A DNA stretch of 64,000 bases from Minisyncoccota bacterium (GTDB lineage Bacteria; Patescibacteriota; Minisyncoccia; Phycocordibacterales; UBA918), in NCBI GenBank assembly GCA_022841645.1, contig JALHRC010000001.1, positions 33,346 to 97,345 of the forward strand, in the 5' to 3' direction. The notes under the pieces are model-generated. The model saw only the letters and a program-made list of their open reading frames with translations. It searched no databases and was not told the origin of the DNA. Every line of letters starts with the position of its first letter. Position 1 is the first letter of the stretch. The translations under genes were made by a program, and so were the position numbers. Positions 1 to 64,000 of the stretch are shown piece by piece.

Positions 1-460
1 CAAACGAGGGGATGATAGCGATAAGACCCGCGTGATGTTCGCGCAGGAGCTCTTCATCAAGACGCGGCCGGTAGTAGAAACCTTCGATGTTGGAACGAGT
101 GACGAGCTTGATGAGGTTTTGGTATCCTTCGAAGTTTTTGGCGAGCAAGACCAGGCGTGAGCGTGGTTTGTCGATGCGGGTGTCTTTATCATGCCGGGTG
201 CGGGGGGCGAGGTGAGCGTCGAGCCCAATGATCGGCTTAATCTTTTCTTTGGTACAGGCCTTGTAGAAATCGATGGCACCGTACAGGGCACCGTTATCAG
301 TCAAGGCAAGCGCCGGCTGCCCGTCGCCTTTGGCGGCGTAGGCGAGCTCCTTGGGGGTAGGGAGCGCGTTTAAAAGGGAATAGTGCGAGTGGACGTGGAG
401 GTGGACGAAGGTGGCGGTGCTCCCGTCGGTCGTGGTGTCGGTCGTGGAGGTGTCGGCCAT
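1..460 (-). CDS. dnaE: DNA polymerase III alpha subunit DnaE, N-terminal PHP domain (5' portion only; gene continues beyond window start)
   Basis: Minus-strand reading from ATG at 458-460 gives MADTSTTDTTTDGSTATFVHLHVHSHYSLL...GALYGAIDFYKAC...KPIIGLDAH, the canonical DnaE PHP-domain N-terminus. No stop codon occurs before position 1. Confidence 0.7.
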   Translation of the reverse strand, partial: MADTSTTDTTTDGSTATFVHLHVHSHYSLLNALPTPKELAYAAKGDGQPALALTDNGALYGAIDFYKACTKEKIKPIIGLDAHLAPRTRHDKDTRIDKPRSRLVLLAKNFEGYQNLIKLVTRSNIEGFYYRPRLDEELLREHHAGLIAIIPSF

Positions 461-479
461 GGTCGGGACAGTATAGCAC

Positions 480-1019
480 TCACTCAGGTTTACAAAAAAG
501 ATCAGAATGCTTCAGGCTTTCCGGTGCAAGTCGCCTCATAACGAAAACTGCCAAACTCGCTTCGCTCAGACAGTGACAGTTTTCTATTCGGCTCTGTGCA
601 CCGTAGAAAGCCTTCTCGCAATGATCTTTTTTTGGTAAACCCTCGCTCGTGTGTGGAGAGCCCTAAAACTCGCTTCGCTCAGACAGTCGCATTTTACTAG
701 TCCGTCCAGAATGCCACGTCCGCTCTGCGGCGTGGATGAATGGACAAAAGAAAACGTAACGGCGGAGCCGTTTCTTCTGCTAGCAAAAACACCCGGATTC
801 CGCCCGCGTAATGCCCCGCCCTGTTCTGCCGCGGGGATAGCGTGGCGGATGTTTTTACTGCTCTGGCTCATTACCCATCATCAATTACTCCGCAATGACG
901 ATTTTCCGAGAGTGCTCGCTCGTGTGCGTGAAAAAGGTCGCTTCATCGAGACTGAGACATTCCCGTTTTCATATCGGGAGCGACCGGCAGCGCGTCCTGT
1001 GCAATGTCTTTCCCACCCG
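480..1019. repeat. Non-coding stretch with short dispersed direct repeats (aactcgcttcgctcagacagt x2 at ~553 and ~668; (c)cctcgctcgtgtg at ~641 and ~913)
   Basis: Repeats are visible by eye. The ORFs listed here (584..871, 651..1052) overlap each other on opposite strands and have no recognisable domains. Confidence 0.4.
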
Positions 1020-1547
1020 CTACTGCACCCGTTGGGGGGAAAGATCATTTAGATATTGGTCCACCTCCCTGTAGTTTTTTAGAATGATTGATTTTGAGCG
1101 GTATGTTTTTACAAATTCCCTCATATCCTTACCGTGCGTAAACGTTCGTTTAATTATTTGGTAGGTAAATTTCATGTCTTCCCACCTAGTAATTTCTGGA
1201 TGTCTGTTAGTTCGAAAAACTCTCCGTACGTGATTTATTAACCTCCGCCACAAAGGTATATCGAGAAATACAATGATGTCCGCCTGTTCGGCAATTAGAG
1301 GCTGTACTCTGGAATACCAACCCTCAGAAACCCAGTCAGTATTTTTTTCTAAAAAACATTCGACGCCTAGACGAATCTTTTCACGAACACCAGCTCTACC
1401 GTCACTGTCGTCGCGTTTAAATGTATGACCGCCATTTTCAAACCAGAGTCGATCAAGTTGTAAATGCGGAATCTTATGACACTGACTAATTTTTTGAGCG
1501 AGCGTCGTCTTGCCGCTACCACAATTTCCTATGATAGTAATTTTCAT
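1020..1547 (-). CDS. P-loop NTPase, adenylate-kinase-like / topology-modulation (FlaR-like) family
   Basis: 175 aa with N-terminal Walker A motif IIGNCGSGKTTLA. Its start lies only 20 nt from the divergent rnhB start. Confidence 0.55.
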   Translation of the reverse strand: MKITIIGNCGSGKTTLAQKISQCHKIPHLQLDRLWFENGGHTFKRDDSDGRAGVREKIRLGVECFLEKNTDWVSEGWYSRVQPLIAEQADIIVFLDIPLWRRLINHVRRVFRTNRHPEITRWEDMKFTYQIIKRTFTHGKDMREFVKTYRSKSIILKNYREVDQYLNDLSPQRVQ

Positions 1548-1566
1548 TTGCTACTATTGTATCAAT

Positions 1567-2214
1567 ATGCAGTGGCTCATCGGTATCGACGAAGTGGGGC
1601 GGGGGCCTTTGGCGGGGCCAGTGATGGTCGGGGTGGTGGCCGTTCCTGTTGATTTTGATTGGACGTTGTTGCCTGGAGTTACTGATAGTAAAAAGCTGTC
1701 GGAAAAGCGGCGGGAAGCAATTTACAAAAATGCAAATGATTTGCAAGGTCAGGGGAAGCTTATATATAGGGTTGCGGGTGAGTCGGCGCAGGTGATTGAC
1801 GAAATCGGCATCGTTCCTGCTATTAAGCTTGCGCTTGAACGAGCGCTTGGCGAAGTGATGGAGCAAGTACAAATTTCCCCGAGGACCGACCTCGGGATAA
1901 AAAACCCGAGGTCGGTCCTCGGGTTTGACGGTGTGTTGGTGAAGCTCGACGGTGGTTTGGTGGCACCTCCCGAATACGTACATCAGGAGACAATTATCAA
2001 GGGGGATGGCAGCGAGCCGGTAATTGGTCTTGCGTCCATCGTGGCCAAGGTGACGCGTGATCGGGAAATGGTGCGGTTGTCGAGCGAGTACTCTGGGTAT
2101 GACTTGGATGTACATAAGGGGTATGGGACGGCGGCGCACTGCGCAGCGGTGCGCCGCCTCGGCCTTTCTCCGCTGCATCGGCGTAGCTTCTGTCGTAACC
2201 TAGTAGCGCGTTAG
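1567..2214 (+). CDS. rnhB: Ribonuclease HII
   Basis: MQWLIGIDEVGRGPLAGPVMVGVVAV... is the typical RNase HII N-terminus with the DEVGRG motif. The start was taken at the internal ATG 1567 rather than the ORF-track start 1510. Confidence 0.85.
   Translation: MQWLIGIDEVGRGPLAGPVMVGVVAVPVDFDWTLLPGVTDSKKLSEKRREAIYKNANDLQGQGKLIYRVAGESAQVIDEIGIVPAIKLALERALGEVMEQVQISPRTDLGIKNPRSVLGFDGVLVKLDGGLVAPPEYVHQETIIKGDGSEPVIGLASIVAKVTRDREMVRLSSEYSGYDLDVHKGYGTAAHCAAVRRLGLSPLHRRSFCRNLVAR
1877..1923. repeat. Palindromic mini-element (RPE-like) inserted in-frame inside rnhB
   Basis: ccccgaggaccgacctcggg-ataaaaaa-cccgaggtcggtcctcggg: two perfectly complementary 19-20-nt arms. It translates in the rnhB frame as ...SPRTDLGIKNPRSVLG.... 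A second copy sits in prmC (36607..36650). Confidence 0.7.
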
Positions 2215-2221
2215 ACACCGT

Positions 2222-2600
2222 GAGGTGGTTGACGAAGGGAAAGCGGGCGTAGTACGGTTACCTCATTCTCGCGGTTGGCGCGAGGGGTTCTTCAGGGAAG
2301 GGGGTTCCTGTGGGAGAGATCGTTGTTCCGGCTGGTAAGCAGTGCGCTGCCGTTTGCTCGTGTGCGTTTCCGCGCGACGGATCTGCCTGTTCGAAAGGAA
2401 TACCTGGGTTGGTTCCACCCGAATGTGATGGCTTCCTTCCTTTCGATTTCGGCCGTGGGGTGTGTCGCGTAGGCTGCAGCTGGGAATCGCAACCCGTTCC
2501 AGTGGTTGGTCGGCGCGCGATCGAGGCTGGCCGCCAATAGGGTTCAATCAACCCAAAATTAGATGGCCGACGGGAATTCCCCCGTCGGCGTTGGTGTTTT
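2222..2600 (+). ncRNA. Candidate structured non-coding RNA (possibly RNase P RNA); identity unresolved
   Basis: A ~380-nt G+C-rich block with no credible ORF; the track ORFs here overlap in all six frames. It has many local helices. Segments AGGGAAGGGGGUUCC (~2294) and GGAAUCGCAACCCGUUCC (~2481) could form a P4-like GGGUU/AACCC pairing. It ends in a strong hairpin plus T-run. Confidence 0.25.
2566..2600 (+). terminator. Rho-independent terminator-like hairpin + T-run
   Basis: gccgacggg-aattcc-cccgtcggc (9-bp stem) followed by gttggtgtttt. Confidence 0.55.
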
Positions 2601-2740
2601 AGGAGTTTAATTATCCACCTGGGTACGGCACTCATTCGGTTGACAGTGAAGGCTTTTGTATACTATGGTGTGCTTTGGCCTCGCGATTTTTGTTAGTGAG
2701 GTATACGATCTTTCATTTTTTCAAGGGGGGGGGTAGCCAA

Positions 2741-2953
2741 GTGCCTAAGCAAGATTACGAGCCGCCAGTTGGTCTTCCGTGTCAGCGAAATTGTGTACGT
2801 GCAGGAAAAGATGCCTGTGTGCATGGGAAGCACTACGCTCCTGATAACGGCATGATCACTGAGAAGTGCGTGGGAGCATACTATCCCCAGTACGTTCTTG
2901 AGATGGGGCTTGTCACTGTCGCACGTAAGACACAGCCGCTCGCGGCTGACTGA
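2741..2953 (+). CDS. Small Cys-containing hypothetical protein upstream of rpmF (YceD/DUF177-like position)
   Basis: GTG at 2741 is preceded by the G-rich SD-like tract aaggggggggg. It encodes 70 aa (MPKQDYEPPVGLPCQRNCVRAGKDACVHGKHY...) with 4 Cys. The longer ORF-track version (2675) starts at TTG. Confidence 0.3.
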   Translation: MPKQDYEPPVGLPCQRNCVRAGKDACVHGKHYAPDNGMITEKCVGAYYPQYVLEMGLVTVARKTQPLAAD

Positions 2954-3033
2954 ATGCAGCCGATGCGCCCGCGGGGGAACCCCTCCCGCGGCGCTTTGCT
3001 TTTTTATACAAAGCTGCTATAGTAGCGCCCATT

Positions 3034-3294
3034 ATGGTAGTCCGAATGCGTCATACAAGCGGTCAAACCCGCAGCCGCCGTTCCCACCACGCGCTTGAGG
3101 CGACAGCCCTCGCGGTGTGCAAGAACTGTGGTGCAGAGCACCGCCCGCACCACATGTGCCTTAGTTGTGGTTTTTATAAGGGTCGGGTAGTAATTGATCT
3201 CCTCGCGAAGAAGAAAGCCCGTGAGGCGCGCCTCGCAGAGAAGCGGGCCATCATCCGTGGGGATGAAGCGTCTCCCGTTACCGAAGAGAAATAA
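3034..3294 (+). CDS. rpmF: 50S ribosomal protein L32 (with C-terminal extension)
   Basis: MVVRMRHTSGQTRSRRSHHAL...C..CG..H..H.C..CG.Y matches the L32 consensus (M.VRMRHT.G.TRSRRSHHAL.) and its zinc ribbon. Confidence 0.85.
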   Translation: MVVRMRHTSGQTRSRRSHHALEATALAVCKNCGAEHRPHHMCLSCGFYKGRVVIDLLAKKKAREARLAEKRAIIRGDEASPVTEEK

Positions 3295-3305
3295 GTATTC
3301 ACAAG

Positions 3306-3332
3306 AAACCCCGCTCTCCGCGGGGTTTGTGG
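3306..3332 (+). terminator. Rho-independent terminator after rpmF
   Basis: aaaccccgc-tctcc-gcgggg followed by tttgtgg. Confidence 0.6.
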
Positions 3333-3402
3333 ATTGTAGTAGGTGACATCGTAACTGCGTGGTACAGTGGATGGCAGCAGAAGCTAGGTACATCCTTAAT
3401 AT

Positions 3403-4305
3403 ATGGCGAATCGGCACCTTTCCCGCAGCATCGTTCTTCAAACCCTCTTTGAGGGCGATCTAGGTGCTCTCGATCGCAGTGCTTTCAACGAAGTATTGAA
3501 TCGCAACGTTAATGAGTTTGCTCCTAACAAAGCCGATTTTCCTTTTATGGAGCGGCTCCTCGATGGAATTTTAGGGAAGCAGTCGGAGCTTGATTTAGTG
3601 ATCTCGAAGGCTGCACCCGAGTGGCCGCTTGAGCGTATTTCGCCGGTCGACCGGAATATTTTGCGTCTCGGCCTCTACGAGCTCCTCTTTTCCGAGCGTA
3701 GTGAAGTGCCGGCGAAAGTGGCCATCAACGAAGCGATTGAACTAGCAAAGCAATTTGGTGGAGAAAATAGTAGCCGGTTTGTAAACGGCGTACTAGGTGC
3801 TGTCTATAAGGAGATTGGTGAACCAGGGAAAGAAGAGATCAGTAAGCGGAAGAAGAAAGAAGTCCCGTTTGATCAAATGCCGATCGAGCGCCTCGCTGGA
3901 GCAGTGGTGTACGCCGAAGAAGACGGGGTGATGTACCTGGCGCTGGTCCATGACATTTTTGGTCACTGGACCCTCAGCAAGAGCAAGGTGCAGCCGGAGG
4001 AGACGGTGGAAGAGGGAGCCACACGCGCCCTTAAAGAGGAAATGGGCCTCCCGGTTACCATTGAGGCGGAGCTGGGGCACAACGAATACGTGGCTTCGCA
4101 GCCTGAAAAAGGAAAGGTGCGGAAGCAGGTCCACTACTTCTTGGCCCACGCCCCGTACCAAGACGTAACGTTGGCTAAAAAAGGTGGTCTCGACGATGCT
4201 AAGTGGTTTAAAGTAGCCGACATCCTAGAGCTCAATTTCTATGAAGATATTTTGCCAATTGTGACCAAGGCCGTCACGATGCTCGTTGGCAAAAAGAGTA
4301 AATAG
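3403..4305 (+). CDS. nusB: NusB antitermination domain fused to a C-terminal NUDIX hydrolase domain
   Basis: N-terminal part ...[36 protein letters not shown] is near-identical in pattern to E. coli NusB ([33 protein letters not shown]). After a KRKKKE linker the C-terminal part carries a NUDIX box, [30 protein letters not shown] (Gx5Ex7REuxEExGu). Confidence 0.8.
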   Translation: [300 protein letters not shown]

Positions 4306-5051
4306 TGCTAGGCTCACTGCCGTTACTAGCCTCCTATCCTGTTATGGAAGACCGCAATCCTGAGATTGATCTCGCTGCTCTTATGGACCTCGTCGAGGCG
4401 CGTTTTAATGATCCGACCCTTCTTCTCTCGGCAGTCACTCACCGTTCGTATCTTAACGAACATCGCGAAGCGACTTGGGAACACAACGAACGGCTGGAGT
4501 TTTTAGGCGATGCTGTTCTCGAGCTCGTGGTCACCGATTTTCTGTTTACTACTTATAGAGATAAGCCTGAAGGAGAGCTTACTGCTATTCGTGCTGCGCT
4601 CGTTAATACTGTGTCACTTGCGATTGCTTCGGAAGAACTGGGCATCAACAAGTTTCTCCTCATGTCGAAAGGCGAGGCCAAAGACGAAGGTCGGGCCCGG
4701 CAGTATATTTTGGCGAACGTCTTTGAAGCAATTATAGGCGCGCTGTATCTCGACCAGGGTTTTACCGCAGCGCGTGCCTTCATTGCGCCCCGTCTCTTTA
4801 AACACACGCAAGAGATTGTTGATAAACGCCTTTGGCAAGACCCTAAGAGTCGTTTCCAGGAACTAGCGCAGGAAAAGGCCTCTATCACGCCCACCTACGA
4901 AACCATGGCCCAAGAAGGTCCCGACCACGACCGGGTGTTTACTATCGGTGTATTTCTACGTCACGAGAAGGTAGCGGAAGGCAAGGGGCGCTCCAAGCAA
5001 GAAGCGGAGCAGCAAGCCGCTGAACGGGCGATTGCAGCGAAGGGGTGGTAG
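4305..5051 (+). CDS. rnc: Ribonuclease III
   Basis: Signature ERLEFLGDAVLELVVTDFLF and a C-terminal dsRBD. The ORF starts at GTG 4305, overlapping the nusB stop. An alternative ATG lies at 4344. Confidence 0.85.
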   Translation: MLGSLPLLASYPVMEDRNPEIDLAALMDLVEARFNDPTLLLSAVTHRSYLNEHREATWEHNERLEFLGDAVLELVVTDFLFTTYRDKPEGELTAIRAALVNTVSLAIASEELGINKFLLMSKGEAKDEGRARQYILANVFEAIIGALYLDQGFTAARAFIAPRLFKHTQEIVDKRLWQDPKSRFQELAQEKASITPTYETMAQEGPDHDRVFTIGVFLRHEKVAEGKGRSKQEAEQQAAERAIAAKGW

Positions 5052-5145
5052 TTAGTTGTCCATAGAAGTAGAGGGAGAATATTTTGAAAACAATGCACGC
5101 ACGACCCCGCCTCTCTCGGGGTCGTGCGTGGTACACTTTGATTGT

Positions 5146-6069
5146 ATGGAAGCGTTCTTACGCCGCCGGTCTACTCGTATTGGCCTACCACCCTACCACC
5201 GTGGTTTTACGCTGGTGGAAATTCTCGTGGTTGTGGCCATTATCAGCATATTGGCATCAGTGGTGGCCATATACTCTCTCCAGAGCGGTAGAGTTTCGCG
5301 TGATGCGCAACGTCAGGCTGACTTGCGCGAGATGCAAGCGGCAGTCGAGCTCTATAAGCAGCGGCATGGTCGATATCCGGAAGCATGTGGCAGTCCGCCA
5401 AGAGTTGCTCCGCAATGGGCCGGAGAAATTCTGGGTCCCCATGAGTGTTTTACAACTGGCGCTACAGCTACCCGGACACCCCAGTACATAGTAGGTGCGA
5501 ACGGTCGATGGTTTACTGATTTCATGGATCGTCTTCCAAGTGATCCGGCGCGCGGCTCCGGGGAAGGGTATGCCTATATGACCAATGCTGAAGGTACCGT
5601 CTACAAAATCATTGCGATGAATACGGTGGAGAGTGAGGTTGTGTCAGTAAGTCATCCTCTAAAAAGTTGTGATGTAAAACCAGATGAACTCGGCTCAAAT
5701 ATAGATATTCGTATTGTAGGATTGTGCGGAGCGCGCCCTTCAGGAGGCACTGCGGCAATGATCACTACAGCGGATGATTGTCATCCAGAAGGTACTCTTA
5801 CTAATGATCGTTTTGAGACAAGCTATGCCGTATGGGGAGGATTTGCCCCTGTCTTGGCTGATGGAGATACCGGCAATTCTGGTGGTTGTCGAAGCATTAG
5901 CGGAACAGTGACTTGCCTTCACCCAAACCCTCCGGACGCCAGAGCTGATTCTCTTAATGTGTTTATGAATTGGTCGAACAAAGCCACTACCACTATATCT
6001 CAGGAAAATAACGCCAATATCGTGCGAGTCCGCGGTTTGAGACATACTACTGATGTTATATGCAGTTAA
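5146..6069 (+). CDS. Type IV pilin/pseudopilin-like protein (prepilin N-terminal cleavage/methylation domain)
   Basis: Leader MEAFLRRRSTRIGLPPYHRG then G^FTLVEILVVVAIISILA (Phe at +1, Glu at +5). Shares a conserved ELYKQRHGRYP..CGSP block with the downstream paralogs. Confidence 0.75.
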   Translation: MEAFLRRRSTRIGLPPYHRGFTLVEILVVVAIISILASVVAIYSLQSGRVSRDAQRQADLREMQAAVELYKQRHGRYPEACGSPPRVAPQWAGEILGPHECFTTGATATRTPQYIVGANGRWFTDFMDRLPSDPARGSGEGYAYMTNAEGTVYKIIAMNTVESEVVSVSHPLKSCDVKPDELGSNIDIRIVGLCGARPSGGTAAMITTADDCHPEGTLTNDRFETSYAVWGGFAPVLADGDTGNSGGCRSISGTVTCLHPNPPDARADSLNVFMNWSNKATTTISQENNANIVRVRGLRHTTDVICS

Positions 6070-6650
6070 CTTTCCCCATTTGCCACCTTAAGCGCAGTCC
6101 CACAGCCGGTGGATTTACCTTAATTGAAATCCTTGTCGTTGTAACTCTTATCGGCATACTGGCGTCTATTGTTATAGTGAATCTAAGTAATGCGCGGGAG
6201 CAGAGCCAGATTGCCCGCGCTACCGAAGAGCTAAAAAACATTGAACAAGCTTTTCGTTTGTATCGCAACGAAACGGGTCGTATGCCACCAGGGAGTGATC
6301 ATTGTTCTTTGTGTGGTTGGGGTGGGTGGGCCGATCCTGCACCTAGCGAGTCTACTAAGGCTGCGTGGAGAGCTGCCTGGACTGATGTTGCTACTGATGT
6401 TAATGGTGTAACGGGTACTCGCTTACCTGAAAACGATCCGTGGGGAAATTACTACGCCTACGATAACAATTATTTAGTGACCAATGCTCAGGGTACTGAG
6501 GCTCCTAGTATCGTGTGTAGTGTGGGTCCAAATGGCACGCTTGATACCTGGAGGGACGCTGCCACACCGCTTGATGTTGATACACGGAAAGACGTGCTGG
6601 TCGATGACATTTGTATTTTCTTTGATGAGCCAGACGATAGTGACAGTTAA
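6060..6650 (+). CDS. Type IV pilin/pseudopilin-like protein
   Basis: AGG^FTLIEILVVVTLIGILASIV prepilin motif and a GspG-like NAREQ...L..A..LYRNETGRMP block. Confidence 0.75.
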   Translation: MQLTFPICHLKRSPTAGGFTLIEILVVVTLIGILASIVIVNLSNAREQSQIARATEELKNIEQAFRLYRNETGRMPPGSDHCSLCGWGGWADPAPSESTKAAWRAAWTDVATDVNGVTGTRLPENDPWGNYYAYDNNYLVTNAQGTEAPSIVCSVGPNGTLDTWRDAATPLDVDTRKDVLVDDICIFFDEPDDSDS

Positions 6651-6701
6651 GGGGAATAAGGTTACCGAGTAGCCTTGGCCAGCGTGGTAGCATACGGGTG
6701 T

Positions 6702-7304
6702 ATGCAAGCAGGTATGATTCGACTAGAGCGAGGCTTTTCATTGGTGGAATTACTTGTCGCCATTACGATAATGGGAATCTTGCTATCGCTCATTTATGTT
6801 AATTTCCAGCAGTCGCGGGCGAGTACACGCGATAAGATTCGTCAGACGACGCTCGCCGATTTGAAGCTCGCTATTGAACAGTATCGCGCTCAGACGGGTG
6901 CGTATCCAGTGCAGGGATGCGGTAGTCCTGATGAATGGGTGACTAGCGATAGCATACCGTCTGATTGGGAAGTTGATATTGGTGCGGCGGCGGAGAAGTG
7001 CACTTCCGGCACTGACTTTATTGCCGGATTAGTGCCCTCATACATTCAATCCCTTCCCAATCCCGCGCGAGCAGAAGGACGGCAGTTCTATTACCGCACT
7101 GACACTGATCGTACGGCCTACAAGCTGATTGTCTACGACGCGGTGGAAGTGTCGCGTAATTACATCGCATCATTTAACGATCGTTTTGCACCCTGCCCAC
7201 CGCAGGCAGCCGGAGGTGGAAGTCCATTTTGCGCGGGTGTTGTTGGGGTTCCTAATGAAAACCGCACCTATGCAGTCTATTCCCCTGGGGCTGAAGGTTG
7301 GTAA
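6702..7304 (+). CDS. Type IV pilin/pseudopilin-like protein
   Basis: RG^FSLVELLVAITIMGIL and EQYRAQTGAYPVQGCGSP. The start was taken at internal ATG 6702. Confidence 0.7.
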   Translation: MQAGMIRLERGFSLVELLVAITIMGILLSLIYVNFQQSRASTRDKIRQTTLADLKLAIEQYRAQTGAYPVQGCGSPDEWVTSDSIPSDWEVDIGAAAEKCTSGTDFIAGLVPSYIQSLPNPARAEGRQFYYRTDTDRTAYKLIVYDAVEVSRNYIASFNDRFAPCPPQAAGGGSPFCAGVVGVPNENRTYAVYSPGAEGW

Positions 7305-7309
7305 TTGGT

Positions 7310-7885
7310 ATGTTTAAACTTAAAAAAACAAAAACTGGCTTTACCTTGGTAGAGATGCTCGTGGTCATTGCTGTTATCGGAGTCCTGGCGGCTATTGTGT
7401 ATGCGTCATTCAGTAACTCGCGCGCGCAGGCGCGTGATCGGATCCGCATGGAGCACATGAAGCAATTGCAAGTGGCCCTGGAGCTGTACAAAGATAAGTA
7501 CGGGCGCTACCCGGCGCGTGGCTGTGTGTCAGACCAGGCAGTTGCGCCGTGGTGGTCGGGCAATGTGGTTTCTTCTGCGCAAGTAGCAGGGTGTCAAAAT
7601 TACATCGTTGGTCATGCCAATGGAATTAACTTCGTCCCAGATTTTATAGAAGAACTACCGACCGATCCACGACCGTCCACGCTCGCCGGAAGAGGTTTAC
7701 TGTATCGGACCGATGCAGTAGGGACAATGTACGCAATCATGTACAACTTGTCAGTTGAAAGCCTTTTGGTATACGACAAGACTCATCCATTTGCACGGGC
7801 GCAAAGTAGTCAGTGCGCTAGTACACCCCCTGAGGCGCGCACGTACTTTTTGTCATCGCCTAGCCGCACTGCAGCTTGTTGGTAG
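7310..7885 (+). CDS. Type IV pilin/pseudopilin-like protein
   Basis: MFKLKKTKTG^FTLVEMLVVIAVIGVLAAIV and ELYKDKYGRYPARGC. Confidence 0.75.
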   Translation: MFKLKKTKTGFTLVEMLVVIAVIGVLAAIVYASFSNSRAQARDRIRMEHMKQLQVALELYKDKYGRYPARGCVSDQAVAPWWSGNVVSSAQVAGCQNYIVGHANGINFVPDFIEELPTDPRPSTLAGRGLLYRTDAVGTMYAIMYNLSVESLLVYDKTHPFARAQSSQCASTPPEARTYFLSSPSRTAACW

Positions 7886-7890
7886 CCACT

Positions 7891-10149
7891 ATGTACCTCA
7901 AAGCTCTGACGATAAATGGTTTCAAGTCGTTTGCTAAAAAAGGCGAGCTCCAGTTTTCTGCACCGATTACTGGTATCGTTGGTCCAAACGGCTCGGGGAA
8001 GAGTAACGTCGCTGAATCATTTCGCTTTGTCCTTGGTGAGCAGTCGGTAAAGTCGATGCGCGGCCGGCGTGGTGAGGACTTGATTTGGGGCGGTAGCGAG
8101 AGTGTCTCGCGCGGCAACCGGGCTAGTGTGGAGGTGGTGTTGGATAATAGTAAGCGGCAATTCCCACTCGATTTTGATGAAATACGCATAGAGCGCGTAG
8201 TCCATCGTGACGGCCAAAACGACTACCTTTTAAATGGCTCGCCCGTGCGTCTTAAAGACGTTCAAGAGCTCTTGGCCTCGGCCAATATTGGCTCGACCGG
8301 TCACCACATCATTAGCCAGGGGGAAGCCGACCGCATCCTTTCAGCAAGCGTGCGCGAGCGTCGTGAGATGATTGAGGACGCCCTGGGGCTCAAGGTTTAC
8401 CAACTCAAAAAACAAGAAGCCGAGCGTAAACTCGACAAGACACGCGAGAATATTGCCCACGTGGAATCACTCCGGCGTGAAGCTGCACCACACCTACGTT
8501 ACCTCGAGAAGCAGGTACAGAAAATTGAAAAATCGCTCGAAGTACAAAAGGCGCTGCGCGCAGCCTACGTCGAGTATTTGCGTCGTGAAGATACGTATAT
8601 CGCGGTCCATTACGACCGTCTCACCGCACAGCGGCGCGAACCCGGTGCGGCACTCGAGGCAGTAAAAAAAGCGCTCGCGGAGGCCAAGGCAACTCTGCGT
8701 GAGGCAGAAGGGAGTGACAGCAAAAGCGCAGAGGTGGTAGCAGCCGAAGAGCGCTGGCGCGCAGCGTCAAAAGAGCGGCAGGGAGTGCTGCATGAACTAG
8801 GAAAACTGGAAGGACAGCTTTCGTACGTAGCGCGGCGGCTCGAGGAACGGGCGCGGCGAGTAGAGACCGGCGGCCCGGCGATTGCCCGCAGTGAGCTCGA
8901 GCGGGTGGTAGCAGCTATCGAAGCCCAAGTGACTGACGCGGTGGGCCGTGACGACTTGCCGGCACTGAAGCGCACCCTCACCGACGTGGTGCGCAAACTG
9001 CGTATTCTCCTGGAACGTGCACCGTCGGCTACTGATGATTTGGAGGCTCATGAGCGCGAACGTGGGGAGCTTGAGCGTAGCATCGCCGATTTACGCAACG
9101 GAATGGCCAAAGCCGAAGCCGCCGAAGCGGCCGCTGAAGCAGCCTATCAAACCGTGCGGCAAAACCTCGAAACGGAGGCTGCCGGTGCGCGCGAGGCCGA
9201 GCGTGAGGTGTTTCGGCTGGTGGGCGAACAACGTACACTCGAAGCCCAGGTCGAGCGCATCGACCGCGAGCTCGAAGGCCTCGCGCGCGATCGCGAGGAA
9301 TTTAAGCGGGAGCTCGAAGAAGGGGTGGCGCTCCTTGGCCGTGCCGTCATGCAGTACTATCAAGTGCCCCTTATGGTGGATGGTGGGGAAGTTTCGCCTG
9401 AGGCAATGGCAGCCGAAGATCGAAATATCCAGCGTACTCGCCGGCACGAGCTCGAAAAGCTCAAGATTCGCCTTGAGGAACTTGGTGTAGGTGCTACTGA
9501 CGACACGATGCGGGAGTGGCAGGAAGCCAAAGAGCGTGACGAATTTCTGGCGCGCGAACTGGCTGACCTCACTTCCTCGGTGGAAAAACTGTCGGCTCTT
9601 ATCACTGAGCTCTCCGCTGAACTCCACGAACAGTTTTTTGCTGGTATCGATAAAATCTCGGTCGAGTTTAATACCTTCTTTACCCTCATGTTTGGCGGTG
9701 GGGAAGCGTCGCTTACCCGCGTAGAGCCAAAAGTGCGGGCCAAAGCTGAAGATGAAGAGGAGCAGCTAGCGGATGACGAGCCCGACGAGAACGATGTTGG
9801 AATCGAGCTCAATGTAAAGCTTCCTAATAAGCGGGTGAAGGGCCTCGAGATGCTCTCGGGCGGTGAGCGGGCGCTCACCTCCATTGCACTTATTTTTGCG
9901 ATGAGCCAGGTCAACCCGCCACCCTTTATTATTCTCGACGAAACCGACGCTGCCCTCGATGAAGCCAATAGTCGCCGCTACGGCGACCTCATTGAGGCCT
10001 TGGCGAAAAAGAGTCAACTCATTCTCATTACCCACAACCGCGAGACGATGAGTCGCGCCAGTATTCTCTATGGCATCACGATGGGGAGCGACGGCGTCTC
10101 AAAACTCCTCTCGGTGCGGCTTGAAGAAGCGCTGGCGGTAGCGAAGTAA
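7891..10149 (+). CDS. smc: SMC-family chromosome segregation ATPase, unusually short (~750 aa) with no obvious hinge
   Basis: N-terminus MYLKALTINGFKSFAKKGELQFSAPITGIVGPNGSGKSN (Walker A). C-terminus has LSGGERALTSIALIFAMSQ (ABC signature) and FIILDETDAALD (Walker B). The middle is long Glu/Arg/Ala-rich coiled-coil. Confidence 0.7.
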   Translation: MYLKALTINGFKSFAKKGELQFSAPITGIVGPNGSGKSNVAESFRFVLGEQSVKSMRGRRGEDLIWGGSESVSRGNRASVEVVLDNSKRQFPLDFDEIRIERVVHRDGQNDYLLNGSPVRLKDVQELLASANIGSTGHHIISQGEADRILSASVRERREMIEDALGLKVYQLKKQEAERKLDKTRENIAHVESLRREAAPHLRYLEKQVQKIEKSLEVQKALRAAYVEYLRREDTYIAVHYDRLTAQRREPGAALEAVKKALAEAKATLREAEGSDSKSAEVVAAEERWRAASKERQGVLHELGKLEGQLSYVARRLEERARRVETGGPAIARSELERVVAAIEAQVTDAVGRDDLPALKRTLTDVVRKLRILLERAPSATDDLEAHERERGELERSIADLRNGMAKAEAAEAAAEAAYQTVRQNLETEAAGAREAEREVFRLVGEQRTLEAQVERIDRELEGLARDREEFKRELEEGVALLGRAVMQYYQVPLMVDGGEVSPEAMAAEDRNIQRTRRHELEKLKIRLEELGVGATDDTMREWQEAKERDEFLARELADLTSSVEKLSALITELSAELHEQFFAGIDKISVEFNTFFTLMFGGGEASLTRVEPKVRAKAEDEEEQLADDEPDENDVGIELNVKLPNKRVKGLEMLSGGERALTSIALIFAMSQVNPPPFIILDETDAALDEANSRRYGDLIEALAKKSQLILITHNRETMSRASILYGITMGSDGVSKLLSVRLEEALAVAK

Positions 10150-10157
10150 ACGCTTTG

Positions 10158-10296
10158 TAAAATCCCCCACAGACATTTTTGAACACGCATCGCCTGGTCC
10201 AGTACCGGTCGTGCTCCCGCTCGAGCAAAAACTTTCTACCGAAAGACCAGGCTTTTTGCTCTGCGCGAGTTTCAAAAATGTCTGTGGGGGATTTTA
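10158..10296. repeat. Nested inverted-repeat element (26-bp perfect terminal inverted repeats around ~85 nt with internal hairpins)
   Basis: taaaatcccccacagacatttttgaa ... ttcaaaaatgtctgtgggggatttta are exact reverse complements. The interior contains gagcaaaaa/tttttgctc and ggtc/gacc pairings and the core gctcccgctc. Confidence 0.6.
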
Positions 10297-10365
10297 AAAT
10301 AAAAACGCATAACTATTTCATAATAGACTCAAGTACCTTCATGTTGTGATGAGGGCCTTGCGCAG

Positions 10366-10417
10366 ATACACCGAAAATCACCGCGATCCTAGGATCGCGG
10401 TGATTTTCGGTGTATCG
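10366..10417. repeat. 52-nt perfect palindrome (hairpin) between convergent smc and rnr
   Basis: gatacaccgaaaatcaccgcgatccta|ggatcgcggtgattttcggtgtatc, exact. It could serve as a bidirectional terminator. Confidence 0.6.
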
Positions 10418-10493
10418 AGCAGAGGGGCATGGTTCTCCATCAAGAGAACCGTGAACACGTGCCCGAGGCGCGACGTGAAGGTGCCTAAGTAGG

Positions 10494-12434
10494 TTACGCC
10501 ACTAATTCAAAATCAAGTTGTCGCTCATCCTTGAGTACCTTCACTAATTTGATTTTTATCTCATCACCAAGGCGATAAATCTTGCCGGTCTTTTGTCCCT
10601 TCACACGGTAGTTCTTGGGGTCGTGCTCGTAGTAGTCGCCCTTGATGGCAGCCAGGCGCACCATTCCTTCAGTCAGCGAAGCCTTGTCTTGTACGTACAC
10701 ACCCCAGTCGCTCACGCCGGTAATGACGCCATCAAACGTGTGGCCAATGCGATTTTGCATGTACTCGACCTGTTTGAATTTAATCGAGTCGCGTTCAGCA
10801 GAGACAGCCTCCGCTTCGCGTTGTGACGATTGAATAGCAAGTTTCTCATAGTGGGCGAGCTCACCACCCTTGATGCCCGAATGGTCGAGATGGCGGCGCA
10901 AAAGACGGTGGGCCATGAGGTCGGGGTAGCGACGAATCGGGGAAGTAAAGTGTGTGTAGTACTTAAAGGCGAGACCAAAGTGGCCGATATTGCGCGTCGA
11001 GTAGACTGCCTTCGCCATGCTGCGGATGGTGGCGGTTTTGATGAGGTTTGCTTCGGGCTTGCCTTCCACTTCAGCGAGGAGCTTATTAACATTCTTCGCC
11101 GTGACGACCCCTTTGTGAGTTTCGAACTCATAGCCCAGGGCATTGAGAAACAGCGAGAGCCCTTCGATTTTGTCGGGGTTGGGTGTGTCGTGGATGCGGT
11201 AGATAAAGGCGAGGTCACGCCCGCTGTCTTTGGCAAGGTCGTAGATGTAGGTGGCCACCTCACGGTTGGCGAGCAGCATGAAATCCTCGATCATCATCAT
11301 GGTCTCGGTGCGGACTTTGGTATAGACGCGAATGGGGGCGCCGCGCTCGTCGAGCTCAAATTTCACCTCGGGCTGTTCAAAAGCAATCGCGCCCTCGCGG
11401 TAGCGTTCTTTGCGTAAAAGGCGTCCTTGGGTCATGAGCGTCGTGAGCTCACCATGAAAAGGTCCCTCACCACGGTCGAGGACTTCCTGCGCTTCTTCAT
11501 AGCTAAAACGTTTGTTGGAGTGGATGACGGTCTGTCCGTACCAGGCGTTCACAATATCTGCGCTGGGAGTGAGTTCAAAGATGGCTGAGAAGGCGAGGCG
11601 ATCTTCGTTTGGTCGTAGAGAACAGAGGTCATTACTGAGCACTTCGGGAAGCATTGGAATGACGCGGTCTACTAAATAGACCGAGGTGCCGCGCTCCTGT
11701 GCTTCTTTATCAATCGGCTCGCCGTCGCGCACGTAGTGGGAGACGTCGGCGATATGAATACCGACCTCGATGTTGCCCGAAGGGAGGGTGCGGACCGATA
11801 AGGCGTCGTCAAAGTCTTTTGCGTCCGCGGGGTCGATGGTCATAGTGGTGACGTCGCGCAGATCGCGGCGCTGTGGATCGGCGAGCGCTTCACGGAAAAT
11901 TTCGTCGCGGCGCGCGTGGATATCTTCGGCTGCTTTGGCTACTTCTGCCGGAAAGTCGACGGCAAACCCGCCACCGCGAATGATGGCGCGCATTTCTGTC
12001 TCATGATCACCTGAGCGTCCCAAGATCTCAATGATAGAGGCTTTGGGTTCTTGCTTGGGGTCAGTCCAGTCGGTGAGTGTGATTACGACCTTCATGCCTG
12101 TCTCTCCGGCGGCTTCAGCGGGGAGGGTAGGGCGGACATGGATACGGTGATTATCGGGCTGGAGATAGAGGCTCGTGCGATCACCGGGAGTGCGCTCTTT
12201 CACAATACCGATAAGCTCACGGTGGACGCGCTCGAGCACTTTTACCACTGTCCCCTCTGCCCGCTGCCCAGCCTGTGGCGGGGTATAGGTTACTTCGACA
12301 ATATCGCCATCGAGCGCGAGGCCCAGGCGGTCGCGTTCAATAACAATATCTTGGGTAAGATCAGGGTGGGCGAGGAAGCCGGTGCCCTTGCCGCGGATCA
12401 TGATGGGTCCAGCGACGGTATGTAGCGTAGTCAC
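10494..12434 (-). CDS. rnr: Ribonuclease R / RNase II-family 3'-5' exoribonuclease
   Basis: 646 aa with a central RNB catalytic domain and a C-terminal S1 domain (...GVITGVSDWGVYVQ...). Confidence 0.8.
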   Translation of the reverse strand: MTTLHTVAGPIMIRGKGTGFLAHPDLTQDIVIERDRLGLALDGDIVEVTYTPPQAGQRAEGTVVKVLERVHRELIGIVKERTPGDRTSLYLQPDNHRIHVRPTLPAEAAGETGMKVVITLTDWTDPKQEPKASIIEILGRSGDHETEMRAIIRGGGFAVDFPAEVAKAAEDIHARRDEIFREALADPQRRDLRDVTTMTIDPADAKDFDDALSVRTLPSGNIEVGIHIADVSHYVRDGEPIDKEAQERGTSVYLVDRVIPMLPEVLSNDLCSLRPNEDRLAFSAIFELTPSADIVNAWYGQTVIHSNKRFSYEEAQEVLDRGEGPFHGELTTLMTQGRLLRKERYREGAIAFEQPEVKFELDERGAPIRVYTKVRTETMMMIEDFMLLANREVATYIYDLAKDSGRDLAFIYRIHDTPNPDKIEGLSLFLNALGYEFETHKGVVTAKNVNKLLAEVEGKPEANLIKTATIRSMAKAVYSTRNIGHFGLAFKYYTHFTSPIRRYPDLMAHRLLRRHLDHSGIKGGELAHYEKLAIQSSQREAEAVSAERDSIKFKQVEYMQNRIGHTFDGVITGVSDWGVYVQDKASLTEGMVRLAAIKGDYYEHDPKNYRVKGQKTGKIYRLGDEIKIKLVKVLKDERQLDFELVA

Positions 12435-12621
12435 GCGGCGCAGTATACCACTTGCGCGCGTTTTTTCTAGTGCTATAGTGTAAGCGTTGGCCTGCTTCTC
12501 TCAAGCAAGCCATCAACCGCACCCCCCGGTGCGGTGCCCCAAACTGCCCAGTTCCGCAAGGGACTGGGCCTTTTTATTTCGTTTGACTACTTCGACCCTT
12601 TCTGGTAGTCTAGCGCCACTT

Positions 12622-12924
12622 ATGTTAATGATGCGTCTAAAGCGTGTAGGCCGCAAAAACGATCCGTCGTATCGTATTATTGTGGTCGACAAACGCGAGA
12701 GTGTTAAAAGCAATAATTTCGTTGCCCAGCTTGGTACCTACAACCCCAAGTCGGGAGAGATTTTGGTCGACGCTGAAGCCGCTAAACACTGGCTTTCCAA
12801 GGGTGTGCAGGCTTCAGGGACTGTCCACAACATGCTGGTCACCAAAAAGGTGATCGACGCCAAAAAGATCAACGTTTTGCCTAAAAAGACGGCTCCAAAG
12901 AAGGAAGAAGCGGTCGCTGCCTAG
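12622..12924 (+). CDS. rpsP: 30S ribosomal protein S16
   Basis: MLMMRLKRVGRKNDPSYRIIVVD matches the S16 N-terminus. A TTGACT-17-TAGTCT promoter-like pair sits just upstream (~12583-12611). Confidence 0.8.
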   Translation: MLMMRLKRVGRKNDPSYRIIVVDKRESVKSNNFVAQLGTYNPKSGEILVDAEAAKHWLSKGVQASGTVHNMLVTKKVIDAKKINVLPKKTAPKKEEAVAA

Positions 12925-13059
12925 TCTCTCTCTTGCTAGAGTAGAGTAATTACCAGCGCCACGTTGACGTGCTGGCCCTTTCTCTCGTATCATGGGGAGA
13001 GCTCGCTCCCTGTTAGTTTCGGTGGCGGACGCTTACCAGTAACGATAAGACTAAGCGGT

Positions 13060-13413
13060 ATGGATCAACACGAAGACAAACAATTTTTGGAATATCTTGT
13101 AAAGGCGCTGGTTGATAATCCTGAAGCTGTCCGGATTAACCGCACGGTAGACGAAATGGGCGTCCTCCTTACCCTCGACGTGCATGCTGACGACATGGGA
13201 AAGATTATTGGCCGCTCGGGCAATACTGCCAAGGCCATCCGTACGCTCCTGCGCGTCGTCGGTATGAAGCATGATGCGCGTGTTAACCTCAAAATCAACG
13301 AGCCAGTCGGCGGAAAGGGTATGAGCCGCGATATGGCGGAGGCGATGCAGGAAGATAACCCGGTTGCTACTACCAAAACATTGGATGAAGCGATCGATGA
13401 TTTGAAGATTTAG
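13060..13413 (+). CDS. KH-domain RNA-binding protein (YlqC-like) of the rpsP operon
   Basis: GKIIGRSGNTAKAIRTLLRVV is a KH-domain GXXG loop. The position between rpsP and trmD is typical. Confidence 0.7.
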   Translation: MDQHEDKQFLEYLVKALVDNPEAVRINRTVDEMGVLLTLDVHADDMGKIIGRSGNTAKAIRTLLRVVGMKHDARVNLKINEPVGGKGMSRDMAEAMQEDNPVATTKTLDEAIDDLKI

Positions 13414-13527
13414 CAGAAACAAGGAAGGGGGCCGAAGGCTGATTATGTTTTGCTGACGCAGGCGCTTCGCTACTTTTGAGCTTCAAAGAGAAAAAAGTAG
13501 CGGCGGCGAGCTGCCAAACTGAAGAAC

Positions 13528-13566
13528 GAAAGCACCGCCCCAAAGGGGCGGTGCTTTCGTCTGTTT
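13528..13566 (+). terminator. Rho-independent terminator after the KH gene
   Basis: gaaagcaccgcccc-aaa-ggggcggtgctttc followed by gtctgtttgt. Confidence 0.6.
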
Positions 13567-13570
13567 GTAG

Positions 13571-13576
13571 TATAAT
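13571..13576 (+). promoter_or_regulatory. -10 TATAAT placed 7 nt before the antitoxin ATG (leaderless transcript likely)
   Basis: gtagTATAATagaggcATG. Confidence 0.4.
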
Positions 13577-13582
13577 AGAGGC

Positions 13583-13783
13583 ATGAACAAACTTGACCTT
13601 GCGATAAACGAAGTTAAGCGACTCCCAACAGCAGATCAAGAAATAATTGCTGAACTCCTTGTGCGGGTAGCTACCCCCAATGCACCGTATGTGCTAAGTG
13701 ATGAAGAAGTTACAGAAGTTGAGCGACGATTAGCTACTGACAAGGAAAGGGTAGCGATGGCTGAGGCTTTTAAAGATCTCTAA
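13583..13783 (+). CDS. Type II antitoxin (ParD/RHH-like addiction-module antidote)
   Basis: 66 aa (MNKLDLAINEVKRLPTADQEIIAELLVRV...), a small acidic protein directly upstream of a RelE/ParE-like gene. Confidence 0.5.
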   Translation: MNKLDLAINEVKRLPTADQEIIAELLVRVATPNAPYVLSDEEVTEVERRLATDKERVAMAEAFKDL

Positions 13784-13795
13784 ATTATCGAGCGT

Positions 13796-14074
13796 ATGCG
13801 CGCTGTACGTTTTAATCAAACTGCAGTTCGTGACTTGCAAAAAATTGCCCGCTACTCTGAGGGGGAGTGGGGGAGTGTACAAAAAGAGCGCACGCTTGAT
13901 CGAATTGCGCGGGCCTGTGAAATGCTCATTGCTTTTCCGCATCTGGGTATAGAATCACGAGTGAAGGGGGTCTACCAAAGAGTAGTGCCAAAGCTGCCGT
14001 TTATTTTGCTTTATCAAATTACCGAAACTGACATCCTTATTGTGCAAATTCTCCACATGCGGCAAGATAGCTAA
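13796..14074 (+). CDS. Type II toxin, RelE/ParE family
   Basis: 92 aa. The ...RVVPKLPFILLYQITETDILIVQILHMRQD pattern (..Y.I....I.I.RI.H.RQD) is typical of the ParE/RelE C-terminus. Paired with the upstream antitoxin. Confidence 0.6.
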   Translation: MRAVRFNQTAVRDLQKIARYSEGEWGSVQKERTLDRIARACEMLIAFPHLGIESRVKGVYQRVVPKLPFILLYQITETDILIVQILHMRQDS

Positions 14075-14078
14075 CACT

Positions 14079-14798
14079 ATGCATTTCCACGTCATCACCC
14101 TGTTTCCAGAAGCCTGCAAAGCGTACACCGACGCGAGTGTATTGGGGCGGGCGCAGAAAACTGACAAAGGGAAGGGGGCCAAGGTTCGCGGCAAAAAGAT
14201 AACGGTCTCCTACTACAACCCCCGTGATTTTGCGACGGACAAGCATCGCAAAACCGACGACCGCCCCTATGGCGGGGGCCCTGGTATGGTGATGTTAGTC
14301 GAGCCCATCGTGCGCGCCTGGGAAAAAGCGGTGGGGAAGAAGACAGCCGCCCTAAAGGCCGGCAAGGTAAAAACATTTATCACCTCACCGCGCGGCCGAA
14401 CGTTTGCTCAGGAGCATGCTCAGGAGCTGGCTAAGGAGGCAGAGCATGTAGTCCTTATTGCCGGTCGTTATGAAGGCATCGATGCGCGGGTGAAGGAGAT
14501 TTTAGGTGCCGAGGAAGTGAGTGTGGGTGATTACATTCTGACCGGTGGGGAACTACCTGCCCTCACTATAGTGGATGCTATCTCGCGGCACATCCCCGGG
14601 GTCCTTGGCACCCACGATTCACTCGAGGACGACCGCGCAACCGAGGGAGTTACGTACACTCGGCCTCCGACATATACCCACAAAAAGCGGCAATTTGCGG
14701 TCCCACCTGTCCTTCTGGAGGGAGATCATAAGAAAATAGAGGCCTGGCGACAGGGCTTTCCTCATGGTCAAAATACCCCAAAATCTAAAAAACCGTAG
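14079..14798 (+). CDS. trmD: tRNA (guanine37-N1)-methyltransferase
   Basis: MHFHVITLFPEA..., DDRPYGGGPGMVM, GRYEGIDARV and GDYILTGGELPALTIVDAISRHIPGVLG align to E. coli TrmD. Confidence 0.85.
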   Translation: MHFHVITLFPEACKAYTDASVLGRAQKTDKGKGAKVRGKKITVSYYNPRDFATDKHRKTDDRPYGGGPGMVMLVEPIVRAWEKAVGKKTAALKAGKVKTFITSPRGRTFAQEHAQELAKEAEHVVLIAGRYEGIDARVKEILGAEEVSVGDYILTGGELPALTIVDAISRHIPGVLGTHDSLEDDRATEGVTYTRPPTYTHKKRQFAVPPVLLEGDHKKIEAWRQGFPHGQNTPKSKKP

Positions 14799-14824
14799 TT
14801 TTCCCCAGACAAACCCTTGCCAAC

Positions 14825-14853
14825 TTGCGGCTTTTTACCTCGCGTGCTAGAAT
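14825..14853 (+). promoter_or_regulatory. Sigma70-like promoter for rpoBC (TTGCGG-17-TAGAAT)
   Basis: Hexamers at 14825-14830 and 14848-14853 with 17-nt spacing. An 11-bp perfect hairpin lies in the leader (14967..14992). Confidence 0.4.
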
Positions 14854-15088
14854 CCTGCCACCAACGCGAAGGTCTCGAATGTGTCACGGGTGGAGATTTT
14901 TGAGCGGCGAGTAATGGTAGTTACGTTGTGTTACTTTCGTCTACATACTAAACCCGCATGAAGTTACAAGAACACGTCCACACGTGTTCTTGTTGCGTGT
15001 TAGTGATAGATGAAGCTCATACGTGAGGTTCTGGGGGAGGCATTTACTAACGCAGCGAGACAATTTTTTTAATCGATACATATTACGT

Positions 15089-18000
15089 ATGCGCACGACA
15101 AAAGATGTTGAACGGACCGTGTCGGTCGCCGAGCTTCCAGCCAAGGTGTTTGCCGTCAGTCCCGCGCCGCGGATTGAGCTGCCTGACCTGATTGTTCCCC
15201 AGCGTGATTCCTACCGCTGGTTTATCGAGACCGCCCTTAAGGAAATCTTCACTGAGTTTTCACCTATCTCTGACTACTCAGAGAAAAAGTTCGAGCTGCG
15301 TTTCCGCAAGTACGAGCTCGGTCAGCCAAAGACCACCCCTGAGTTTGCAAAAGAAAACAAGCTCACGTACGAAGCCCCTTTGCGCGCCCAGGTGGTCCTC
15401 AAGAACAAAACGTTCGAGAGTGAGAAAGAGCAGGAAATTTTCTTCACCGACCTCCCGGTGATGACCGAAAACGGCACCTTCATCATCAACGGTGTGGAGC
15501 GTGTGATCGTGCCCCAGCTTGCGCGCAGTTACGGTATCTTTTTTACCGCCAATGAAAGTAAGGGCCGCCAGCTGTTTGGCGCCAAGATCATCCCCGCCCG
15601 TGGCGCGTGGGTAGAGATCGAGTCGGAGGCCGACGGCGTCATCTACGTAAAAATCGACCGCAAGAAGAAATTCCCCGTTTCGTCACTCTTGCGCGTCCTT
15701 GGTGTACAGACCGAGAAAGACATGGTCGCCCTTCTTAAGGGTGTACCGCGTAGTGAGGAGTACCTCAAGGCCACCCTCGCCAAAGACCCAGCGAAAACTA
15801 CCGACGAGTCGTTCATCGAGATTTACAATCGCCTCCGTGATGGTGACCTCGCTACCGTCGAGAACGCCCGTGAATTCGTGCGCTCTATTTTTGCTCCTGA
15901 ACGCTACGACCTCTCAGAAATTGGTCGCCACCACTTCAACGAGCGTTTTGATCGCCCCACCGATAAGAAGACGGTGGAAGGACGAACGGTCTCTGTTGAC
16001 GACATGCGTCTCATTTTGACTCATATCATCACGCAAAACCACGAGCCTGGTGCCCTCCCCGACGACATCGACCACTTGGGCTTCCGCCGCGTCCGCTACT
16101 TTGGTGAAATGCTCCAGCAGCGTGTGCGAGTCGGTATGACGCGCATGAAGCGCAACATCCAGGACCGCATGTCGACCATCGAGGCCGAGACGAGCCTGCC
16201 GATGCAGATCATCAACCCACGCCCACTCCAGGCCGCTATCAAGGAATTCTTTACCACCAACCAGCTCTCGCAGTTTAGCCAGCAGCAAAACATCCTCGCG
16301 GAAATCGAGCACCTACGTACCCTCTCTGCCCTCGGTCCCGGTGGTCTTACACGTGAGCGCGCGGGCTTTGAAGTGCGCGACGTACACCCAAGTCACTATG
16401 GTCGCCTCTGTCCTATCCACACGCCAGAAGGTCCGAACATCGGTCTTATCCTTCGTCTCGCGATGTACTCACGCGTCAACCGCTTTGGCATTATTGAAAC
16501 CCCGTACGTAAAAGTAGAGAAGGGTGTGGTGACCGACGAAGTGGTGTACCTAAACGCGCACGAGGAAGAAAAGTTTAGTATTGCGCACGCCGCAGTCGAG
16601 CTCGACAAAAACGGTAAGATCGTCCCGGAGCTCGTTGAGGCGCGTAAGAAGGGTGACCCACGCGTGATCCCCCGCAAGGACGTCGAGTACATGGACATCG
16701 CTACCAACCAAGCGTTCTCCGTGGCTACTTCGATGATTCCATTCCTCAACCACGACGACGCCAACCGTACGCTCATGGGTAGCAATATGCAGAAGCAGGC
16801 CACACCATGTGTGGTGCCTGAGGCACCGCTCGTGGCAACGGGTGTTGAGGCCATTGCCGCCCGTGATACCGGACGCGTTATCTACGCTGCCGAAGCCGGT
16901 GAAGTGATCGAGTGCGATGCCCTTCACATTGTTGTGAAGGACAGGGATGGTAAGAAACATGAGTACACCCTTACCACCTTCCAGCGTACCAACGACTTTT
17001 CTGCTTTCTACCACCGTCCGGCTGTCCGCGTGGGTGACAAGGTAAAGCGTGGAGATCTCCTCGCTGACACCTCATCGACCGACAAGGGTCAGATTGCGGT
17101 AGGTCAAAACGCACTCGTGGCCTTCATGAGCTGGAACGGTGCGAACTATGAAGACGCTATTGTTATTTCAGAGCGTCTCGTGAAGCAGAGCAAGTTCTCC
17201 ACCATTCACATCGACGAGCTCGAAGTATCAGTACGTGACACCAAGCTTGGTCCAGAAGTTACCACCTCTGACATCCCTAACGTATCTGATGTAAAGCTGC
17301 GCAATCTTGATGAAGACGGTGTGATTCGCATCGGTGCCGAGGTCCGTCCCGGTGACATTTTGGTCGGTAAGGTAACGCCCAAGGGAGAGACCCAGCTCAC
17401 GCCGGAAGAGCGTCTCCTCCGTTCTATCTTCGGTGAAAAGGCGAAGGACGTGAAGGACACGAGTTTGCGCCTTGAAGCTGGTAAGCGTGGTCGCATCATC
17501 GGCGTGAAGGTCTTCTCGCGCGAGCATGGTGACCAGCTCGAGAGCGGTGTCATCAAGCGCATTCATATTACGGTCGCGCAGGTGCGCAATGTCTCGGTAG
17601 GCGACAAACTCGCGGGACGTCACGGTAACAAGGGTGTTATTTCACGCATCTTGCCGGAAGAAGATATGCCATACACCGAAGATGGTCGTCCAATCGACGT
17701 CCTCCTCACACCACTCGGCGTACCGTCACGTATGAACCTCGGTCAGATTCTTGAACTCCACCTTGGCATGGCCGCTAACACGCTTGGCTATCAGGCGGTG
17801 GTGCCACCATTTGCTGGTGCGTCCGAAGAGCACGTCAAGGCTGAACTCAAAGCTGCCGGTCTCCCGTCTGACGGCAAGATCCAGCTCCGTGACGGTCAGA
17901 CTGGTGAGCCGTTTGCGCAGAAAACAGCCGTAGGGTACATGTATATCTTGAAGCTCCATCACATGGTGGAAGACAAAATCCACATGCGCTCGATTGGGCC

Positions 18001-18310
18001 GTACTCGCTCATTACCCAGCAGCCACTCGGTGGTAAGGCGCAGGTGGGTGGTCAGCGTTTTGGAGAAATGGAAGTGTGGGCGCTTCTTGGTTACGGTGCC
18101 GCCTACACGCTCCGTGAAATGCTCACTATCAAGTCTGACGACATCGTGGGTCGTAGTGCGGCTTTCGACGCGATTGTGCGTGGCGAGAAGATCAGTCATC
18201 CACATACTCCGGCTGCTTTCAATGTGCTCGTCAACCAGTTGCGCGGACTTTCGCTCGATGTCCGTCTTGATAAGGAAGAAGCACCGCGCCGTACTTATGA
18301 GAATGCCTAA
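15089..18310 (+). CDS. rpoB: DNA-directed RNA polymerase subunit beta
   Basis: 1073 aa with all conserved RpoB blocks (e.g. ...GRHGNKGVISRILP..., ...GGQRFGEMEVWAL...). Notably compact. Confidence 0.95.
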   Translation: MRTTKDVERTVSVAELPAKVFAVSPAPRIELPDLIVPQRDSYRWFIETALKEIFTEFSPISDYSEKKFELRFRKYELGQPKTTPEFAKENKLTYEAPLRAQVVLKNKTFESEKEQEIFFTDLPVMTENGTFIINGVERVIVPQLARSYGIFFTANESKGRQLFGAKIIPARGAWVEIESEADGVIYVKIDRKKKFPVSSLLRVLGVQTEKDMVALLKGVPRSEEYLKATLAKDPAKTTDESFIEIYNRLRDGDLATVENAREFVRSIFAPERYDLSEIGRHHFNERFDRPTDKKTVEGRTVSVDDMRLILTHIITQNHEPGALPDDIDHLGFRRVRYFGEMLQQRVRVGMTRMKRNIQDRMSTIEAETSLPMQIINPRPLQAAIKEFFTTNQLSQFSQQQNILAEIEHLRTLSALGPGGLTRERAGFEVRDVHPSHYGRLCPIHTPEGPNIGLILRLAMYSRVNRFGIIETPYVKVEKGVVTDEVVYLNAHEEEKFSIAHAAVELDKNGKIVPELVEARKKGDPRVIPRKDVEYMDIATNQAFSVATSMIPFLNHDDANRTLMGSNMQKQATPCVVPEAPLVATGVEAIAARDTGRVIYAAEAGEVIECDALHIVVKDRDGKKHEYTLTTFQRTNDFSAFYHRPAVRVGDKVKRGDLLADTSSTDKGQIAVGQNALVAFMSWNGANYEDAIVISERLVKQSKFSTIHIDELEVSVRDTKLGPEVTTSDIPNVSDVKLRNLDEDGVIRIGAEVRPGDILVGKVTPKGETQLTPEERLLRSIFGEKAKDVKDTSLRLEAGKRGRIIGVKVFSREHGDQLESGVIKRIHITVAQVRNVSVGDKLAGRHGNKGVISRILPEEDMPYTEDGRPIDVLLTPLGVPSRMNLGQILELHLGMAANTLGYQAVVPPFAGASEEHVKAELKAAGLPSDGKIQLRDGQTGEPFAQKTAVGYMYILKLHHMVEDKIHMRSIGPYSLITQQPLGGKAQVGGQRFGEMEVWALLGYGAAYTLREMLTIKSDDIVGRSAAFDAIVRGEKISHPHTPAAFNVLVNQLRGLSLDVRLDKEEAPRRTYENA

Positions 18311-18315
18311 TTGTA

Positions 18316-21300
18316 GTGCTTATGTCATACGCTCCTCAGTTCAATAAAACACCCGTAGCACCGACCAACTACACCGGCATTAGCCTCAAATTGGCGGCTC
18401 CCGACACCATTCTTGAGTGGTCACACGGCGAGGTAACCAAGCCCGAGACCATCAACTACCGTACCCAGCGCCCAGAAAAGCATGGGCTCTTTGACGAACG
18501 AATTTTCGGTCCCGTCGAAGACTACGAATGTGCATGTAAAAAATATCGCGGTATTCGTTACAAGGGTATTGTCTGTGAGAAGTGTGGAGTAGAAATCACC
18601 CGCGCCATCGTACGTCGTGAACGCATGGGTCATATCGACCTCTGTGTACCAGTCTCCCACATTTGGTTTTTGCGTGGTGTCCCTAGCCGTATCGCGATGG
18701 TGCTTGGTATCACCGCTGCTTCGATCGAGAAAGTAATTTACTTCGCGGGCTATATCGTCACCAAAGTAAGTGAAAGTGAACGCAATCGTATTTTACGTGA
18801 CCTCGACACTGAGTACAAAGCGAAGCTCAAGACCCTCCAAAATGAAGAGGCTAAGATTGCACTCACGACGCGCATGGATGAAACCAAACGCGAAATTGAA
18901 AGTGTGGCGGTGGGTGTCGTGCTCGACGAAGCGCGATTCCACAAGTATTCGATTAAGTACTCGACGCTCTTTGACGCCCGTATTGGTGCGGAGGCTATCT
19001 TTGAACTCTTCAAGCAGATTGATTTGCCAAAGCTTCTCTCGGGCCTCGAGACTGATCGCGAGAAAGCTGGCGCCCTCGAGCGCGCCAAGCTCGACAAGCG
19101 CATCTCACTCGTTCGCGGCATGATTAACGCCGGTGTGCGTCCTGAGTGGATGTTCCTTACTCGCCTTCCGGTAGTACCTCCGGCAATCCGTCCCATGGTC
19201 GCCCTTGAAGGTGGCCGGCATGCCTCAAGTGACCTCAACGATCTCTATCGTCGCGTCATCAACCGCAACAACCGTCTCAAGAAGCTTATCGATATCATGG
19301 CGCCGGACGTGATCTTGCGTAACGAGAAGCGTATTCTGCAAGAAGCGGTCGACGCGCTCATCGACAACTCAATCCGTCACGGTGGTGGTGCCTATTCGGC
19401 CATGAGTCAGGCGCAACGCCGACCGCTGAAGTCACTCTCCGACTACCTCAAGAGTAAGCAAGGCTACTTTCGCCAAAACCTTCTTGGAAAACGTGTCGAC
19501 TATTCGGGTCGTAGTGTGATCGTGATCGGTCCTGAGCTTGCGCTTGATCAGTGTGGTCTTCCAAAGCACATGGCGCTTGAGCTTTTCCGTCCGTTTGTAA
19601 TCGCTGAACTCCTCAAGCAGGAACTCGCGTACAACATCCGTGGCGCCGGTCGACTCATTGAAGATGGCGTTCCTGAGGTATGGGCCATTCTTGAAAATAT
19701 CATCAACAAGAAGCACGTCCTTCTCAACCGAGCACCGACACTCCACCGACAGGGTATCCAAGCGTTTCGTCCGGTACTGATCGAAGGTAACGCTATCCAA
19801 GTGCACCCACTGGTGTGTCGCGCCTTCAACGCCGACTTCGACGGTGACCAGATGGCCGTGCACGTCCCACTCTCAGACGAGGCGCAGCTCGAGGCCAAAG
19901 AAATTATTTCCGCGAACAAGAACATCCTGAAGCCCGGTAGTTCAGAGCCGGTGGTGTCCGAGAAGCTCCTTGATATGGCGCTCGGTGCGTTCTGGATGAC
20001 CAAGATCATTCCTGGCGCCAAGGGCGAAGGCAAGTACTTCGCTTCACCAAATGATGCTATCAACGCGTACGACTACGGCATCATCGATTTGCGCGCCAAG
20101 GTGCATGTACTCTCGACCGATACGCCAAAGTATCGTCAGTACGAAGGTAAGCTCTTCGAGACGTCGGTGGGTCGCCTGCTCTTTAACAGTGTGCTTCCGA
20201 GCGATCACGCCTTCATCAACGACACCGTTGTGCAGCGCACGCTCTTTGGTATCATCATCGATATCATCGACGACCGCGGTGCCGAAGCGGTACCAGCGAT
20301 TGTCGACAAGCTCAAGAAGTTTGGCTTCAAGTACGCAACTATTTCTGGTACGACCTGGGGTATCGACGAAGTGGTAGTACCAAAAGGTAAATCCGCTATC
20401 ATCGACAAAGCGCGGGCTGCGGAGCGTGACGTCTTCTCTCATTTTGATGAGGGCTTGCTCTCCCGCGATGAGCGCCGTCGCATGATCGTCGAGATCTGGC
20501 ACGCCGCCAAGACTGAGCTCGAAAAGATTCTTCCAGAGACGCTCTCAGAAAATGGTTCAGCCTTTGAAATGTGGAAGTCGGGTGCTCGTGGATCGCTCGG
20601 ACAAATTGCCCAGATGGCTGGTATGAAAGGCCTTATCGTCAACACCCGTGGTGAGACACTCGAATTCCCCGTGCTTTCCTCAATGAAGGAAGGTATGACG
20701 CCGATTGAGTACTTTATTACGACGCACGGTTCGCGTAAGGGTCTTGCCGACACCGCGCTGCAGACCGCCAAGGCCGGTTACCTTACGCGTCGTCTCTTCG
20801 TGGTAGCCCAAGATGCTATCGTAACGGAGGCTGATTGTAAGACGAAAGAAGGTACTCGGATTGGACGGGTTTCATCATCCGGTATTGAGATCGCGTTCTC
20901 GAAGGCCATCAAGGGCCGCGTGCTCGCCGAAGACGCTGTCGACAGTAAAGGACGCGTACTCTTCCCGAAGGGACACCTCCTTTCACGTCGTGAAGCACTT
21001 TCCGTCGAAGATGCTACCTGTGAGTCAGTGGTGGTGCGCTCTCCAATGACCTGCAAGACCCTCCGTGGTGTCTGCCAGCAGTGTTATGGTATCGACCTCA
21101 CGACCAATCGCCTGGTCGACATTGGTGAAGCTGTTGGTACGGTAGCCGCGCAGGCGATCGGTGAGCCGGGTACACAGCTTACGATGAACACTAAGCATGC
21201 CGGTGGTGCTGCCTCAGTGGGTGGCGACGTAACATCGGGTCTTCCTCGTGTAGAAGAAGTATTTGAAAAGCGCGCCCCAAAGATCCCCGCAGTGGTCGCT

Positions 21301-21990
21301 AAGTCAGAAGGACTTGTCGTTGACATCAAGACCGTGGGCCGCGAAAAGATCATTATCGTTTCGCCCGACATGACCGCCAAGGGCGCTCCAAAGAAGAAAG
21401 ACAATATCGAGTATGCGGTGCATTATCGTCGCGTCGTGGCGGTCAGCAAGGGCGACACCGTGATCTCAGGCCAGATTATCACCGACGGTTCGGCACTTCT
21501 TCCAGAACTCTTCAAGTTTGGTGGTCAAGAAGTTACCCAGGACTACATCATTTCTGAAGTGAGCAAGATCTACGAGCTTCAGGGTGTAACCATTGCGCGC
21601 AAGCACATCGAGCTCATTGTGAAGCAGATGATGAGCCGCGTAAAAATTAGTGGCACTGGTGACAGTCGCTTCACGGTCGGAGACGTCGTCGAGGAGTGGA
21701 TCTTTGTGGAAGAAAATCTTAAGCTCAAAGAACAAGGCAAGGAGGCGGCGAAAGCGGAGAAGCTCATTCTTGGTATCACCGAGACCTCACTTTCTCGCAA
21801 GAGCTTCCTCTCAGCTGCGTCCTTCCAAAACACTACCCGTGTACTTATCAACGCGGCAGTGCGGGGCAGTGAAGACACCCTTTCGGGCCTTATGGAGAAC
21901 GTCATCATTGGCAAGCTCATCCCTGCCGGCTCCGGCTTTGCCGGCAGCAACAAGGATCTGATGATCAAAGAGATGCAGGCGAAACAGTAG
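18316..21990 (+). CDS. rpoC: DNA-directed RNA polymerase subunit beta'
   Basis: 1224 aa with a zinc-binding CxxC..CxxC N-terminus, NADFDGDQMAVH catalytic loop and trigger loop. Begins 5 nt after rpoB. Confidence 0.95.
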   Translation: MLMSYAPQFNKTPVAPTNYTGISLKLAAPDTILEWSHGEVTKPETINYRTQRPEKHGLFDERIFGPVEDYECACKKYRGIRYKGIVCEKCGVEITRAIVRRERMGHIDLCVPVSHIWFLRGVPSRIAMVLGITAASIEKVIYFAGYIVTKVSESERNRILRDLDTEYKAKLKTLQNEEAKIALTTRMDETKREIESVAVGVVLDEARFHKYSIKYSTLFDARIGAEAIFELFKQIDLPKLLSGLETDREKAGALERAKLDKRISLVRGMINAGVRPEWMFLTRLPVVPPAIRPMVALEGGRHASSDLNDLYRRVINRNNRLKKLIDIMAPDVILRNEKRILQEAVDALIDNSIRHGGGAYSAMSQAQRRPLKSLSDYLKSKQGYFRQNLLGKRVDYSGRSVIVIGPELALDQCGLPKHMALELFRPFVIAELLKQELAYNIRGAGRLIEDGVPEVWAILENIINKKHVLLNRAPTLHRQGIQAFRPVLIEGNAIQVHPLVCRAFNADFDGDQMAVHVPLSDEAQLEAKEIISANKNILKPGSSEPVVSEKLLDMALGAFWMTKIIPGAKGEGKYFASPNDAINAYDYGIIDLRAKVHVLSTDTPKYRQYEGKLFETSVGRLLFNSVLPSDHAFINDTVVQRTLFGIIIDIIDDRGAEAVPAIVDKLKKFGFKYATISGTTWGIDEVVVPKGKSAIIDKARAAERDVFSHFDEGLLSRDERRRMIVEIWHAAKTELEKILPETLSENGSAFEMWKSGARGSLGQIAQMAGMKGLIVNTRGETLEFPVLSSMKEGMTPIEYFITTHGSRKGLADTALQTAKAGYLTRRLFVVAQDAIVTEADCKTKEGTRIGRVSSSGIEIAFSKAIKGRVLAEDAVDSKGRVLFPKGHLLSRREALSVEDATCESVVVRSPMTCKTLRGVCQQCYGIDLTTNRLVDIGEAVGTVAAQAIGEPGTQLTMNTKHAGGAASVGGDVTSGLPRVEEVFEKRAPKIPAVVAKSEGLVVDIKTVGREKIIIVSPDMTAKGAPKKKDNIEYAVHYRRVVAVSKGDTVISGQIITDGSALLPELFKFGGQEVTQDYIISEVSKIYELQGVTIARKHIELIVKQMMSRVKISGTGDSRFTVGDVVEEWIFVEENLKLKEQGKEAAKAEKLILGITETSLSRKSFLSAASFQNTTRVLINAAVRGSEDTLSGLMENVIIGKLIPAGSGFAGSNKDLMIKEMQAKQ

Positions 21991-22034
21991 TTTGAAAGAG
22001 AAAAGAGAATAGCGAAGAGTTAAAATTTAAGAAA

Positions 22035-22070
22035 AACAGCGCGGCACCGTAGGTGCCGCGCTGTTTTTCT
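22035..22070 (+). terminator. Rho-independent terminator after rpoC
   Basis: cagcgcggcacc-gtag-gtgccgcgctg followed by tttttct. Confidence 0.7.
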
Positions 22071-22154
22071 CCGTTGTGAGTCCTGGGTAGTGTTGCCAGT
22101 AGTGCAGGTGTTCGAAGCGCAGCAGCTGATGACTCGGTAAAGGGCGGATGGTGC

Positions 22155-22184
22155 GGGCGGGTCTGGAAACTTCCAGACCCGCCC
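22155..22184. repeat. 13-bp perfect hairpin (gggcgggtctgga-aact-tccagacccgccc)
   Basis: Exact inverted repeat in the rpoC-dnaG spacer. Confidence 0.6.
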
Positions 22185-22212
22185 TTGATTGTCTTCTGCG
22201 ATTAGAAAAGCG

Positions 22213-22256
22213 CAGCAGCACTACTACTATCATGCATGATAGTAGTAGTGCTGCTG
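22213..22256. repeat. 44-nt perfect palindrome centred on ATGCAT
   Basis: cagcagcactactactatcatg|catgatagtagtagtgctgctg, exact. Confidence 0.7.
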
Positions 22257-22431
22257 ATCAAACTGTCTTCACAGGTCTGGCCTGTGTATTCCTAGTGAGC
22301 CCTCGCTCGTAGGGGGGGCATGATGCAAGCTACGCAGTTTACTACGTAATTAGTTACGTAGTTCGCGCGAAGTGTAAAAACGAACACCCCACCGGAGCAG
22401 AGTGCCCGTGGGGTGGGTGGGGGGGGTGGTG

Positions 22432-22587
22432 CTAGCAGCACCCCCCGGTGTTGATGATGGCGACGGCCTGATCGAGGGCTTCCACGGTTCCCTGGAGAGC
22501 CACGGCGAGCGCGACCGCTAGTGCGGCGACTGCCCCGACTGCCAGTAGGCCTGTCAGCAGGTCGTCAAAAAGATCAAGAATTCTCAT
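22432..22587 (-). CDS. Small hydrophobic peptide (51 aa) with strong SD, ending in GGCC
   Basis: Minus strand has gacaatcAGGAGGAtaccgg-ATG. The peptide is MRILDLFDDLLTGLLAVGAVAALAVALAVALQGTVEALDQAVAIINTGGCC. It is too short for the 60-aa ORF track. A G-quadruplex-like ggg-tggg-tgggggggg-tgg run sits at its 3' end. Confidence 0.4.
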   Translation of the reverse strand: MRILDLFDDLLTGLLAVGAVAALAVALAVALQGTVEALDQAVAIINTGGCC

Positions 22588-22686
22588 CCGGTATCCTCCT
22601 GATTGTCTTTAAAGAGTAGCACAAGTACCTTAAAAAAGCAAGTCCCTCACGCCTGGCCTTCAGGGGGCGTATAATGGTGCCACTTT

Positions 22687-24453
22687 ATGTCCGATGCGGT
22701 GCGGCAAGTGAAGGAGCGACTCAATATTATTGATGTGGTTTCGCCGTATGTGGAACTCCACAAGGCGGGGCGGAACTTTAAGGGCAAGTCGCCCTTTAGC
22801 AACGAACGCACCCCATCGTTTTATGTCTCGCCCGAGCGCGGGATGTACTACTGTTTTTCCACGAGCCAGGGTGGCGACATTTTTACCTTCATCCAAGCGA
22901 TGGAGGGGGTCGACTTTAAAGGCGCGTTAAAGATTTTAGCCGAGAAAGCCGGCATCGAGCTTGTTCCCGAGGCACCGGAAAAGCGCAGCGAGCGCGATCG
23001 CCTCTACGCACTCCTTGAAGACACCACGAAGTTTTTTGAAGAGTGGCTGCCGCAAGCAAGTGTTGCTACCGACTATATAAAAAAACGTGGCGTTACGCTT
23101 GCCACGGTTGCTAAGTGGCGTATTGGCTACGCCCCGGGTCCGACCTCAGGTGGCTGGCGGCTTCTTAAAGAACATCTTACCGGGAAAGGGTATGCCGTTA
23201 TCGAGATGCTCAAGGCGGGAATGGTAAAGCCGGGAGTAGACGGCAAGGAGCCGTTTGATGTATTTCGTGACCGGGTGATGTTTCCACTGCGCGACCCCTC
23301 GGGGAAGGTGGTGGGCTTCTCGGGTCGCACACTTACCCCCGACGAGAAAACACCGAAGTACGTTAACTCACCAGAAACTGAGCTCTACAAAAAATCTGAA
23401 CTGCTCTTTGGCTATGACCTCGCTAAAAACGCCATTCGCACCCTCGACTTCTCCCTGATTGTCGAAGGGCAGTTTGATGTCGTGATGAGTCACCAGGCAG
23501 GCTATGGCAACACCGTAGCGGTCTCAGGCACGGCCCTCACCCTTCACCACGTACAACTCCTCGAGCGGCTCTCTACTCGGGTAGTACTTGCCCTTGATGC
23601 CGATCGGGCGGGAATCGCTGCGATGGGCCGCGCAGCCAGTCTCATGCTTGAGCGGGGCTTTGACGTGAAGGTTGCAAAACTCCCACCCGGGGCCGATCCG
23701 GCTGACCTGGTGCGGAGTGATCCGGCGGCACTGAAGGCCGCCGTCGGAGGAGCCTTACCGGTTATCGAATTTCTCCTGGGCCATCTCAAAACTACGGTGA
23801 GCGATGAGCGCGCGTACAAACTACGTGTACGCGAGGAAGTAATTCCGTACATCACGCTTATTCCTAACCGCATCGACCAAGAGCACTTTGTGGGCGTCGT
23901 TGCCGCCGCACTGGGGGTCGGTGTCGAGGCCGTGCGCTATGAGGTGGAGCGTTCGCGCGCCGAACATGAGCGGGAAGTGATAAAAGCAGCCCAGCATGTG
24001 CCGGCGCCAAAGGTGGACGCAGTATCAGAAAATCTGCGAGCCCGTGGTGCTGAGCAGCGGGAGCTGTTTATTTCCTGGCTGGTGGCGGCGGTTGGTCTCT
24101 TGCCAGCGCGCGAGGCGGCCGTCCTCACCACACTCATTACTGAGTGCACCGGAAGCGAACTCGCGGTCCTCCAACAAAACCGTTCGTCTGATGCCCTGGC
24201 GCGCGCTACGATCGACATTGGTAATCGCTACGAGACGCGCAGTGAGCGAGCGCTGCTTGAGGACGTCATTGCTACCCTCAACCTGGTGCGCGACCTGGGG
24301 GTGCGAGAGGCGATTGCCGAACGTAAGATGCTCCTTAGAGAGATCGAAGCGGGTGGGGAGGGAAGTGTGGACACGCTCCTGTCTGAAATCACCCTCCTCG
24401 AGAGCCAGCGCAAGGCCCCTCCCTATACTATTGAGCGTTTCGTGACCACTTGA
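22687..24453 (+). CDS. dnaG: DNA primase
   Basis: N-terminal CHC2 zinc finger (...YYCFSTSQGGDIFTFI...), a Toprim domain (LIVEGQFDVVMSHQAG), and TATAAT at 22663-22668 upstream. Confidence 0.9.
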   Translation: MSDAVRQVKERLNIIDVVSPYVELHKAGRNFKGKSPFSNERTPSFYVSPERGMYYCFSTSQGGDIFTFIQAMEGVDFKGALKILAEKAGIELVPEAPEKRSERDRLYALLEDTTKFFEEWLPQASVATDYIKKRGVTLATVAKWRIGYAPGPTSGGWRLLKEHLTGKGYAVIEMLKAGMVKPGVDGKEPFDVFRDRVMFPLRDPSGKVVGFSGRTLTPDEKTPKYVNSPETELYKKSELLFGYDLAKNAIRTLDFSLIVEGQFDVVMSHQAGYGNTVAVSGTALTLHHVQLLERLSTRVVLALDADRAGIAAMGRAASLMLERGFDVKVAKLPPGADPADLVRSDPAALKAAVGGALPVIEFLLGHLKTTVSDERAYKLRVREEVIPYITLIPNRIDQEHFVGVVAAALGVGVEAVRYEVERSRAEHEREVIKAAQHVPAPKVDAVSENLRARGAEQRELFISWLVAAVGLLPAREAAVLTTLITECTGSELAVLQQNRSSDALARATIDIGNRYETRSERALLEDVIATLNLVRDLGVREAIAERKMLLREIEAGGEGSVDTLLSEITLLESQRKAPPYTIERFVTT

Positions 24454-24519
24454 AAGAAGACCACTTTGAGGGCGTAATAGACTAGACGTAAGCGTTTTTT
24501 TCTGTATAGTGTTCTCACC

Positions 24520-25866
24520 ATGGCTGCCAAAAAGAAAGCCGTCAAAAATAATACTCGGACCAAAAAAGTAGCCCACAAGGCTGCTCCCATCAAAAAGAAG
24601 GTCGCCCCAAAAAAGGCCACCCTAAAGACCACCAAAGCAGCGAAGCGCAGTAATCTCAAAAAGGCGTCCCCAGCGAAGAAACAGCCCGTAGCAAAGAAGT
24701 CGATCTCGACCAAGAAAGTTGCTCCGAAACCCGCCCCTAAAGCGCTGGTGAAGAAGGTGACGCCGGTAAAAGCCGCCCCGCTTTCGCGCGCTGAGAAGCT
24801 CCTTGCTTCTAAAGCAGCCGAGGTGATGCGAATTGGTCGTGAACGTGGGTACGTCACCTACGACGAACTACTGCGCTCATTCCCTGAAATTGAGAAGGAC
24901 ATCAACTTCCTCGAGGAACTGTATGAACGCCTCGCGGCGGCAAAGATTGATGTGCTCCAAAGTGGCGGTATGCTTGGTGATGATCTTAGTACCGACATCA
25001 TTGCGCAAAAGAACGCCTTCAAGCGCAGTGACTCGAGCTACGACTCGATTCAGATGTATCTGCGTGAAATTGGCCAGTACCCGCTTCTTAATGCGCACGA
25101 AGAGCGCGTGCTCGCCAAGCGCATCGTCGACGGTGACGATGAAGCTCGTAACCTACTCGCTCGCGCCAACCTCCGTCTCGTGGTTTCGATTGCGAAGAAG
25201 TATGTTGGTCGCAGCCCTGACCTCACGCTCCTTGACCTCATTCAAGAAGGAAACCTCGGTCTCTTTAAGGCGGTGGATAAGTTCGACTTCACTAAGGGCT
25301 TTAAGTTTTCTACCTACGCCACCTGGTGGATTCGTCAGGCTATTACCCGTGCACTGGCAGACCAGTCGCGCACTATCCGTATTCCGGTCCACATGGTGGA
25401 GACGATGGCGAAGTACAAGCAGGTGAGTCGTCGCCTTGCTCAAGACCTCGGTCGCGATCCGATGCCAGAGGAAATTGCCACCGAGATGGGTGTCGAAGTC
25501 GATAAGATTTACCAAATCGAAAAAATTAGCCAAGACACCATCTCGCTTGAATTGCCGGTAGGCAATGACGACGACGATCGATCACGCCTGTCTGACTTCA
25601 TCAGTGACGATAAAATTATCGCTCCCGACCAGGAGGTAGCGCACAGTATCCTCACCGACCAGATCACGGAGATTTTGGATACTCTCTCTGAGAAAGAGCG
25701 TAAGATTCTCGAGATGCGTCACGGCCTTACCGATGGCACGTACCACACCCTTGAGGAGGTAGGGAAGGAGTTTGGGGTAACGCGCGAGCGCATTCGCCAG
25801 ATCGAAGCCAAAGCGCTCGAAAAAATCCGCCAGCACGAGAAGGCGCGACGGTTGAAGTCGTACTAA
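24520..25866 (+). CDS. rpoD: RNA polymerase sigma-70 (primary sigma factor) with Lys/Ala/Pro-rich N-terminal tail
   Basis: Regions 2-4 are conserved (...[18 protein letters not shown]..., ...[24 protein letters not shown]...). The first ~95 aa are a KKAVK/KKVAPK repeat-like basic tail. Follows dnaG as in the classic dnaG-rpoD operon. Confidence 0.9.
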
Positions 25867-25877
25867 ACACTAAGAAC

Positions 25878-25916
25878 ACAAAGCCCCGCGCCGTTGGCGC
25901 GGGGCTTTGTGTTCTG
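25878..25916 (+). terminator. Rho-independent terminator after rpoD
   Basis: aaagccccgcgcc-gttg-gcgcggggcttt followed by gtgttct. Confidence 0.7.
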
Positions 25917-26094
25917 CGTAGCAACGTAAGTGGTAATACTTGCAGTTCGCCACCGTTACTTTTTCACCGTAATGCTCGAAAGTAACAAGGCGCCTGCACC
26001 ACAAGGGCATTTCCATTTTCATAGTCGCTTGCTCCTTGAAAGTTGGTCACTAAGGAAACTATAGTCGGGCTGCGCCTTCCTTGTTTCTGCTTAT

Positions 26095-28179
26095 CTACTC
26101 AACGTGGAATTTTTCTTTGAGCGTGACAAACAGCTTGGGGGTAATGAAGCGGCGTTCAAAGAGCTCTTCAAGCACGTGTTCTTCCACCTTAGCAACACCG
26201 CGGCTCGCAAAGCCTTCACCGAGCTTCTCGGTAAGAGCAGGGTGTTCACGGGCAATCGCGTCCATCTTTTTTTGTGAACCCTCGCGGAAGCTGGTGTAGG
26301 TCAGGGTGACGTGCGCAAGGGCGCTAGGGCTAAAGATTGAGGCTGCGTCTTCGGGCGTAATTTTAGTGAGTTCCTTCAGAACTTTGCGGGCGATGATGGA
26401 CTGCGCTCGGTAGTAGGAGTAGAGTTCCGCAGCCTGCTGTTCAGGGGTTTTCGGTTGCAGTAGGTCACCGATTTTTGCCACCGCCCGTTCAAAAATATCG
26501 CGACCATCAACTGGCGTCTGTGATACTTCAAGATTGCCGTGCTCAATGTCATCGAGCTGGAGAGTAAGTTTGCCGGTGATGCGCTTGTAGGTAGTTTCAC
26601 TCACTTCACCGTATTGGTAGAGTTCTTTAAGGGCCAGTGCTTCAATGCCAATAGCGTAGGCGCGTAGCACCTGGTGGGTGTAGTCGGTGGCACTGTCGGC
26701 AGCAAATTCCTTAAGTGCGAGGCAGGCCTTTTGGTACTCGTCTTTATGTTCTCCGAGGAGCTTCTTATACGTAGCGGGGGTGATATAGCCACGCTCGTGA
26801 AATTTCTCCAAGCGGTCGGCTACTTCATGGTGCGTGAGTGCACAAGCTTCTTCGTAGGCCACGCGCTCCTCGTCAGTCATGCGGTTGAGCTTGAGGAAAT
26901 TCATGAGCCCTTGGATGGTGGTCGCCTTCACAAAAATGGTGAAGAAGATACAGCCTATGGTGAGCGCTAAGAGAAAGTCTCGGGGTGAAATCTCTAACGT
27001 CCAGCCCGGGAGGTTGAGGTCACTGGGAATAAGAAGTACGAGCGTGACCGCGAGCGCACCACGCAAGCTACCCCAAGAGAGGAGGTGCTGCCAACTGCGG
27101 GGAATATGCTGCCGCTTGCCCACAAAGATGTTGTAGACACCGACGACTGGGTACACAGACAGCGCTCGGGCGAGCGCAACAACGACGATGGCAAGGAGAA
27201 TAGGGAGTAAGACTTCGCCTCCAGCAAACGGAATGTCAACAAACAGAATACCTACCATGATAAAGACCACTGAGTTGACGATAAACGCCAGTTGTCCCCA
27301 CAGACGATCGACAAACTCTTCGGCCCGCGGATGGATCTTTGGTCGGCCGTAGTTGCCCATGATGAGCGACGCGATGGTGGTAGCGATGATGGCTGAAATG
27401 TAGAGCTTTTGCTCACCAATGTGGAGGTAATGGGTGAGGAAGTCGGAGGCGAGGAAGGTACAGTAGGCCAGTACAAAGGTAAGGGCGATGCTGGCCTGTT
27501 CACTTTCGCGGGTGAGCTGCACGGCTTTGGCAAACACCACACCGCAGAGGGTACCGAAGATGATACCGTTCACGATCATGAGGGTGAATGTCACCACGCC
27601 ATCGAGCACGGTGCTAAAGCCAGCGTAGCCTACGAGCACTACTTCGAGCATCACCAAAAAGAGTGCTACGCCAGTAGCGTCGTTAAACAGACTCTCCCCC
27701 TCAAAGATGAGTGAGAGGCGGCGTGGGGCACCAAACTCTTTAAAGAGTGCGAGCACCGCTACTGGGTCGGTCGCTGAAATAAGCGCACCGAAAAGGAGGG
27801 CGATCATAAGCGGCAAATCGATGCCGATAAAACCAAGGCTATAAAAGAGCCCAAAGCCAATAAGCACAGTTGAGACGAGGAGGCTTACAATCGCGAGGAG
27901 GGTAATCGGGAGGGCGTTTTCGGCGAGCTTCCGCGCACTTATATTGTAGGCGGACTCAAAAATGAGAATGGGGAGAAATACGTAGAAGAGGATTTCTGGG
28001 GTGAGGTGGAATGATTCAAGAAAGCCGAAACTCTCGGTGGTCGACAGTAGACCAATGACGACGCCGAGGGCTACGAGGAGTACGGTGTGCGGGATGCGCA
28101 GGCTGCGCGCCCAGAACACCGCAAAGCTGGAGAGTGCCAAGGTACCAACGGCAATGAGAAGGGTAGAGAGTTCAAGCAT
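26095..28179 (-). CDS. CPA1-family Na+/H+ (cation/proton) antiporter with a large C-terminal cytoplasmic domain
   Basis: About 12 predicted TM helices (MLELSTLLIAVGTLALSS...) followed by a ~280-aa soluble C-terminus. The start was chosen at internal ATG 28179; the ORF track begins at TTG 28227. Confidence 0.7.
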   Translation of the reverse strand: MLELSTLLIAVGTLALSSFAVFWARSLRIPHTVLLVALGVVIGLLSTTESFGFLESFHLTPEILFYVFLPILIFESAYNISARKLAENALPITLLAIVSLLVSTVLIGFGLFYSLGFIGIDLPLMIALLFGALISATDPVAVLALFKEFGAPRRLSLIFEGESLFNDATGVALFLVMLEVVLVGYAGFSTVLDGVVTFTLMIVNGIIFGTLCGVVFAKAVQLTRESEQASIALTFVLAYCTFLASDFLTHYLHIGEQKLYISAIIATTIASLIMGNYGRPKIHPRAEEFVDRLWGQLAFIVNSVVFIMVGILFVDIPFAGGEVLLPILLAIVVVALARALSVYPVVGVYNIFVGKRQHIPRSWQHLLSWGSLRGALAVTLVLLIPSDLNLPGWTLEISPRDFLLALTIGCIFFTIFVKATTIQGLMNFLKLNRMTDEERVAYEEACALTHHEVADRLEKFHERGYITPATYKKLLGEHKDEYQKACLALKEFAADSATDYTHQVLRAYAIGIEALALKELYQYGEVSETTYKRITGKLTLQLDDIEHGNLEVSQTPVDGRDIFERAVAKIGDLLQPKTPEQQAAELYSYYRAQSIIARKVLKELTKITPEDAASIFSPSALAHVTLTYTSFREGSQKKMDAIAREHPALTEKLGEGFASRGVAKVEEHVLEELFERRFITPKLFVTLKEKFHVE

Positions 28180-28321
28180 AAAAATAGGGAAATAAAAAAC
28201 CCGCGGGCGGACAGACAGTGAACGCAACGCGAACGCCTGGCACTATACTCCTGCCTCCTAGCCTCGGCAAGGGGCCCTGGTGCGTATGTGGTGTTTGTTA
28301 CTAGGGGACGCCCAGTGGTTT

Positions 28322-28351
28322 TTGTCAATTGTCGGCGTGACGACGTATACT
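28322..28351 (+). promoter_or_regulatory. Promoter-like TTGTCA-18-TATACT upstream of the helicase-nuclease gene
   Basis: Hexamers at 28322-28327 and 28346-28351. Confidence 0.35.
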
Positions 28352-28373
28352 GAGGTGCTACAGTACTCGGGTT

Positions 28374-31300
28374 ATGCAATTACCACTCGCAACTGACCGT
28401 GATGCCGCCTTCCTTACTGCCTACAGCGCACTGAACGCAAAACAGCGCCAGGCGGTGGATGCTATCGAAGGGCCAGTTATGGTCATAGCCGGACCAGGTA
28501 CCGGGAAGACGCAGATTCTCACGTTGCGGATCGCCAACATCCTACGGCAGACCGACACCACGCCGGAAAGTATTTTGGCGCTCACGTTTACGAACGCTGG
28601 CGCACGCGCGATGCGCACGCGTCTTGCTCGTTTCATTGGCCCGCTGTCGTACCGTGTCCCTATTTTTACTTTCCATAGTTTTGCCGAGCACCTCATCAAG
28701 CGTTTTCCGGAAGCCTATCCCACCATCATCGGCGGCGTGGCGGCCACTGACTTGGAAATTGTCGAACTCATCGAAGAGATACTTGTCGATCCGCAGTTTA
28801 CCGTGCTGCGTCCCTCGGGTCGGCCTGATTATTACGTGTCAGATATTCGCTCGGCGATCTCTGATCTTAAGAAAGAATCCTACACCTCTCGCGACTTTTC
28901 ACGTTTCCTTGCAAAGCAAGAGGAGCAGCTTAATGAAATTCCCCGTTATCACGAGAAGGGTGCTCATAAAGGGAAAGAGCGCGGAGAGTACCGCGATGCT
29001 CTCAAATACTTTGAACGTGGGCGGGAACTGCTTGCTGTCTACCAGCGCTACGAGGCCCTTATGCACGAGCGTGGGCGCTATGACTACGACGACATGGTGC
29101 TTACGACCGTAGCGGCGCTTCACGGTAATGAGGACATGCGACTTTCGGTACAAGAAACGTACCAGTATGTTCTTGCAGATGAGCATCAGGATGTGAGCGG
29201 GAGTCAAAATCGCATCCTCGAACTCATTACCTCCTTTCATGAACGCCCCAACTTGTTTGTGGTGGGGGACGAAAAGCAGGCAATTTATCGTTTTCAAGGG
29301 GCGTCGCTTGAAAACTTTCTTCACTTTGAGCGGGCCTACCCGGCGGCCACGCTGATAGCACTGACGCAAAACTATCGCTCAAGCCAAGTCATTCTCGACA
29401 TTGCTGGAGAGCGTATCGCGACCGACGATGTGGCGCTCAGCAAACTGCGGGTCCCCTTAGTTTCAATGACAAACGAGGCAGCCGATCTTTCACACCGTCA
29501 CTTTGCTCACCAGGCGTTTGAAGAGGCAGCGCTGGTCACTACCGTACGCAAACTAGTAGCGGAAGGAATTTCACCGGGCGAGATTGCGGTGATGGTCCGG
29601 ACTAACCGTCAGGTTGAAAGTTGGAGCAGGGTCCTCCGCAGTGCTGGAGTGACCGTACAGGCTTCAGCCGACAGCGACATTTTAAACGAACCCCTCGCGC
29701 GGATGCTCCTTGCGCTTATACGAGCGGTGGTTTCTCCCCTTGATGAAGGAGCCCTCGCGGCGCTCCTTCATGAGCCGCTGTTTTCTCTTACGGCGCCTGA
29801 TGTGTGGCGGGTGCTCGCGGCCAGGCGCTATGACACACCCCTTACCGTACTCCTACAAGAGCCCGAGCGGATACCAAGCTTGCCCCCGGAGACCATCGCT
29901 CGTCTTAAAGAGCTTGCTCTCGTATTGGAGACTGCACGTCACCGACTTACCTTTGAGGCGCCCCAGCGGGTAGTAGCGTTCCTCGTTGAAGAAAGTGGCC
30001 TCCTCAAAGCTGCATTAGCACATGACCCGCTGGTGAGTAGTCGCATCATCCGCCGACTCTACGATGAATTTGAGGCGCAGGCACTTCGCTCGCCGCAGCG
30101 GTCACTGCGCGACCACCTCGTGGCCTTTGAGCGCAGGGCCGCACATCGTCTACCACTCTCAGCCCCCATCGTGCCCAGTGGCGAAGCGGCTGTCCTCGTG
30201 ACCACCGTTCATAAGGCGAAGGGTCTCGAGTACGAGGTGGTCCTCATGCCCGAGCTCACCGACGCTACGTGGAGTGGCTCTGTCCGCTCGAGCTCGTTTC
30301 GTTTGCCGGGCGGAGCTGGTGTCGCCGAAGATGCTGCTGCTTATGATGACGAAGTTCGATTATTCTACGTAGCGCTCACGCGGGCTAAGCGACGGCTCTA
30401 TATTTCATCGTCTGCAGTAGGGAGCGATGGTCGCGAACGCTCGCCAGCACGCGTGCTCTCTGAACTTACGCACCCAGCGCTTACTACTGTAATGGTCTCA
30501 CCTACGGACGCACCCCACGAGGCCCCGGTGGCCGCTCTCGCCATGAGTGCGGTCTCTCCGGTATCGGTGGGGTGGCTCACTGCCACACTGCGCGAGCACG
30601 GCCTGTCGGCAACAGCACTCAATAATTATCTGGCTAGTCCCTGGAATTACCTCTACCGCAGCGTGCTGCGCATCCCAGAACCAAAGTCACTCGACTTACA
30701 ATTTGGCACCACTATGCACGCCGTCATTGACGCAGCGGTGTCGACGCTTAAAGGTGGCACTGACACTCTGTCGCTTTCATCGGCAAAAACCATTTTGGAA
30801 CGCGAGCTTGGTCGCTTACCGATTTCGCGTGATGAGTTTGTGCGTCTCCACGGCCGGGCGCTTACTGCTCTTGCGGGGTATCTGCCACACCTCGAACACG
30901 GAGTGGTCGGTGTCGAGCATCGTACCGAAGCCAGCTTCACGGCTCTTCTCCCTACGGGCGTTGCGGCACTGCCCGAGCTCACGCTTACTGGCAAGCTCGA
31001 CCGACTGGATTTTGACGCGAGTGGGACGCTCATTCGCGTCACTGATTACAAAACGGGCAAGGTAAAGACGCGGGGACAAATCGAAGGTACGACCAAAGAC
31101 GGTGACGGCAACTACAAGCGTCAACTCACGTTTTACGCGCTGCTGCTCTCGCTCCAGGCTGACGAACGCTACCATTGTTCCTCGATGGTCATCTCCTTTG
31201 TTGAGCCCACGCCCCGCGGAGACATCAAGGAAGAACTATTTCTCATTACCGACGATGAGATTGCGGCCCTGCGGAAAGAGATACTGCGCGTCGTGGACGA

Positions 31301-31391
31301 AATCGTCAGTGGGCGAAGCTTGCAGGCACCATGCGACCCTGAAAAGAGTAACTACTGTGATTTGGTAACGCAGCTCACGTTGCGTCCCTAA
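28374..31391 (+). CDS. UvrD/PcrA-type SF1 helicase fused to a C-terminal PD-(D/E)XK RecB-family nuclease domain (AddA/AdnB-like)
   Basis: N-terminus has AGPGTGKTQILTLRIANIL (Walker A) and the UvrD motifs. The C-terminus has GKLDRLDFDASGTLIRVTDYKTGK, the RecB/Cas4-type nuclease motif (D...D/E.K then YKTGK). Confidence 0.8.
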   Translation: MQLPLATDRDAAFLTAYSALNAKQRQAVDAIEGPVMVIAGPGTGKTQILTLRIANILRQTDTTPESILALTFTNAGARAMRTRLARFIGPLSYRVPIFTFHSFAEHLIKRFPEAYPTIIGGVAATDLEIVELIEEILVDPQFTVLRPSGRPDYYVSDIRSAISDLKKESYTSRDFSRFLAKQEEQLNEIPRYHEKGAHKGKERGEYRDALKYFERGRELLAVYQRYEALMHERGRYDYDDMVLTTVAALHGNEDMRLSVQETYQYVLADEHQDVSGSQNRILELITSFHERPNLFVVGDEKQAIYRFQGASLENFLHFERAYPAATLIALTQNYRSSQVILDIAGERIATDDVALSKLRVPLVSMTNEAADLSHRHFAHQAFEEAALVTTVRKLVAEGISPGEIAVMVRTNRQVESWSRVLRSAGVTVQASADSDILNEPLARMLLALIRAVVSPLDEGALAALLHEPLFSLTAPDVWRVLAARRYDTPLTVLLQEPERIPSLPPETIARLKELALVLETARHRLTFEAPQRVVAFLVEESGLLKAALAHDPLVSSRIIRRLYDEFEAQALRSPQRSLRDHLVAFERRAAHRLPLSAPIVPSGEAAVLVTTVHKAKGLEYEVVLMPELTDATWSGSVRSSSFRLPGGAGVAEDAAAYDDEVRLFYVALTRAKRRLYISSSAVGSDGRERSPARVLSELTHPALTTVMVSPTDAPHEAPVAALAMSAVSPVSVGWLTATLREHGLSATALNNYLASPWNYLYRSVLRIPEPKSLDLQFGTTMHAVIDAAVSTLKGGTDTLSLSSAKTILERELGRLPISRDEFVRLHGRALTALAGYLPHLEHGVVGVEHRTEASFTALLPTGVAALPELTLTGKLDRLDFDASGTLIRVTDYKTGKVKTRGQIEGTTKDGDGNYKRQLTFYALLLSLQADERYHCSSMVISFVEPTPRGDIKEELFLITDDEIAALRKEILRVVDEIVSGRSLQAPCDPEKSNYCDLVTQLTLRP

Positions 31392-31393
31392 GG

Positions 31394-32146
31394 TTATTCG
31401 TCTGTCGCTGGTTGGGGCAGTGGGGTAGGGGGCGGTGTGCCCTCGAGTTGCGAGATGAGGTTGTCGACGATTTCTTTGATAGTGGCGTATGATTGCGCGC
31501 CCTCAATCACTGCTTGCTGGTTTCCGACGAGCAAGACCGAATGAGGAGTGCCGGTGACACCGGCCGCAAAGCCTGCTTCCACGCCCTCTGCCACCCGCTC
31601 ACGCCAGCGACCGCCGTCGTAGCACGCTCTAAAGGCAGTAGTGTCGGCACCGGCACGCTCGGCGTACTCGTAAAGTCGCGTCATGTTGGTTGGCTCTTCC
31701 GGTAACCGCTCACCGAAGACGAGGTCGGAAAAGGTCCAAAAGGCTTCGTTACCAGCTACTTCACCGACACAGAGCGCCGCCTCAGAGATTTTTTGCGCAT
31801 TAGGGTGGAGTTCAACTATCGGCATTTGGCGGTATACCCACGCCACCTTACCCAAAAGGGCATACTCGGTCATCAGTTGCTGCATTGTCTCATGGAAAAT
31901 TTTGCAATACGGACAATCGTAATCGGAGTACTCTACGATCATGATGGGGGCATTGGGGTTGCCACGGATGTAGTCACTGTCGCCGACTGGAGGGATACCA
32001 CTCTCAAGAGCAGCGGTAGCGGCTGCGGGGGTGGTCGCTACCGAGCGGGCGCCGATGCCGCTAAAGTAGATAGCAATCGCAATAAACGCAAAACCTGCGA
32101 GAATAGCGAGGGGGACAGTGGCTGAAGTTGAGGTCGATCGATCCAT
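31394..32146 (-). CDS. DsbA-like thiol:disulfide oxidoreductase (thioredoxin fold, membrane-anchored)
   Basis: CPYC active site (YSDYDCPYCKIFHE) and an N-terminal TM segment. Start taken at internal ATG. Confidence 0.65.
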   Translation of the reverse strand: MDRSTSTSATVPLAILAGFAFIAIAIYFSGIGARSVATTPAAATAALESGIPPVGDSDYIRGNPNAPIMIVEYSDYDCPYCKIFHETMQQLMTEYALLGKVAWVYRQMPIVELHPNAQKISEAALCVGEVAGNEAFWTFSDLVFGERLPEEPTNMTRLYEYAERAGADTTAFRACYDGGRWRERVAEGVEAGFAAGVTGTPHSVLLVGNQQAVIEGAQSYATIKEIVDNLISQLEGTPPPTPLPQPATDE

Positions 32147-32351
32147 AATTATGAACGAGAGAAATTTACTCAATAACACGCCAAACAACCTTAGTGTGGC
32201 AGATTAGTGGAGTATACCATGGGACGTTTCTCTGGCGGAGAGACAAGGCCGTCGCCCATCCTCACAAGTGGCCCGGCATCCAACTTTATGCCCGTAATGC
32301 GCAGTACTTTTGCCATTACGTGGCAGTCTGACAGTGCTATACTTGCGTCGT

Positions 32352-33161
32352 ATGGAATGGTGGCAGGCACTCGTATTGGGAGTAGTCCAGGGTATTACAG
32401 AATTTCTTCCGATTTCCTCGAGCGGGCATTTGGTGTTGGTGCAAGATTTTCTCGACATCACGGGCGAGTATTTGTTGGCGTTCAATATATTCGTTCACCT
32501 GGGCACCTTGGCAGCCGTGGTACTTTATTTTTGGAGTGACCTCTTAACGCTTTCGCAGACCCTCTTCCGCAAGCTGGGACGTCTGCCGGTAAATGATAAG
32601 GACTGGGTACTATTGGTTTCACTTGCTATCGGCACGGTACCAGCGGTCATTATTGGTTTTTTTCTCGGTCCGATTGTCGAGTCATTTTTGATGGTCCCGG
32701 TCGTGGTGGCGCTGGCACTCATCGCTGGCGCCGGTCTCTTTATGTACGCGGAGTGGCGGCAGTTTAAGTACCCCGCACCACAAGTGCTGTCTACTCGTTC
32801 AGGTTTTCTTATCGGCTGCTTTCAGGTACTTGCCCTTATACCTGGGATGTCGCGTTCCGGGGCGACCCTGGCTGGCGGGATGCTACTCGGCCTCACTCGC
32901 TATGAAGCGGCGCGCTTCTCGTTTTTGCTTGCTATACCTATCATCGCTGGTGCTGGCCTCAGTATTACTATCGAGTATATCAGTGACCCTACCGCCATCC
33001 CGTGGATGGCGGTCACCATCGGTACCACCACCGCTTTTTTTCTGGCCCTCGGGGTCATTCATTTGTTTCTGTCATTCATCCGTCGCTACACCCTCTGGCC
33101 ATTTATTTGGTATCGGGTAGCGCTGGCTGTCCTTATTTTGTACAAGGAACTCTTTGTTTAA
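32352..33161 (+). CDS. uppP: Undecaprenyl-diphosphate phosphatase
   Basis: MEWWQALVLGVVQGITEFLPISSSGHL and the later PGMSRSGATL motif are UppP/BacA signatures. Confidence 0.85.
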   Translation: MEWWQALVLGVVQGITEFLPISSSGHLVLVQDFLDITGEYLLAFNIFVHLGTLAAVVLYFWSDLLTLSQTLFRKLGRLPVNDKDWVLLVSLAIGTVPAVIIGFFLGPIVESFLMVPVVVALALIAGAGLFMYAEWRQFKYPAPQVLSTRSGFLIGCFQVLALIPGMSRSGATLAGGMLLGLTRYEAARFSFLLAIPIIAGAGLSITIEYISDPTAIPWMAVTIGTTTAFFLALGVIHLFLSFIRRYTLWPFIWYRVALAVLILYKELFV

Positions 33162-33733
33162 AAAAGGAGTGAATGGGTCATCGCGCTTTCCTCACGAATA
33201 CCCCAGGTCGAAGTGTCGAGGGGAATCTCACGCTTGCGACCACCGTCCTTGAATTTTACATGACCATTCGTGAGAGCGTAATCAAACACTTTTTTGGTCA
33301 CGCGTACGTCCTGCTCGCAGTATTTTTTAATTTCATCAATTTTCCCTTCGCGCCACCAGCGAACGGCTTCAAGCCCGGAGGCTGATTTCTTTGCTCCGAC
33401 AGTTGCCTCAGCAACGCTATCAAGTCGCAGGCGACGGCCAAGTGATTTCTTAATTTCTTCAAGGAGATCAATCGACTTAATGCGTGTGAGGTCGCCAGGG
33501 TAGTACTTATTGAGAATTGGAATATCAAAGTGGTTACTGTTGTAGCCCACAAGCGCATCAGCATGCTCAAGAATTGGCCAGACGGTGCTCAGTTCTTCGA
33601 GGGCGACAGTCGTATATCGGTCGGTACCGACGTCATAGAGGGAGATAACAGAAATATCGAGAGCAGCTGGGTCACTGCTGCCCACGTCCTGAAAGGTATT
33701 TTGTGTTTCTAAATCAAAAATGACGTAGCGCAT
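33158..33733 (-). CDS. DEDD-family 3'-5' exonuclease (DnaQ/RNase T-like fold)
   Basis: MRYVIFDLETQN (Exo I motif D-x-E), ...YNSNHFDIPIL... (Exo II) and ...YCEQDVRVT... (Exo III). Overlaps the uppP stop by 4 nt, convergent. Confidence 0.6.
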   Translation of the reverse strand: MRYVIFDLETQNTFQDVGSSDPAALDISVISLYDVGTDRYTTVALEELSTVWPILEHADALVGYNSNHFDIPILNKYYPGDLTRIKSIDLLEEIKKSLGRRLRLDSVAEATVGAKKSASGLEAVRWWREGKIDEIKKYCEQDVRVTKKVFDYALTNGHVKFKDGGRKREIPLDTSTWGIREESAMTHSLLF

Positions 33734-33869
33734 ATTCTGTAATCGCTATTATGCCCCATCTACTTTGCCCCTCCCTTTATCCACACACTCATCGTACATT
33801 GAGTTCGTCTCATATGCTCTTTTGGTTGCGCTGTGTGCTGGGACATTCTAGCGACTACAGTTTGAAGTA

Positions 33870-35123
33870 TCATCGACTGTTAATGCTACTTTCAATAATC
33901 GCGAGGGAGCCGGTAGTCTCTTCGCCACTGCGCAGGTCTTTAATGGTATAAGTTTGGCTTCCTATCTCCTTTTCACCCACGACGATGATGAAGCGCACAC
34001 CGCGGTCGCTGGCGTCGCCGATCTTTTTCCCGAGTTTCTTGGTACTGATATCGGTGGCGATGCGTGCGGACGTGGCGCGGCGTAGCAGCGAAGCCAGTAC
34101 CTCTCCAGCAATATTGAACTCCGTTTCCATCGGGATAATCATCACCTGAGGGCCGGTCACTGCCAGATTTTCTGGAAGGAGTTTATGGGTGGTAAGAAAG
34201 TCACGCATGGTAACGTCGCCCATACCAAAACCAATGCCGGAGAGAGGGTCTCCGCCAAACATGGAGGTCAGGTTGTCGTAGCGGCCACCGCCAAGCATCG
34301 AGCGGTTATTCTCGCCCGAGACGTCAAAGATTTCGAAAATGGTACCGGTGTAATAACTAAACCCACGCACGATAGAAGGGTCGTACTCGACATTGTTAAT
34401 ACCAAGTGGGATGAGGCCACCAATAACGTGATGCACCGCTTCGGGCATGGTCTCTGGGAGGGCCAAGGGACGACCCGCCGCCGCCTCCATCAGCTCAGCA
34501 AACTCATCTGCCGACACCTTTGCTTTTCGATCAATGACGTTGCTGACCGCCCGTACTTGTTCTGGGCTTTCGATACCAGCCTCTGCGAGGTAGGCGCCCA
34601 AGGCAGCGCGATTGTTGACACGGATACGAAACATCTCTGACGTCGCGCCAAAATCAAGAAGGAGCTGGTGGGCGAGGGCAATAATCTCAACATCAGCAGC
34701 AAAGTCATCGGCACCAAAAATATCGCAGTTTAGTTGCCAGTGCTCACGCAGACGGCCGCGCTGTGGGCGCTCGTACCGGAAAAGGTTGGGGATGGAATAC
34801 CAGCGGACCGGAAGGGAAAGTTCACGGCGCTTTCCGGCTACCATACGCGCGACGGTCGGGGTCATCTCAGGACGCAGTGTTACCTCACGCTCACCCCGAT
34901 CGATAAAGGTGTACGTTTGTTCGTTCACCATTTCCTCGTTCTCAGCTCCCTTGGCCTTATAGAGGTCTGACGGCTCAAGAATTGATGCATCATAGCGCTC
35001 AAAGCCAAAGCTTTCGGCAGTCTTGGACCAGGTGTCAAAAATATACCGCTGGACGGCCATGTCCTCGGGGTAGAAGTCGCGCACGCCTTTGTAGGACTCG
35101 GTAGAGAGGGCTTTGTCAGACAT
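33870..35123 (-). CDS. hisS: Histidine--tRNA ligase
   Basis: Class II aaRS motifs and a HisRS-specific pattern (...GVRDFYPEDMAVQRYIFD..., ...RYDNLTSMFGGDPLSGIGFGMGD...). Start at internal ATG 35123. Confidence 0.9.
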   Translation of the reverse strand: MSDKALSTESYKGVRDFYPEDMAVQRYIFDTWSKTAESFGFERYDASILEPSDLYKAKGAENEEMVNEQTYTFIDRGEREVTLRPEMTPTVARMVAGKRRELSLPVRWYSIPNLFRYERPQRGRLREHWQLNCDIFGADDFAADVEIIALAHQLLLDFGATSEMFRIRVNNRAALGAYLAEAGIESPEQVRAVSNVIDRKAKVSADEFAELMEAAAGRPLALPETMPEAVHHVIGGLIPLGINNVEYDPSIVRGFSYYTGTIFEIFDVSGENNRSMLGGGRYDNLTSMFGGDPLSGIGFGMGDVTMRDFLTTHKLLPENLAVTGPQVMIIPMETEFNIAGEVLASLLRRATSARIATDISTKKLGKKIGDASDRGVRFIIVVGEKEIGSQTYTIKDLRSGEETTGSLAIIESSINSR

Positions 35124-35287
35124 AAATATGGTGAGATTGTACGGCAGGGAGGCTAGAGATACAAGGAAAACCGTAGGGTAGAAAAGGGTGGGCCGGCGGC
35201 ACTGTAGGCACCGCTTGTCCCGGTCCTCGCTCAGGTCATTATCGCTGCGGGGGACGCGCTCCACCTACAGTGCCGCCGGCTACCACA
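35124..35287 (-). promoter_or_regulatory. Structured hisS leader: 16-bp perfect inverted repeat with T-tract on the hisS strand (terminator/attenuator; T-box-like?)
   Basis: ccggcggcactgtagg (35193-35208) and cctacagtgccgccgg (35264-35279) pair. On the minus strand they are followed by cccacccttttct. The sequence ggtggtagccggcgg overlapping the 5' arm resembles the T-box core GGUGGUACCGCG. Confidence 0.3.
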
Positions 35288-35845
35288 CTACATAATCACC
35301 ATTCCTCCTAAGATCTGCAGACGGGCGTCCATAGCGCCCTGGATGGTCGCTTGGACACCGCGGGGGTCAGGCATACCGGTGGCGGCAAAATTGCTCTCGT
35401 TCGCGCCCGCTGTCTGCGCGCGGATGGTTCCGAAGTTAAGGAGGGTGGCGACAATGCCTTTGATAGTCACCTTAATATCTTGCAGGCGTTCGAGACGGAA
35501 ACTTGAAACCTTGCGATTAAAAAAGCCCCGCTGGTCTATGACGATGACACGTCGGTCGGTGATGACCCATAAATCTAGGTAGTAGTTGGTCCACACCATG
35601 AAGGCCATCAGGGTGGTCATAAGGAGCCAACTCGCGGTAACAAGTGTGATGAGGGGGGTTTGTCCAGAAAGTAGTTCGGCTATCTTAAATTCTGCCGGTA
35701 AAAGCGAAGTGAGTGAGAGGAGGAGTGGAGGCAGCAGGGCGATTATTCCGACACTCACCAGTTCAACGGTAATGATAAACCAGTGCTTGCGGACAGTGCC
35801 CAGCACCACCTCACCTTCTTCAAATTCAATTTTTTCGTACAACAT
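35288..35845 (-). CDS. Membrane protein with bacterial PH (bPH_2/YdbT-like) domain
   Basis: 185 aa: two N-terminal TM helices followed by a YdbT-like PH domain. Confidence 0.55.
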   Translation of the reverse strand: MLYEKIEFEEGEVVLGTVRKHWFIITVELVSVGIIALLPPLLLSLTSLLPAEFKIAELLSGQTPLITLVTASWLLMTTLMAFMVWTNYYLDLWVITDRRVIVIDQRGFFNRKVSSFRLERLQDIKVTIKGIVATLLNFGTIRAQTAGANESNFAATGMPDPRGVQATIQGAMDARLQILGGMVIM

Positions 35846-35848
35846 ACG

Positions 35849-36067
35849 CTATAAAAAGAGGAGGGTGATTCCCATAAGTGCCGCCAGTGGCAGGGTGGTG
35901 GCAAAATACAGCACGAGAGTCAAGTTCATGACGCGCGCGTTGACTGCATATGACACCCAGTGATAGTAAAAAATGACACTAAAAATGACGTAGAGCGCCG
36001 CTATGACGTAGAAAACGACCAAGGCTATACTCCCCAGGTCAAACGACACAAACGTGGGCATGGGCAT
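35849..36067 (-). CDS. Small membrane protein (YdbS-like partner?)
   Basis: 72 aa with two hydrophobic helices. Lies 3 nt upstream of the PH-domain gene. Confidence 0.35.
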   Translation of the reverse strand: MPMPTFVSFDLGSIALVVFYVIAALYVIFSVIFYYHWVSYAVNARVMNLTLVLYFATTLPLAALMGITLLFL

Positions 36068-36073
36068 ACCAAT

Positions 36074-36919
36074 TTATTGTAGCACCAAGATAGAAAAGCG
36101 CAGGACACCAAATTGGTCGCTGTGGGAACTCGCAGTAAAGCCATGGGTGTGGGCGAGGTCCGTAACGATGGGCACGTGTTCGGGTTCGTGTTCGATCCAT
36201 AGCTCTCCGCTCGCCGTAAGGTGCCCCCGGGCTCCCTTAATGATTCGTTCGATGATTTCTATACCACCTTGCCCGCCATAGAGCGCTAGGTGTGGTTCAT
36301 GCCTTTTGACAGACTGTTCAGCTCGGTCGATAGCGGGGTCAATATACGGTGGATTGGCAAGGATGAAATCAAATGTACCTGCTACCTGTTCAAACAAATC
36401 AGAACAAAGGAGAATAGTACGATCGATCGTACTATTCTTGCGGCGGTTCTTTTCAATGGTCGGGAGGTGAGTGGGGTCAATCTCGGCGAAGGTGACGTGC
36501 GCACCTCGTACATGCTTTGCGATCGCTACACCGATACAGCCCGAGCCAGCGCAGAGGTCAAGGATGGAAATGTCACCGGCCGCTTGGCTCTGTACAACAC
36601 TGTCTTCCCCCGAGGACCGACCTCGGGTAAATCCGAGGTCGGTTCTCGGGACAGTGATTTCCATTATGTTTGCCCCTAGGCTCTCCCTGGGGATAGCCTT
36701 GCTAATGCTGGCAACGGCCTTTTCTACCCACCACTCGGTTTCGGGGCGGGGGATGAGTGGACGACTATCGAGCCAGATTTTGCAACCCAAAAACGGTACC
36801 CAACCAATCACATAGCTGAGCGGTTCCCCAGCTTTAAGACGCTCACAATCGGCCGAAAAACCCGCGGTTTTTCGGCCGAGATATTTCTCGTTTAGTAGCC
36901 AGTTGATGTCTTGCTCCAT
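36074..36919 (-). CDS. prmC: Release-factor glutamine N5-methyltransferase (PrmC/HemK)
   Basis: ...LDLCAGSGCIGVAIA... (SAM motif I) and ...FDFILANPPYI... (NPPY). The true start is likely ATG 36919 (MEQDINWLLNEKYLGRK...); the long ORF-track N-terminal extension has no homology pattern. Confidence 0.75.
   Translation of the reverse strand: MEQDINWLLNEKYLGRKTAGFSADCERLKAGEPLSYVIGWVPFLGCKIWLDSRPLIPRPETEWWVEKAVASISKAIPRESLGANIMEITVPRTDLGFTRGRSSGEDSVVQSQAAGDISILDLCAGSGCIGVAIAKHVRGAHVTFAEIDPTHLPTIEKNRRKNSTIDRTILLCSDLFEQVAGTFDFILANPPYIDPAIDRAEQSVKRHEPHLALYGGQGGIEIIERIIKGARGHLTASGELWIEHEPEHVPIVTDLAHTHGFTASSHSDQFGVLRFSILVLQ
36607..36650. repeat. Second copy of the palindromic RPE-like mini-element, in-frame inside prmC
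   Basis: cccccgaggaccgacctcggg-taaat-ccgaggtcggttctcggg, with one mismatch in the right arm. In the prmC frame it encodes ...VPRTDLGFTRGRSSGE..., the same PRTDLG peptide as the rnhB copy. Confidence 0.7.
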
Positions 36920-36973
36920 CACAAAATTCGTTGTACTATGCAGTTGGCAAAGTAAAACGTCAAGGAGACAACA

Positions 36974-37462
36974 ATGTCTGTTCCTGTTGAAAAAATTTTG
37001 GCCGCAGCAAAAACGTTGGCTGGTTTTAATATCAGGGGGGTAAGAGGTGATCCTTCTTTTACTTTTACGCTCAACGCTTCTCAAATAGAAGCACTTATGG
37101 TGCTGGTGCAGGCTGCACCCCAGATTGCTGATGTCTTTAAGGGGAGGACTGGTGATCAAAAAACTGAGGCAGGTATTACGCTGCCGTCCGGATATCACCT
37201 CGATACAAATTTGTTTTCCGCCGGGGTATTTGAAGGCCTTGGTGCGCGGGCTCACAACGTGCTGCGTGATGCTGGACTCGAAACTCCTCGCTTGCTTCGC
37301 TATTTTCCCGATCGAAAAGATAATTCCTTCGGAGCAGTCACCCTTTTGGTGCATCTGCCAAACTGTGGACGCGTAACCTTGAGGATTGTTCGGGATGCTT
37401 TGGAGCGAGTTGGGTTTATTCCCGACAAATTTCCCTGTTTACGTATGACACATGGGAGATAG
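36974..37462 (+). CDS. Small protein with RNA polymerase alpha-subunit C-terminal-domain-like (HhH) fold
   Basis: SD aaggaga sits 6 nt upstream. The C-terminal ARAHNVLRDAGLETPRLL..LLVHLPNCGRVTLRIVRDALERVGF mirrors alphaCTD (LSVRSANCLKRAGIHTVGDL....[24 protein letters not shown]). Confidence 0.45.
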   Translation: MSVPVEKILAAAKTLAGFNIRGVRGDPSFTFTLNASQIEALMVLVQAAPQIADVFKGRTGDQKTEAGITLPSGYHLDTNLFSAGVFEGLGARAHNVLRDAGLETPRLLRYFPDRKDNSFGAVTLLVHLPNCGRVTLRIVRDALERVGFIPDKFPCLRMTHGR

Positions 37463-37506
37463 ACATAAGCGGCTGATCCTACGGGGTTAGCCGCTTAATC
37501 GTATCG

Positions 37507-37515
37507 TGTTATAAT
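37507..37515 (+). promoter_or_regulatory. Extended -10 (TGtTATAAT) only ~10 nt before the ABC ATPase ATG; preceded by an 8-bp hairpin (37467..37496)
   Basis: cgTGtTATAATgccaaaactATG. Confidence 0.35.
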
Positions 37516-37524
37516 GCCAAAACT

Positions 37525-38280
37525 ATGGCTACGCCAATGCTCGAAATTAAAAATCTGACCAAGGTGTATGGAAAAGGTAAGAGTGAGAAGGTGGCCGTAA
37601 GTGGTATTTCGCTCACGGTCGAGCGCGGGGCGTTTTTTGGCCTCCTTGGCCCGAACGGAGCAGGGAAGTCGACCACTATTCATTGTATTACTGGCATCGC
37701 TCAGCCCACTTCGGGTCAGATTTTGATTGATGGCACTGACGTGGTCACCGACTATAAAGTAGCGCGTACCAAGGTCGGCCTTTCGCCACAAGAATTCAAT
37801 GTGGATATTTTTGCTACTCCTGAGCAGCTCATGGACTATATGGGTGGTTACTACAGTATTCCAGCGGCAGCGCGGAAGACGCGTGTCGACGAGCTTATCA
37901 AGCGCTTTGATCTAGAAGAGCACCGCAACGTAAAGTTTCAAAAGCTTTCAGGTGGGCTCAAACGCCGAGCGATGCTGGGGAGGGCGCTCGTCCATACGCC
38001 CGACCTGCTTATTCTCGACGAGCCCACCGCCGGGGTGGACGTTGAGCAGCGCCGTGATCTCTGGGCCTACCTTAAAGAAATGAATGAGGCGGGGAAGACC
38101 ATCATTCTTACCTCTCACTACCTCGAAGAAATCCAGTACCTCTGCAACGAAATTGCGATTATTAATCATGGACGGATTGTGGCTGAGGGGACGAAGGAAG
38201 AATTTATGAAGGATGGTAAATCGGTTGAAGAGCGGTATCTCGAAATTACCCGCGCGGATGATAAAAAGAACTCCACATGA
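37525..38280 (+). CDS. ABC transporter ATP-binding protein (ABC-2 exporter type)
   Basis: Walker A GPNGAGKST, signature LSGGLKRR, Walker B LLILDEPTAGVD. Confidence 0.85.
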   Translation: MATPMLEIKNLTKVYGKGKSEKVAVSGISLTVERGAFFGLLGPNGAGKSTTIHCITGIAQPTSGQILIDGTDVVTDYKVARTKVGLSPQEFNVDIFATPEQLMDYMGGYYSIPAAARKTRVDELIKRFDLEEHRNVKFQKLSGGLKRRAMLGRALVHTPDLLILDEPTAGVDVEQRRDLWAYLKEMNEAGKTIILTSHYLEEIQYLCNEIAIINHGRIVAEGTKEEFMKDGKSVEERYLEITRADDKKNST

Positions 38281-38561
38281 ATCCTGTTACAGTTAAGAAA
38301 AGTTGGTATACCTACGTACTGCAGTCGCTTGCTGATGGTAACTTTTATACTGGAAGTACAGGTGACTTACGAAAGCGAATGAGTGAGCATCGTTCAGGAA
38401 AAACAACCTCGACACGGCACAGACAGCCGCTAGAGCTCATTTATTATGAAATGTGCTTAAGTGAGACCGATGCTCGCGCACGCGAAATATATCTCAAGTC
38501 CGGAATGGGGAAACGATATTTGCGTAATAGACTTACTAGCTTTCTAACTGTAACAGGATGA
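38277..38561 (+). CDS. Free-standing GIY-YIG nuclease-domain protein
   Basis: 94 aa with WYTYVLQSLADGNFYTGSTGDLRKRMSEH (GIY..YIG, Arg and Glu present). Its start overlaps the ATPase stop (ATGA) and its stop overlaps the permease start (ATGA). Confidence 0.7.
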   Translation: MNPVTVKKSWYTYVLQSLADGNFYTGSTGDLRKRMSEHRSGKTTSTRHRQPLELIYYEMCLSETDARAREIYLKSGMGKRYLRNRLTSFLTVTG

Positions 38562-39319
38562 ATTGGATAGGCCTCTATACCATGTTCCGTCGCGAAGTGG
38601 AGCGCACTATGCGGGTGGTTATCCAGACGTTGGTTGCGCCGGTTATTTCGGCAGCGCTTTATTTGTTCATCTTCGGAACCGTCATCGGGACGAAGATAGA
38701 CGACTTTGCCGGTGTACCGTACATCACGTTCGTATTTCCTGGCGTCCTTATGCTCTCTATCATCAACGCGTCGTTTTCAAGTGCGTCGTCCGCGCTGTAC
38801 TTCATGCGTTTTACCCGCGGTCTTGAAGAAATTCTGATCGCCCCTTTTTCCTACTTTGAAATGCTCCTCGGGTTTGTGGGAAGCGCGGTGACGCGCGCAC
38901 TCATGGTCGCGTTTCTTATCTTGGGGGTAGGACTACTGTTTGGTGCGGTATCGCTGGTTAACCCCCTGGGCTTTATCTTTTACGTGGCCGCCATCTCAGC
39001 CATTTTTGCTATGCTCGGTATTCTCGTTGCGCTGTGGGCAGAAGGCTTTGAACAGCTGCAGGCACTCAATACCTTTGTGATTACCCCGCTCACGTATTTA
39101 GGTGGCATTTTTTACTCCATCACGATGCTGCCGCCACTGGCCGCTCAAATTACTATCCTAAATCCTTTCTTTTACTTCGCTGACGGCATTCGTAGCAGCA
39201 TGATTGGTTATAGCGAAGCTGATGCCGCTGTGGGACTCATAGTTATTCTGGGCCTGGTAATTGTTCTTGGAGCAACCGTCACGCATATTTTCCGGATTGG
39301 TTGGAAGATTCGGGCATAG
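38558..39319 (+). CDS. ABC-2 family transporter permease
   Basis: 253 aa, 6 predicted TM helices, ABC-2 type. Coupled to the upstream ATPase. Confidence 0.75.
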   Translation: MNWIGLYTMFRREVERTMRVVIQTLVAPVISAALYLFIFGTVIGTKIDDFAGVPYITFVFPGVLMLSIINASFSSASSALYFMRFTRGLEEILIAPFSYFEMLLGFVGSAVTRALMVAFLILGVGLLFGAVSLVNPLGFIFYVAAISAIFAMLGILVALWAEGFEQLQALNTFVITPLTYLGGIFYSITMLPPLAAQITILNPFFYFADGIRSSMIGYSEADAAVGLIVILGLVIVLGATVTHIFRIGWKIRA

Positions 39320-39381
39320 TTGTGTTTTGCACACAGGCTTCACAACCAAGTGCGCGTCGTCCTGCTACACTACGGGGTAGT

Positions 39382-40410
39382 ATGAAACACGCTACCAAGC
39401 TCTACGAAACAGTTGCTGCACTGATGGCACCCGGCAAGGGTATTTTGGCCGCTGACGAAAGTGACGCCACGGCGGGGAAGCGCCTCGCGATGGTACACCT
39501 CCCCAATGAGCCAGAACACCGACAAGACTTCCGCGAACTCCTCTTTACTGCTCCAGGTATCGAAGAATATCTTTCTGGTGTTATTCTCTACGATTCTTCG
39601 ATCAAGAATTTTACCGACGACGGTGTACCATTTCCTGATGTACTGACTGCCAAGGGTATTGTGCCCGGCATCAAGGTGGATATTGGTACCAAGGACCTTC
39701 ACGGGTTTAAGGGTGAGGTAGTCACCGAAGGACTCGATGGTCTCGACGATCGCTTTGCCGAATACTATGAGCTGGGGGCGCGGTTTGCTAAGTGGCGATC
39801 AGTTATTTTGATTGATGAAGAGCACACTCCAACTGACGCCGCCCTTGAGATGAACGCGCTCCAACTCGCACGCTACGCGCAGCTCGCCCAAGCTGCGGGC
39901 ATTGTACCTATGGTCGAGCCAGAAGTGCTCTATGCCGGTGATCACTCAATTGCACGGGCGGAAATGGTGACTACTCGTACCCTACAGATCCTTTTCCAAG
40001 CCTTGATTAAATACCGCGTCGATTTACCAGGGCTGATTCTTAAGTCCTCGATGGTGCTCGCGGGCGACATGAATCACGACCAATCATTGCCAGAAGAGAT
40101 TGCGAACGCCACCCTCAGGACCTTTCATATGTCGGTACCACACGAGGTGGGCGGAATTGTCTTTCTCTCCGGTGGCCAAACACCCAAGCGCGCGACTGAA
40201 AACCTCAACGCCATTGCGAAGCTCGGTGAACAACCATGGCCGATCACCTTCTCCTACTCCCGCGCGATTGAAGAGCCCGTTCTCCTTACCTGGCAAGGCA
40301 AGCCAGAGAACATTCCTGAGGCACAAAAAATGCTCCTCCATGCGGTAAAGATGAATAGCCTGGCGGCCCAGGGGCAGTATGATGCGGCGAAGGATACGAA
40401 GTTGAAGTAG
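39382..40410 (+). CDS. fba: Fructose-bisphosphate aldolase, class I
   Basis: MKHATKLYETVAALMAPGKGILAADES... and a Schiff-base lysine context (...VLLEGDMN-like ILKSSMVLAGD...). Start at internal ATG 39382. Confidence 0.8.
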   Translation: MKHATKLYETVAALMAPGKGILAADESDATAGKRLAMVHLPNEPEHRQDFRELLFTAPGIEEYLSGVILYDSSIKNFTDDGVPFPDVLTAKGIVPGIKVDIGTKDLHGFKGEVVTEGLDGLDDRFAEYYELGARFAKWRSVILIDEEHTPTDAALEMNALQLARYAQLAQAAGIVPMVEPEVLYAGDHSIARAEMVTTRTLQILFQALIKYRVDLPGLILKSSMVLAGDMNHDQSLPEEIANATLRTFHMSVPHEVGGIVFLSGGQTPKRATENLNAIAKLGEQPWPITFSYSRAIEEPVLLTWQGKPENIPEAQKMLLHAVKMNSLAAQGQYDAAKDTKLK

Positions 40411-40412
40411 CA

Positions 40413-40438
40413 AAAAAGCTCCCTTCGGGAGCTTTTTT
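40413..40438. terminator. Bidirectional rho-independent terminator (between fba and rpmG)
   Basis: aaaaaagctccc-ttcg-ggagctttttt. Confidence 0.75.
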
Positions 40439-40540
40439 GCTAACAGATAATGTGGTAGTTCGGAGTGGTAGTTCCAGCGATTTGCCCAAGGGAAAGGCAA
40501 ATCGGGAACAAAATTCGCCATAGTCGCTACGCTCGTTGGC

Positions 40541-40720
40541 TCATTTTTTTTGCTTATATACAGTATGCTTCTTCGCTACCGGGTTGAACTTCTTCAGCTC
40601 GAGCTTCTTTGAGGGGTCCTTTTTCGTCTTATTATTATAACGGACGTAGTACGTGTGACCTTTGCCGACACCTTTGCTGTCGCCGGCACTGACGAGCTTG
40701 ATAAGTAAATCCTGTGACAT
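40541..40720 (-). CDS. rpmG: 50S ribosomal protein L33 (Cys-less form)
   Basis: ...GHTYYVRYNNKTKKDPSKKLELKKFNPVAKKHTVYKQKK matches the L33 pattern (Y.T.KNK.N.PD.LELKK..P...KH..HKE.K). Start taken at ATG 40720. Confidence 0.7.
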   Translation of the reverse strand: MSQDLLIKLVSAGDSKGVGKGHTYYVRYNNKTKKDPSKKLELKKFNPVAKKHTVYKQKK

Positions 40721-40905
40721 AGTGGCCGCAATACTACCAAAAGTGGGGCCAGTCGTCAACTTTAGGCCATCTTTGGCACACCTATCAACAGGCGGTGGTG
40801 TACATAAAAAACTTATGGAAACCCTGCGTGCTATCATGGCTTCGTGGCCTCTAAAACCACGACACATCTGTCATCCTCACAGAGGCGTTTTTTCTATAAG
40901 CGCCT

Positions 40906-42129
40906 ATGAGAGTACTTACGTTTGGCTGGGATTATCCCCCGACCCGCAATGGCGGTTTGGGTGTTGCTTGTTATGGTCTTACGCGCGAACTCCTCGGTCA
41001 GGGGGTAGAGGTGATCTTTGTGCTCCCCAAGCGGCAGCCAGTCCTTGGGGGCACCCGCTTTGTCTTTGCCGAAGACACCAAAGCCGTACGAGTTCGAGAG
41101 GTGGACGCCGTACTACAGCCCTACCACCAAGCGAGCAGCTTGGTGCATTTTATTGACGGCTATGACGCCGTGGGAGCACCCATCATCCGTAGTCGGCGCC
41201 TCATTGATGAAGTCCACCGCTTTGCCCACGCTGCCGCACAAATTGCGCGCGAAGAGTCTTTCGATATCATTCATGCTCACGACTGGACCGCCTACCTCGC
41301 TGGTGTGGCCGCCAAGCGCGCCTCGGGAAAGCCACTGGTTCTCCATGTCCACGCCACATCATTTGACCAGGCGGCCAGTGAACATGTCGACCCCGATATT
41401 TATCAAATCGAACGTGAGGCGTTTGCTGTTGCTGATAAGGTGGTGACGGTGAGTCACTTCACGAAGCAGGTTGTCGTCGAGCGCCACGGTGTGCCGGCCG
41501 CCAAGGTAGTAGTCGTCCATAATGGTTGCGATGTCCATGAACCACCAAGGCACGAGCCCACCCTGCGTGAGCTAAAGGCCCAAGGCAAGCACATTGTGCT
41601 CTATCACGGTCGCATTACTATCCAGAAGGGTGTTGACTATTTTGTGCGGGCGGCTCGGCGGGTAGTGGATGTAGACCCAAAAGTCGTGTTTGTAATTTCA
41701 GGGTGGGGCGATATGACGAGGCAGATTATAGAACAAGTAGGCCAGCTTGGACTGAGCGCACATGTCATCTTTGCCGGTGCCCTGTGGGAGGAGGAGCGTG
41801 ACCGGATGTACCAAAGCGTTGACTTGGTGGTCATGCCCTCAGTGTCAGAGCCATTTGGCCTCGTGCCACTCGAGGCCCTGCAGCACGGTACGCCATCGGT
41901 CATCACCAAGCAATCAGGAGTAGGTGAGGTACTTGCCCACGTTTTACGGGTAGATTTTTGGGATGTTGATGAAATGGCCAACAAAATTTTGGCCGCCTTG
42001 CGGTATCCGGTGATGCGTGGGCAGCTTGTCGCCGAGGGTAGGCAACAACTGGCACACCTCTCGTGGAAAGAAGCCGCCCATAAAGTCTACGAGTTGTACC
42101 GTCGACTGGTACAATGGGTCGCCACCTAG
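40906..42129 (+). CDS. Glycosyltransferase family 4/5-like (glycogen/alpha-glucan synthase-type)
   Basis: MRVLTFGWDYPPTRNGGLGVACYGL... plus a C-terminal E-x7-E-containing GT-B fold (...MPSVSEPFGLVPLEALQHGTP...). Confidence 0.7.
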   Translation: MRVLTFGWDYPPTRNGGLGVACYGLTRELLGQGVEVIFVLPKRQPVLGGTRFVFAEDTKAVRVREVDAVLQPYHQASSLVHFIDGYDAVGAPIIRSRRLIDEVHRFAHAAAQIAREESFDIIHAHDWTAYLAGVAAKRASGKPLVLHVHATSFDQAASEHVDPDIYQIEREAFAVADKVVTVSHFTKQVVVERHGVPAAKVVVVHNGCDVHEPPRHEPTLRELKAQGKHIVLYHGRITIQKGVDYFVRAARRVVDVDPKVVFVISGWGDMTRQIIEQVGQLGLSAHVIFAGALWEEERDRMYQSVDLVVMPSVSEPFGLVPLEALQHGTPSVITKQSGVGEVLAHVLRVDFWDVDEMANKILAALRYPVMRGQLVAEGRQQLAHLSWKEAAHKVYELYRRLVQWVAT

Positions 42130-42133
42130 TGCC

Positions 42134-43558
42134 ATGCTTACCGTTTGTCCGTACTTCCATGTGCACCAGCCGTACCGCGTCAAACGCTATCGTGTATTTG
42201 ATATTGGTAATGATCCTGAGTATTTCAATGCCGACGACGAGACTGATTTAAATAATCGCCGCATTGTCGAGAAGGTTGCCAATAAATCCTACCGTCCTAC
42301 CAATAAGGTGCTGGGCGATCTGCTCGAAAATCATCCAGAGTTTTGCTTCGCCTTATCTTTTTCGGGAACGGCGCTCGATCAGTTCGAGGAGTACGCACCC
42401 GATGTTTTAGAGTCCTTTCAGAAACTCATTGCGACAGGTCGCGTAGAAGTACTGGCCGACACCTACCACCACTCACTCGCGTTCTTTTATTCTGTTCCAG
42501 AATTTGAGCGACAGGTCAACAAGCACCGCGCCCGCATCGAGTCGCTGTTTGGCGTGACGCCGCGCGTGTTTCGTAACACCGAGCTCTCCTACCGCAATGA
42601 CCTGGCGCGTTGGTGTGAGGACAATGGCTACGTCGGTATCATGGCGGAAGGGTGGGATAAGTACCTGGGGTGGCGCAGCCCCAATTACGTTTACCGTCCG
42701 ATAGGCTGCTCGACCATCAAAGTACTCCTTAAAAACTACAAGCTCTCCGACGACATAGCCTTTCGTTTTGGCAATCGGGGCTGGGCAAGTTGGCCACTCT
42801 CGGCCGACACCTTTGCTTCGTGGGTGCACGCTCACCATGGAGATGGGCAGACCGTCAATCTTTTCATGGATTACGAAACCTTTGGTGAGCATCAGTGGGA
42901 AGACACGGGTATTTTTAATTTTCTCCGGGCCCTTCCTGAAGTTTTGTTGCGTCACCCCGACACCTCGTTTAAGACACCAACCGAAACTGCCGAGAGCTAC
43001 GAACCGGTTGGTGAATTTGATGTTCCAGAGATTCTCACTTGGGCTGACACCGATCGCGACCTCACTGCCTGGACCGGCAACGACATTCAGCGCGATGCGA
43101 TTGCTGCTACCTATCGTCTCGAGGCTGATCTCATGGACATCGGTGACGAAAAGCTCATTGAAACGTGGCGCAAACTGCAAACGTCTGACCACTTCTACTA
43201 CATGTGCACGAAGTGGTCCGCCGACGGTGATGTACACGCGTACTTCAGTCCGTACCAATCCCCATATGATGCGTATATCGCTTTCATGAATGCCCTTAGT
43301 GACTTACAATTGAGAGTGAACGATGCGAAAGTGCGGGCAGCACATCTTGCTGCACCGGCGCTTATATCACAGTCGCTCGTGGTGGTGCGAGAGCCAGAAA
43401 GTTTTTGGCGTACCGTACGGGAGTGGGGAGAGTATATCGTCGCGTGGGCTCGCCGAATGGTGATAAAAATAGCGAAACTTATTAGTTCATTGTGGCAGCA
43501 GTATAGTTCTTACATTTTTTATGGTACGAAAAAAGACCGCAACAGCGACCGCTCCTAA
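42134..43558 (+). CDS. Glycoside hydrolase family 57 (alpha-amylase / branching-enzyme type)
   Basis: MLTVCPYFHVHQPYR... is the characteristic GH57 N-terminus (HxHQP). Confidence 0.7.
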   Translation: MLTVCPYFHVHQPYRVKRYRVFDIGNDPEYFNADDETDLNNRRIVEKVANKSYRPTNKVLGDLLENHPEFCFALSFSGTALDQFEEYAPDVLESFQKLIATGRVEVLADTYHHSLAFFYSVPEFERQVNKHRARIESLFGVTPRVFRNTELSYRNDLARWCEDNGYVGIMAEGWDKYLGWRSPNYVYRPIGCSTIKVLLKNYKLSDDIAFRFGNRGWASWPLSADTFASWVHAHHGDGQTVNLFMDYETFGEHQWEDTGIFNFLRALPEVLLRHPDTSFKTPTETAESYEPVGEFDVPEILTWADTDRDLTAWTGNDIQRDAIAATYRLEADLMDIGDEKLIETWRKLQTSDHFYYMCTKWSADGDVHAYFSPYQSPYDAYIAFMNALSDLQLRVNDAKVRAAHLAAPALISQSLVVVREPESFWRTVREWGEYIVAWARRMVIKIAKLISSLWQQYSSYIFYGTKKDRNSDRS

Positions 43559-43868
43559 AAAAGCCGTCGCCAAGAAAATCAAAATCGAGCACGCCGCTCG
43601 TCCGCTCGTCTACGCCAATGACCCGGAGTCGTTTTGGGTAGTCAATGGCAAGATTCTTAATAGTCTGCTCTCGCTCCGCGAGGCACTCGTTCACATGGAC
43701 AAGGACACGTACAGTCATCACGTGAATGCACAGAGGAATGACTTTGCCGACTGGGTGGCAGTGGTGCTTTCTGACAGTGCCTGTGCGGCGGACCTGCGGC
43801 GCGCCAAAACAGCTGCCTCGGCAGGGACTGTTGTTTCGCGTCACCTCGCTCACTACCTCCTTCCATAA
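43521..43868 (+). CDS. Hypothetical protein with Lys/Ala-rich N-terminal tail
   Basis: MVRKKTATATAPKKAVAKKIKIEH... then a ~90-aa globular part. Overlaps the GH57 3' end by 38 nt. Sits between GH57 and GH15. Confidence 0.35.
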   Translation: MVRKKTATATAPKKAVAKKIKIEHAARPLVYANDPESFWVVNGKILNSLLSLREALVHMDKDTYSHHVNAQRNDFADWVAVVLSDSACAADLRRAKTAASAGTVVSRHLAHYLLP

Positions 43869-43874
43869 GCGCCC

Positions 43875-45851
43875 ATGGCCCGCGCTTTCACTATTGGGAA
43901 CGGCAATCTACTCGTCGGCATTGACGGGCGCGGCCAGGTGCGCGACATCTATTTTCCGTTTGTTGGTGAATCAAACCACGTGAGTGGAGCCTCGGGTAAT
44001 TTTGTTCACCGTATCGGTGTTTTTGCCGATGGGGTGATGGCGTGGTTTGATGACCCGGCCTGGGAGTTTGATTTTAGTGGCACAAGCGGGACAATGATTG
44101 GACATTTTATTGCGAGACACCACGCGCTCGGGATAGAAGTTGAGGCTGCTGACGCGGTCCACAATGAACACAATGTTCTCATTCGTCTCTTCACCGTGCG
44201 CAATCTGCGCGAGGACGAGCGCACGGTAAAACTTTTTCTAGCGCAACAGTTTCGCATTGGTGAATCGCGGCGGGGCGACACGGCTTTTTATGATCCACGT
44301 GTGCGCGCCATCGTGCACTACAAAGGCACTACCACTTTTCTCGTGAATGCTAGCCGAGGTGCTGTCCAGTTTACCGAATACAACATCGGTCTCTTTGGTA
44401 TTGAAGGCAGGGAAGGTACGTACCTTGATGCAATGGACGGTCGCCTTGAAGGCAATCCGATTGAACATGGCTCGGTCGATTCTGTTATCGGTGTGTCGTG
44501 CCCGCTTACGCCCCAGGGGGAGTGTGTGGTGTCGTACTGGGTGGTGGTAGGGGAGTCGGTACCAGCGGTACACGAACTTGATGCGCATGTGCTTAAAGAA
44601 ACGCCAGAACGTCTCCTTTCTTCGACTGAAGCCTACTGGCAGGCCTGGGCGGAGAAGGATGGTCGCGACCTGTCGCCCCTTTCTACCGCTATGCAGACTC
44701 TCTTTCGCCGGTCGCTGATGGTTATGCGTGTCCATGCCGATAATCGCGGCGGTATTATCGCCTCCTCCGACACCGACATGCTCCATCACGGCCGCGACAC
44801 CTATTCCTACGTCTGGCCGCGTGACGCGGCTATTATTGCCCACACCTTTGATCGTACTGGCTACCCAGACGTCGCCAAGCGTTTTTACACCTTCGCCGCC
44901 TCGGTGCGCGAACCGGGTGGGTACCTCATGCACAAATACCGCAGTGACGGTGTGCTCGGGAGTTCATGGCACGCCTGGATGCGTGATGGACGGCCTTGTC
45001 TCCCCATTCAGGAAGATGAAACCGCTACCACCATCGTCATGCTCTGGCACCACTACGAGCGCGAGCGTGATCTCGAGTTCATCGAATCACTCTACAATTC
45101 TTTTATCGAGCCAGCGGCACAGTTTATGGCGGAGTTTATCGAACCGACGACCGGACTACCCGAGCCATCGTACGATTTGTGGGAAGAAAAATACGGCATC
45201 TCGACATACACGGCATCATCGGTGTACGGTGCTATGATGGCGGCTGCGCGTTTTGCCACACTCCTTGGTAAAGACCCCGATGCGCGCGCCTACCAAGCGA
45301 TTGCCCAACGGTTGCAAATTGCTATCGGAACGCATCTCTACGACCCCGAATTAAAAATGTTTGTGAAGCAGATCATGATTGATGAAGCCGGTAACCACCA
45401 CGTCGATCGTACGCTCGACGTCAGTAGCTTCTACGGCCCCTTCTTCTTTGGTGTTTTCGAGGCTGAGGATGAGCGCTTAAAAACAGCGCTCAGTACCGTC
45501 GAGGCGAAGCTCTCAGCTCCCGGCGCGAGTCAGGGCTACGTCCGTTACGAAGGTGACGCCTACTACCGCATGCACGATGCCGGTTCCCCAAATCCTTGGG
45601 TAGTGACTACCTTGTGGGTAGCACAGTACTACATCGAGCGTGCGCGGAAACTCACCGACCTTAAGCGTCCCCTCGAGCTCCTCGCGTGGACGGTCTCACA
45701 CGCTGCCGGCAGCGGCATGCTCGCTGAGCAAATGCACCCGACGACTCGTGTTCACCTCTCCACCGCGCCTTTGGTGTGGAGTCACGCCGAATACGTGCTG
45801 GCTGTCGAGGCATACCTCGAGAAATACCGCGCCCTTACCGAGGAGAAATAA
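43875..45851 (+). CDS. Glycoside hydrolase family 15 (glucoamylase/glucodextranase-type) with N-terminal beta-sandwich domain
   Basis: GH15 motifs YSYVWPRDAAII and DLWEEKYG and an (alpha/alpha)6 barrel region. Confidence 0.8.
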   Translation: MARAFTIGNGNLLVGIDGRGQVRDIYFPFVGESNHVSGASGNFVHRIGVFADGVMAWFDDPAWEFDFSGTSGTMIGHFIARHHALGIEVEAADAVHNEHNVLIRLFTVRNLREDERTVKLFLAQQFRIGESRRGDTAFYDPRVRAIVHYKGTTTFLVNASRGAVQFTEYNIGLFGIEGREGTYLDAMDGRLEGNPIEHGSVDSVIGVSCPLTPQGECVVSYWVVVGESVPAVHELDAHVLKETPERLLSSTEAYWQAWAEKDGRDLSPLSTAMQTLFRRSLMVMRVHADNRGGIIASSDTDMLHHGRDTYSYVWPRDAAIIAHTFDRTGYPDVAKRFYTFAASVREPGGYLMHKYRSDGVLGSSWHAWMRDGRPCLPIQEDETATTIVMLWHHYERERDLEFIESLYNSFIEPAAQFMAEFIEPTTGLPEPSYDLWEEKYGISTYTASSVYGAMMAAARFATLLGKDPDARAYQAIAQRLQIAIGTHLYDPELKMFVKQIMIDEAGNHHVDRTLDVSSFYGPFFFGVFEAEDERLKTALSTVEAKLSAPGASQGYVRYEGDAYYRMHDAGSPNPWVVTTLWVAQYYIERARKLTDLKRPLELLAWTVSHAAGSGMLAEQMHPTTRVHLSTAPLVWSHAEYVLAVEAYLEKYRALTEEK

Positions 45852-46698
45852 AGCGCTTGGTCCAAAGGCCCCAGCTGCCTATAAGCGACCGGTAGCGGCC
45901 GATCGTGGTGCGATGAATCGACCACGCGAGGCCACGAGTACCCACAGACTGCGCCAGTACATCGGCCAGGGTACGCATGTACGTGCCCGACGAACAGATG
46001 CAGGTAAACGAAAGAAGGCAGAATGTATCGTCGGATTTACCCGCGGCCGCAACGCGCTCCCAGCTCGCGTATACGTCGCTGCGGCGAAAGTCATTGCCGA
46101 GGGCTTTTCGTTCGTCAGTGACAGTGGGAAGAAGAGCGATTTTTTGTGTCGCTTCGCTATACATCTCTGCTCGCGATAGTGATCGTTTTCCGGTGAACGT
46201 AAGTGTATGAATGGTCGAGGTTTTGAAGGGAATGGTAATTTCGTCTAGTCGACCGGTTACTGCCCAAGTGTGGAGGGGTATGCCACTGACTGTCCGCGAT
46301 GAGTAGTGGGGGTAGGGGAGAGTAATTTTCCCAACATGCGAGGCTGAAGTGGCGGCCCAGTCGCTAGAGCTTTGGTAATCATGGGGTTGCTCCTCGATAA
46401 GACCAAGCACGTCGCCACTATCAGACGAGATGCCTAAGAGGACTTCAATTTCGTACGCCTTATCCAGACCATGGTACGCGTCTTGGCGCTTACATTCCTC
46501 ACCAACAAGCACGAGTAAAACCCCCGATGCCATCGGATCAAGGCGTCCGGCGTAGGCCATAGGAACACCTTTAAGTTCGGGGTGTTTCTCGCGGTATTTT
46601 TCCAAACAAACCAGTGGAGTTTCTCCCACTCGTTTATCCAAGACCACGTAGCGCGGTAGGGACACAGGCGCTCGCTTAGCCACCAAATGGATTACCAC
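45835..46698 (-). CDS. truB: tRNA pseudouridine(55) synthase
   Basis: GRLDPMASGVLLVLVGE contains the catalytic Asp motif. Its 3' end overlaps GH15 by 17 nt, convergent. Confidence 0.85.
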   Translation of the reverse strand: MVIHLVAKRAPVSLPRYVVLDKRVGETPLVCLEKYREKHPELKGVPMAYAGRLDPMASGVLLVLVGEECKRQDAYHGLDKAYEIEVLLGISSDSGDVLGLIEEQPHDYQSSSDWAATSASHVGKITLPYPHYSSRTVSGIPLHTWAVTGRLDEITIPFKTSTIHTLTFTGKRSLSRAEMYSEATQKIALLPTVTDERKALGNDFRRSDVYASWERVAAAGKSDDTFCLLSFTCICSSGTYMRTLADVLAQSVGTRGLAWSIHRTTIGRYRSLIGSWGLWTKRFISPR

Positions 46699-46778
46699 CT
46701 AAAAAGGCATTGAGGATAGCAATCGCGACCAAAATGGCGATAGCAATGGCAACAGCTTTCATATGCTACCAGTATAGC

Positions 46779-48152
46779 TTATTCGTTGGGTACGAAGGTG
46801 AGCGCACTTCCACGCTTGTCACCACGGCCAGTACGACCAATGCGGTGCACGTAGTCTTCGTAGGTACCAGGGAGGTCGTAGTTGATTACGTGCGATACGT
46901 TGTCGACGTGGATACCGCGCGCAGCGACGTCGGTCGCCACCAGTACCTTCACCTCGCCACTCTTAAAGCGGGTAAGGGCGCGTTGGCGCTGACCATGCGA
47001 CTTGTTGCCGTGGATAGACTCGGCGGGGATGCCGGTCTTAGACAGTTCGATACCGAGCTTTTCGACACTGTGCTTCATCGCACCAAAGACGATTACGCGG
47101 GTAAACTCGGCCTTGCCAAGCAGGGTAACGAGGAGATCAAACTTGTGGGCATGATCATAGCGCACCACGTCTTGCGAAATCGCGGCAGTAATATCCTTCT
47201 TGCGTACCGAAACAGTAAGCGGGTCATTGAGAAATTCGTGGACGAGGCCCTCGATACTCTTTGACATGGTAGCTGAGAAGAAGAGGGTCTGCGCATTTTC
47301 CGGTACATCCTTGAGGATGGTCTTCATGTCATGGATGAATCCCATGTCGAGCATACGGTCAGCCTCGTCGAGAACGGCGGTAGTGACACGAGTGGTGTCG
47401 ATAAAACCACGCTCCATGAGGTCCTGGACACGGCCTGGCGTACCGATAATAAAGTTGTTCTTGCGCTTCAGTCCTGCAATTTGTGGGCGAATGTTAGCAC
47501 CTCCCACGCAGACGGTGGAGAAGAGCTTCATGTGCGGCGTGAGCTTGCGCAATTCCTGCTCGATCTGGATCGCGAGTTCGCGGGTAGGAGTGAGGATGAG
47601 GGTGACGCGGTTGCGGTCCCGCAGAGTATGGTGAATGATCGGGAGAAGGAACGCTGCAGTTTTGCCGGTGCCGGTTTGGGCGAGGCCAATAACATCCTTG
47701 CCTTCCAAAATAGGCATGATGGTCTGGTCCTGGATGGCACTTGGCACTTCAATACCTAGGCTATGGACTGCTCGCACAATCTCGGGCGCGAGGCCAAAGT
47801 CGTTGAAGGTGTGCGTTGGTACGTAGGCTGTCTCCGTCTCCACGGTTACCGGGTTCTTGTTGATATAGAGTGCAACGTCAAACGACGAACGCTGGCGACC
47901 GCGACCGCGGCCGGCGCCACCACCAAAGTGACCACCACGGCTACCGCTGGCTGAACGATGTGAGCCACCATGGTGTGAGGGGCGACTGCTGTACGAACCA
48001 CGGCTATGACCACCACCGTTGTGGGTGGCACTACTGCGATGCGGACTGTGGGGACGTGCCGATGGACGGTGACTAGTGTTACCGCCAGTGCGGCTCGGCG
48101 AATACGCGCGGCGCGGCGCCGGCGATGCGGGTAAGGGGGGCAATTGATACAT
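46779..48152 (-). CDS. DEAD-box ATP-dependent RNA helicase with N-terminal Arg/Gly/Ser/His-rich disordered region
   Basis: AQTGTGKT, VLDEADRMLDMGF, SAT and HRIGRTGRG motifs. The first ~95 aa are RGG/SH-rich low complexity. Confidence 0.9.
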   Translation of the reverse strand: MYQLPPLPASPAPRRAYSPSRTGGNTSHRPSARPHSPHRSSATHNGGGHSRGSYSSRPSHHGGSHRSASGSRGGHFGGGAGRGRGRQRSSFDVALYINKNPVTVETETAYVPTHTFNDFGLAPEIVRAVHSLGIEVPSAIQDQTIMPILEGKDVIGLAQTGTGKTAAFLLPIIHHTLRDRNRVTLILTPTRELAIQIEQELRKLTPHMKLFSTVCVGGANIRPQIAGLKRKNNFIIGTPGRVQDLMERGFIDTTRVTTAVLDEADRMLDMGFIHDMKTILKDVPENAQTLFFSATMSKSIEGLVHEFLNDPLTVSVRKKDITAAISQDVVRYDHAHKFDLLVTLLGKAEFTRVIVFGAMKHSVEKLGIELSKTGIPAESIHGNKSHGQRQRALTRFKSGEVKVLVATDVAARGIHVDNVSHVINYDLPGTYEDYVHRIGRTGRGDKRGSALTFVPNE

Positions 48153-48427
48153 AAAAGCTAACGCTCAAAAAAATAGTAAGCAAAGAAACTTCCAACACTG
48201 CACGAATATGGCAATGCACCTCTGTTCTTTCTCTAGAGGGTGCAGGAGTGTAATGAGAGGGCGAACGTGTCGCCGCGCAGCCTAAGAGCCCTGCACGCAA
48301 TTCCTAAGGTGCCGTTACACTAACATGAAGTAAGCTAAAGGTCAATCACCTACACGAGCACGCTGCTGTCTCGCCTCGGGCACGTGTTCACTGTTCTCTT
48401 TTAGGGAGAACAGTGCCCCTCTGCTCG

Positions 48428-48475
48428 CAGCACGGAAAAGCACCAGACATTTGTCTGGTGCTTTTCCGTGCTGCT
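48428..48475. terminator. 23-bp perfect palindromic hairpin (terminator of apbE operon / 5'UTR structure of helicase)
   Basis: gcagcacggaaaagcaccagaca-ttt-gtctggtgcttttccgtgctgc. Confidence 0.6.
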
Positions 48476-48542
48476 GCGCAAGGCCCCCATCGCGACACCA
48501 GCGTGCTCGTAATCAAAGTAAGGTCAGATTTCCACGGGCTTT

Positions 48543-49403
48543 TTAGAGCGATTGAAAAGGGAAGTGAGCGGTAAAAAAGGTGCTGGTGGCGGGGTGGTAG
48601 CGCGCGACGCCAAGGCCCTCCCGCTCTGCGAGGTCGGTAAGGGCAGCTTCGGGGAGCAGGAGTACGGCGGTCGCAAAGGCGTCGGCGTCGCGCGCGCTTT
48701 TCGCTAGCACAAAACTAGCGGCTTCGGTCTCTCCTATTATGTGGTGCTCGGTGCGGCCGTCTTTCCGCCACACTCGTTTGAAGGGACTCGAAGCGGCGAA
48801 GCCCCGGTTTTTGAGTGCTACCGTACCGAGATAGGTGTCGACCTCGGTGGGATGTTCGAGATGGATAGTGAGTGGCGCATCGTCGTCAGTGCTGCCGTAC
48901 ATATCACCCCCACCATTTATAAGAAATGACGCTACGCCACGGCTCCTTAATAGTGTCGCGAGTTCATCAACTAAATAGCCCTTTCCGAAACCGCCCGGGT
49001 CGAAGCTACCGGTTTCGAGTCTGATCTCACCCTCGGTGATGATGAGGTCGCTCTCGGGTGACGGCAGAGCGGCCGCAACCGCGGCCGCTCTGCCGTCACC
49101 ATAACCTCGCGCTACTAGTACTTCGCCCACCAAGCAATTAAATGTCCCCTCGGTACGTGTAAATAGCTCTTGCGCATACCTAAACAGCGCTAGACACGCG
49201 GGGTCGGGCACGCGCAGTACGCGCTCGCGATTGAGGATACCGACGAGTGAGTCCGGTCGAAACCTCGAGTAACGCGCTTCAAAGGTTGTTATGAGTGAAG
49301 TGAGTTCTGCGTGCACGTCTCCATGGTCAACTCCTATGGGCAGAGTTGCTTCGATCCACCACGCCGTGCCGAGAGCCGGAAAGCGGTCGAGGAGGAACTC
49401 CAT
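48543..49403 (-). CDS. apbE: FAD:protein FMN transferase (ApbE family)
   Basis: 286 aa with the ApbE fold pattern, including ...GGFGKGYLVDELA... and the C-terminal ...DADAFATAVLLL.... Confidence 0.75.
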   Translation of the reverse strand: MEFLLDRFPALGTAWWIEATLPIGVDHGDVHAELTSLITTFEARYSRFRPDSLVGILNRERVLRVPDPACLALFRYAQELFTRTEGTFNCLVGEVLVARGYGDGRAAAVAAALPSPESDLIITEGEIRLETGSFDPGGFGKGYLVDELATLLRSRGVASFLINGGGDMYGSTDDDAPLTIHLEHPTEVDTYLGTVALKNRGFAASSPFKRVWRKDGRTEHHIIGETEAASFVLAKSARDADAFATAVLLLPEAALTDLAEREGLGVARYHPATSTFFTAHFPFQSL

Positions 49404-49408
49404 GTTGA

Positions 49409-49924
49409 CTACGACTGCGTCTTAACGATCGCCTCAGCTACCACTGCATTAAAGGCTTGGCTCGTAAGCGAAGCGCCACCAACCCGCGAGAGGGAAATGT
49501 CGCTGAGCTTCTTTCCTACCACCAGCGTTTTATAGCTGTCGTCAAAGCGCTCTTGGAAAGGGTTTTGTCCTTGACCCTCGTTGTAGCTACTATCGACGGC
49601 GGTCACCACGCCATCCTTCACGACCAGGTTTACTGTGATCGACTCCTGGATCTTGGCCGGTGAACGGTACGGCATATGAACGGTGAGGGACTGTGAGGCA
49701 GCCACTACCGGTGCTGGCGTGGGTGGCGGAGCGGTGGGGGTGCTGGCTGGTGGTGTCGCGGGCTGTTGCGCAGTTGCGCCCGTCGGTTGTGCTGTAGTAG
49801 TAGGTGACACGGTTTCCTCTACCACCACTTCAGGTTCTGTGCCTGGCGTTGGTTCGGCACGGTTAACATAGACAACACCCACAACAATAAGTACGAGAGC
49901 AACAATTCCGATAACAATTGGCAT
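49409..49924 (-). CDS. Membrane-anchored extracytoplasmic FMN-binding domain protein (RnfG/NqrC-like)
   Basis: N-terminal TM helix, a Pro/Thr/Ala-rich linker, and an FMN_bind-like domain with GGASLTS resembling the [S/T]GA[T/S] covalent-FMN site. Directly downstream of apbE (5-nt gap). Confidence 0.6.
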   Translation of the reverse strand: MPIVIGIVALVLIVVGVVYVNRAEPTPGTEPEVVVEETVSPTTTAQPTGATAQQPATPPASTPTAPPPTPAPVVAASQSLTVHMPYRSPAKIQESITVNLVVKDGVVTAVDSSYNEGQGQNPFQERFDDSYKTLVVGKKLSDISLSRVGGASLTSQAFNAVVAEAIVKTQS

Positions 49925-50015
49925 AGGATAGGTTACAAGGAAATTAAAAGCTTAAACAGAAGAAGTATACACGACAGCGGGGCTCGTTTGCTCACTTCTG
50001 GTACAATACGGGTTC

Positions 50016-51578
50016 ATGACAGATTTATTTCATAAGGTAGCGGCCCCGTTTGCGCGTCATCTCGACCGCACTGGTATGTATCGCGTAGTGACGCAGAGTC
50101 TCATTGCCTTAACACTCATCTCACTCATTGCTGGAGCGTTTGGCCGTATACCGTACACCGTTCCCGAGCAGCTTATTTCACTTGCTCTAGCACTCGGGAC
50201 GGCATTTCTATTTAACGCTCTCGGAGCCCGGCTGTGGCGCATACATGTTAATTATGAATCCGCTATTATCACTGCGCTTATAGTCCACTTCCTCGTGGTA
50301 CCACCGACACTGAGTAGCGTGGTGGACAACTGGCAGGTGATGGCCGTGACGGCCATCGCTATTACGTCGAAATTTGTACTCGCTTGGCGTGGGCAGCATC
50401 TTATGAATCCGGCTGCGACGGGCGCTGTTGTGCTCGCGCTCGGCCTAGGGTTCTTTTCCACCACCGGTTTTTATAGTGGTTGGTGGATCGGCAGTCCCAC
50501 GCTGTTTATCCCACTGCTTATCTGTGGCGCTCTCGTGGTCTCGAAAGTCCGGGCCTGGCCACCGGTCTTGGCGTTTCTTGGTGTTGGCTTTCTGGTCTTT
50601 CTGTTTGAAGAGTGGCGCTTTAGTGGGGATGTGATCACGGGCGCGCAATATTTTTGGCTATCAGGACCATCAATCTTTTTGGCGGCCTTTATGCTCACTG
50701 AGCCGTTTACCATGCCACCAACCCGTAATCTTCGTCTGGCCTACGGTGCACTGGTGGGCGCGATCGCACAAACTTCGCTCTTCATGCCGTTTGTTACCAT
50801 TACTCCTGAGCTCGCGCTCGTTGCTGGCAACTTGGCGTTTTTTAGTTTTACAGTTCGACAAAAGCTCCGGTTGCCGCTCCTGCAGGCCCGCACAATTGCC
50901 GACCGCACCTACGAGCTAATCTTTAAAAAGCCGGCTAGTTTTACCTTTAAAGCGGGGCAGTACCTGGAGTGGATGTTGCCGCATCAAGGTGCCGACAGTC
51001 GGGGTATTCGCCGCTATTTCACGATCGCTTCATCGCCCACCGAGCCCGATATTCGCCTGGCGCTCCGCGTGCCTCCGGAAGCGGGGAGTACCTACAAGCA
51101 ATCACTTGTATCCCTCGCGCCCGGGCAGGTGGTGACCGCGAGCCAGCTGGCGGGAGATTTTGTACTGCCGAGCGATCATACACTTAAAATTGCGATGGTG
51201 GCCGGTGGCATTGGGGTCACACCATTTCGTAGTCACTTGGCGTTTCTTACCGATGCCGGTACCAAACAAGACATCGTACTTTTTTACTGTAACAACACTG
51301 CTGCAGAGATTGCTTATAAGGATGAGTTTGCGCACTTTGCGAAGGCGCTACCGCTGCGGATAGTACATGTTTTAGCCAAGGAAACGGTTCGGGGTGCCGA
51401 GTATGAGCAAGGCTTCTTGTCAGGTGAAATTATTGTCCGCCGCAGCCCCGATTACCGAGAACGTCTTTGGTATGTCTCCGGTCCACCACCAATGGTAAAC
51501 GCTATTACGTCACAGCTGCGCACACTTGGCGTGCCACGTGGGCAGATCGTGAAGGACTTTTTCCCGGGCCTAGCCTAG
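50016..51578 (+). CDS. Fusion protein: RnfD/NqrB-like polytopic membrane domain + ferredoxin-NADP reductase-type FAD/NAD(P)H-binding domain
   Basis: The N-terminal ~280 aa have 8+ TM helices and GQHLMNPAATGAVVL (cf. RnfD/NqrB GQNPFNPAM). The C-terminus has RRYFTIASSP (R-x-Y-S/T FAD site) and GGIGVTPF (NAD(P)H site). -10 TACAAT at 50002-50007. Confidence 0.65.
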   Translation: MTDLFHKVAAPFARHLDRTGMYRVVTQSLIALTLISLIAGAFGRIPYTVPEQLISLALALGTAFLFNALGARLWRIHVNYESAIITALIVHFLVVPPTLSSVVDNWQVMAVTAIAITSKFVLAWRGQHLMNPAATGAVVLALGLGFFSTTGFYSGWWIGSPTLFIPLLICGALVVSKVRAWPPVLAFLGVGFLVFLFEEWRFSGDVITGAQYFWLSGPSIFLAAFMLTEPFTMPPTRNLRLAYGALVGAIAQTSLFMPFVTITPELALVAGNLAFFSFTVRQKLRLPLLQARTIADRTYELIFKKPASFTFKAGQYLEWMLPHQGADSRGIRRYFTIASSPTEPDIRLALRVPPEAGSTYKQSLVSLAPGQVVTASQLAGDFVLPSDHTLKIAMVAGGIGVTPFRSHLAFLTDAGTKQDIVLFYCNNTAAEIAYKDEFAHFAKALPLRIVHVLAKETVRGAEYEQGFLSGEIIVRRSPDYRERLWYVSGPPPMVNAITSQLRTLGVPRGQIVKDFFPGLA

Positions 51579-51629
51579 GACGAGTAGCCTTTCACAGGTC
51601 CGACCTGTGAATATTAAAGAGTACCTGAT

Positions 51630-52292
51630 TTACCACTCGATCGGAGTTTGGCCGCGTTCCTTCAAATAGGCATTGGCTTTGCTGAAGTGTTTGCAGCCGA
51701 AAAAGCCATTATAGGCAGAGAAGGGGGAGGGGTGAGCTGCTTCGAGGATTAAATGTTTATCGCGATTGATGTGGGCACCTTTTTGCTTGGCGTAGTTGCC
51801 CCACAGCATAAACACTAGGTGCTCGCGCTCCTCGGAAAGCGCTTTCACTACAGCGTCGGTAAATTGTTCCCAACCCTTGCCTTGATGCGAGCCGGGACTA
51901 CTGGCTGCCACCGTCAGTGTGGCGTTAAGTAAAAGTACGCCTTGCTTGGCCCAGCGCTCGAGATTACCGGAGGAGGGAATTGGTGTACCAATGTCATCAG
52001 CGATTTCCTTATACATGTTTTGTAGCGACGGCGGCGGTCGCACACCATCGCGCACTGAGAAGGAAAGACCGTGGGCTTGGCCAACACCGTGATACGGGTC
52101 TTGTCCCAAAATTACTACCTTTACCTTTGCAAAAGGGCAGTGCGCAAAAGCGTTGAAGATATCTTTTGGCGCCGGATAGACCGTGCCGGCGAGGTAGGCG
52201 GCGCGCACAAATTCCTTGAGCTCCTTGAAATAATCCTGTTCGAATTCAGGGGCGAGCACCATTTTCCAGCTTTCTTCAATACGAACGTTCAT
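51630..52292 (-). CDS. ung: Uracil-DNA glycosylase (family 1)
   Basis: GQDPYHGVGQAHGLSFSV and HPSPFS(A) motifs. Confidence 0.9.
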   Translation of the reverse strand: MNVRIEESWKMVLAPEFEQDYFKELKEFVRAAYLAGTVYPAPKDIFNAFAHCPFAKVKVVILGQDPYHGVGQAHGLSFSVRDGVRPPPSLQNMYKEIADDIGTPIPSSGNLERWAKQGVLLLNATLTVAASSPGSHQGKGWEQFTDAVVKALSEEREHLVFMLWGNYAKQKGAHINRDKHLILEAAHPSPFSAYNGFFGCKHFSKANAYLKERGQTPIEW

Positions 52293-52320
52293 CGCGGAAG
52301 TATACGATACTTGTCAGCTC

Positions 52321-52467
52321 AGCGTCACGGCAGCAATTGTTCGGCACGCGTCTCGTTTTCTCTTGGGGGAGAAAACACGCGCTCCCGCTCAGGGTGGTAC
52401 TTTTCTCAAGCAGGCTTGAGAAAAGTACCACCCTTCCGCGAGACCTCACATTTGCTGCCGTGACGCT
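52321..52467. repeat. Nested inverted-repeat element (16-bp perfect outer arms, 20-bp inner hairpin, extra 8-bp hairpin)
   Basis: Outer arms are agcgtcacggcagcaa ... ttgctgccgtgacgct. Inner hairpin is agggtggtacttttctcaag-caggc-cttgagaaaagtaccaccct. It also contains gctcccgctc and a ccgcgag motif, as in the 10158..10296 element. Confidence 0.6.
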
Positions 52468-52480
52468 TGTCCACTATTTT

Positions 52481-53215
52481 TTATACTTCGGGCTGAAAGT
52501 TATTACGGCTCCAGTTCCATAAAATTGGATGGAGCGTAATCGGGGCAATGCCGGTATTTTGAAGAAGGGTAAACCACGCCGCCGCTACCTCTTCAGGAGA
52601 AGCTCCAGCTGGTACAAGACCAAGGTGTACTGAACACTGCTGTACGTGCGTGTCGGGAATAATTGAAAGTTGCTCTTTGTTCTGCAACGGTATGTCGGTG
52701 TAATGGTGGAGAATGTACAGCCAGTAATTGGCCATTTTGCCGCCATTTAGGTAGGGAAAGTCGACCTTGTGTTCACGCAAATAAGGAATAACACTCGGGA
52801 CATCGTAGTGGTGTGTTTTCAGAAGTAAGCGTGGGTCACTGTGCCAGTCGCGGTGGAGTGTGGTGCATAGCCGATGCCAGATGGCGGTATGTTTGTTCTC
52901 TTGTAGTGAGAGCTTGTGTTTCCGTAGGTCACTGCGCAGTTTTTCGTATGGTGCAGCGACGACGAGCTCAGGAAAAAACACATAGTTCGTTTCCGGATCT
53001 TCCCACGTGGCGAGCGCCGCCCGCCATAGAGCGGGGCTTTGACGTTGAAAGTTGAGCGCTGGTGCAAGAGTAAAATACAAGTAACGTTCGCGACTATCCC
53101 GCGGCAGGTCTGGATGTACTTCATGTTCGTGTTCACGCGGGATAGCGCCGGCATCCCAGAGTGCCATCAGTTTTTTAACTTTTGCGAGTGGTAAGTCGTT
53201 CATGGCTTCTGGCAT
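52481..53215 (-). CDS. Hypothetical protein embedded in fpg-X-ung operon (possible DNA-repair glycosylase/accessory; family not recognised)
   Basis: 244 aa, Trp/His-rich, with no motif I can assign by eye. Overlaps the fpg 3' end by 16 nt and has slightly lower G+C than its neighbours. Confidence 0.45.
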   Translation of the reverse strand: MPEAMNDLPLAKVKKLMALWDAGAIPREHEHEVHPDLPRDSRERYLYFTLAPALNFQRQSPALWRAALATWEDPETNYVFFPELVVAAPYEKLRSDLRKHKLSLQENKHTAIWHRLCTTLHRDWHSDPRLLLKTHHYDVPSVIPYLREHKVDFPYLNGGKMANYWLYILHHYTDIPLQNKEQLSIIPDTHVQQCSVHLGLVPAGASPEEVAAAWFTLLQNTGIAPITLHPILWNWSRNNFQPEV

Positions 53216-54060
53216 TTAGGGCAATAATGGGTGCCGCGGCCGGCGCAGCGGATCTTTACAATGTTGGTGCCACATACCGCGCAGGGAGTATTTTGTTTGC
53301 CAAAGACACGCAGGTAGTCAGAGAAGTTGCCCTTCTCGCCGCCCGTGTCGGCAAAATGTTGGAAGGTGGTGCCGCCGACAGCGATTGATTCCGAAAGTAC
53401 GTCGCGGGCAGCCACCGCCACGAGGCGCAGGCGTGGCAGTGAAAGGGAAGTACCTAAGCTCGTAGGGCGTACCCCGGCGCGAAAAAGCGCTTCGTCGACG
53501 TAGATGTTCCCGAGGCCCGCGATGAATGACTGGTCGAGGAGAATGGCCTTGATGGGTGTGCGACGCTTTTTGGCACCGCGTACAAATGCTTCCACATCAA
53601 ACGTGTCGCTGATCGGTTCGGGGCCAAAGGCGGCGCGCGCTTCCTCTACCTCGCGTGGACTCGCGAGTTTGGTGTAGCCAAAAAGCCGCATGTCGTTGAA
53701 GTAGAGGGTGCTGCCGCCCTCCAAGTGAAAAGCCACGCGCGTGTGCTTACTTGGCAGTGTGGTGTCGATGGGGGAGAGGGTGTGCCCGCCACCCGACACT
53801 TTCCCCTTGTCTACATAGAGAAACTGCCCGGTCATCTTAAGGTGCGCGAGGAGGTGGTGCGCGGAGTCTTGAAAAGACACAATAAGCAGCTTTCCTACGC
53901 GGTCGATGTCAGCGATGGTAAGTCCTTTGAGTTTTCGGCCAATGGCGCGATCGTGTGCGACAGTTTTGGGGTGAAAAACCTCTACGCAGGCGATAGTTTT
54001 GCCGCGTACTTTCTGTCGTAACTGTAGGCGCACCGTCTCGACTTCGGGTAGTTCGGGCAT
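53200..54060 (-). CDS. mutM: Formamidopyrimidine-DNA glycosylase (Fpg/MutM)
   Basis: MPELPEVETVRLQL, the N-terminal catalytic Pro2/Glu3; a H2TH region; a C-terminal zinc finger CAVCGTNIVKIRCAGRGTHYCPKCQ. Confidence 0.9.
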   Translation of the reverse strand: MPELPEVETVRLQLRQKVRGKTIACVEVFHPKTVAHDRAIGRKLKGLTIADIDRVGKLLIVSFQDSAHHLLAHLKMTGQFLYVDKGKVSGGGHTLSPIDTTLPSKHTRVAFHLEGGSTLYFNDMRLFGYTKLASPREVEEARAAFGPEPISDTFDVEAFVRGAKKRRTPIKAILLDQSFIAGLGNIYVDEALFRAGVRPTSLGTSLSLPRLRLVAVAARDVLSESIAVGGTTFQHFADTGGEKGNFSDYLRVFGKQNTPCAVCGTNIVKIRCAGRGTHYCPKCQKP

Positions 54061-54193
54061 AGGGAAGTGGGGTCATTCTAGCACTCAAAGAGGTGGGTGT
54101 CGTGCCTAGGGCAGGCCAGAGTAGCCTTGTTTTTAGCCATGCCCACGGGCTTTGGGCGAGGGGCTTGACAGTAAGGCATATATATTGACAAAT

Positions 54194-54222
54194 CGAATAG
54201 AATTTGCTATACTATATGTGTA
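54194..54222 (+). promoter_or_regulatory. Consensus sigma70 promoter (TTGACA-17-TATACT) with no ORF for ~400 nt downstream
   Basis: TTGACA at 54194-54199 and TATACT at 54217-54222. A second TTGACA lies at 54174-54179. The region 54061..54632 is A+T-rich and lacks ORFs of 60 aa or more. Confidence 0.5.
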
Positions 54223-54534
54223 GAGTTCCTCCTTAGGTACGTGACTTGGGTTACTACCTCGTTCTCCAGAATAGTAAGCGTTGTGTCGAAAACGACAAGT
54301 GTACTTTGTTAGTTTTCGGTAGAACGCTCACTGGATGGTGAGAACGGTTCTTTGACTTTGACGTAAATAAAAAGAAATCAGGACTTCCGAGAAGCTTTCT
54401 TGTCCCATCTACGGCGTTGCCTGCGTCGCAAAAACATTCACTGTACGTCTAGTACAGCTTATGCTTTTGCTCCTGGGCGCCTTGTAGCTAGAACAATAAA
54501 TCTTCTCTTAAAACAGAATCTAGCGAGCGAATTG

Positions 54535-54596
54535 CGGCGACCGAGGTGTTTGGGTGATGTGGTGTTTCTATACCACCTCGCCACCTCGGTCGCCGC
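54535..54596 (+). promoter_or_regulatory. 15-bp perfect inverted repeat hairpin immediately upstream of the lipoprotein gene RBS
   Basis: gcggcgaccgaggtg ...32 nt... cacctcggtcgccgc. The RBS gaagggaga lies at ~54618 and the ATG at 54633. Confidence 0.4.
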
Positions 54597-54632
54597 GATC
54601 CTGCGGCACCAATTCCCTGAAGGGAGAACGCC

Positions 54633-55205
54633 ATGCGCGTGCTTCGTAACTTGGGCGCCTGCTTGGCGCTCCTCCTCTCGCTCGTCGCCTGCGCTACCAC
54701 CCAGACCGGTGGAGCGCAGTGGGCCGGCCTCGACGCGGACCGCTGGGGCGGGGTTCTCTGGATCAAGGAGACCACCCGTACCCGCCAGATGATGGCGGGT
54801 CTCACCGGGGCGCAGCGGTTCGCGCAGCTCTATGCGGCGATCAATCCGCGTACGCCCGCCGATCGCATCAGCGGCGTCGAGCCGGGTCGGAACGGACCGG
54901 TCACCATGACCATCCGTTCCGGTCCCACCGTCCACTGGCGGGGTGAGGGGCAGATCGACAATGGCATCGCGCGAGTGCGCGTGCCGGCGGGGACGAGGAT
55001 TCCCTCGACTGCGTCCCTCTGCGCCGTCTTCCCGACGACGCTCGGCCCGAACAATCAGGTTAGCCCGCGTGAAGATATCGTGGCGAGAGGCGAAGAGGGT
55101 CGAACGGCCTGCCTCGATGGGCGGATCTTCGACTACTTCGTCAACCAGAGCCGCGGTCGGCGAGCGGAGGACGGCCTGGCCGTCCTTGGCTTCGAAAGGA
55201 GCTGA
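54633..55205 (+). CDS. Lipoprotein of unknown function (G+C-rich islet)
   Basis: Signal peptide with lipobox LLLSLVAC; 190 aa. Codon usage is strongly GC3-biased, unlike the core genes. Confidence 0.55.
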   Translation: MRVLRNLGACLALLLSLVACATTQTGGAQWAGLDADRWGGVLWIKETTRTRQMMAGLTGAQRFAQLYAAINPRTPADRISGVEPGRNGPVTMTIRSGPTVHWRGEGQIDNGIARVRVPAGTRIPSTASLCAVFPTTLGPNNQVSPREDIVARGEEGRTACLDGRIFDYFVNQSRGRRAEDGLAVLGFERS

Positions 55206-55207
55206 GG

Positions 55208-55783
55208 ATGATCAAGCGTCGTTCTATCATCTTCGCTGCCGGAGCGAGCTTGCTCGCTCCGGCGGTGGCCACAGCCCGTCAGTCGCGTTCGAACTACGAG
55301 CCGGTCTGGTGGAATGCCACCACCGGCGTCTCCGAGTGGCGGCAGCTGGGTGCGCGACCGCAGCGGGAGACCGCGACGTTTGCGCAGTTCCTTGCCATGC
55401 CGCGCGTGCGTCGGGCTCTCTCCGAGAACCCGACCACAGCGGCAGTGCGGGCAGCGGCACTGGGTGCGGAGATGGGGCGTGTGAAGCGGGAACATCCCCG
55501 CGGCAATGTTCATCTCTTCCAGCACCAGCGGTTCGACATCATGGGCTTCGCCGCCCCGCGCGGTAGCCAGAGTGGTGTCGCTTCGCTGGCCACCAACGTC
55601 CTCCTGACCGCTTCGCTCGACGGTGTCAACACCGCGGGTTGGGTGGTCAACGAGTACTGGAGCGGTGGTGGTGTTCAGGCTGCCGAGTGGGCTGTCTGTG
55701 GCAACTCCACCCTCGACGGTCACGGCTCCACACTCCCATGCGAGTGCGTCCCTCGGCTGGGTGACTTCTGCCCACAGTCCTGA
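55208..55783 (+). CDS. Secreted protein of unknown function (G+C-rich islet; possible Tat-type signal)
   Basis: MIKRRSIIFAAGASLLAPAVATA signal (RR motif); 191 aa. Starts 3 nt after the lipoprotein gene. Confidence 0.5.
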   Translation: MIKRRSIIFAAGASLLAPAVATARQSRSNYEPVWWNATTGVSEWRQLGARPQRETATFAQFLAMPRVRRALSENPTTAAVRAAALGAEMGRVKREHPRGNVHLFQHQRFDIMGFAAPRGSQSGVASLATNVLLTASLDGVNTAGWVVNEYWSGGGVQAAEWAVCGNSTLDGHGSTLPCECVPRLGDFCPQS

Positions 55784-55904
55784 TCGGTGTTGGCCGTCGC
55801 GTTACAGATGTTTCGCGACGGCTCCACCACCTTTTTATTTTTATTATTCTCGCGTACATGGTGTAGGTGAGAATAACTGAAATAAAAATAATTATTTATT
55901 GACT

Positions 55905-57200
55905 ATGCAAATCTTTATCAAAGGTACTTTAATTGCGGTTGTGGCCATTGGAGTTTTCTCTTCAGTAGTGGTTTTCGACCTGCAACAGCACGCTGGCTAC
56001 CTTACTTCCACAGTAGCCGCTTTCGGTGAAGGTGGTAATGATGGTGGTGGTGGTAATGACGGCGGTAGTAACGGTGGTGATGGTGGTAATGATGGTTGTG
56101 GTGGTTGTAATCCTGCACCTGCTGACCCGGGAGGCGGCGGCACCACTAACCCCCCTTCAAACGAAAACGGTGGTGATATTCCACCCCCTCCACCCCCGCA
56201 GCCTCCGGCAAACATCCCGCCCGTGTGTACCTTACAGGCAAACCTTACCTCAATCGTGCGGGGTAACAGCGCAGTCCTCACCTGGACCATGAGTGCCGAC
56301 ACCACCGGTGCGACGCTCAATGGCGCTTTCCTGGCCGTCGGAAATGGTTCACAGACGGTCTCTCCGACTGAGACTATTACCTACACCATATTAGTAACCG
56401 ATGGCGAACTCTCTTCTACGTGTGCCGCTACGGTAACGGTTACTACCACTCCCACTACACCGACCTTCACGTGTGAAAACAACGTGACCTTGAGCGTTAG
56501 TCCAACCCGTATCACGCGTGGCAATAGTGCAACAATTTCCTGGAACGTTACGGGTGCAACCAGTGTGTCGATCGATAATGGGGTGGTGACCAATAATGCC
56601 CGTTCTGGATCGGCAGCCGTGTCGCCTAGCGACAGCACCACCTATACACTTACCGCAGTGAAGGGTGCTACTACCATTACCTGCGCGGTAACGCTTACTG
56701 TAGAGAGTGGTGGCGGAGGTGGGGGTGGTGGCGGTTCTTCTACTCCCCGCTGTGAGCTCACGGCGTCTGACCGCACTATTCGCTCGGGCGACCGGGTCAC
56801 CCTCCGTTGGGAGACGTCACGCGCTACCTTTGTCGAAATTCGCGACAATCGTAACAATGTGATTGTGACCACCCGCGGCAAGCTTGGTCGCGATAAGGAA
56901 GAGCTGTATGACGGCAGCATTACCGTGCGTCCAGCCCGCGATACCACTTATACCCTCACGGCAGAACGTGGTAGTCGTGATCGTGAATGTACGGTAAAGA
57001 TCGATGTGAGTGACGACGTTACGGTAATCCGTGATCAACAGCCACTCGTGGTCAGTATCCCACTTTCCTCACTACCGTACACTGGTGTTGACGCAAAGAC
57101 GGCGATGCAGCTCTCGATATTGGCACTCCTTGTAGCATGGGCCGGGTACCTCGCGTACACCTTCTACCGCCGCGACAAGTTGGCAGTAGTGAAGCGCTAA
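55905..57200 (+). CDS. Sortase-anchored (LPxTG-type) surface protein with three Cys-bracketed Ig-like repeats
   Basis: N-terminal TM/signal; a Gly/Asn/Asp-rich tract and P9 linker. Three ~85-aa repeats (C..L..(R)GNSA.L.W.......TYTLTA..G....C..T..V). C-terminal LPYTG + hydrophobic helix + RRDK tail is the classic sorting signal. Confidence 0.75.
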   Translation: MQIFIKGTLIAVVAIGVFSSVVVFDLQQHAGYLTSTVAAFGEGGNDGGGGNDGGSNGGDGGNDGCGGCNPAPADPGGGGTTNPPSNENGGDIPPPPPPQPPANIPPVCTLQANLTSIVRGNSAVLTWTMSADTTGATLNGAFLAVGNGSQTVSPTETITYTILVTDGELSSTCAATVTVTTTPTTPTFTCENNVTLSVSPTRITRGNSATISWNVTGATSVSIDNGVVTNNARSGSAAVSPSDSTTYTLTAVKGATTITCAVTLTVESGGGGGGGGGSSTPRCELTASDRTIRSGDRVTLRWETSRATFVEIRDNRNNVIVTTRGKLGRDKEELYDGSITVRPARDTTYTLTAERGSRDRECTVKIDVSDDVTVIRDQQPLVVSIPLSSLPYTGVDAKTAMQLSILALLVAWAGYLAYTFYRRDKLAVVKR

Positions 57201-57227
57201 GGAAGTCAAAACGAGCAAATAAACAAC

Positions 57228-57268
57228 AAAGCCGCGGCCCCCACTATGGGGGCCGCGGCTTTGTCTTA
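57228..57268. terminator. Bidirectional rho-independent terminator
   Basis: aaagccgcggccccc-acta-tgggggccgcggcttt followed by gtcttat. Confidence 0.7.
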
Positions 57269-57356
57269 TGAGTTTCCATGAGGAAACCCCACCCGAGGGA
57301 TACGGGTGGGGTGTGTGGTAGACGGACGACACAAGTGCGTCGTCCGTCTACCACCG

Positions 57357-57896
57357 TTAACGCCTGGCCTCGGCCACTTCATCATGCCCACCATTTTCAT
57401 CGAGGGCACGCAAGGCCGCGAGTTCGCTGCGTACCCGTTCCTCCCCGGCGTAGTGCCAGCAGCGGCGTGACATATTCCAGTCAGAGAGTGGATGCTGGCG
57501 AGCCCGGAGGCGGGCACGCACGAGCGAGTACGCTACCTCAAGATAGTCGTCCAGGTTGTCGCGGGGACGTAGGCCACGCCTTTCTGCGGCATCAAGGTGT
57601 CGGCCGATAAGCTGAAGCACGCCATAGCCGCCCGGCTTACGAACATTATGTGTCAGTCGACCGTCCGGCAGGCGGTGCGCAAAACCAGTCACCTCGCAGG
57701 CGGCGACGCGCACCATCTCCGTCCCAATTTCAGGGGTAGGGGCGCGAGCACGGATAAGCTCAATGACGAGCTCGGCACGCTCAAGTAGCTGTGGGGGTAA
57801 ATTGTGTGGACTCAAGGCCCAGGCGCTCTTCGCTGCGCTCGCTGCTACCAAATTGGCGGCGATGAGTGCGGCGACGAGAAGTGTTTTTTTGAACAT
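57357..57896 (-). CDS. Secreted protein, possibly lytic-transglycosylase (SLT)-like (G+C-rich islet)
   Basis: Signal peptide MFKKTLLVAALIAANLVAASA. Has ..ACEVTGF.. followed by GGYGVLQL, reminiscent of the SLT catalytic Glu and GLMQ motifs. Weak assignment. Confidence 0.4.
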   Translation of the reverse strand: MFKKTLLVAALIAANLVAASAAKSAWALSPHNLPPQLLERAELVIELIRARAPTPEIGTEMVRVAACEVTGFAHRLPDGRLTHNVRKPGGYGVLQLIGRHLDAAERRGLRPRDNLDDYLEVAYSLVRARLRARQHPLSDWNMSRRCWHYAGEERVRSELAALRALDENGGHDEVAEARR

Positions 57897-58088
57897 GGTC
57901 CTCTCTCACGAACGAGCGTGAACGGACCTCCCTGTGTGTTTTTTGAGTGGCTCGCTTTTACAAGCGGGCCCATTTTTGTACTTCCATAGCGTATGACGGA
58001 TGAAACTGACATTTCTTTCATGCAGTAGAAATATAGCGAGCCCCCGCCGCGGCGCGAGCCGGGGCGGGGGTACGTCGGTTGAAGAACT

Positions 58089-58457
58089 TCAGGCGGCCTG
58101 GCGCTCCTTCTTGCGCGCGGCCTGCTCGGCGGTGGCCATGATGGACTTCATGTCGCGGAGGTACGCTGCGCCCTTGAGCGTCCGCTGCACGAGCATGCTG
58201 CGACGGTCCGTCGGGTCCACCTTGCGACGGGCGAGGTCGAGCTCGCCGAGCCGATCGAGCGCCCTCGTGATCGCCGGTTTCGAGACGTTCAGCTTCGCCG
58301 CGAGGCCGCGCACCGTGTGCGGCCCTCCCTCGAGATAGACGGTGAGGAACACGCCGAGCTGGCGGGCCGAGAGATCGGGCCCGTCGCGGCGCACCAGCGC
58401 GACCACGGTGTCGCGGAGGATACCCACCAGCTCGTCGGGATTGGATTGATTGGCCAT
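58089..58457 (-). CDS. MarR-family transcriptional regulator (G+C-rich islet)
   Basis: Winged HTH: LTRRQLGVFLTVYLEGGPHTVRGLAAKLNVSKPAITRALDRLGELDLARRKVDPTDRR. Confidence 0.8.
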   Translation of the reverse strand: MANQSNPDELVGILRDTVVALVRRDGPDLSARQLGVFLTVYLEGGPHTVRGLAAKLNVSKPAITRALDRLGELDLARRKVDPTDRRSMLVQRTLKGAAYLRDMKSIMATAEQAARKKERQAA

Positions 58458-58588
58458 CGTTGGCCTCCTATGAAAAAGGCGGAGGATACCACCATACTTA
58501 GATAGTAAACTATACTTGCTAAACTGTCAATAGTATGTTGGGCCGCGGACACGTAGTGTCCGCGGCCTTTTTCGGGTAGTATGGCGGC

Positions 58589-59434
58589 ATGTCGTGGCGT
58601 CGCTACCTTAGTATTTCCCGCCCTCGTTTTTGGCTGTATGAGCTTGGCACGTTCGCGTTGGGTGTGCTTTTAGCCTATCCATTTGCTCCCGAGGTTTCCT
58701 TCACCCTGATCGCGCTTTTTGCGCTGTACTTTCTATTTCCGGGAAATCTTCTCATTTACGGTATTAATGATGTTTACGATTACGAAACTGATCTACGCAA
58801 TCCAAAAAAGACCGGATATGAAGACGTACTTCAGCCCGCACTACACATACCAGTGCTGCGGATGGTAGCGCTCACCACTGCTCCGTTTGTGCTTCTCTCG
58901 CTCACGCTCCCGCACTCGGCGCTCGTCTCGTTCCTCGTTTTTATATTTTTTGCTGTTTTTTACTCGATGCCGCCAGTACGTGCCAAAGCGCGGCCTGGGC
59001 TCGATAGTCTCTTTTCCGCCGGGCATTATGTAGCAACGGGTGTGTTTGGCTTCTATCTTGCCGGTGGTACGGGTGACGTAACACTGCTCGTCCTGGCCGG
59101 TATGCTGTGGGCTACTGCGATGCACGCCTACTCGGCAGTGCCTGATATCGAAGCCGATACGGCAGCGGGGCTCGCCACCGTCGCTACGTTTCTTGGTAAA
59201 TCACGTACGATTATTGTCTGCGCTCTCCTTTACCTCGCCGCGTGGGTGACACTCTATTTGTGGCTCGAAGATATGGCACTCCTCCTCGCGCTGCCGTATC
59301 TCGCAGTGATGGCGGCATCGCTACGAGCGACGCCTGAGCGCCTATGGCAACTGTATACCTACTTTCCCTGGCTTAATACGGTGGTCGGTATGGTTTTGGT
59401 GCTCACCTTGTTGCACCTCAAAGGATTCTTTTAA
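58589..59434 (+). CDS. UbiA-family prenyltransferase, lycopene-elongase-like (CrtEb/LyeJ-type) by context
   Basis: 8 TM helices and Asp-rich motif NDVYDYETD. Convergent with, and overlapping, the crtI 3' end. Confidence 0.65.
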   Translation: MSWRRYLSISRPRFWLYELGTFALGVLLAYPFAPEVSFTLIALFALYFLFPGNLLIYGINDVYDYETDLRNPKKTGYEDVLQPALHIPVLRMVALTTAPFVLLSLTLPHSALVSFLVFIFFAVFYSMPPVRAKARPGLDSLFSAGHYVATGVFGFYLAGGTGDVTLLVLAGMLWATAMHAYSAVPDIEADTAAGLATVATFLGKSRTIIVCALLYLAAWVTLYLWLEDMALLLALPYLAVMAASLRATPERLWQLYTYFPWLNTVVGMVLVLTLLHLKGFF

Positions 59435-60939
59435 AGCGACGTTAAGGGATGGGGGGTAGTGATGCCCATAATGCGCTTATAGACATTTTGAGCGGAGATA
59501 ACACAGATCGGCATACCAATGCCGGGGTTTTGGTAGGAGCCGACGAAGTAGAGGTTTTTGACTTTCTTCGATACGTTGTTGGGGCGCCAGAGCGCCGATT
59601 GTCCGAGGGTATGCGCCAGGCCAAGGGCGGTGCCTTTAAAGCTGTGGTAGTCAAGTGAAAAATCTTCGGCACAGTAGATACGTTCGTAGTCGAGGTTGGT
59701 TCGTAGTCCGGTTAGGCCGAGACGTGTTTCCAGGATACTAAGGGTACGGTCGGCCCAGGCGCGCTTTTTGCTTTCGTCGTAGGTGACGCCGGCGGAAAGC
59801 GGTACGAGGACAAAGAGATTTTCGTGGCCAGGCGGAGCGACGTTTCTGTCGCTTTTACTGGGAGCACAGACGTAGATGGATGGGTCGGTGGGGAAGTCGT
59901 CGTGGTTAAAAATCTCCTTAAAGTTTTGTTCCCAGTTTTCGGTAAAGAGGAGGTTGTGGTGGGTGAGGTTTTCAAACTGCTTTTTAACCCCCAGGTACAT
60001 AATAAACGCACTCGGCGCCAGGGTACGTTTGTTCCAGTAGCGCTCACTATGGTCGCGCTCTTGCGGTGCCAAGAGAGCCGTTTCGGTATGGTGGAGATCG
60101 GCATTACTGACTACTAGGTCAGCGTGCTGTACGGTACCGTTTTCTAGTTCAACACCCACCGCCTGACCGTTTTCGGTAACGATGCGGCGCACGGGGGCGT
60201 GGTAGTGGAAGTGCACGCCGCATTTCTCGGCCAGCTTCCCGATAGCTTTTGGTAGTTCGCCAATGCCACCGTCGGGGTACCAGATACCAAGGTCGAAGTC
60301 GACATGATTCATGAGGCGGTACATACCGGGTGCGTCTTTAGGTGCGGTGCCAAGGAGTACCATCTGAAAGAGCATCACCTTGCGCAATAGTTCACTCGTA
60401 AAGGTGCGGTGAATAATCCGCTCCATGCTATTTAATATCTCGAGCTTGCGTCCCTCACGCATGACGCGTTTGTTAAAAAAGTCGAAAATGGAGTCGTAGT
60501 TTTTGTAGATAAACTCGTGTTTGGCAATACCATACTGGCGCGCTGATTCATCAAGATAATCAATCAGTTTTTTGCCTGCTCCGGGTTCGATGGCGTCAAA
60601 TACAGCAGCATTACGCGCGCGGTCAGCAAAGAAATCATGATGTTCGCCGGTTGAACCGAGAAAGACGCGGTAGGAAGGAGCCAGTTTTTTTAGGGTGAGG
60701 TAGTCGTGAATATTTTCACCCATCAAGGTAAAGAAATGTTCAAAAACGTCCGGCATCATGTACCACGATGGGCCCATGTCAAAGGTATAGCCGTGGTCGC
60801 TAAAGACGCGCGCTCGGCCGCCAATTGATTCGTTTTTTTCGTAGACGTCGACAGTGCAGCCCTGCTTTCCGAGCATAGCGGCGAGCGAAATACCACCAAA
60901 GCCGGCACCGATAATAATGGCGGATTTACGAGCTGACAT
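59431..60939 (-). CDS. crtI: Phytoene desaturase
   Basis: N-terminal Rossmann AIIIGAGFGGISLAAML...VYEKNESIGGRA and a CrtI-family C-terminus. Confidence 0.85.
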   Translation of the reverse strand: MSARKSAIIIGAGFGGISLAAMLGKQGCTVDVYEKNESIGGRARVFSDHGYTFDMGPSWYMMPDVFEHFFTLMGENIHDYLTLKKLAPSYRVFLGSTGEHHDFFADRARNAAVFDAIEPGAGKKLIDYLDESARQYGIAKHEFIYKNYDSIFDFFNKRVMREGRKLEILNSMERIIHRTFTSELLRKVMLFQMVLLGTAPKDAPGMYRLMNHVDFDLGIWYPDGGIGELPKAIGKLAEKCGVHFHYHAPVRRIVTENGQAVGVELENGTVQHADLVVSNADLHHTETALLAPQERDHSERYWNKRTLAPSAFIMYLGVKKQFENLTHHNLLFTENWEQNFKEIFNHDDFPTDPSIYVCAPSKSDRNVAPPGHENLFVLVPLSAGVTYDESKKRAWADRTLSILETRLGLTGLRTNLDYERIYCAEDFSLDYHSFKGTALGLAHTLGQSALWRPNNVSKKVKNLYFVGSYQNPGIGMPICVISAQNVYKRIMGITTPHPLTSL

Positions 60940-61771
60940 AACTGCGCAGTATCATACTACCTTTGCGCCAAGCCGGAACACGTACCCGCTCACTAAATAC
61001 GTCGTAGCGGGCGTGCTCAATTTCATCCAAAATGGCTTCGTAGAAACGAGCCGCTAGACGAACAGCGCGTCGTGACTGCGGTGAGAGGAGCTCTATACCC
61101 AGCTCGGCCGTGCGGTAGAGGGTGCGCGCACGGGCGACCTCGTGCTGCATGAGTGTAATAAACTGTGGGGTAGGAGCGTGTTCCGCAATCATGGCCTCGG
61201 TGACGCCAAATCGTGCACATTCGTCTTGTGGAAGGTATATGCGACCGCGCTCATCGTAATCTTCTCGAACGTCGCGCAGGAAGTTGGTAAGTTGCATCGC
61301 CTCACCTAAAGCGGCCGCGTAGAAAAAAGCTTCGTCACTCTTAAACCCGAAAATGTAGGTCAGCATGACACCTACGGCCTGGGCGGAGCCGCGCATGTAG
61401 GTACGCAATTCTTCGTAGTTGTGGTAGCGGGTTTTTTCCAGGTCCATAATCATGGCGTCAATAAACTCGAGACTAACCGAGAGGGGAATGTGGTAGTGAT
61501 GGAACAGTTCGCTGGTGGCGGCGAGAATGGGGTGATGTGATTCCTTCGTATCGTAAGCGAGTATCCAGTCGTTCTTCCACTCATGGAGGCGTACTGCTGG
61601 GTCGCTCCCAGGGAGGGGATTGTCAACCATTTCATCCGGGAGGCGCGCAAAAGCGTAGAGGACAAACACTGCGTCGCGCAGCGCTCCAGGCAAAAACAAG
61701 GTGGCGCGGTAGTAGCTTGTGCCATAGCGGGCAGCAATAGCGCGAGCGGTGGTGATGGTGGCGGGGGACAT
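60926..61771 (-). CDS. crtB: Phytoene synthase
   Basis: Squalene/phytoene synthase Asp-rich motifs (..FARLPDEMVDN.. and ..ILDEIEHARYDVF..). Confidence 0.85.
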   Translation of the reverse strand: MSPATITTARAIAARYGTSYYRATLFLPGALRDAVFVLYAFARLPDEMVDNPLPGSDPAVRLHEWKNDWILAYDTKESHHPILAATSELFHHYHIPLSVSLEFIDAMIMDLEKTRYHNYEELRTYMRGSAQAVGVMLTYIFGFKSDEAFFYAAALGEAMQLTNFLRDVREDYDERGRIYLPQDECARFGVTEAMIAEHAPTPQFITLMQHEVARARTLYRTAELGIELLSPQSRRAVRLAARFYEAILDEIEHARYDVFSERVRVPAWRKGSMILRSYVSS

Positions 61772-61773
61772 GG

Positions 61774-62862
61774 CTAGGTAGTGCGGTGATGTACGAGCTC
61801 GAGGAGTCCAAAGAGTAGTGCTACCTCACCTTGAGAAAGGAGTGGGTCAGTGAGGGCTTTCTGAGCGTTGTCAGCTAGGCTAGTTATGCACGTTTGGGCG
61901 TAGGCGATTGCGCCACTTTCCAGAAACATTTCTAGCAGTTCGGCCTTTTGCTGGGGCGTGAGGGGGTTGCCGCTGTGGGCATCAAGGAGCGCGGCGGCTT
62001 TGCCGCCGCGCTCGCGTACAAACGCCGTGAGTAGGGTGTGTTGCCCTTGTTCAACATCTTGAAAGGTAGGCTTCTGAGTTTCTTGTTCGTTTCCCAACAC
62101 ATCAAGCAGGTCGTCTTGGATTTGGTAGAGCTGTCCAAGGGCTAGACCAAAACGAGTGAGGGCAGGGATGGTTGCTTCTCGTCCGGCGAGGGTGGCGCCG
62201 ATATGGAGTGGTCGCACAAAAGAATAACGAGCGGTTTTAAACTCGTTCTTTTTTCGCACGAGCTCCTCACTCACGTGCTCGGCGACGGTAAGGTCGATAT
62301 CGAGCATTTGCCCGAGACACACCTCTTCGACCAGTGTATGAAAAATAGTACTAATAGCTGGCGAGTAAGGAAGGCCGCGGGCTGCGGCAGCAAACAGTAG
62401 CTGACTTACGAGGTTGAATACCATATCACCCACTAAAATGGCCTGACTTTCGCTCGCCCGTACAGCGGCCTCGTCTCGAGACACCTCCTGATACATGGTG
62501 CTCCTGGTAAAGTGGTGGAGCGTTGGCACGCCGTGACGTAGTGGAGCCTCGTCCATCACATCGTCGTGAATGAGGCAAAAAATATGAAAGAGCTCGACGG
62601 CTAAAAGAAGTTCGCGCAGGTCGGCGAGTGCTGCGGTGGGGTATTGTTCCTTGTAGAGAGCAAAAACAACAAAGGGCCGCAGGCGCTTGCCACCCTCGGC
62701 CACCTTGAGTAGGTGTAGAAACAGCGTGTTGATCGTCGGATGATCAACGGTGGTGTGATAGCGCTTGGTAGTTTCTGAAAGATAGTCTCGGAGCAATTCA
62801 TCAAAGGCCGCTTTAAAGCGGCCGGCCTCGACTTTCAGATCTGGGGATGAAACGCTCGGCAC
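61774..62862 (-). CDS. crtE: Polyprenyl (geranylgeranyl) diphosphate synthase
   Basis: FARM LIHDDVMDEAPLRHG and SARM GQLYQIQDDLLD. Confidence 0.8.
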   Translation of the reverse strand: MPSVSSPDLKVEAGRFKAAFDELLRDYLSETTKRYHTTVDHPTINTLFLHLLKVAEGGKRLRPFVVFALYKEQYPTAALADLRELLLAVELFHIFCLIHDDVMDEAPLRHGVPTLHHFTRSTMYQEVSRDEAAVRASESQAILVGDMVFNLVSQLLFAAAARGLPYSPAISTIFHTLVEEVCLGQMLDIDLTVAEHVSEELVRKKNEFKTARYSFVRPLHIGATLAGREATIPALTRFGLALGQLYQIQDDLLDVLGNEQETQKPTFQDVEQGQHTLLTAFVRERGGKAAALLDAHSGNPLTPQQKAELLEMFLESGAIAYAQTCITSLADNAQKALTDPLLSQGEVALLFGLLELVHHRTT

Positions 62863-62961
62863 GTGACGGTCGTGGCTCCACTATAGCACGCAGTAGGTCG
62901 TCAGACAAAGAAAAACCCCGCTATTTGTTGATCGCCGCGGGGTAGGCGATTGATTCGTAGG

Positions 62962-63060
62962 TCAGAGAGGTTCGAAGAGTTCCCTGACCTTCCAAAGATG
63001 TGCGATGAACTCCTGCCTCTCCTTGTCTGTCATTTCTTCCAACGGTTCTGTCTTTTTCAT
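62962..63060 (-). CDS. Putative 32-aa peptide with strong SD and own terminator upstream of crtE
   Basis: Minus strand has ctAAGGAGGGcggtggag-ATG. Peptide MKKTEPLEEMTDKERQEFIAHLWKVRELFEPL, then hairpin ccccgc..gcgggg + TTTTT (62906..62943). Confidence 0.3.
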   Translation of the reverse strand: MKKTEPLEEMTDKERQEFIAHLWKVRELFEPL

Positions 63061-63113
63061 CTCCACCGCCCTCCTTAGCGGTTGTTCTTACAACATGTAG
63101 TGAGCGAGAAAAG

Positions 63114-63680
63114 TTACACCTTAGCTTTCCGTTTGTTTTTCGCTCTGCGCTTGGGCTTCTCGAGTGACTCGCGACTATTAATTTGTGCTGGCGAAAGTGG
63201 CGTCTCCGCATAGGCCGCCTCGAGGGCTTCGATGTCGAGCTTTTTCATCTCAAGCATGGCCGTAAATAGACGGTCGGCGGCTGGCCCTGGTGTGGCCATG
63301 AGTTCTTGAAGTTTCCGGGGCACTACCTGCCACGATACGCCAAAGCGGTCACGCAACCACCCGCACTGCTCGGGCGTGCCTTTAGCCACTAACCGCCGCC
63401 AGATCTTGTCGAGCTCTTTCTGGGTTTCGCAGTTAACGAGTAGCGAAATGGCCGGCGAAAACGAAAAGTGCGGCCCACCGTTGATCGCTATAAAAGTTTG
63501 TTCTTCAAGTTCAAAGGTGATCGTAAGTACCGAACCTGGTACTCGCCCTAGCCGTTTAGCGGCGGCGTCACTGTAATAAGCAGTATCGACAATGCGACTG
63601 CGTTTGAAAATACTCGTGTAGTAACGGACAGCCTCCTCAGCGTTTTCATCAAACCACAGATTGGTAACAATCTTTTGCAT
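63114..63680 (-). CDS. VOC-family (glyoxalase/bleomycin-resistance/PhnB-like) protein with basic C-terminal tail
   Basis: MQKIVTNLWFDENAEEAVRYYTSIF... is the PhnB-like VOC fold start. The C-terminus is KRRAKNKRKAKV. Confidence 0.65.
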   Translation of the reverse strand: MQKIVTNLWFDENAEEAVRYYTSIFKRSRIVDTAYYSDAAAKRLGRVPGSVLTITFELEEQTFIAINGGPHFSFSPAISLLVNCETQKELDKIWRRLVAKGTPEQCGWLRDRFGVSWQVVPRKLQELMATPGPAADRLFTAMLEMKKLDIEALEAAYAETPLSPAQINSRESLEKPKRRAKNKRKAKV

Positions 63681-63731
63681 ATGTGGGTGATTGTAGCATG
63701 TAGGGAGGCAAGGCGCGTGTAGAATAGACCT

Positions 63732-64000
63732 ATGGCGTTTCTGCGAAGTTGGTTACAGGGTAGTTCTCCGGCGGCCCTATTTGCACTGGCCGTGTTAGTC
63801 GGTGTGGGCGGCGCAGTCGGAGCGGTGCTTTTCCATGCCTGTATTTCACTCGGTACCTGGCTGTTTTATGGCGAGGTGGGAAGTGATTTCATCACGCATG
63901 TCACCGACTTGCCGTGGTGGCTGCGGCTGCTTATTCCGGCTGCGGGCGGACTTTTGGTTGGTCTCCTCTTTCATGTAGCCAAGGTGCGCGAGGCTGAGGG
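63732..64000 (+). CDS. Membrane protein, 5' fragment (possibly ClC-type channel/transporter); runs off window end
   Basis: MAFLRSWLQGSSPAALFALAVLVGVGGAVGAVLFHACISLGTWLFYGEVGSDF...LLIPAAGGLLVGLLF resembles a ClC N-terminus. Only 89 aa are visible. Confidence 0.3.
   Translation, partial: MAFLRSWLQGSSPAALFALAVLVGVGGAVGAVLFHACISLGTWLFYGEVGSDFITHVTDLPWWLRLLIPAAGGLLVGLLFHVAKVREAE

What the first reader, a model, noticed from the sequence alone, without database searches (positions are those of the whole stretch)
54520..55830. G+C-rich islet 1 with foreign codon usage: lipoprotein + secreted protein pair
Seen: from ~54520 the composition shifts abruptly to visibly higher G+C; by eye roughly two-thirds versus about one-half for the core genes. 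Codons are GC3-saturated (GCC, CGC, GGC, CTC). The two genes encode a lipobox protein (LLLSLVAC) and a Tat-like-signal protein, and have no similarity I can recognise. The islet ends in a hairpin + T-run at ~55795-55830. It is preceded by an A+T-rich 570-nt ORF-free spacer with its own consensus promoter. Inference: horizontally acquired DNA, plausibly from a high-G+C (Actinobacteria-like) donor. For a Saccharibacteria-like epibiont the host would be exactly such a donor.
Basis: partly seen in the sequence, partly recalled or inferred. Interest (0 to 1): 0.55.

Follow-up and report, generated by a model that had tools for sequence, protein, structure and literature searches.

The report
Swappable GC-rich surface-protein gene cassette
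The G+C-rich islet is real, but no sign was found that it is DNA borrowed from an actinobacterial host: it is the variable two-gene insert (a lipoprotein plus a secreted protein) of a conserved cell-surface locus in a small group of Patescibacteria, it differs between close relatives, and every version of it is G+C-rich.

Summary
Observation confirmed. Window 54633-55783 is 67.1% G+C against 53.9% overall. It is the most extreme 1150-nt stretch in the window (+4.6 SD). It holds two real genes: a lipoprotein (isl1) and an RR-signal protein (isl2). A near-consensus promoter lies upstream and a true terminator downstream.

Searches of 5.8 billion proteins and 1.84 billion representatives found relatives only on contigs that look patescibacterial, none actinobacterial.

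In the window and 10 other lineages a lipoprotein/secreted-protein pair sits in front of a large surface-protein gene. Wherever enough flank is assembled it also follows fpg, the same promoter and leader, and a conserved 69-nt hairpin.

The content of this slot is incongruent with its flanks. Genomes whose Fpg is 85% identical carry pairs only 31-35% identical. One carries an unrelated pair and one is empty. Identity jumps from 47% to 93% within about 50 nt at the end of isl2.

All 11 versions are G+C-richer than their flanks (mean +9.6 points; GC3 +0.22). The window's cassette uses the resident codon dialect.

Best reading: a hypervariable surface-protein cassette exchanged among relatives, with a maintained G+C excess. 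Protein function and the cause of the excess remain open.

The parts
53200..54060 (-). fpg (formamidopyrimidine-DNA glycosylase). Conserved left anchor of the locus, transcribed divergently from the cassette.
   Evidence: Pfam Fapy_DNA_glyco, H2TH and zf-FPG. It is the same neighbour in L001, L007, L100 and L016.
54185..54213 (+). Sigma-70-type promoter TTGACA-17-TATACT with an extended -10 TG.
   Evidence: 11 of 12 matches. Conserved almost base for base in window, L001, L007, L100 and the empty-site genome L016.
54274..54331 (+). Stem-loop in the 5' leader (GTAAGCG...CGCTCAC).
   Evidence: RNAalifold on 4 sequences: 8 of 20 predicted pairs show compensatory changes. Also present in L107.
54531..54599 (+). 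Conserved 69-nt G+C-rich hairpin with 15-bp perfect arms (GCGGCGACCGAGGTG). It marks the left edge of the G+C-rich segment, 34 nt before the isl1 start codon.
   Evidence: The 116-nt stretch 54525-54640 that contains it folds at -61.9 kcal/mol, z -5.5. Unique in the window. Arms conserved in window, L001, L007, L100, L103, L097 and L106, upstream of very different cassettes. L107 keeps pairing through C-G to U-A changes. Absent from the empty site in L016.
54620..54627 (+). Ribosome-binding site AAGGGAGA.
   Evidence: Read from the sequence. GGAG-type motifs lie at the same place in relatives.
54633..55205 (+). isl1: 190-aa lipoprotein (signal peptide plus lipobox LVAC) with a beta-sandwich-like mature domain and two conserved Cys. 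First cassette gene.
   Evidence: ORF. GC3 0.81. dN/dS below 1. A rare family with 13 hits in 1.84 billion representatives; 8 of the 10 distant hits are small proteins with a signal peptide and a lipobox-like ...AC or ...GC motif or are TM-anchored. AF2 pLDDT 66.8, all-beta core, with no significant PDB fold match. A repeat in P0011 that matches the isl1 core is Pfam FlgD_ig.
55208..55783 (+). isl2: 191-aa secreted protein with a twin-arginine-like signal (KRRSIIF...ATA) and a conserved C-terminal CxN...CxCxP..GDxC motif. Second cassette gene.
   Evidence: ORF. dN/dS below 1. Partner genes in distant versions are homologous (hmmsearch E 1e-8 to 1e-11; alignment). RR is present in 6 of 9 aligned versions. 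The AF2 model is unusable, pLDDT 43.7.
55786..55843 (+). Intrinsic terminator: hairpin 55786-55828 plus T-run 55832-55843. Right edge of the cassette.
   Evidence: -27.9 kcal/mol, z -5.6. The stem sequence differs but pairing is kept in L001, L100, L096, L106 and L107.
55832..55888 (+). Conserved palindromic motif (TATTCTCGCGTACA N3-4 GGTGTAGGTGAGAATA) upstream of the large surface-protein gene. Probably an operator or promoter element.
   Evidence: 27-nt arms, 81% complementary. The core is nearly invariant in all 8 aligned loci, including the empty site L016 and the distant L098 and L102. Unique in the window. This region is 93-96% identical between L001 and L103.
55905..57200 (+). Large surface protein with Ig-like repeats and a C-terminal LPYTG + TM + RRDK sorting-signal-like end. 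Conserved right anchor. The ORF list starts it at TTG 55899; homologues suggest ATG 55905.
   Evidence: ORF. Weak Ig_3, DUF7927 and LPXTG_double hits. Homologues follow the cassette in all loci. C-termini are [LV]P[YH]TG + TM + YRR in the fpg clade.
57357..57896 (-). Convergent secreted 179-aa protein. A conserved member of the neighbourhood.
   Evidence: Homologues occupy the same position in L001, L016, L100 and L103. No Pfam hit.

Best explanation
Shown: the islet is the variable insert of a conserved envelope locus in one small clade of Patescibacteria. The nearest labelled genomes are Paceibacteria, Parcubacteria or 'Kaiserbacteria'.

The frame of the locus is fixed. It runs: fpg (divergent) | near-consensus promoter | structured leader | conserved 69-nt hairpin | [two genes] | intrinsic terminator | invariant palindromic motif | sortase-signal-like Ig-repeat surface protein | convergent secreted protein.

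The two genes between hairpin and terminator always encode one lipoprotein (or TM-anchored protein) and one signal-peptide protein. Their sequence is not inherited in step with the frame. Close relatives carry versions 30-45% identical, a non-homologous pair, or nothing.

Inferred: whole cassettes are replaced by homologous recombination in the conserved flanks. In some genomes only the C-terminal domain of gene 1 plus gene 2 is replaced. This is the pattern of surface loci under diversifying selection. The two exported proteins most likely act together at the cell surface, with each other or with the adjacent adhesin. They may serve as a specificity or recognition module.

Shown: the G+C excess is a shared, persistent property of whatever occupies the slot. 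It affects amino-acid composition and synonymous sites while keeping the resident codon dialect.

Inferred: it is therefore maintained, not a fading signature of one recent foreign import. Possible causes are recombination-associated GC-biased conversion, selection on the mRNA, or circulation within a G+C-rich cassette pool.
For: Conserved synteny. Type-A orthologues in L001, L007 and L096 occupy the same place. Distant family members in L100, L103, L097, L098, L102, L107 and L110 sit in the same pair-plus-large-protein order. L100 shares the whole 10-kb left context.

Incongruence. Fpg of L100 and L007 is 85% identical, but their isl1 and isl2 are 34-35%. For L001 and L103 the large protein is 74% and p179 62% identical, but the isl1 C-terminal domain is 34% and isl2 31%.

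Breakpoints. In the L001/L103 scan identity is 33-52% across the cassette, 65-83% in most flanking windows (an indel-rich stretch of the large gene drops lower) and 93-96% just after isl2.

Other slot states. L016 is an empty site with the same promoter and downstream motif, and it is nested in the clade. L106 has the same hairpin and terminator but a non-homologous secreted-protein plus lipoprotein pair.

Conserved flanks.

G+C. The excess is present in 11 of 11 lineages. Type A stayed G+C-rich through dS of about 0.7-1.7. Codon dialect is shared with the host genome.

Distribution. There are no relatives outside these contigs and none beside fpg in 80 GTDB species.
Against: All but one version are homologous. 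Very fast in-situ divergence could therefore mimic replacement.

Phylogenies rest on one protein (an Fpg NJ tree) and on short contigs.

No recombination event was dated.

Protein function is unsupported by any family or fold match. The isl2 model failed.

The cause of the G+C excess is not identified. For type A alone, slow amelioration from a very G+C-rich ancestor is not numerically excluded.

Confidence: 0.6

Rival explanations
1. One reading: a recent horizontal acquisition from a high-G+C donor such as an actinobacterial host, not yet ameliorated.
For: The G+C jump is strong and sharp, and the segment is the top tetranucleotide outlier. It is absent from the nearest GTDB representative and from 79 other related species beside fpg. 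GARP-rich proteins.
Against: No homologue was found outside patescibacterial contigs in 5.8 billion or 1.84 billion proteins; plasmids gave nothing for either protein and viral contigs nothing for isl1. Orthologues lie in conserved synteny in relatives with dS of about 1 or more. Codon dialect matches the resident genome: CTC rather than CTG, with GGT and CGT kept. GC2 is 0.57 and GC3 0.78. There are no mobility genes, tRNA or direct repeats. The lineage is not clearly Saccharibacteria.
Confidence: 0.05
2. Purely vertical, native genes that evolve extremely fast in place, with no exchange. L016 lost them, and the L106 pair has diverged beyond recognition. The G+C excess would come from selection on protein composition or on the mRNA.
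For: Ten of 11 versions belong to one family pair. The position is fixed. The neighbouring surface protein also evolves fast, 47-74% identity. Within type A, divergence roughly tracks the flanks.
Against: Identities do not follow the Fpg tree. L007 is closer to the window (58%) than to its Fpg sister L100 (35%). L001 and L103 are nearest by flanks yet 31-34% identical in the cassette. Identity steps abruptly from 47% to 93% within about 50 nt. L106 shows no detectable homology although its hairpin and terminator are nearly identical.
Confidence: 0.2
3. The cassettes are repeatedly imported from an unsampled G+C-rich pool, for example an unknown mobile element or phage of Patescibacteria, or an unsampled G+C-rich patescibacterial lineage. 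The G+C content would reflect that pool.
For: Unrelated cassette content (L106) is equally G+C-rich. The excess is seen in all versions. Hairpin-bounded cassette architecture.
Against: No copy was seen in any other context except L098/L099, L102 and L110. These look patescibacterial and have the smallest (L098, L110) or an ordinary (L102) excess. Searches of viral contigs with isl1 and with the hairpin found nothing. Resident codon dialect. Among the 5 loci with housekeeping flanks, cassette GC3 ranks exactly as flank GC3 does. That fits equilibration with each host genome plus an offset.
Confidence: 0.15

Closest known systems
Replacement-type flexible genomic islands: same-site, variable-content surface loci such as O-antigen, capsule or glycosylation islands, exchanged by recombination in conserved flanks (from my own knowledge)
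   Same: Fixed chromosomal position. Conserved flanks. Content that is highly divergent or non-homologous between close relatives. Atypical composition. Cell-surface products. No integrase or tRNA.
   Different: Only about 1.2 kb and two genes. It encodes exported proteins, not glycan-synthesis enzymes. It is bounded by a conserved RNA-type hairpin and a terminator. The composition is shifted up in G+C in every version. To my knowledge, the classical islands usually deviate toward low G+C.
Polymorphic toxin / immunity modules (CDI CdiA-CT/CdiI, Rhs-CT, LXG) with swapping of the C-terminal domain plus the downstream gene
   Same: In L001 and L103 a conserved N-terminal part (TM, Ig-like domain, Pro/Ala linker) is followed by a swapped C-terminal domain and a co-varying small downstream gene. 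Composition differs from the rest of the locus. Several types coexist in one sample series.
   Different: No toxin or immunity domain was detected. The padloc library was not scanned. The variable domains mostly belong to one family. The downstream protein has an export signal. In most genomes gene 1 is a plain lipoprotein. There is no secretion-system context.
Integron gene cassettes
   Same: A short cassette expressed from an external promoter. Hairpin-forming sequences lie at the cassette boundaries. The 3' hairpins conserve structure but not sequence.
   Different: No integrase within 10 kb on either side. It is the 5' hairpin that is sequence-conserved. The 3' hairpin is followed by a T-run and behaves as an ordinary terminator. 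There is one slot, not an array. attC core sites were not tested.
Classical horizontally acquired genomic islet from a distant donor
   Same: Compositional anomaly. Patchy distribution among related species.
   Different: No donor homologues. Resident codon dialect. Orthologues in synteny. No mobility signatures.

Membership tests
Horizontally acquired island from a distant (actinobacterial) donor | Atypical base composition relative to the host genome | tested here: met
   67.1% against 53.9% G+C, +4.6 SD, and the top tetranucleotide outlier.
Horizontally acquired island from a distant (actinobacterial) donor | Closest homologues lie in the proposed donor lineage | tested here: not met
   The only relatives are on contigs that look patescibacterial. 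isl1 found nothing in plasmids or viral contigs and isl2 nothing in plasmids; the isl2 viral scan could not be run.
Horizontally acquired island from a distant (actinobacterial) donor | Codon usage of the donor rather than of the recipient | tested here: not met
   RSCU correlates with resident genes (rho 0.65). CTC, GGT and CGT preferences are shared. The comparison with actinobacterial usage rests on general knowledge, not on a tool run.
Horizontally acquired island from a distant (actinobacterial) donor | Mobility signatures: integrase, tRNA target, flanking direct repeats | tested here: not met
   No tRNA in 45-64 kb. No meaningful flanking direct repeat. No integrase Pfam in 10 kb either side of the homologous loci.
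Replacement-type variable locus (same site, different content, exchange via conserved flanks) | Same position and conserved flanks in related genomes | tested here: met
   The promoter, leader, hairpin, terminator, motif and large gene are conserved across loci.
Replacement-type variable locus (same site, different content, exchange via conserved flanks) | Content divergence incongruent with flank divergence, including non-homologous and empty states | tested here: met
Replacement-type variable locus (same site, different content, exchange via conserved flanks) | Demonstrated recombination events (population data or formal tests) | not tested
   This needs complete genomes and read-level data. 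Only identity matrices and a one-protein NJ tree were available.
Bacterial lipoprotein (isl1) | Signal peptide ending in a lipobox [LVI][ASTVI][GAS]C | tested here: met
   MRVLRNLGACLALLLSLVAC in the window. ...AACG...IAAC and ...LTAC in relatives. Read by eye; no predictor was available.
Bacterial lipoprotein (isl1) | Lgt and LspA processing machinery in the genome | not testable with these tools
   Only 64 kb of the genome is available.
Tat substrate (isl2) | Twin-arginine motif, then a hydrophobic region, then an AxA site | tested here: inconclusive
   RR is present in 6 of 9 aligned versions: KRRSIIF, RRHFLG, TRRGFV and others. L102 and L103 have Sec-like signals, and the L096 N-terminus looks frameshifted.
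Tat substrate (isl2) | tatA and tatC present | not testable with these tools
   A regex scan found no TatA-like motif in the 64-kb window. The rest of the genome was not seen.
Integron cassette | Adjacent tyrosine-recombinase integrase and attI/attC sites | tested here: not met
   No integrase in the neighbourhood of the homologous loci L001 and L100. The 3' hairpin is a terminator with a T-run. attC core sites were not scanned for.
Polymorphic toxin-immunity pair | Recognisable toxin domain, plus an immunity protein in the compartment where the toxin acts | tested here: inconclusive
   No domain hit in Pfam, NCBIfam or PDB. The isl1 core looks like a beta-sandwich, FlgD-Ig-like by one weak link. 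Architecture and co-variation are compatible.
Sortase-anchored surface protein (neighbouring large gene) | C-terminal LPXTG-type motif, then a hydrophobic segment, then a basic tail | tested here: met
   LPYTG, VPYTG or VPHTG, then a TM segment, then YRR(D)K. A sortase gene lies next to the trio in L098, but the L098 large protein itself lacks this C-terminal motif. No sortase was found in this 64-kb window.

The most novel reading that the evidence does not exclude
The slot is a dedicated cassette-exchange system of Patescibacteria. The sequence-conserved 69-nt hairpin (left) and the structure-conserved hairpin (right) would act as recombination or capture sites, not merely as RNA elements. 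They would shuffle G+C-rich 'specificity cassettes' among co-occurring populations. The lipoprotein/secreted-protein pair would be a lock-and-key or toxin/immunity-like recognition module. It would set which host, or which kin, the episymbiont's neighbouring adhesin engages.
Probability: 0.12. Interest if true: 0.85.

Novelty: new variant of a known kind. Interest (0 to 1): 0.55.

Why it matters
To my knowledge most Patescibacteria (CPR) are thought to be episymbionts, and little is known about what determines which host they attach to. This locus offers a concrete candidate. It is a strongly promoted, hypervariable pair of exported proteins, wired next to a sortase-type Ig-repeat adhesin. At least four versions coexist in one sample series.

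It is also a cautionary case for composition-based detection of horizontal transfer. The strongest G+C outlier in the window looks like neither a recent nor a distant import. It is a slot whose occupants are always G+C-rich. That makes it a small, well-defined system for asking what maintains local G+C excess in bacteria: biased gene conversion at a recombination hotspot, or selection.

The two protein families, and a third pair in L106, match no Pfam family. isl1 and isl2 also match nothing in NCBIfam or among PDB sequences, and carry no name in the sources consulted.

Tried and rejected
- Pfam and NCBIfam on both proteins, their distant relatives and the L106 pair: nothing.
- PDB sequence search with profiles: nothing meaningful.
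- AF2 of isl2 from 4 sequences: pLDDT 43.7, unusable.
- Rfam on 53900-56000: only two sub-threshold chance hits, one of them the hairpin scoring as 'mir-995'.
- Viral contigs searched with the isl1 profile and the hairpin pattern: none. The isl2 family alignment was too divergent for that tool.
- Plasmid tblastn: none.
- Hairpin-pattern scan of metagenomes: it also returned L105, a 23-nt identity inside an epimerase gene of an unrelated G+C-rich contig. I judged this chance.
- Integron reading: rejected, because there is no integrase and the 3' hairpin is a terminator.
- Antisense or alternative-frame ORFs in the islet (54943-55566 +, 55133-55723 -): rejected as by-products of high G+C. The GC3 pattern, frame conservation and dN/dS support the two + strand genes. 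A minus-strand gene call in L102 is the same artefact.
- Assembly chimera: rejected, because 8 independent contigs agree.
- Literature searches on accession numbers and on Patescibacteria hypervariable surface loci: nothing relevant.
- 'Persistence through dS above 1 proves maintenance': softened. A back-of-envelope decay calculation shows that type A alone could still be ameliorating from a GC3 of about 0.95. The argument rests instead on all deeply diverged versions sharing the excess.
Full report
**1.

The window averages 53.9% G+C. The stretch 54633-55783 is 67.1%. It is the maximum of all 1150-nt windows (mean 0.539, sd 0.029), and the runner-up is 0.631 near 57290. It is also the most deviant of 274 windows in tetranucleotide usage.

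Two + strand ORFs fill it:
- isl1, 54633-55205, 190 aa, with signal MRVLRNLGACLALLLSLVAC, a lipobox.
- isl2, 55208-55783, 191 aa, with MIKRRSIIFAAGASLLAPAVATA, which is twin-arginine-like.

GC1/2/3 are 0.65/0.57/0.81 and 0.66/0.57/0.75, against GC3 of about 0.42-0.65 elsewhere. 'Saturated' is too strong. At fourfold sites isl1 is 0.81, but isl2 is 0.68, which is within the normal 0.46-0.71. Much of the excess is amino-acid composition: G+A+R+P make up 0.38-0.40 of residues.

The spacer 54061-54632 is 48% G+C and has no credible ORF. It carries TTGACA-17-TATACT with an extended -10 at 54185-54213. The 3' end is a hairpin (55786-55828, -27.9 kcal/mol, z -5.6) followed by a T-run.

Neither protein matches Pfam, NCBIfam or PDB sequences. 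The same DNA was assembled independently in 8 Logan contigs.

**2. The genes are real and old in this lineage.**

A search of 5.8 billion proteins gave only three close relatives of isl1/isl2. They lie on L001 (Logan), L007 (NCBI JACCDR01) and L096 (Logan). In the loci where the flanks are assembled the order is the same: fpg divergent (seen in L001 and L007), spacer, isl1, isl2, then a large Ig-repeat protein (seen in L001 and L096).

Codon alignments give dN 0.18-0.43 and dS 0.7-1.7, and third positions vary most. The flanking fpg, udg and nqr-like genes have dS of 1.8 or more, or are saturated. The pair is therefore protein-coding, under purifying selection, and predates the split of these four genomes.

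In all four the pair is G+C-rich: 61-70% against about 50-56% in the flanks.

**3. Lineage.**

A scan with Fpg of one genome per GTDB species returned 80 loci at 54-77% identity. Nearly all are Patescibacteria MAGs (two carry other labels), labelled Paceibacteria/-ota, Parcubacteria, 'Kaiserbacteria' or 'Nomurabacteria', plus generic 'Saccharibacteria' labels on automated bins. The premise of a Saccharibacteria-like epibiont with an actinobacterial host is therefore not established.

None of the 80 loci has the pair within 10 kb of fpg. This holds by tblastn and by family HMMs on six-frame translations.

**4. The pair belongs to a rare, wider family that always sits in the same kind of slot.**

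An exhaustive profile search of isl1 against 1.84 billion representatives found only 13 proteins. Of the 10 distant hits, 8 are small proteins with a signal peptide and a lipobox-like motif, or TM-anchored versions; P0009 is an N-terminally truncated call. None is named by any source. The other two hits are P0011 and P0016, large repeat proteins.

Their contigs show again a lipoprotein, then an isl2-like secreted protein, then a large surface protein (L097's contig ends before the large gene). The second genes are homologous to isl2, with E 1e-8 to 1e-11 and a shared CxN...CxCxP..GDxC end.

L100 shares the entire left context of the window: GH15, truB, DEAD helicase, apbE, nqr-like, udg, fpg. 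In L098 the trio lies next to a sortase gene.

**5. The slot has a conserved frame.**

The promoter and the first part of the leader are conserved base for base in window, L001, L007, L100 and L016. A leader stem-loop at 54274-54331 shows compensatory changes in 8 of 20 pairs.

Immediately 5' of the ribosome-binding site lies a 69-nt hairpin at 54531-54599. The 116-nt stretch that contains it folds at -61.9 kcal/mol, z -5.5. Its 15-bp arms are conserved in window, L001, L007, L100, L103, L097 and L106. L107 keeps the pairing through C-G to U-A changes. The hairpin is unique in the window. It coincides with the point where the G+C content rises.

At the 3' side, each locus has a terminator hairpin of different sequence but preserved pairing, followed by a T-run. 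Next comes a nearly invariant palindrome, TATTCTCGCGTACA...GGTGTAGGTGAGAATA, at 55832-55888 with 27-nt arms. It precedes the large gene in every locus, including distant ones.

**6. The content is not inherited with the frame.**

On an Fpg NJ tree, window, L001, L007, L100 and L016 form one clade. L016 is sister to the window and L100 is sister to L007. The slot contents do not follow this tree:
- L016 has no pair at all. Its promoter and leader run into the T-run and palindrome in front of its large gene.
- L100 Fpg is 85% identical to L007 Fpg, but L100 isl1 and isl2 are 31-35% and 31-42% identical to those of the type-A group (the 42% over only 50 aligned residues). Within that group the values are 58-79% and 57-66%.
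- L103 is the closest relative of L001 by the large protein (74%) and by p179 (62%), and it shares an N-terminal TM + Ig-like + Pro/Ala-linker extension of gene 1. Yet the C-terminal domain of gene 1 is 34% identical and gene 2 is 31%.
- L106, fetched through the hairpin sequence, has the same hairpin, terminator and palindrome. Between them it encodes a 221-aa signal-peptide protein and a 225-aa lipoprotein. Neither shows detectable similarity to isl1 or isl2.

A sliding comparison of L001 and L103 gives 65-83% nucleotide identity in most flanking windows (an indel-rich stretch of the large gene drops lower) and 33-52% across the cassette. Identity jumps from 47% to 93-96% within about 50 nt at the end of gene 2.

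At least four cassette types occur in one sample series, SRR28154515-31: the window type, the L001 type, L097 and L107.

The simplest account is replacement of the cassette by recombination in the conserved flanks, plus one loss. In L001/L103 the unit replaced is the C-terminal domain of gene 1 plus gene 2. Extremely fast divergence in place remains a weaker alternative.

**7. The G+C excess goes with the slot.**

In the window and 10 other lineages the cassette is G+C-richer than its flanking genes. The difference ranges from +1.4 to +17.8 points (mean +9.6), and GC3 averages +0.22. It is positive in 11 of 11 lineages. This includes the non-homologous L106 pair, at 66% and 69%.

These versions are far beyond synonymous saturation from one another. 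A single ancient foreign signature therefore cannot explain the shared excess.

The window's cassette also speaks the resident codon dialect. RSCU correlates with 27 resident genes (rho 0.65). CTC is the dominant Leu codon, GGT the top Gly codon, and CGT is high in both. To my knowledge, high-G+C actinobacterial genes instead favour CTG and GGC and avoid T-ending codons.

Among the five loci with housekeeping flanks, cassette GC3 ranks exactly as flank GC3 does. This is suggestive only, with n = 5. It fits equilibration with each genome plus a constant upward offset.

I cannot tell what maintains the offset. Candidates are GC-biased gene conversion at a recombination hotspot, selection on a highly structured mRNA, or circulation in a G+C-rich cassette pool.

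**8. What it probably does.**

Both products are exported. One is tethered to the membrane, as a lipoprotein or through a TM segment. The other is released or exported via an RR-type signal in most versions.

The isl1 model has moderate confidence and an all-beta core. It has no significant fold match. One weak sequence link joins its core to FlgD-type Ig-like repeats.

The downstream gene encodes an Ig-repeat protein ending in LPYTG + TM + RRDK, a sortase-type sorting signal. The convergent neighbour is another conserved secreted protein.

I infer an envelope recognition or adhesion module. Its two variable partners are inherited and swapped together. Diversifying selection from host specificity, phage pressure or kin discrimination would explain the hypervariability. 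This step is inference. No experiment or domain match supports a specific activity.

**9. Comparison with known systems.**

It behaves like a miniature replacement-type flexible genomic island. In L001/L103 it resembles the C-terminal-domain-plus-partner swapping of polymorphic toxin systems. However, no toxin or immunity domain was detected, and the partner protein is exported.

It is not an integron cassette. There is no integrase, and the 3' hairpin is a terminator.

It fails three of four criteria for a distant-donor island: donor homologues, donor codon usage and mobility signatures.

**10. Verdict.**

- Observation: confirmed.
- Interpretation: partly supported. Horizontal exchange is supported, but among relatives at a dedicated slot. 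A recent actinobacterial or host import is not supported.
- Novelty: a new variant of a known kind, involving three protein families with no match in the curated libraries scanned and a persistent local G+C excess that remains unexplained.

Noticed in passing
window 57290-58460 (p179 at 57357-57896 -, MarR at 58089-58457 -): A second G+C-rich patch (63% over 1150 nt). The MarR-family gene is 69% G+C, with GC3 0.89 and fourfold GC3 0.94, the most extreme in the window. tblastn found no counterpart in any of the 96 loci held at that point (the 106 final loci were not re-searched), including L001, whose gene order differs here. It is a better candidate for recent horizontal acquisition than islet 1.
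   Followed up: partly
window 55832-55888: A nearly invariant palindrome with 27-nt arms (TATTCTCGCGTACA N3-4 GGTGTAGGTGAGAATA) lies upstream of the large surface-protein gene in every related locus, even distant ones and the empty site. It is probably an operator or promoter element. It is more conserved (93-96%) than any coding flank.
   Followed up: partly
window 54214-54345: The 5' leader transcribed from the strong promoter is structured. A stem-loop at 54274-54331 shows compensatory changes. It is conserved even in L016, where no cassette follows and the leader runs into a T-run. It could be a small RNA or a regulatory leader. There is no Rfam match.
   Followed up: partly
window 54385-54520: The window's leader carries about 128 nt (roughly 54386-54513) that are absent from L001 and L007. 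The extra stretch includes a small hairpin at 54441-54457 that scores as terminator-like on both strands.
   Followed up: no
window 52481-53215 (-): A 244-aa protein with no Pfam match lies between fpg and udg. It overlaps the fpg stop. It is present in the window and L001 (79% identical) but absent from L016 and L100, and a different gene takes its place in L007. This is another variable spot next to fpg.
   Followed up: partly
L001 10001-10450 and L103 101-550: In two genomes gene 1 is not a lipoprotein. It carries an N-terminal TM segment, an Ig-like domain similar to the repeats of the neighbouring large protein (31% identical to window 56487-56702), and a Pro/Ala linker. These are fused to the variable C-terminal domain.
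   Followed up: partly
L098 9037-9735: In a more distant relative (from a crustacean metagenome) the lipoprotein, secreted-protein and large-protein trio lies directly downstream of a sortase gene and in a different chromosomal context (gyrB, pheST, dnaE). However, the L098 large protein does not end in the LPXTG-type motif seen in the fpg clade. No sortase was found in this 64-kb window.
   Followed up: partly
window 57357-57896 (-): The conserved convergent neighbour is a secreted 179-aa protein. By eye it has a CES...G..LQ-like stretch reminiscent of transglycosylase/Rpf-type domains. It has no Pfam or NCBIfam hit, so this is only a lead.
   Followed up: no
L096 467-560: The isl2 orthologue on this Logan contig appears to have lost its signal peptide through a frame change near the 5' end. 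This may be an assembly error or a real inactivation.
   Followed up: no
L105 10402-10424: A 23-nt exact identity to the left arm of the hairpin lies inside an epimerase gene of an unrelated G+C-rich metagenomic contig. I judged it a chance match given the size of the collection.
   Followed up: yes
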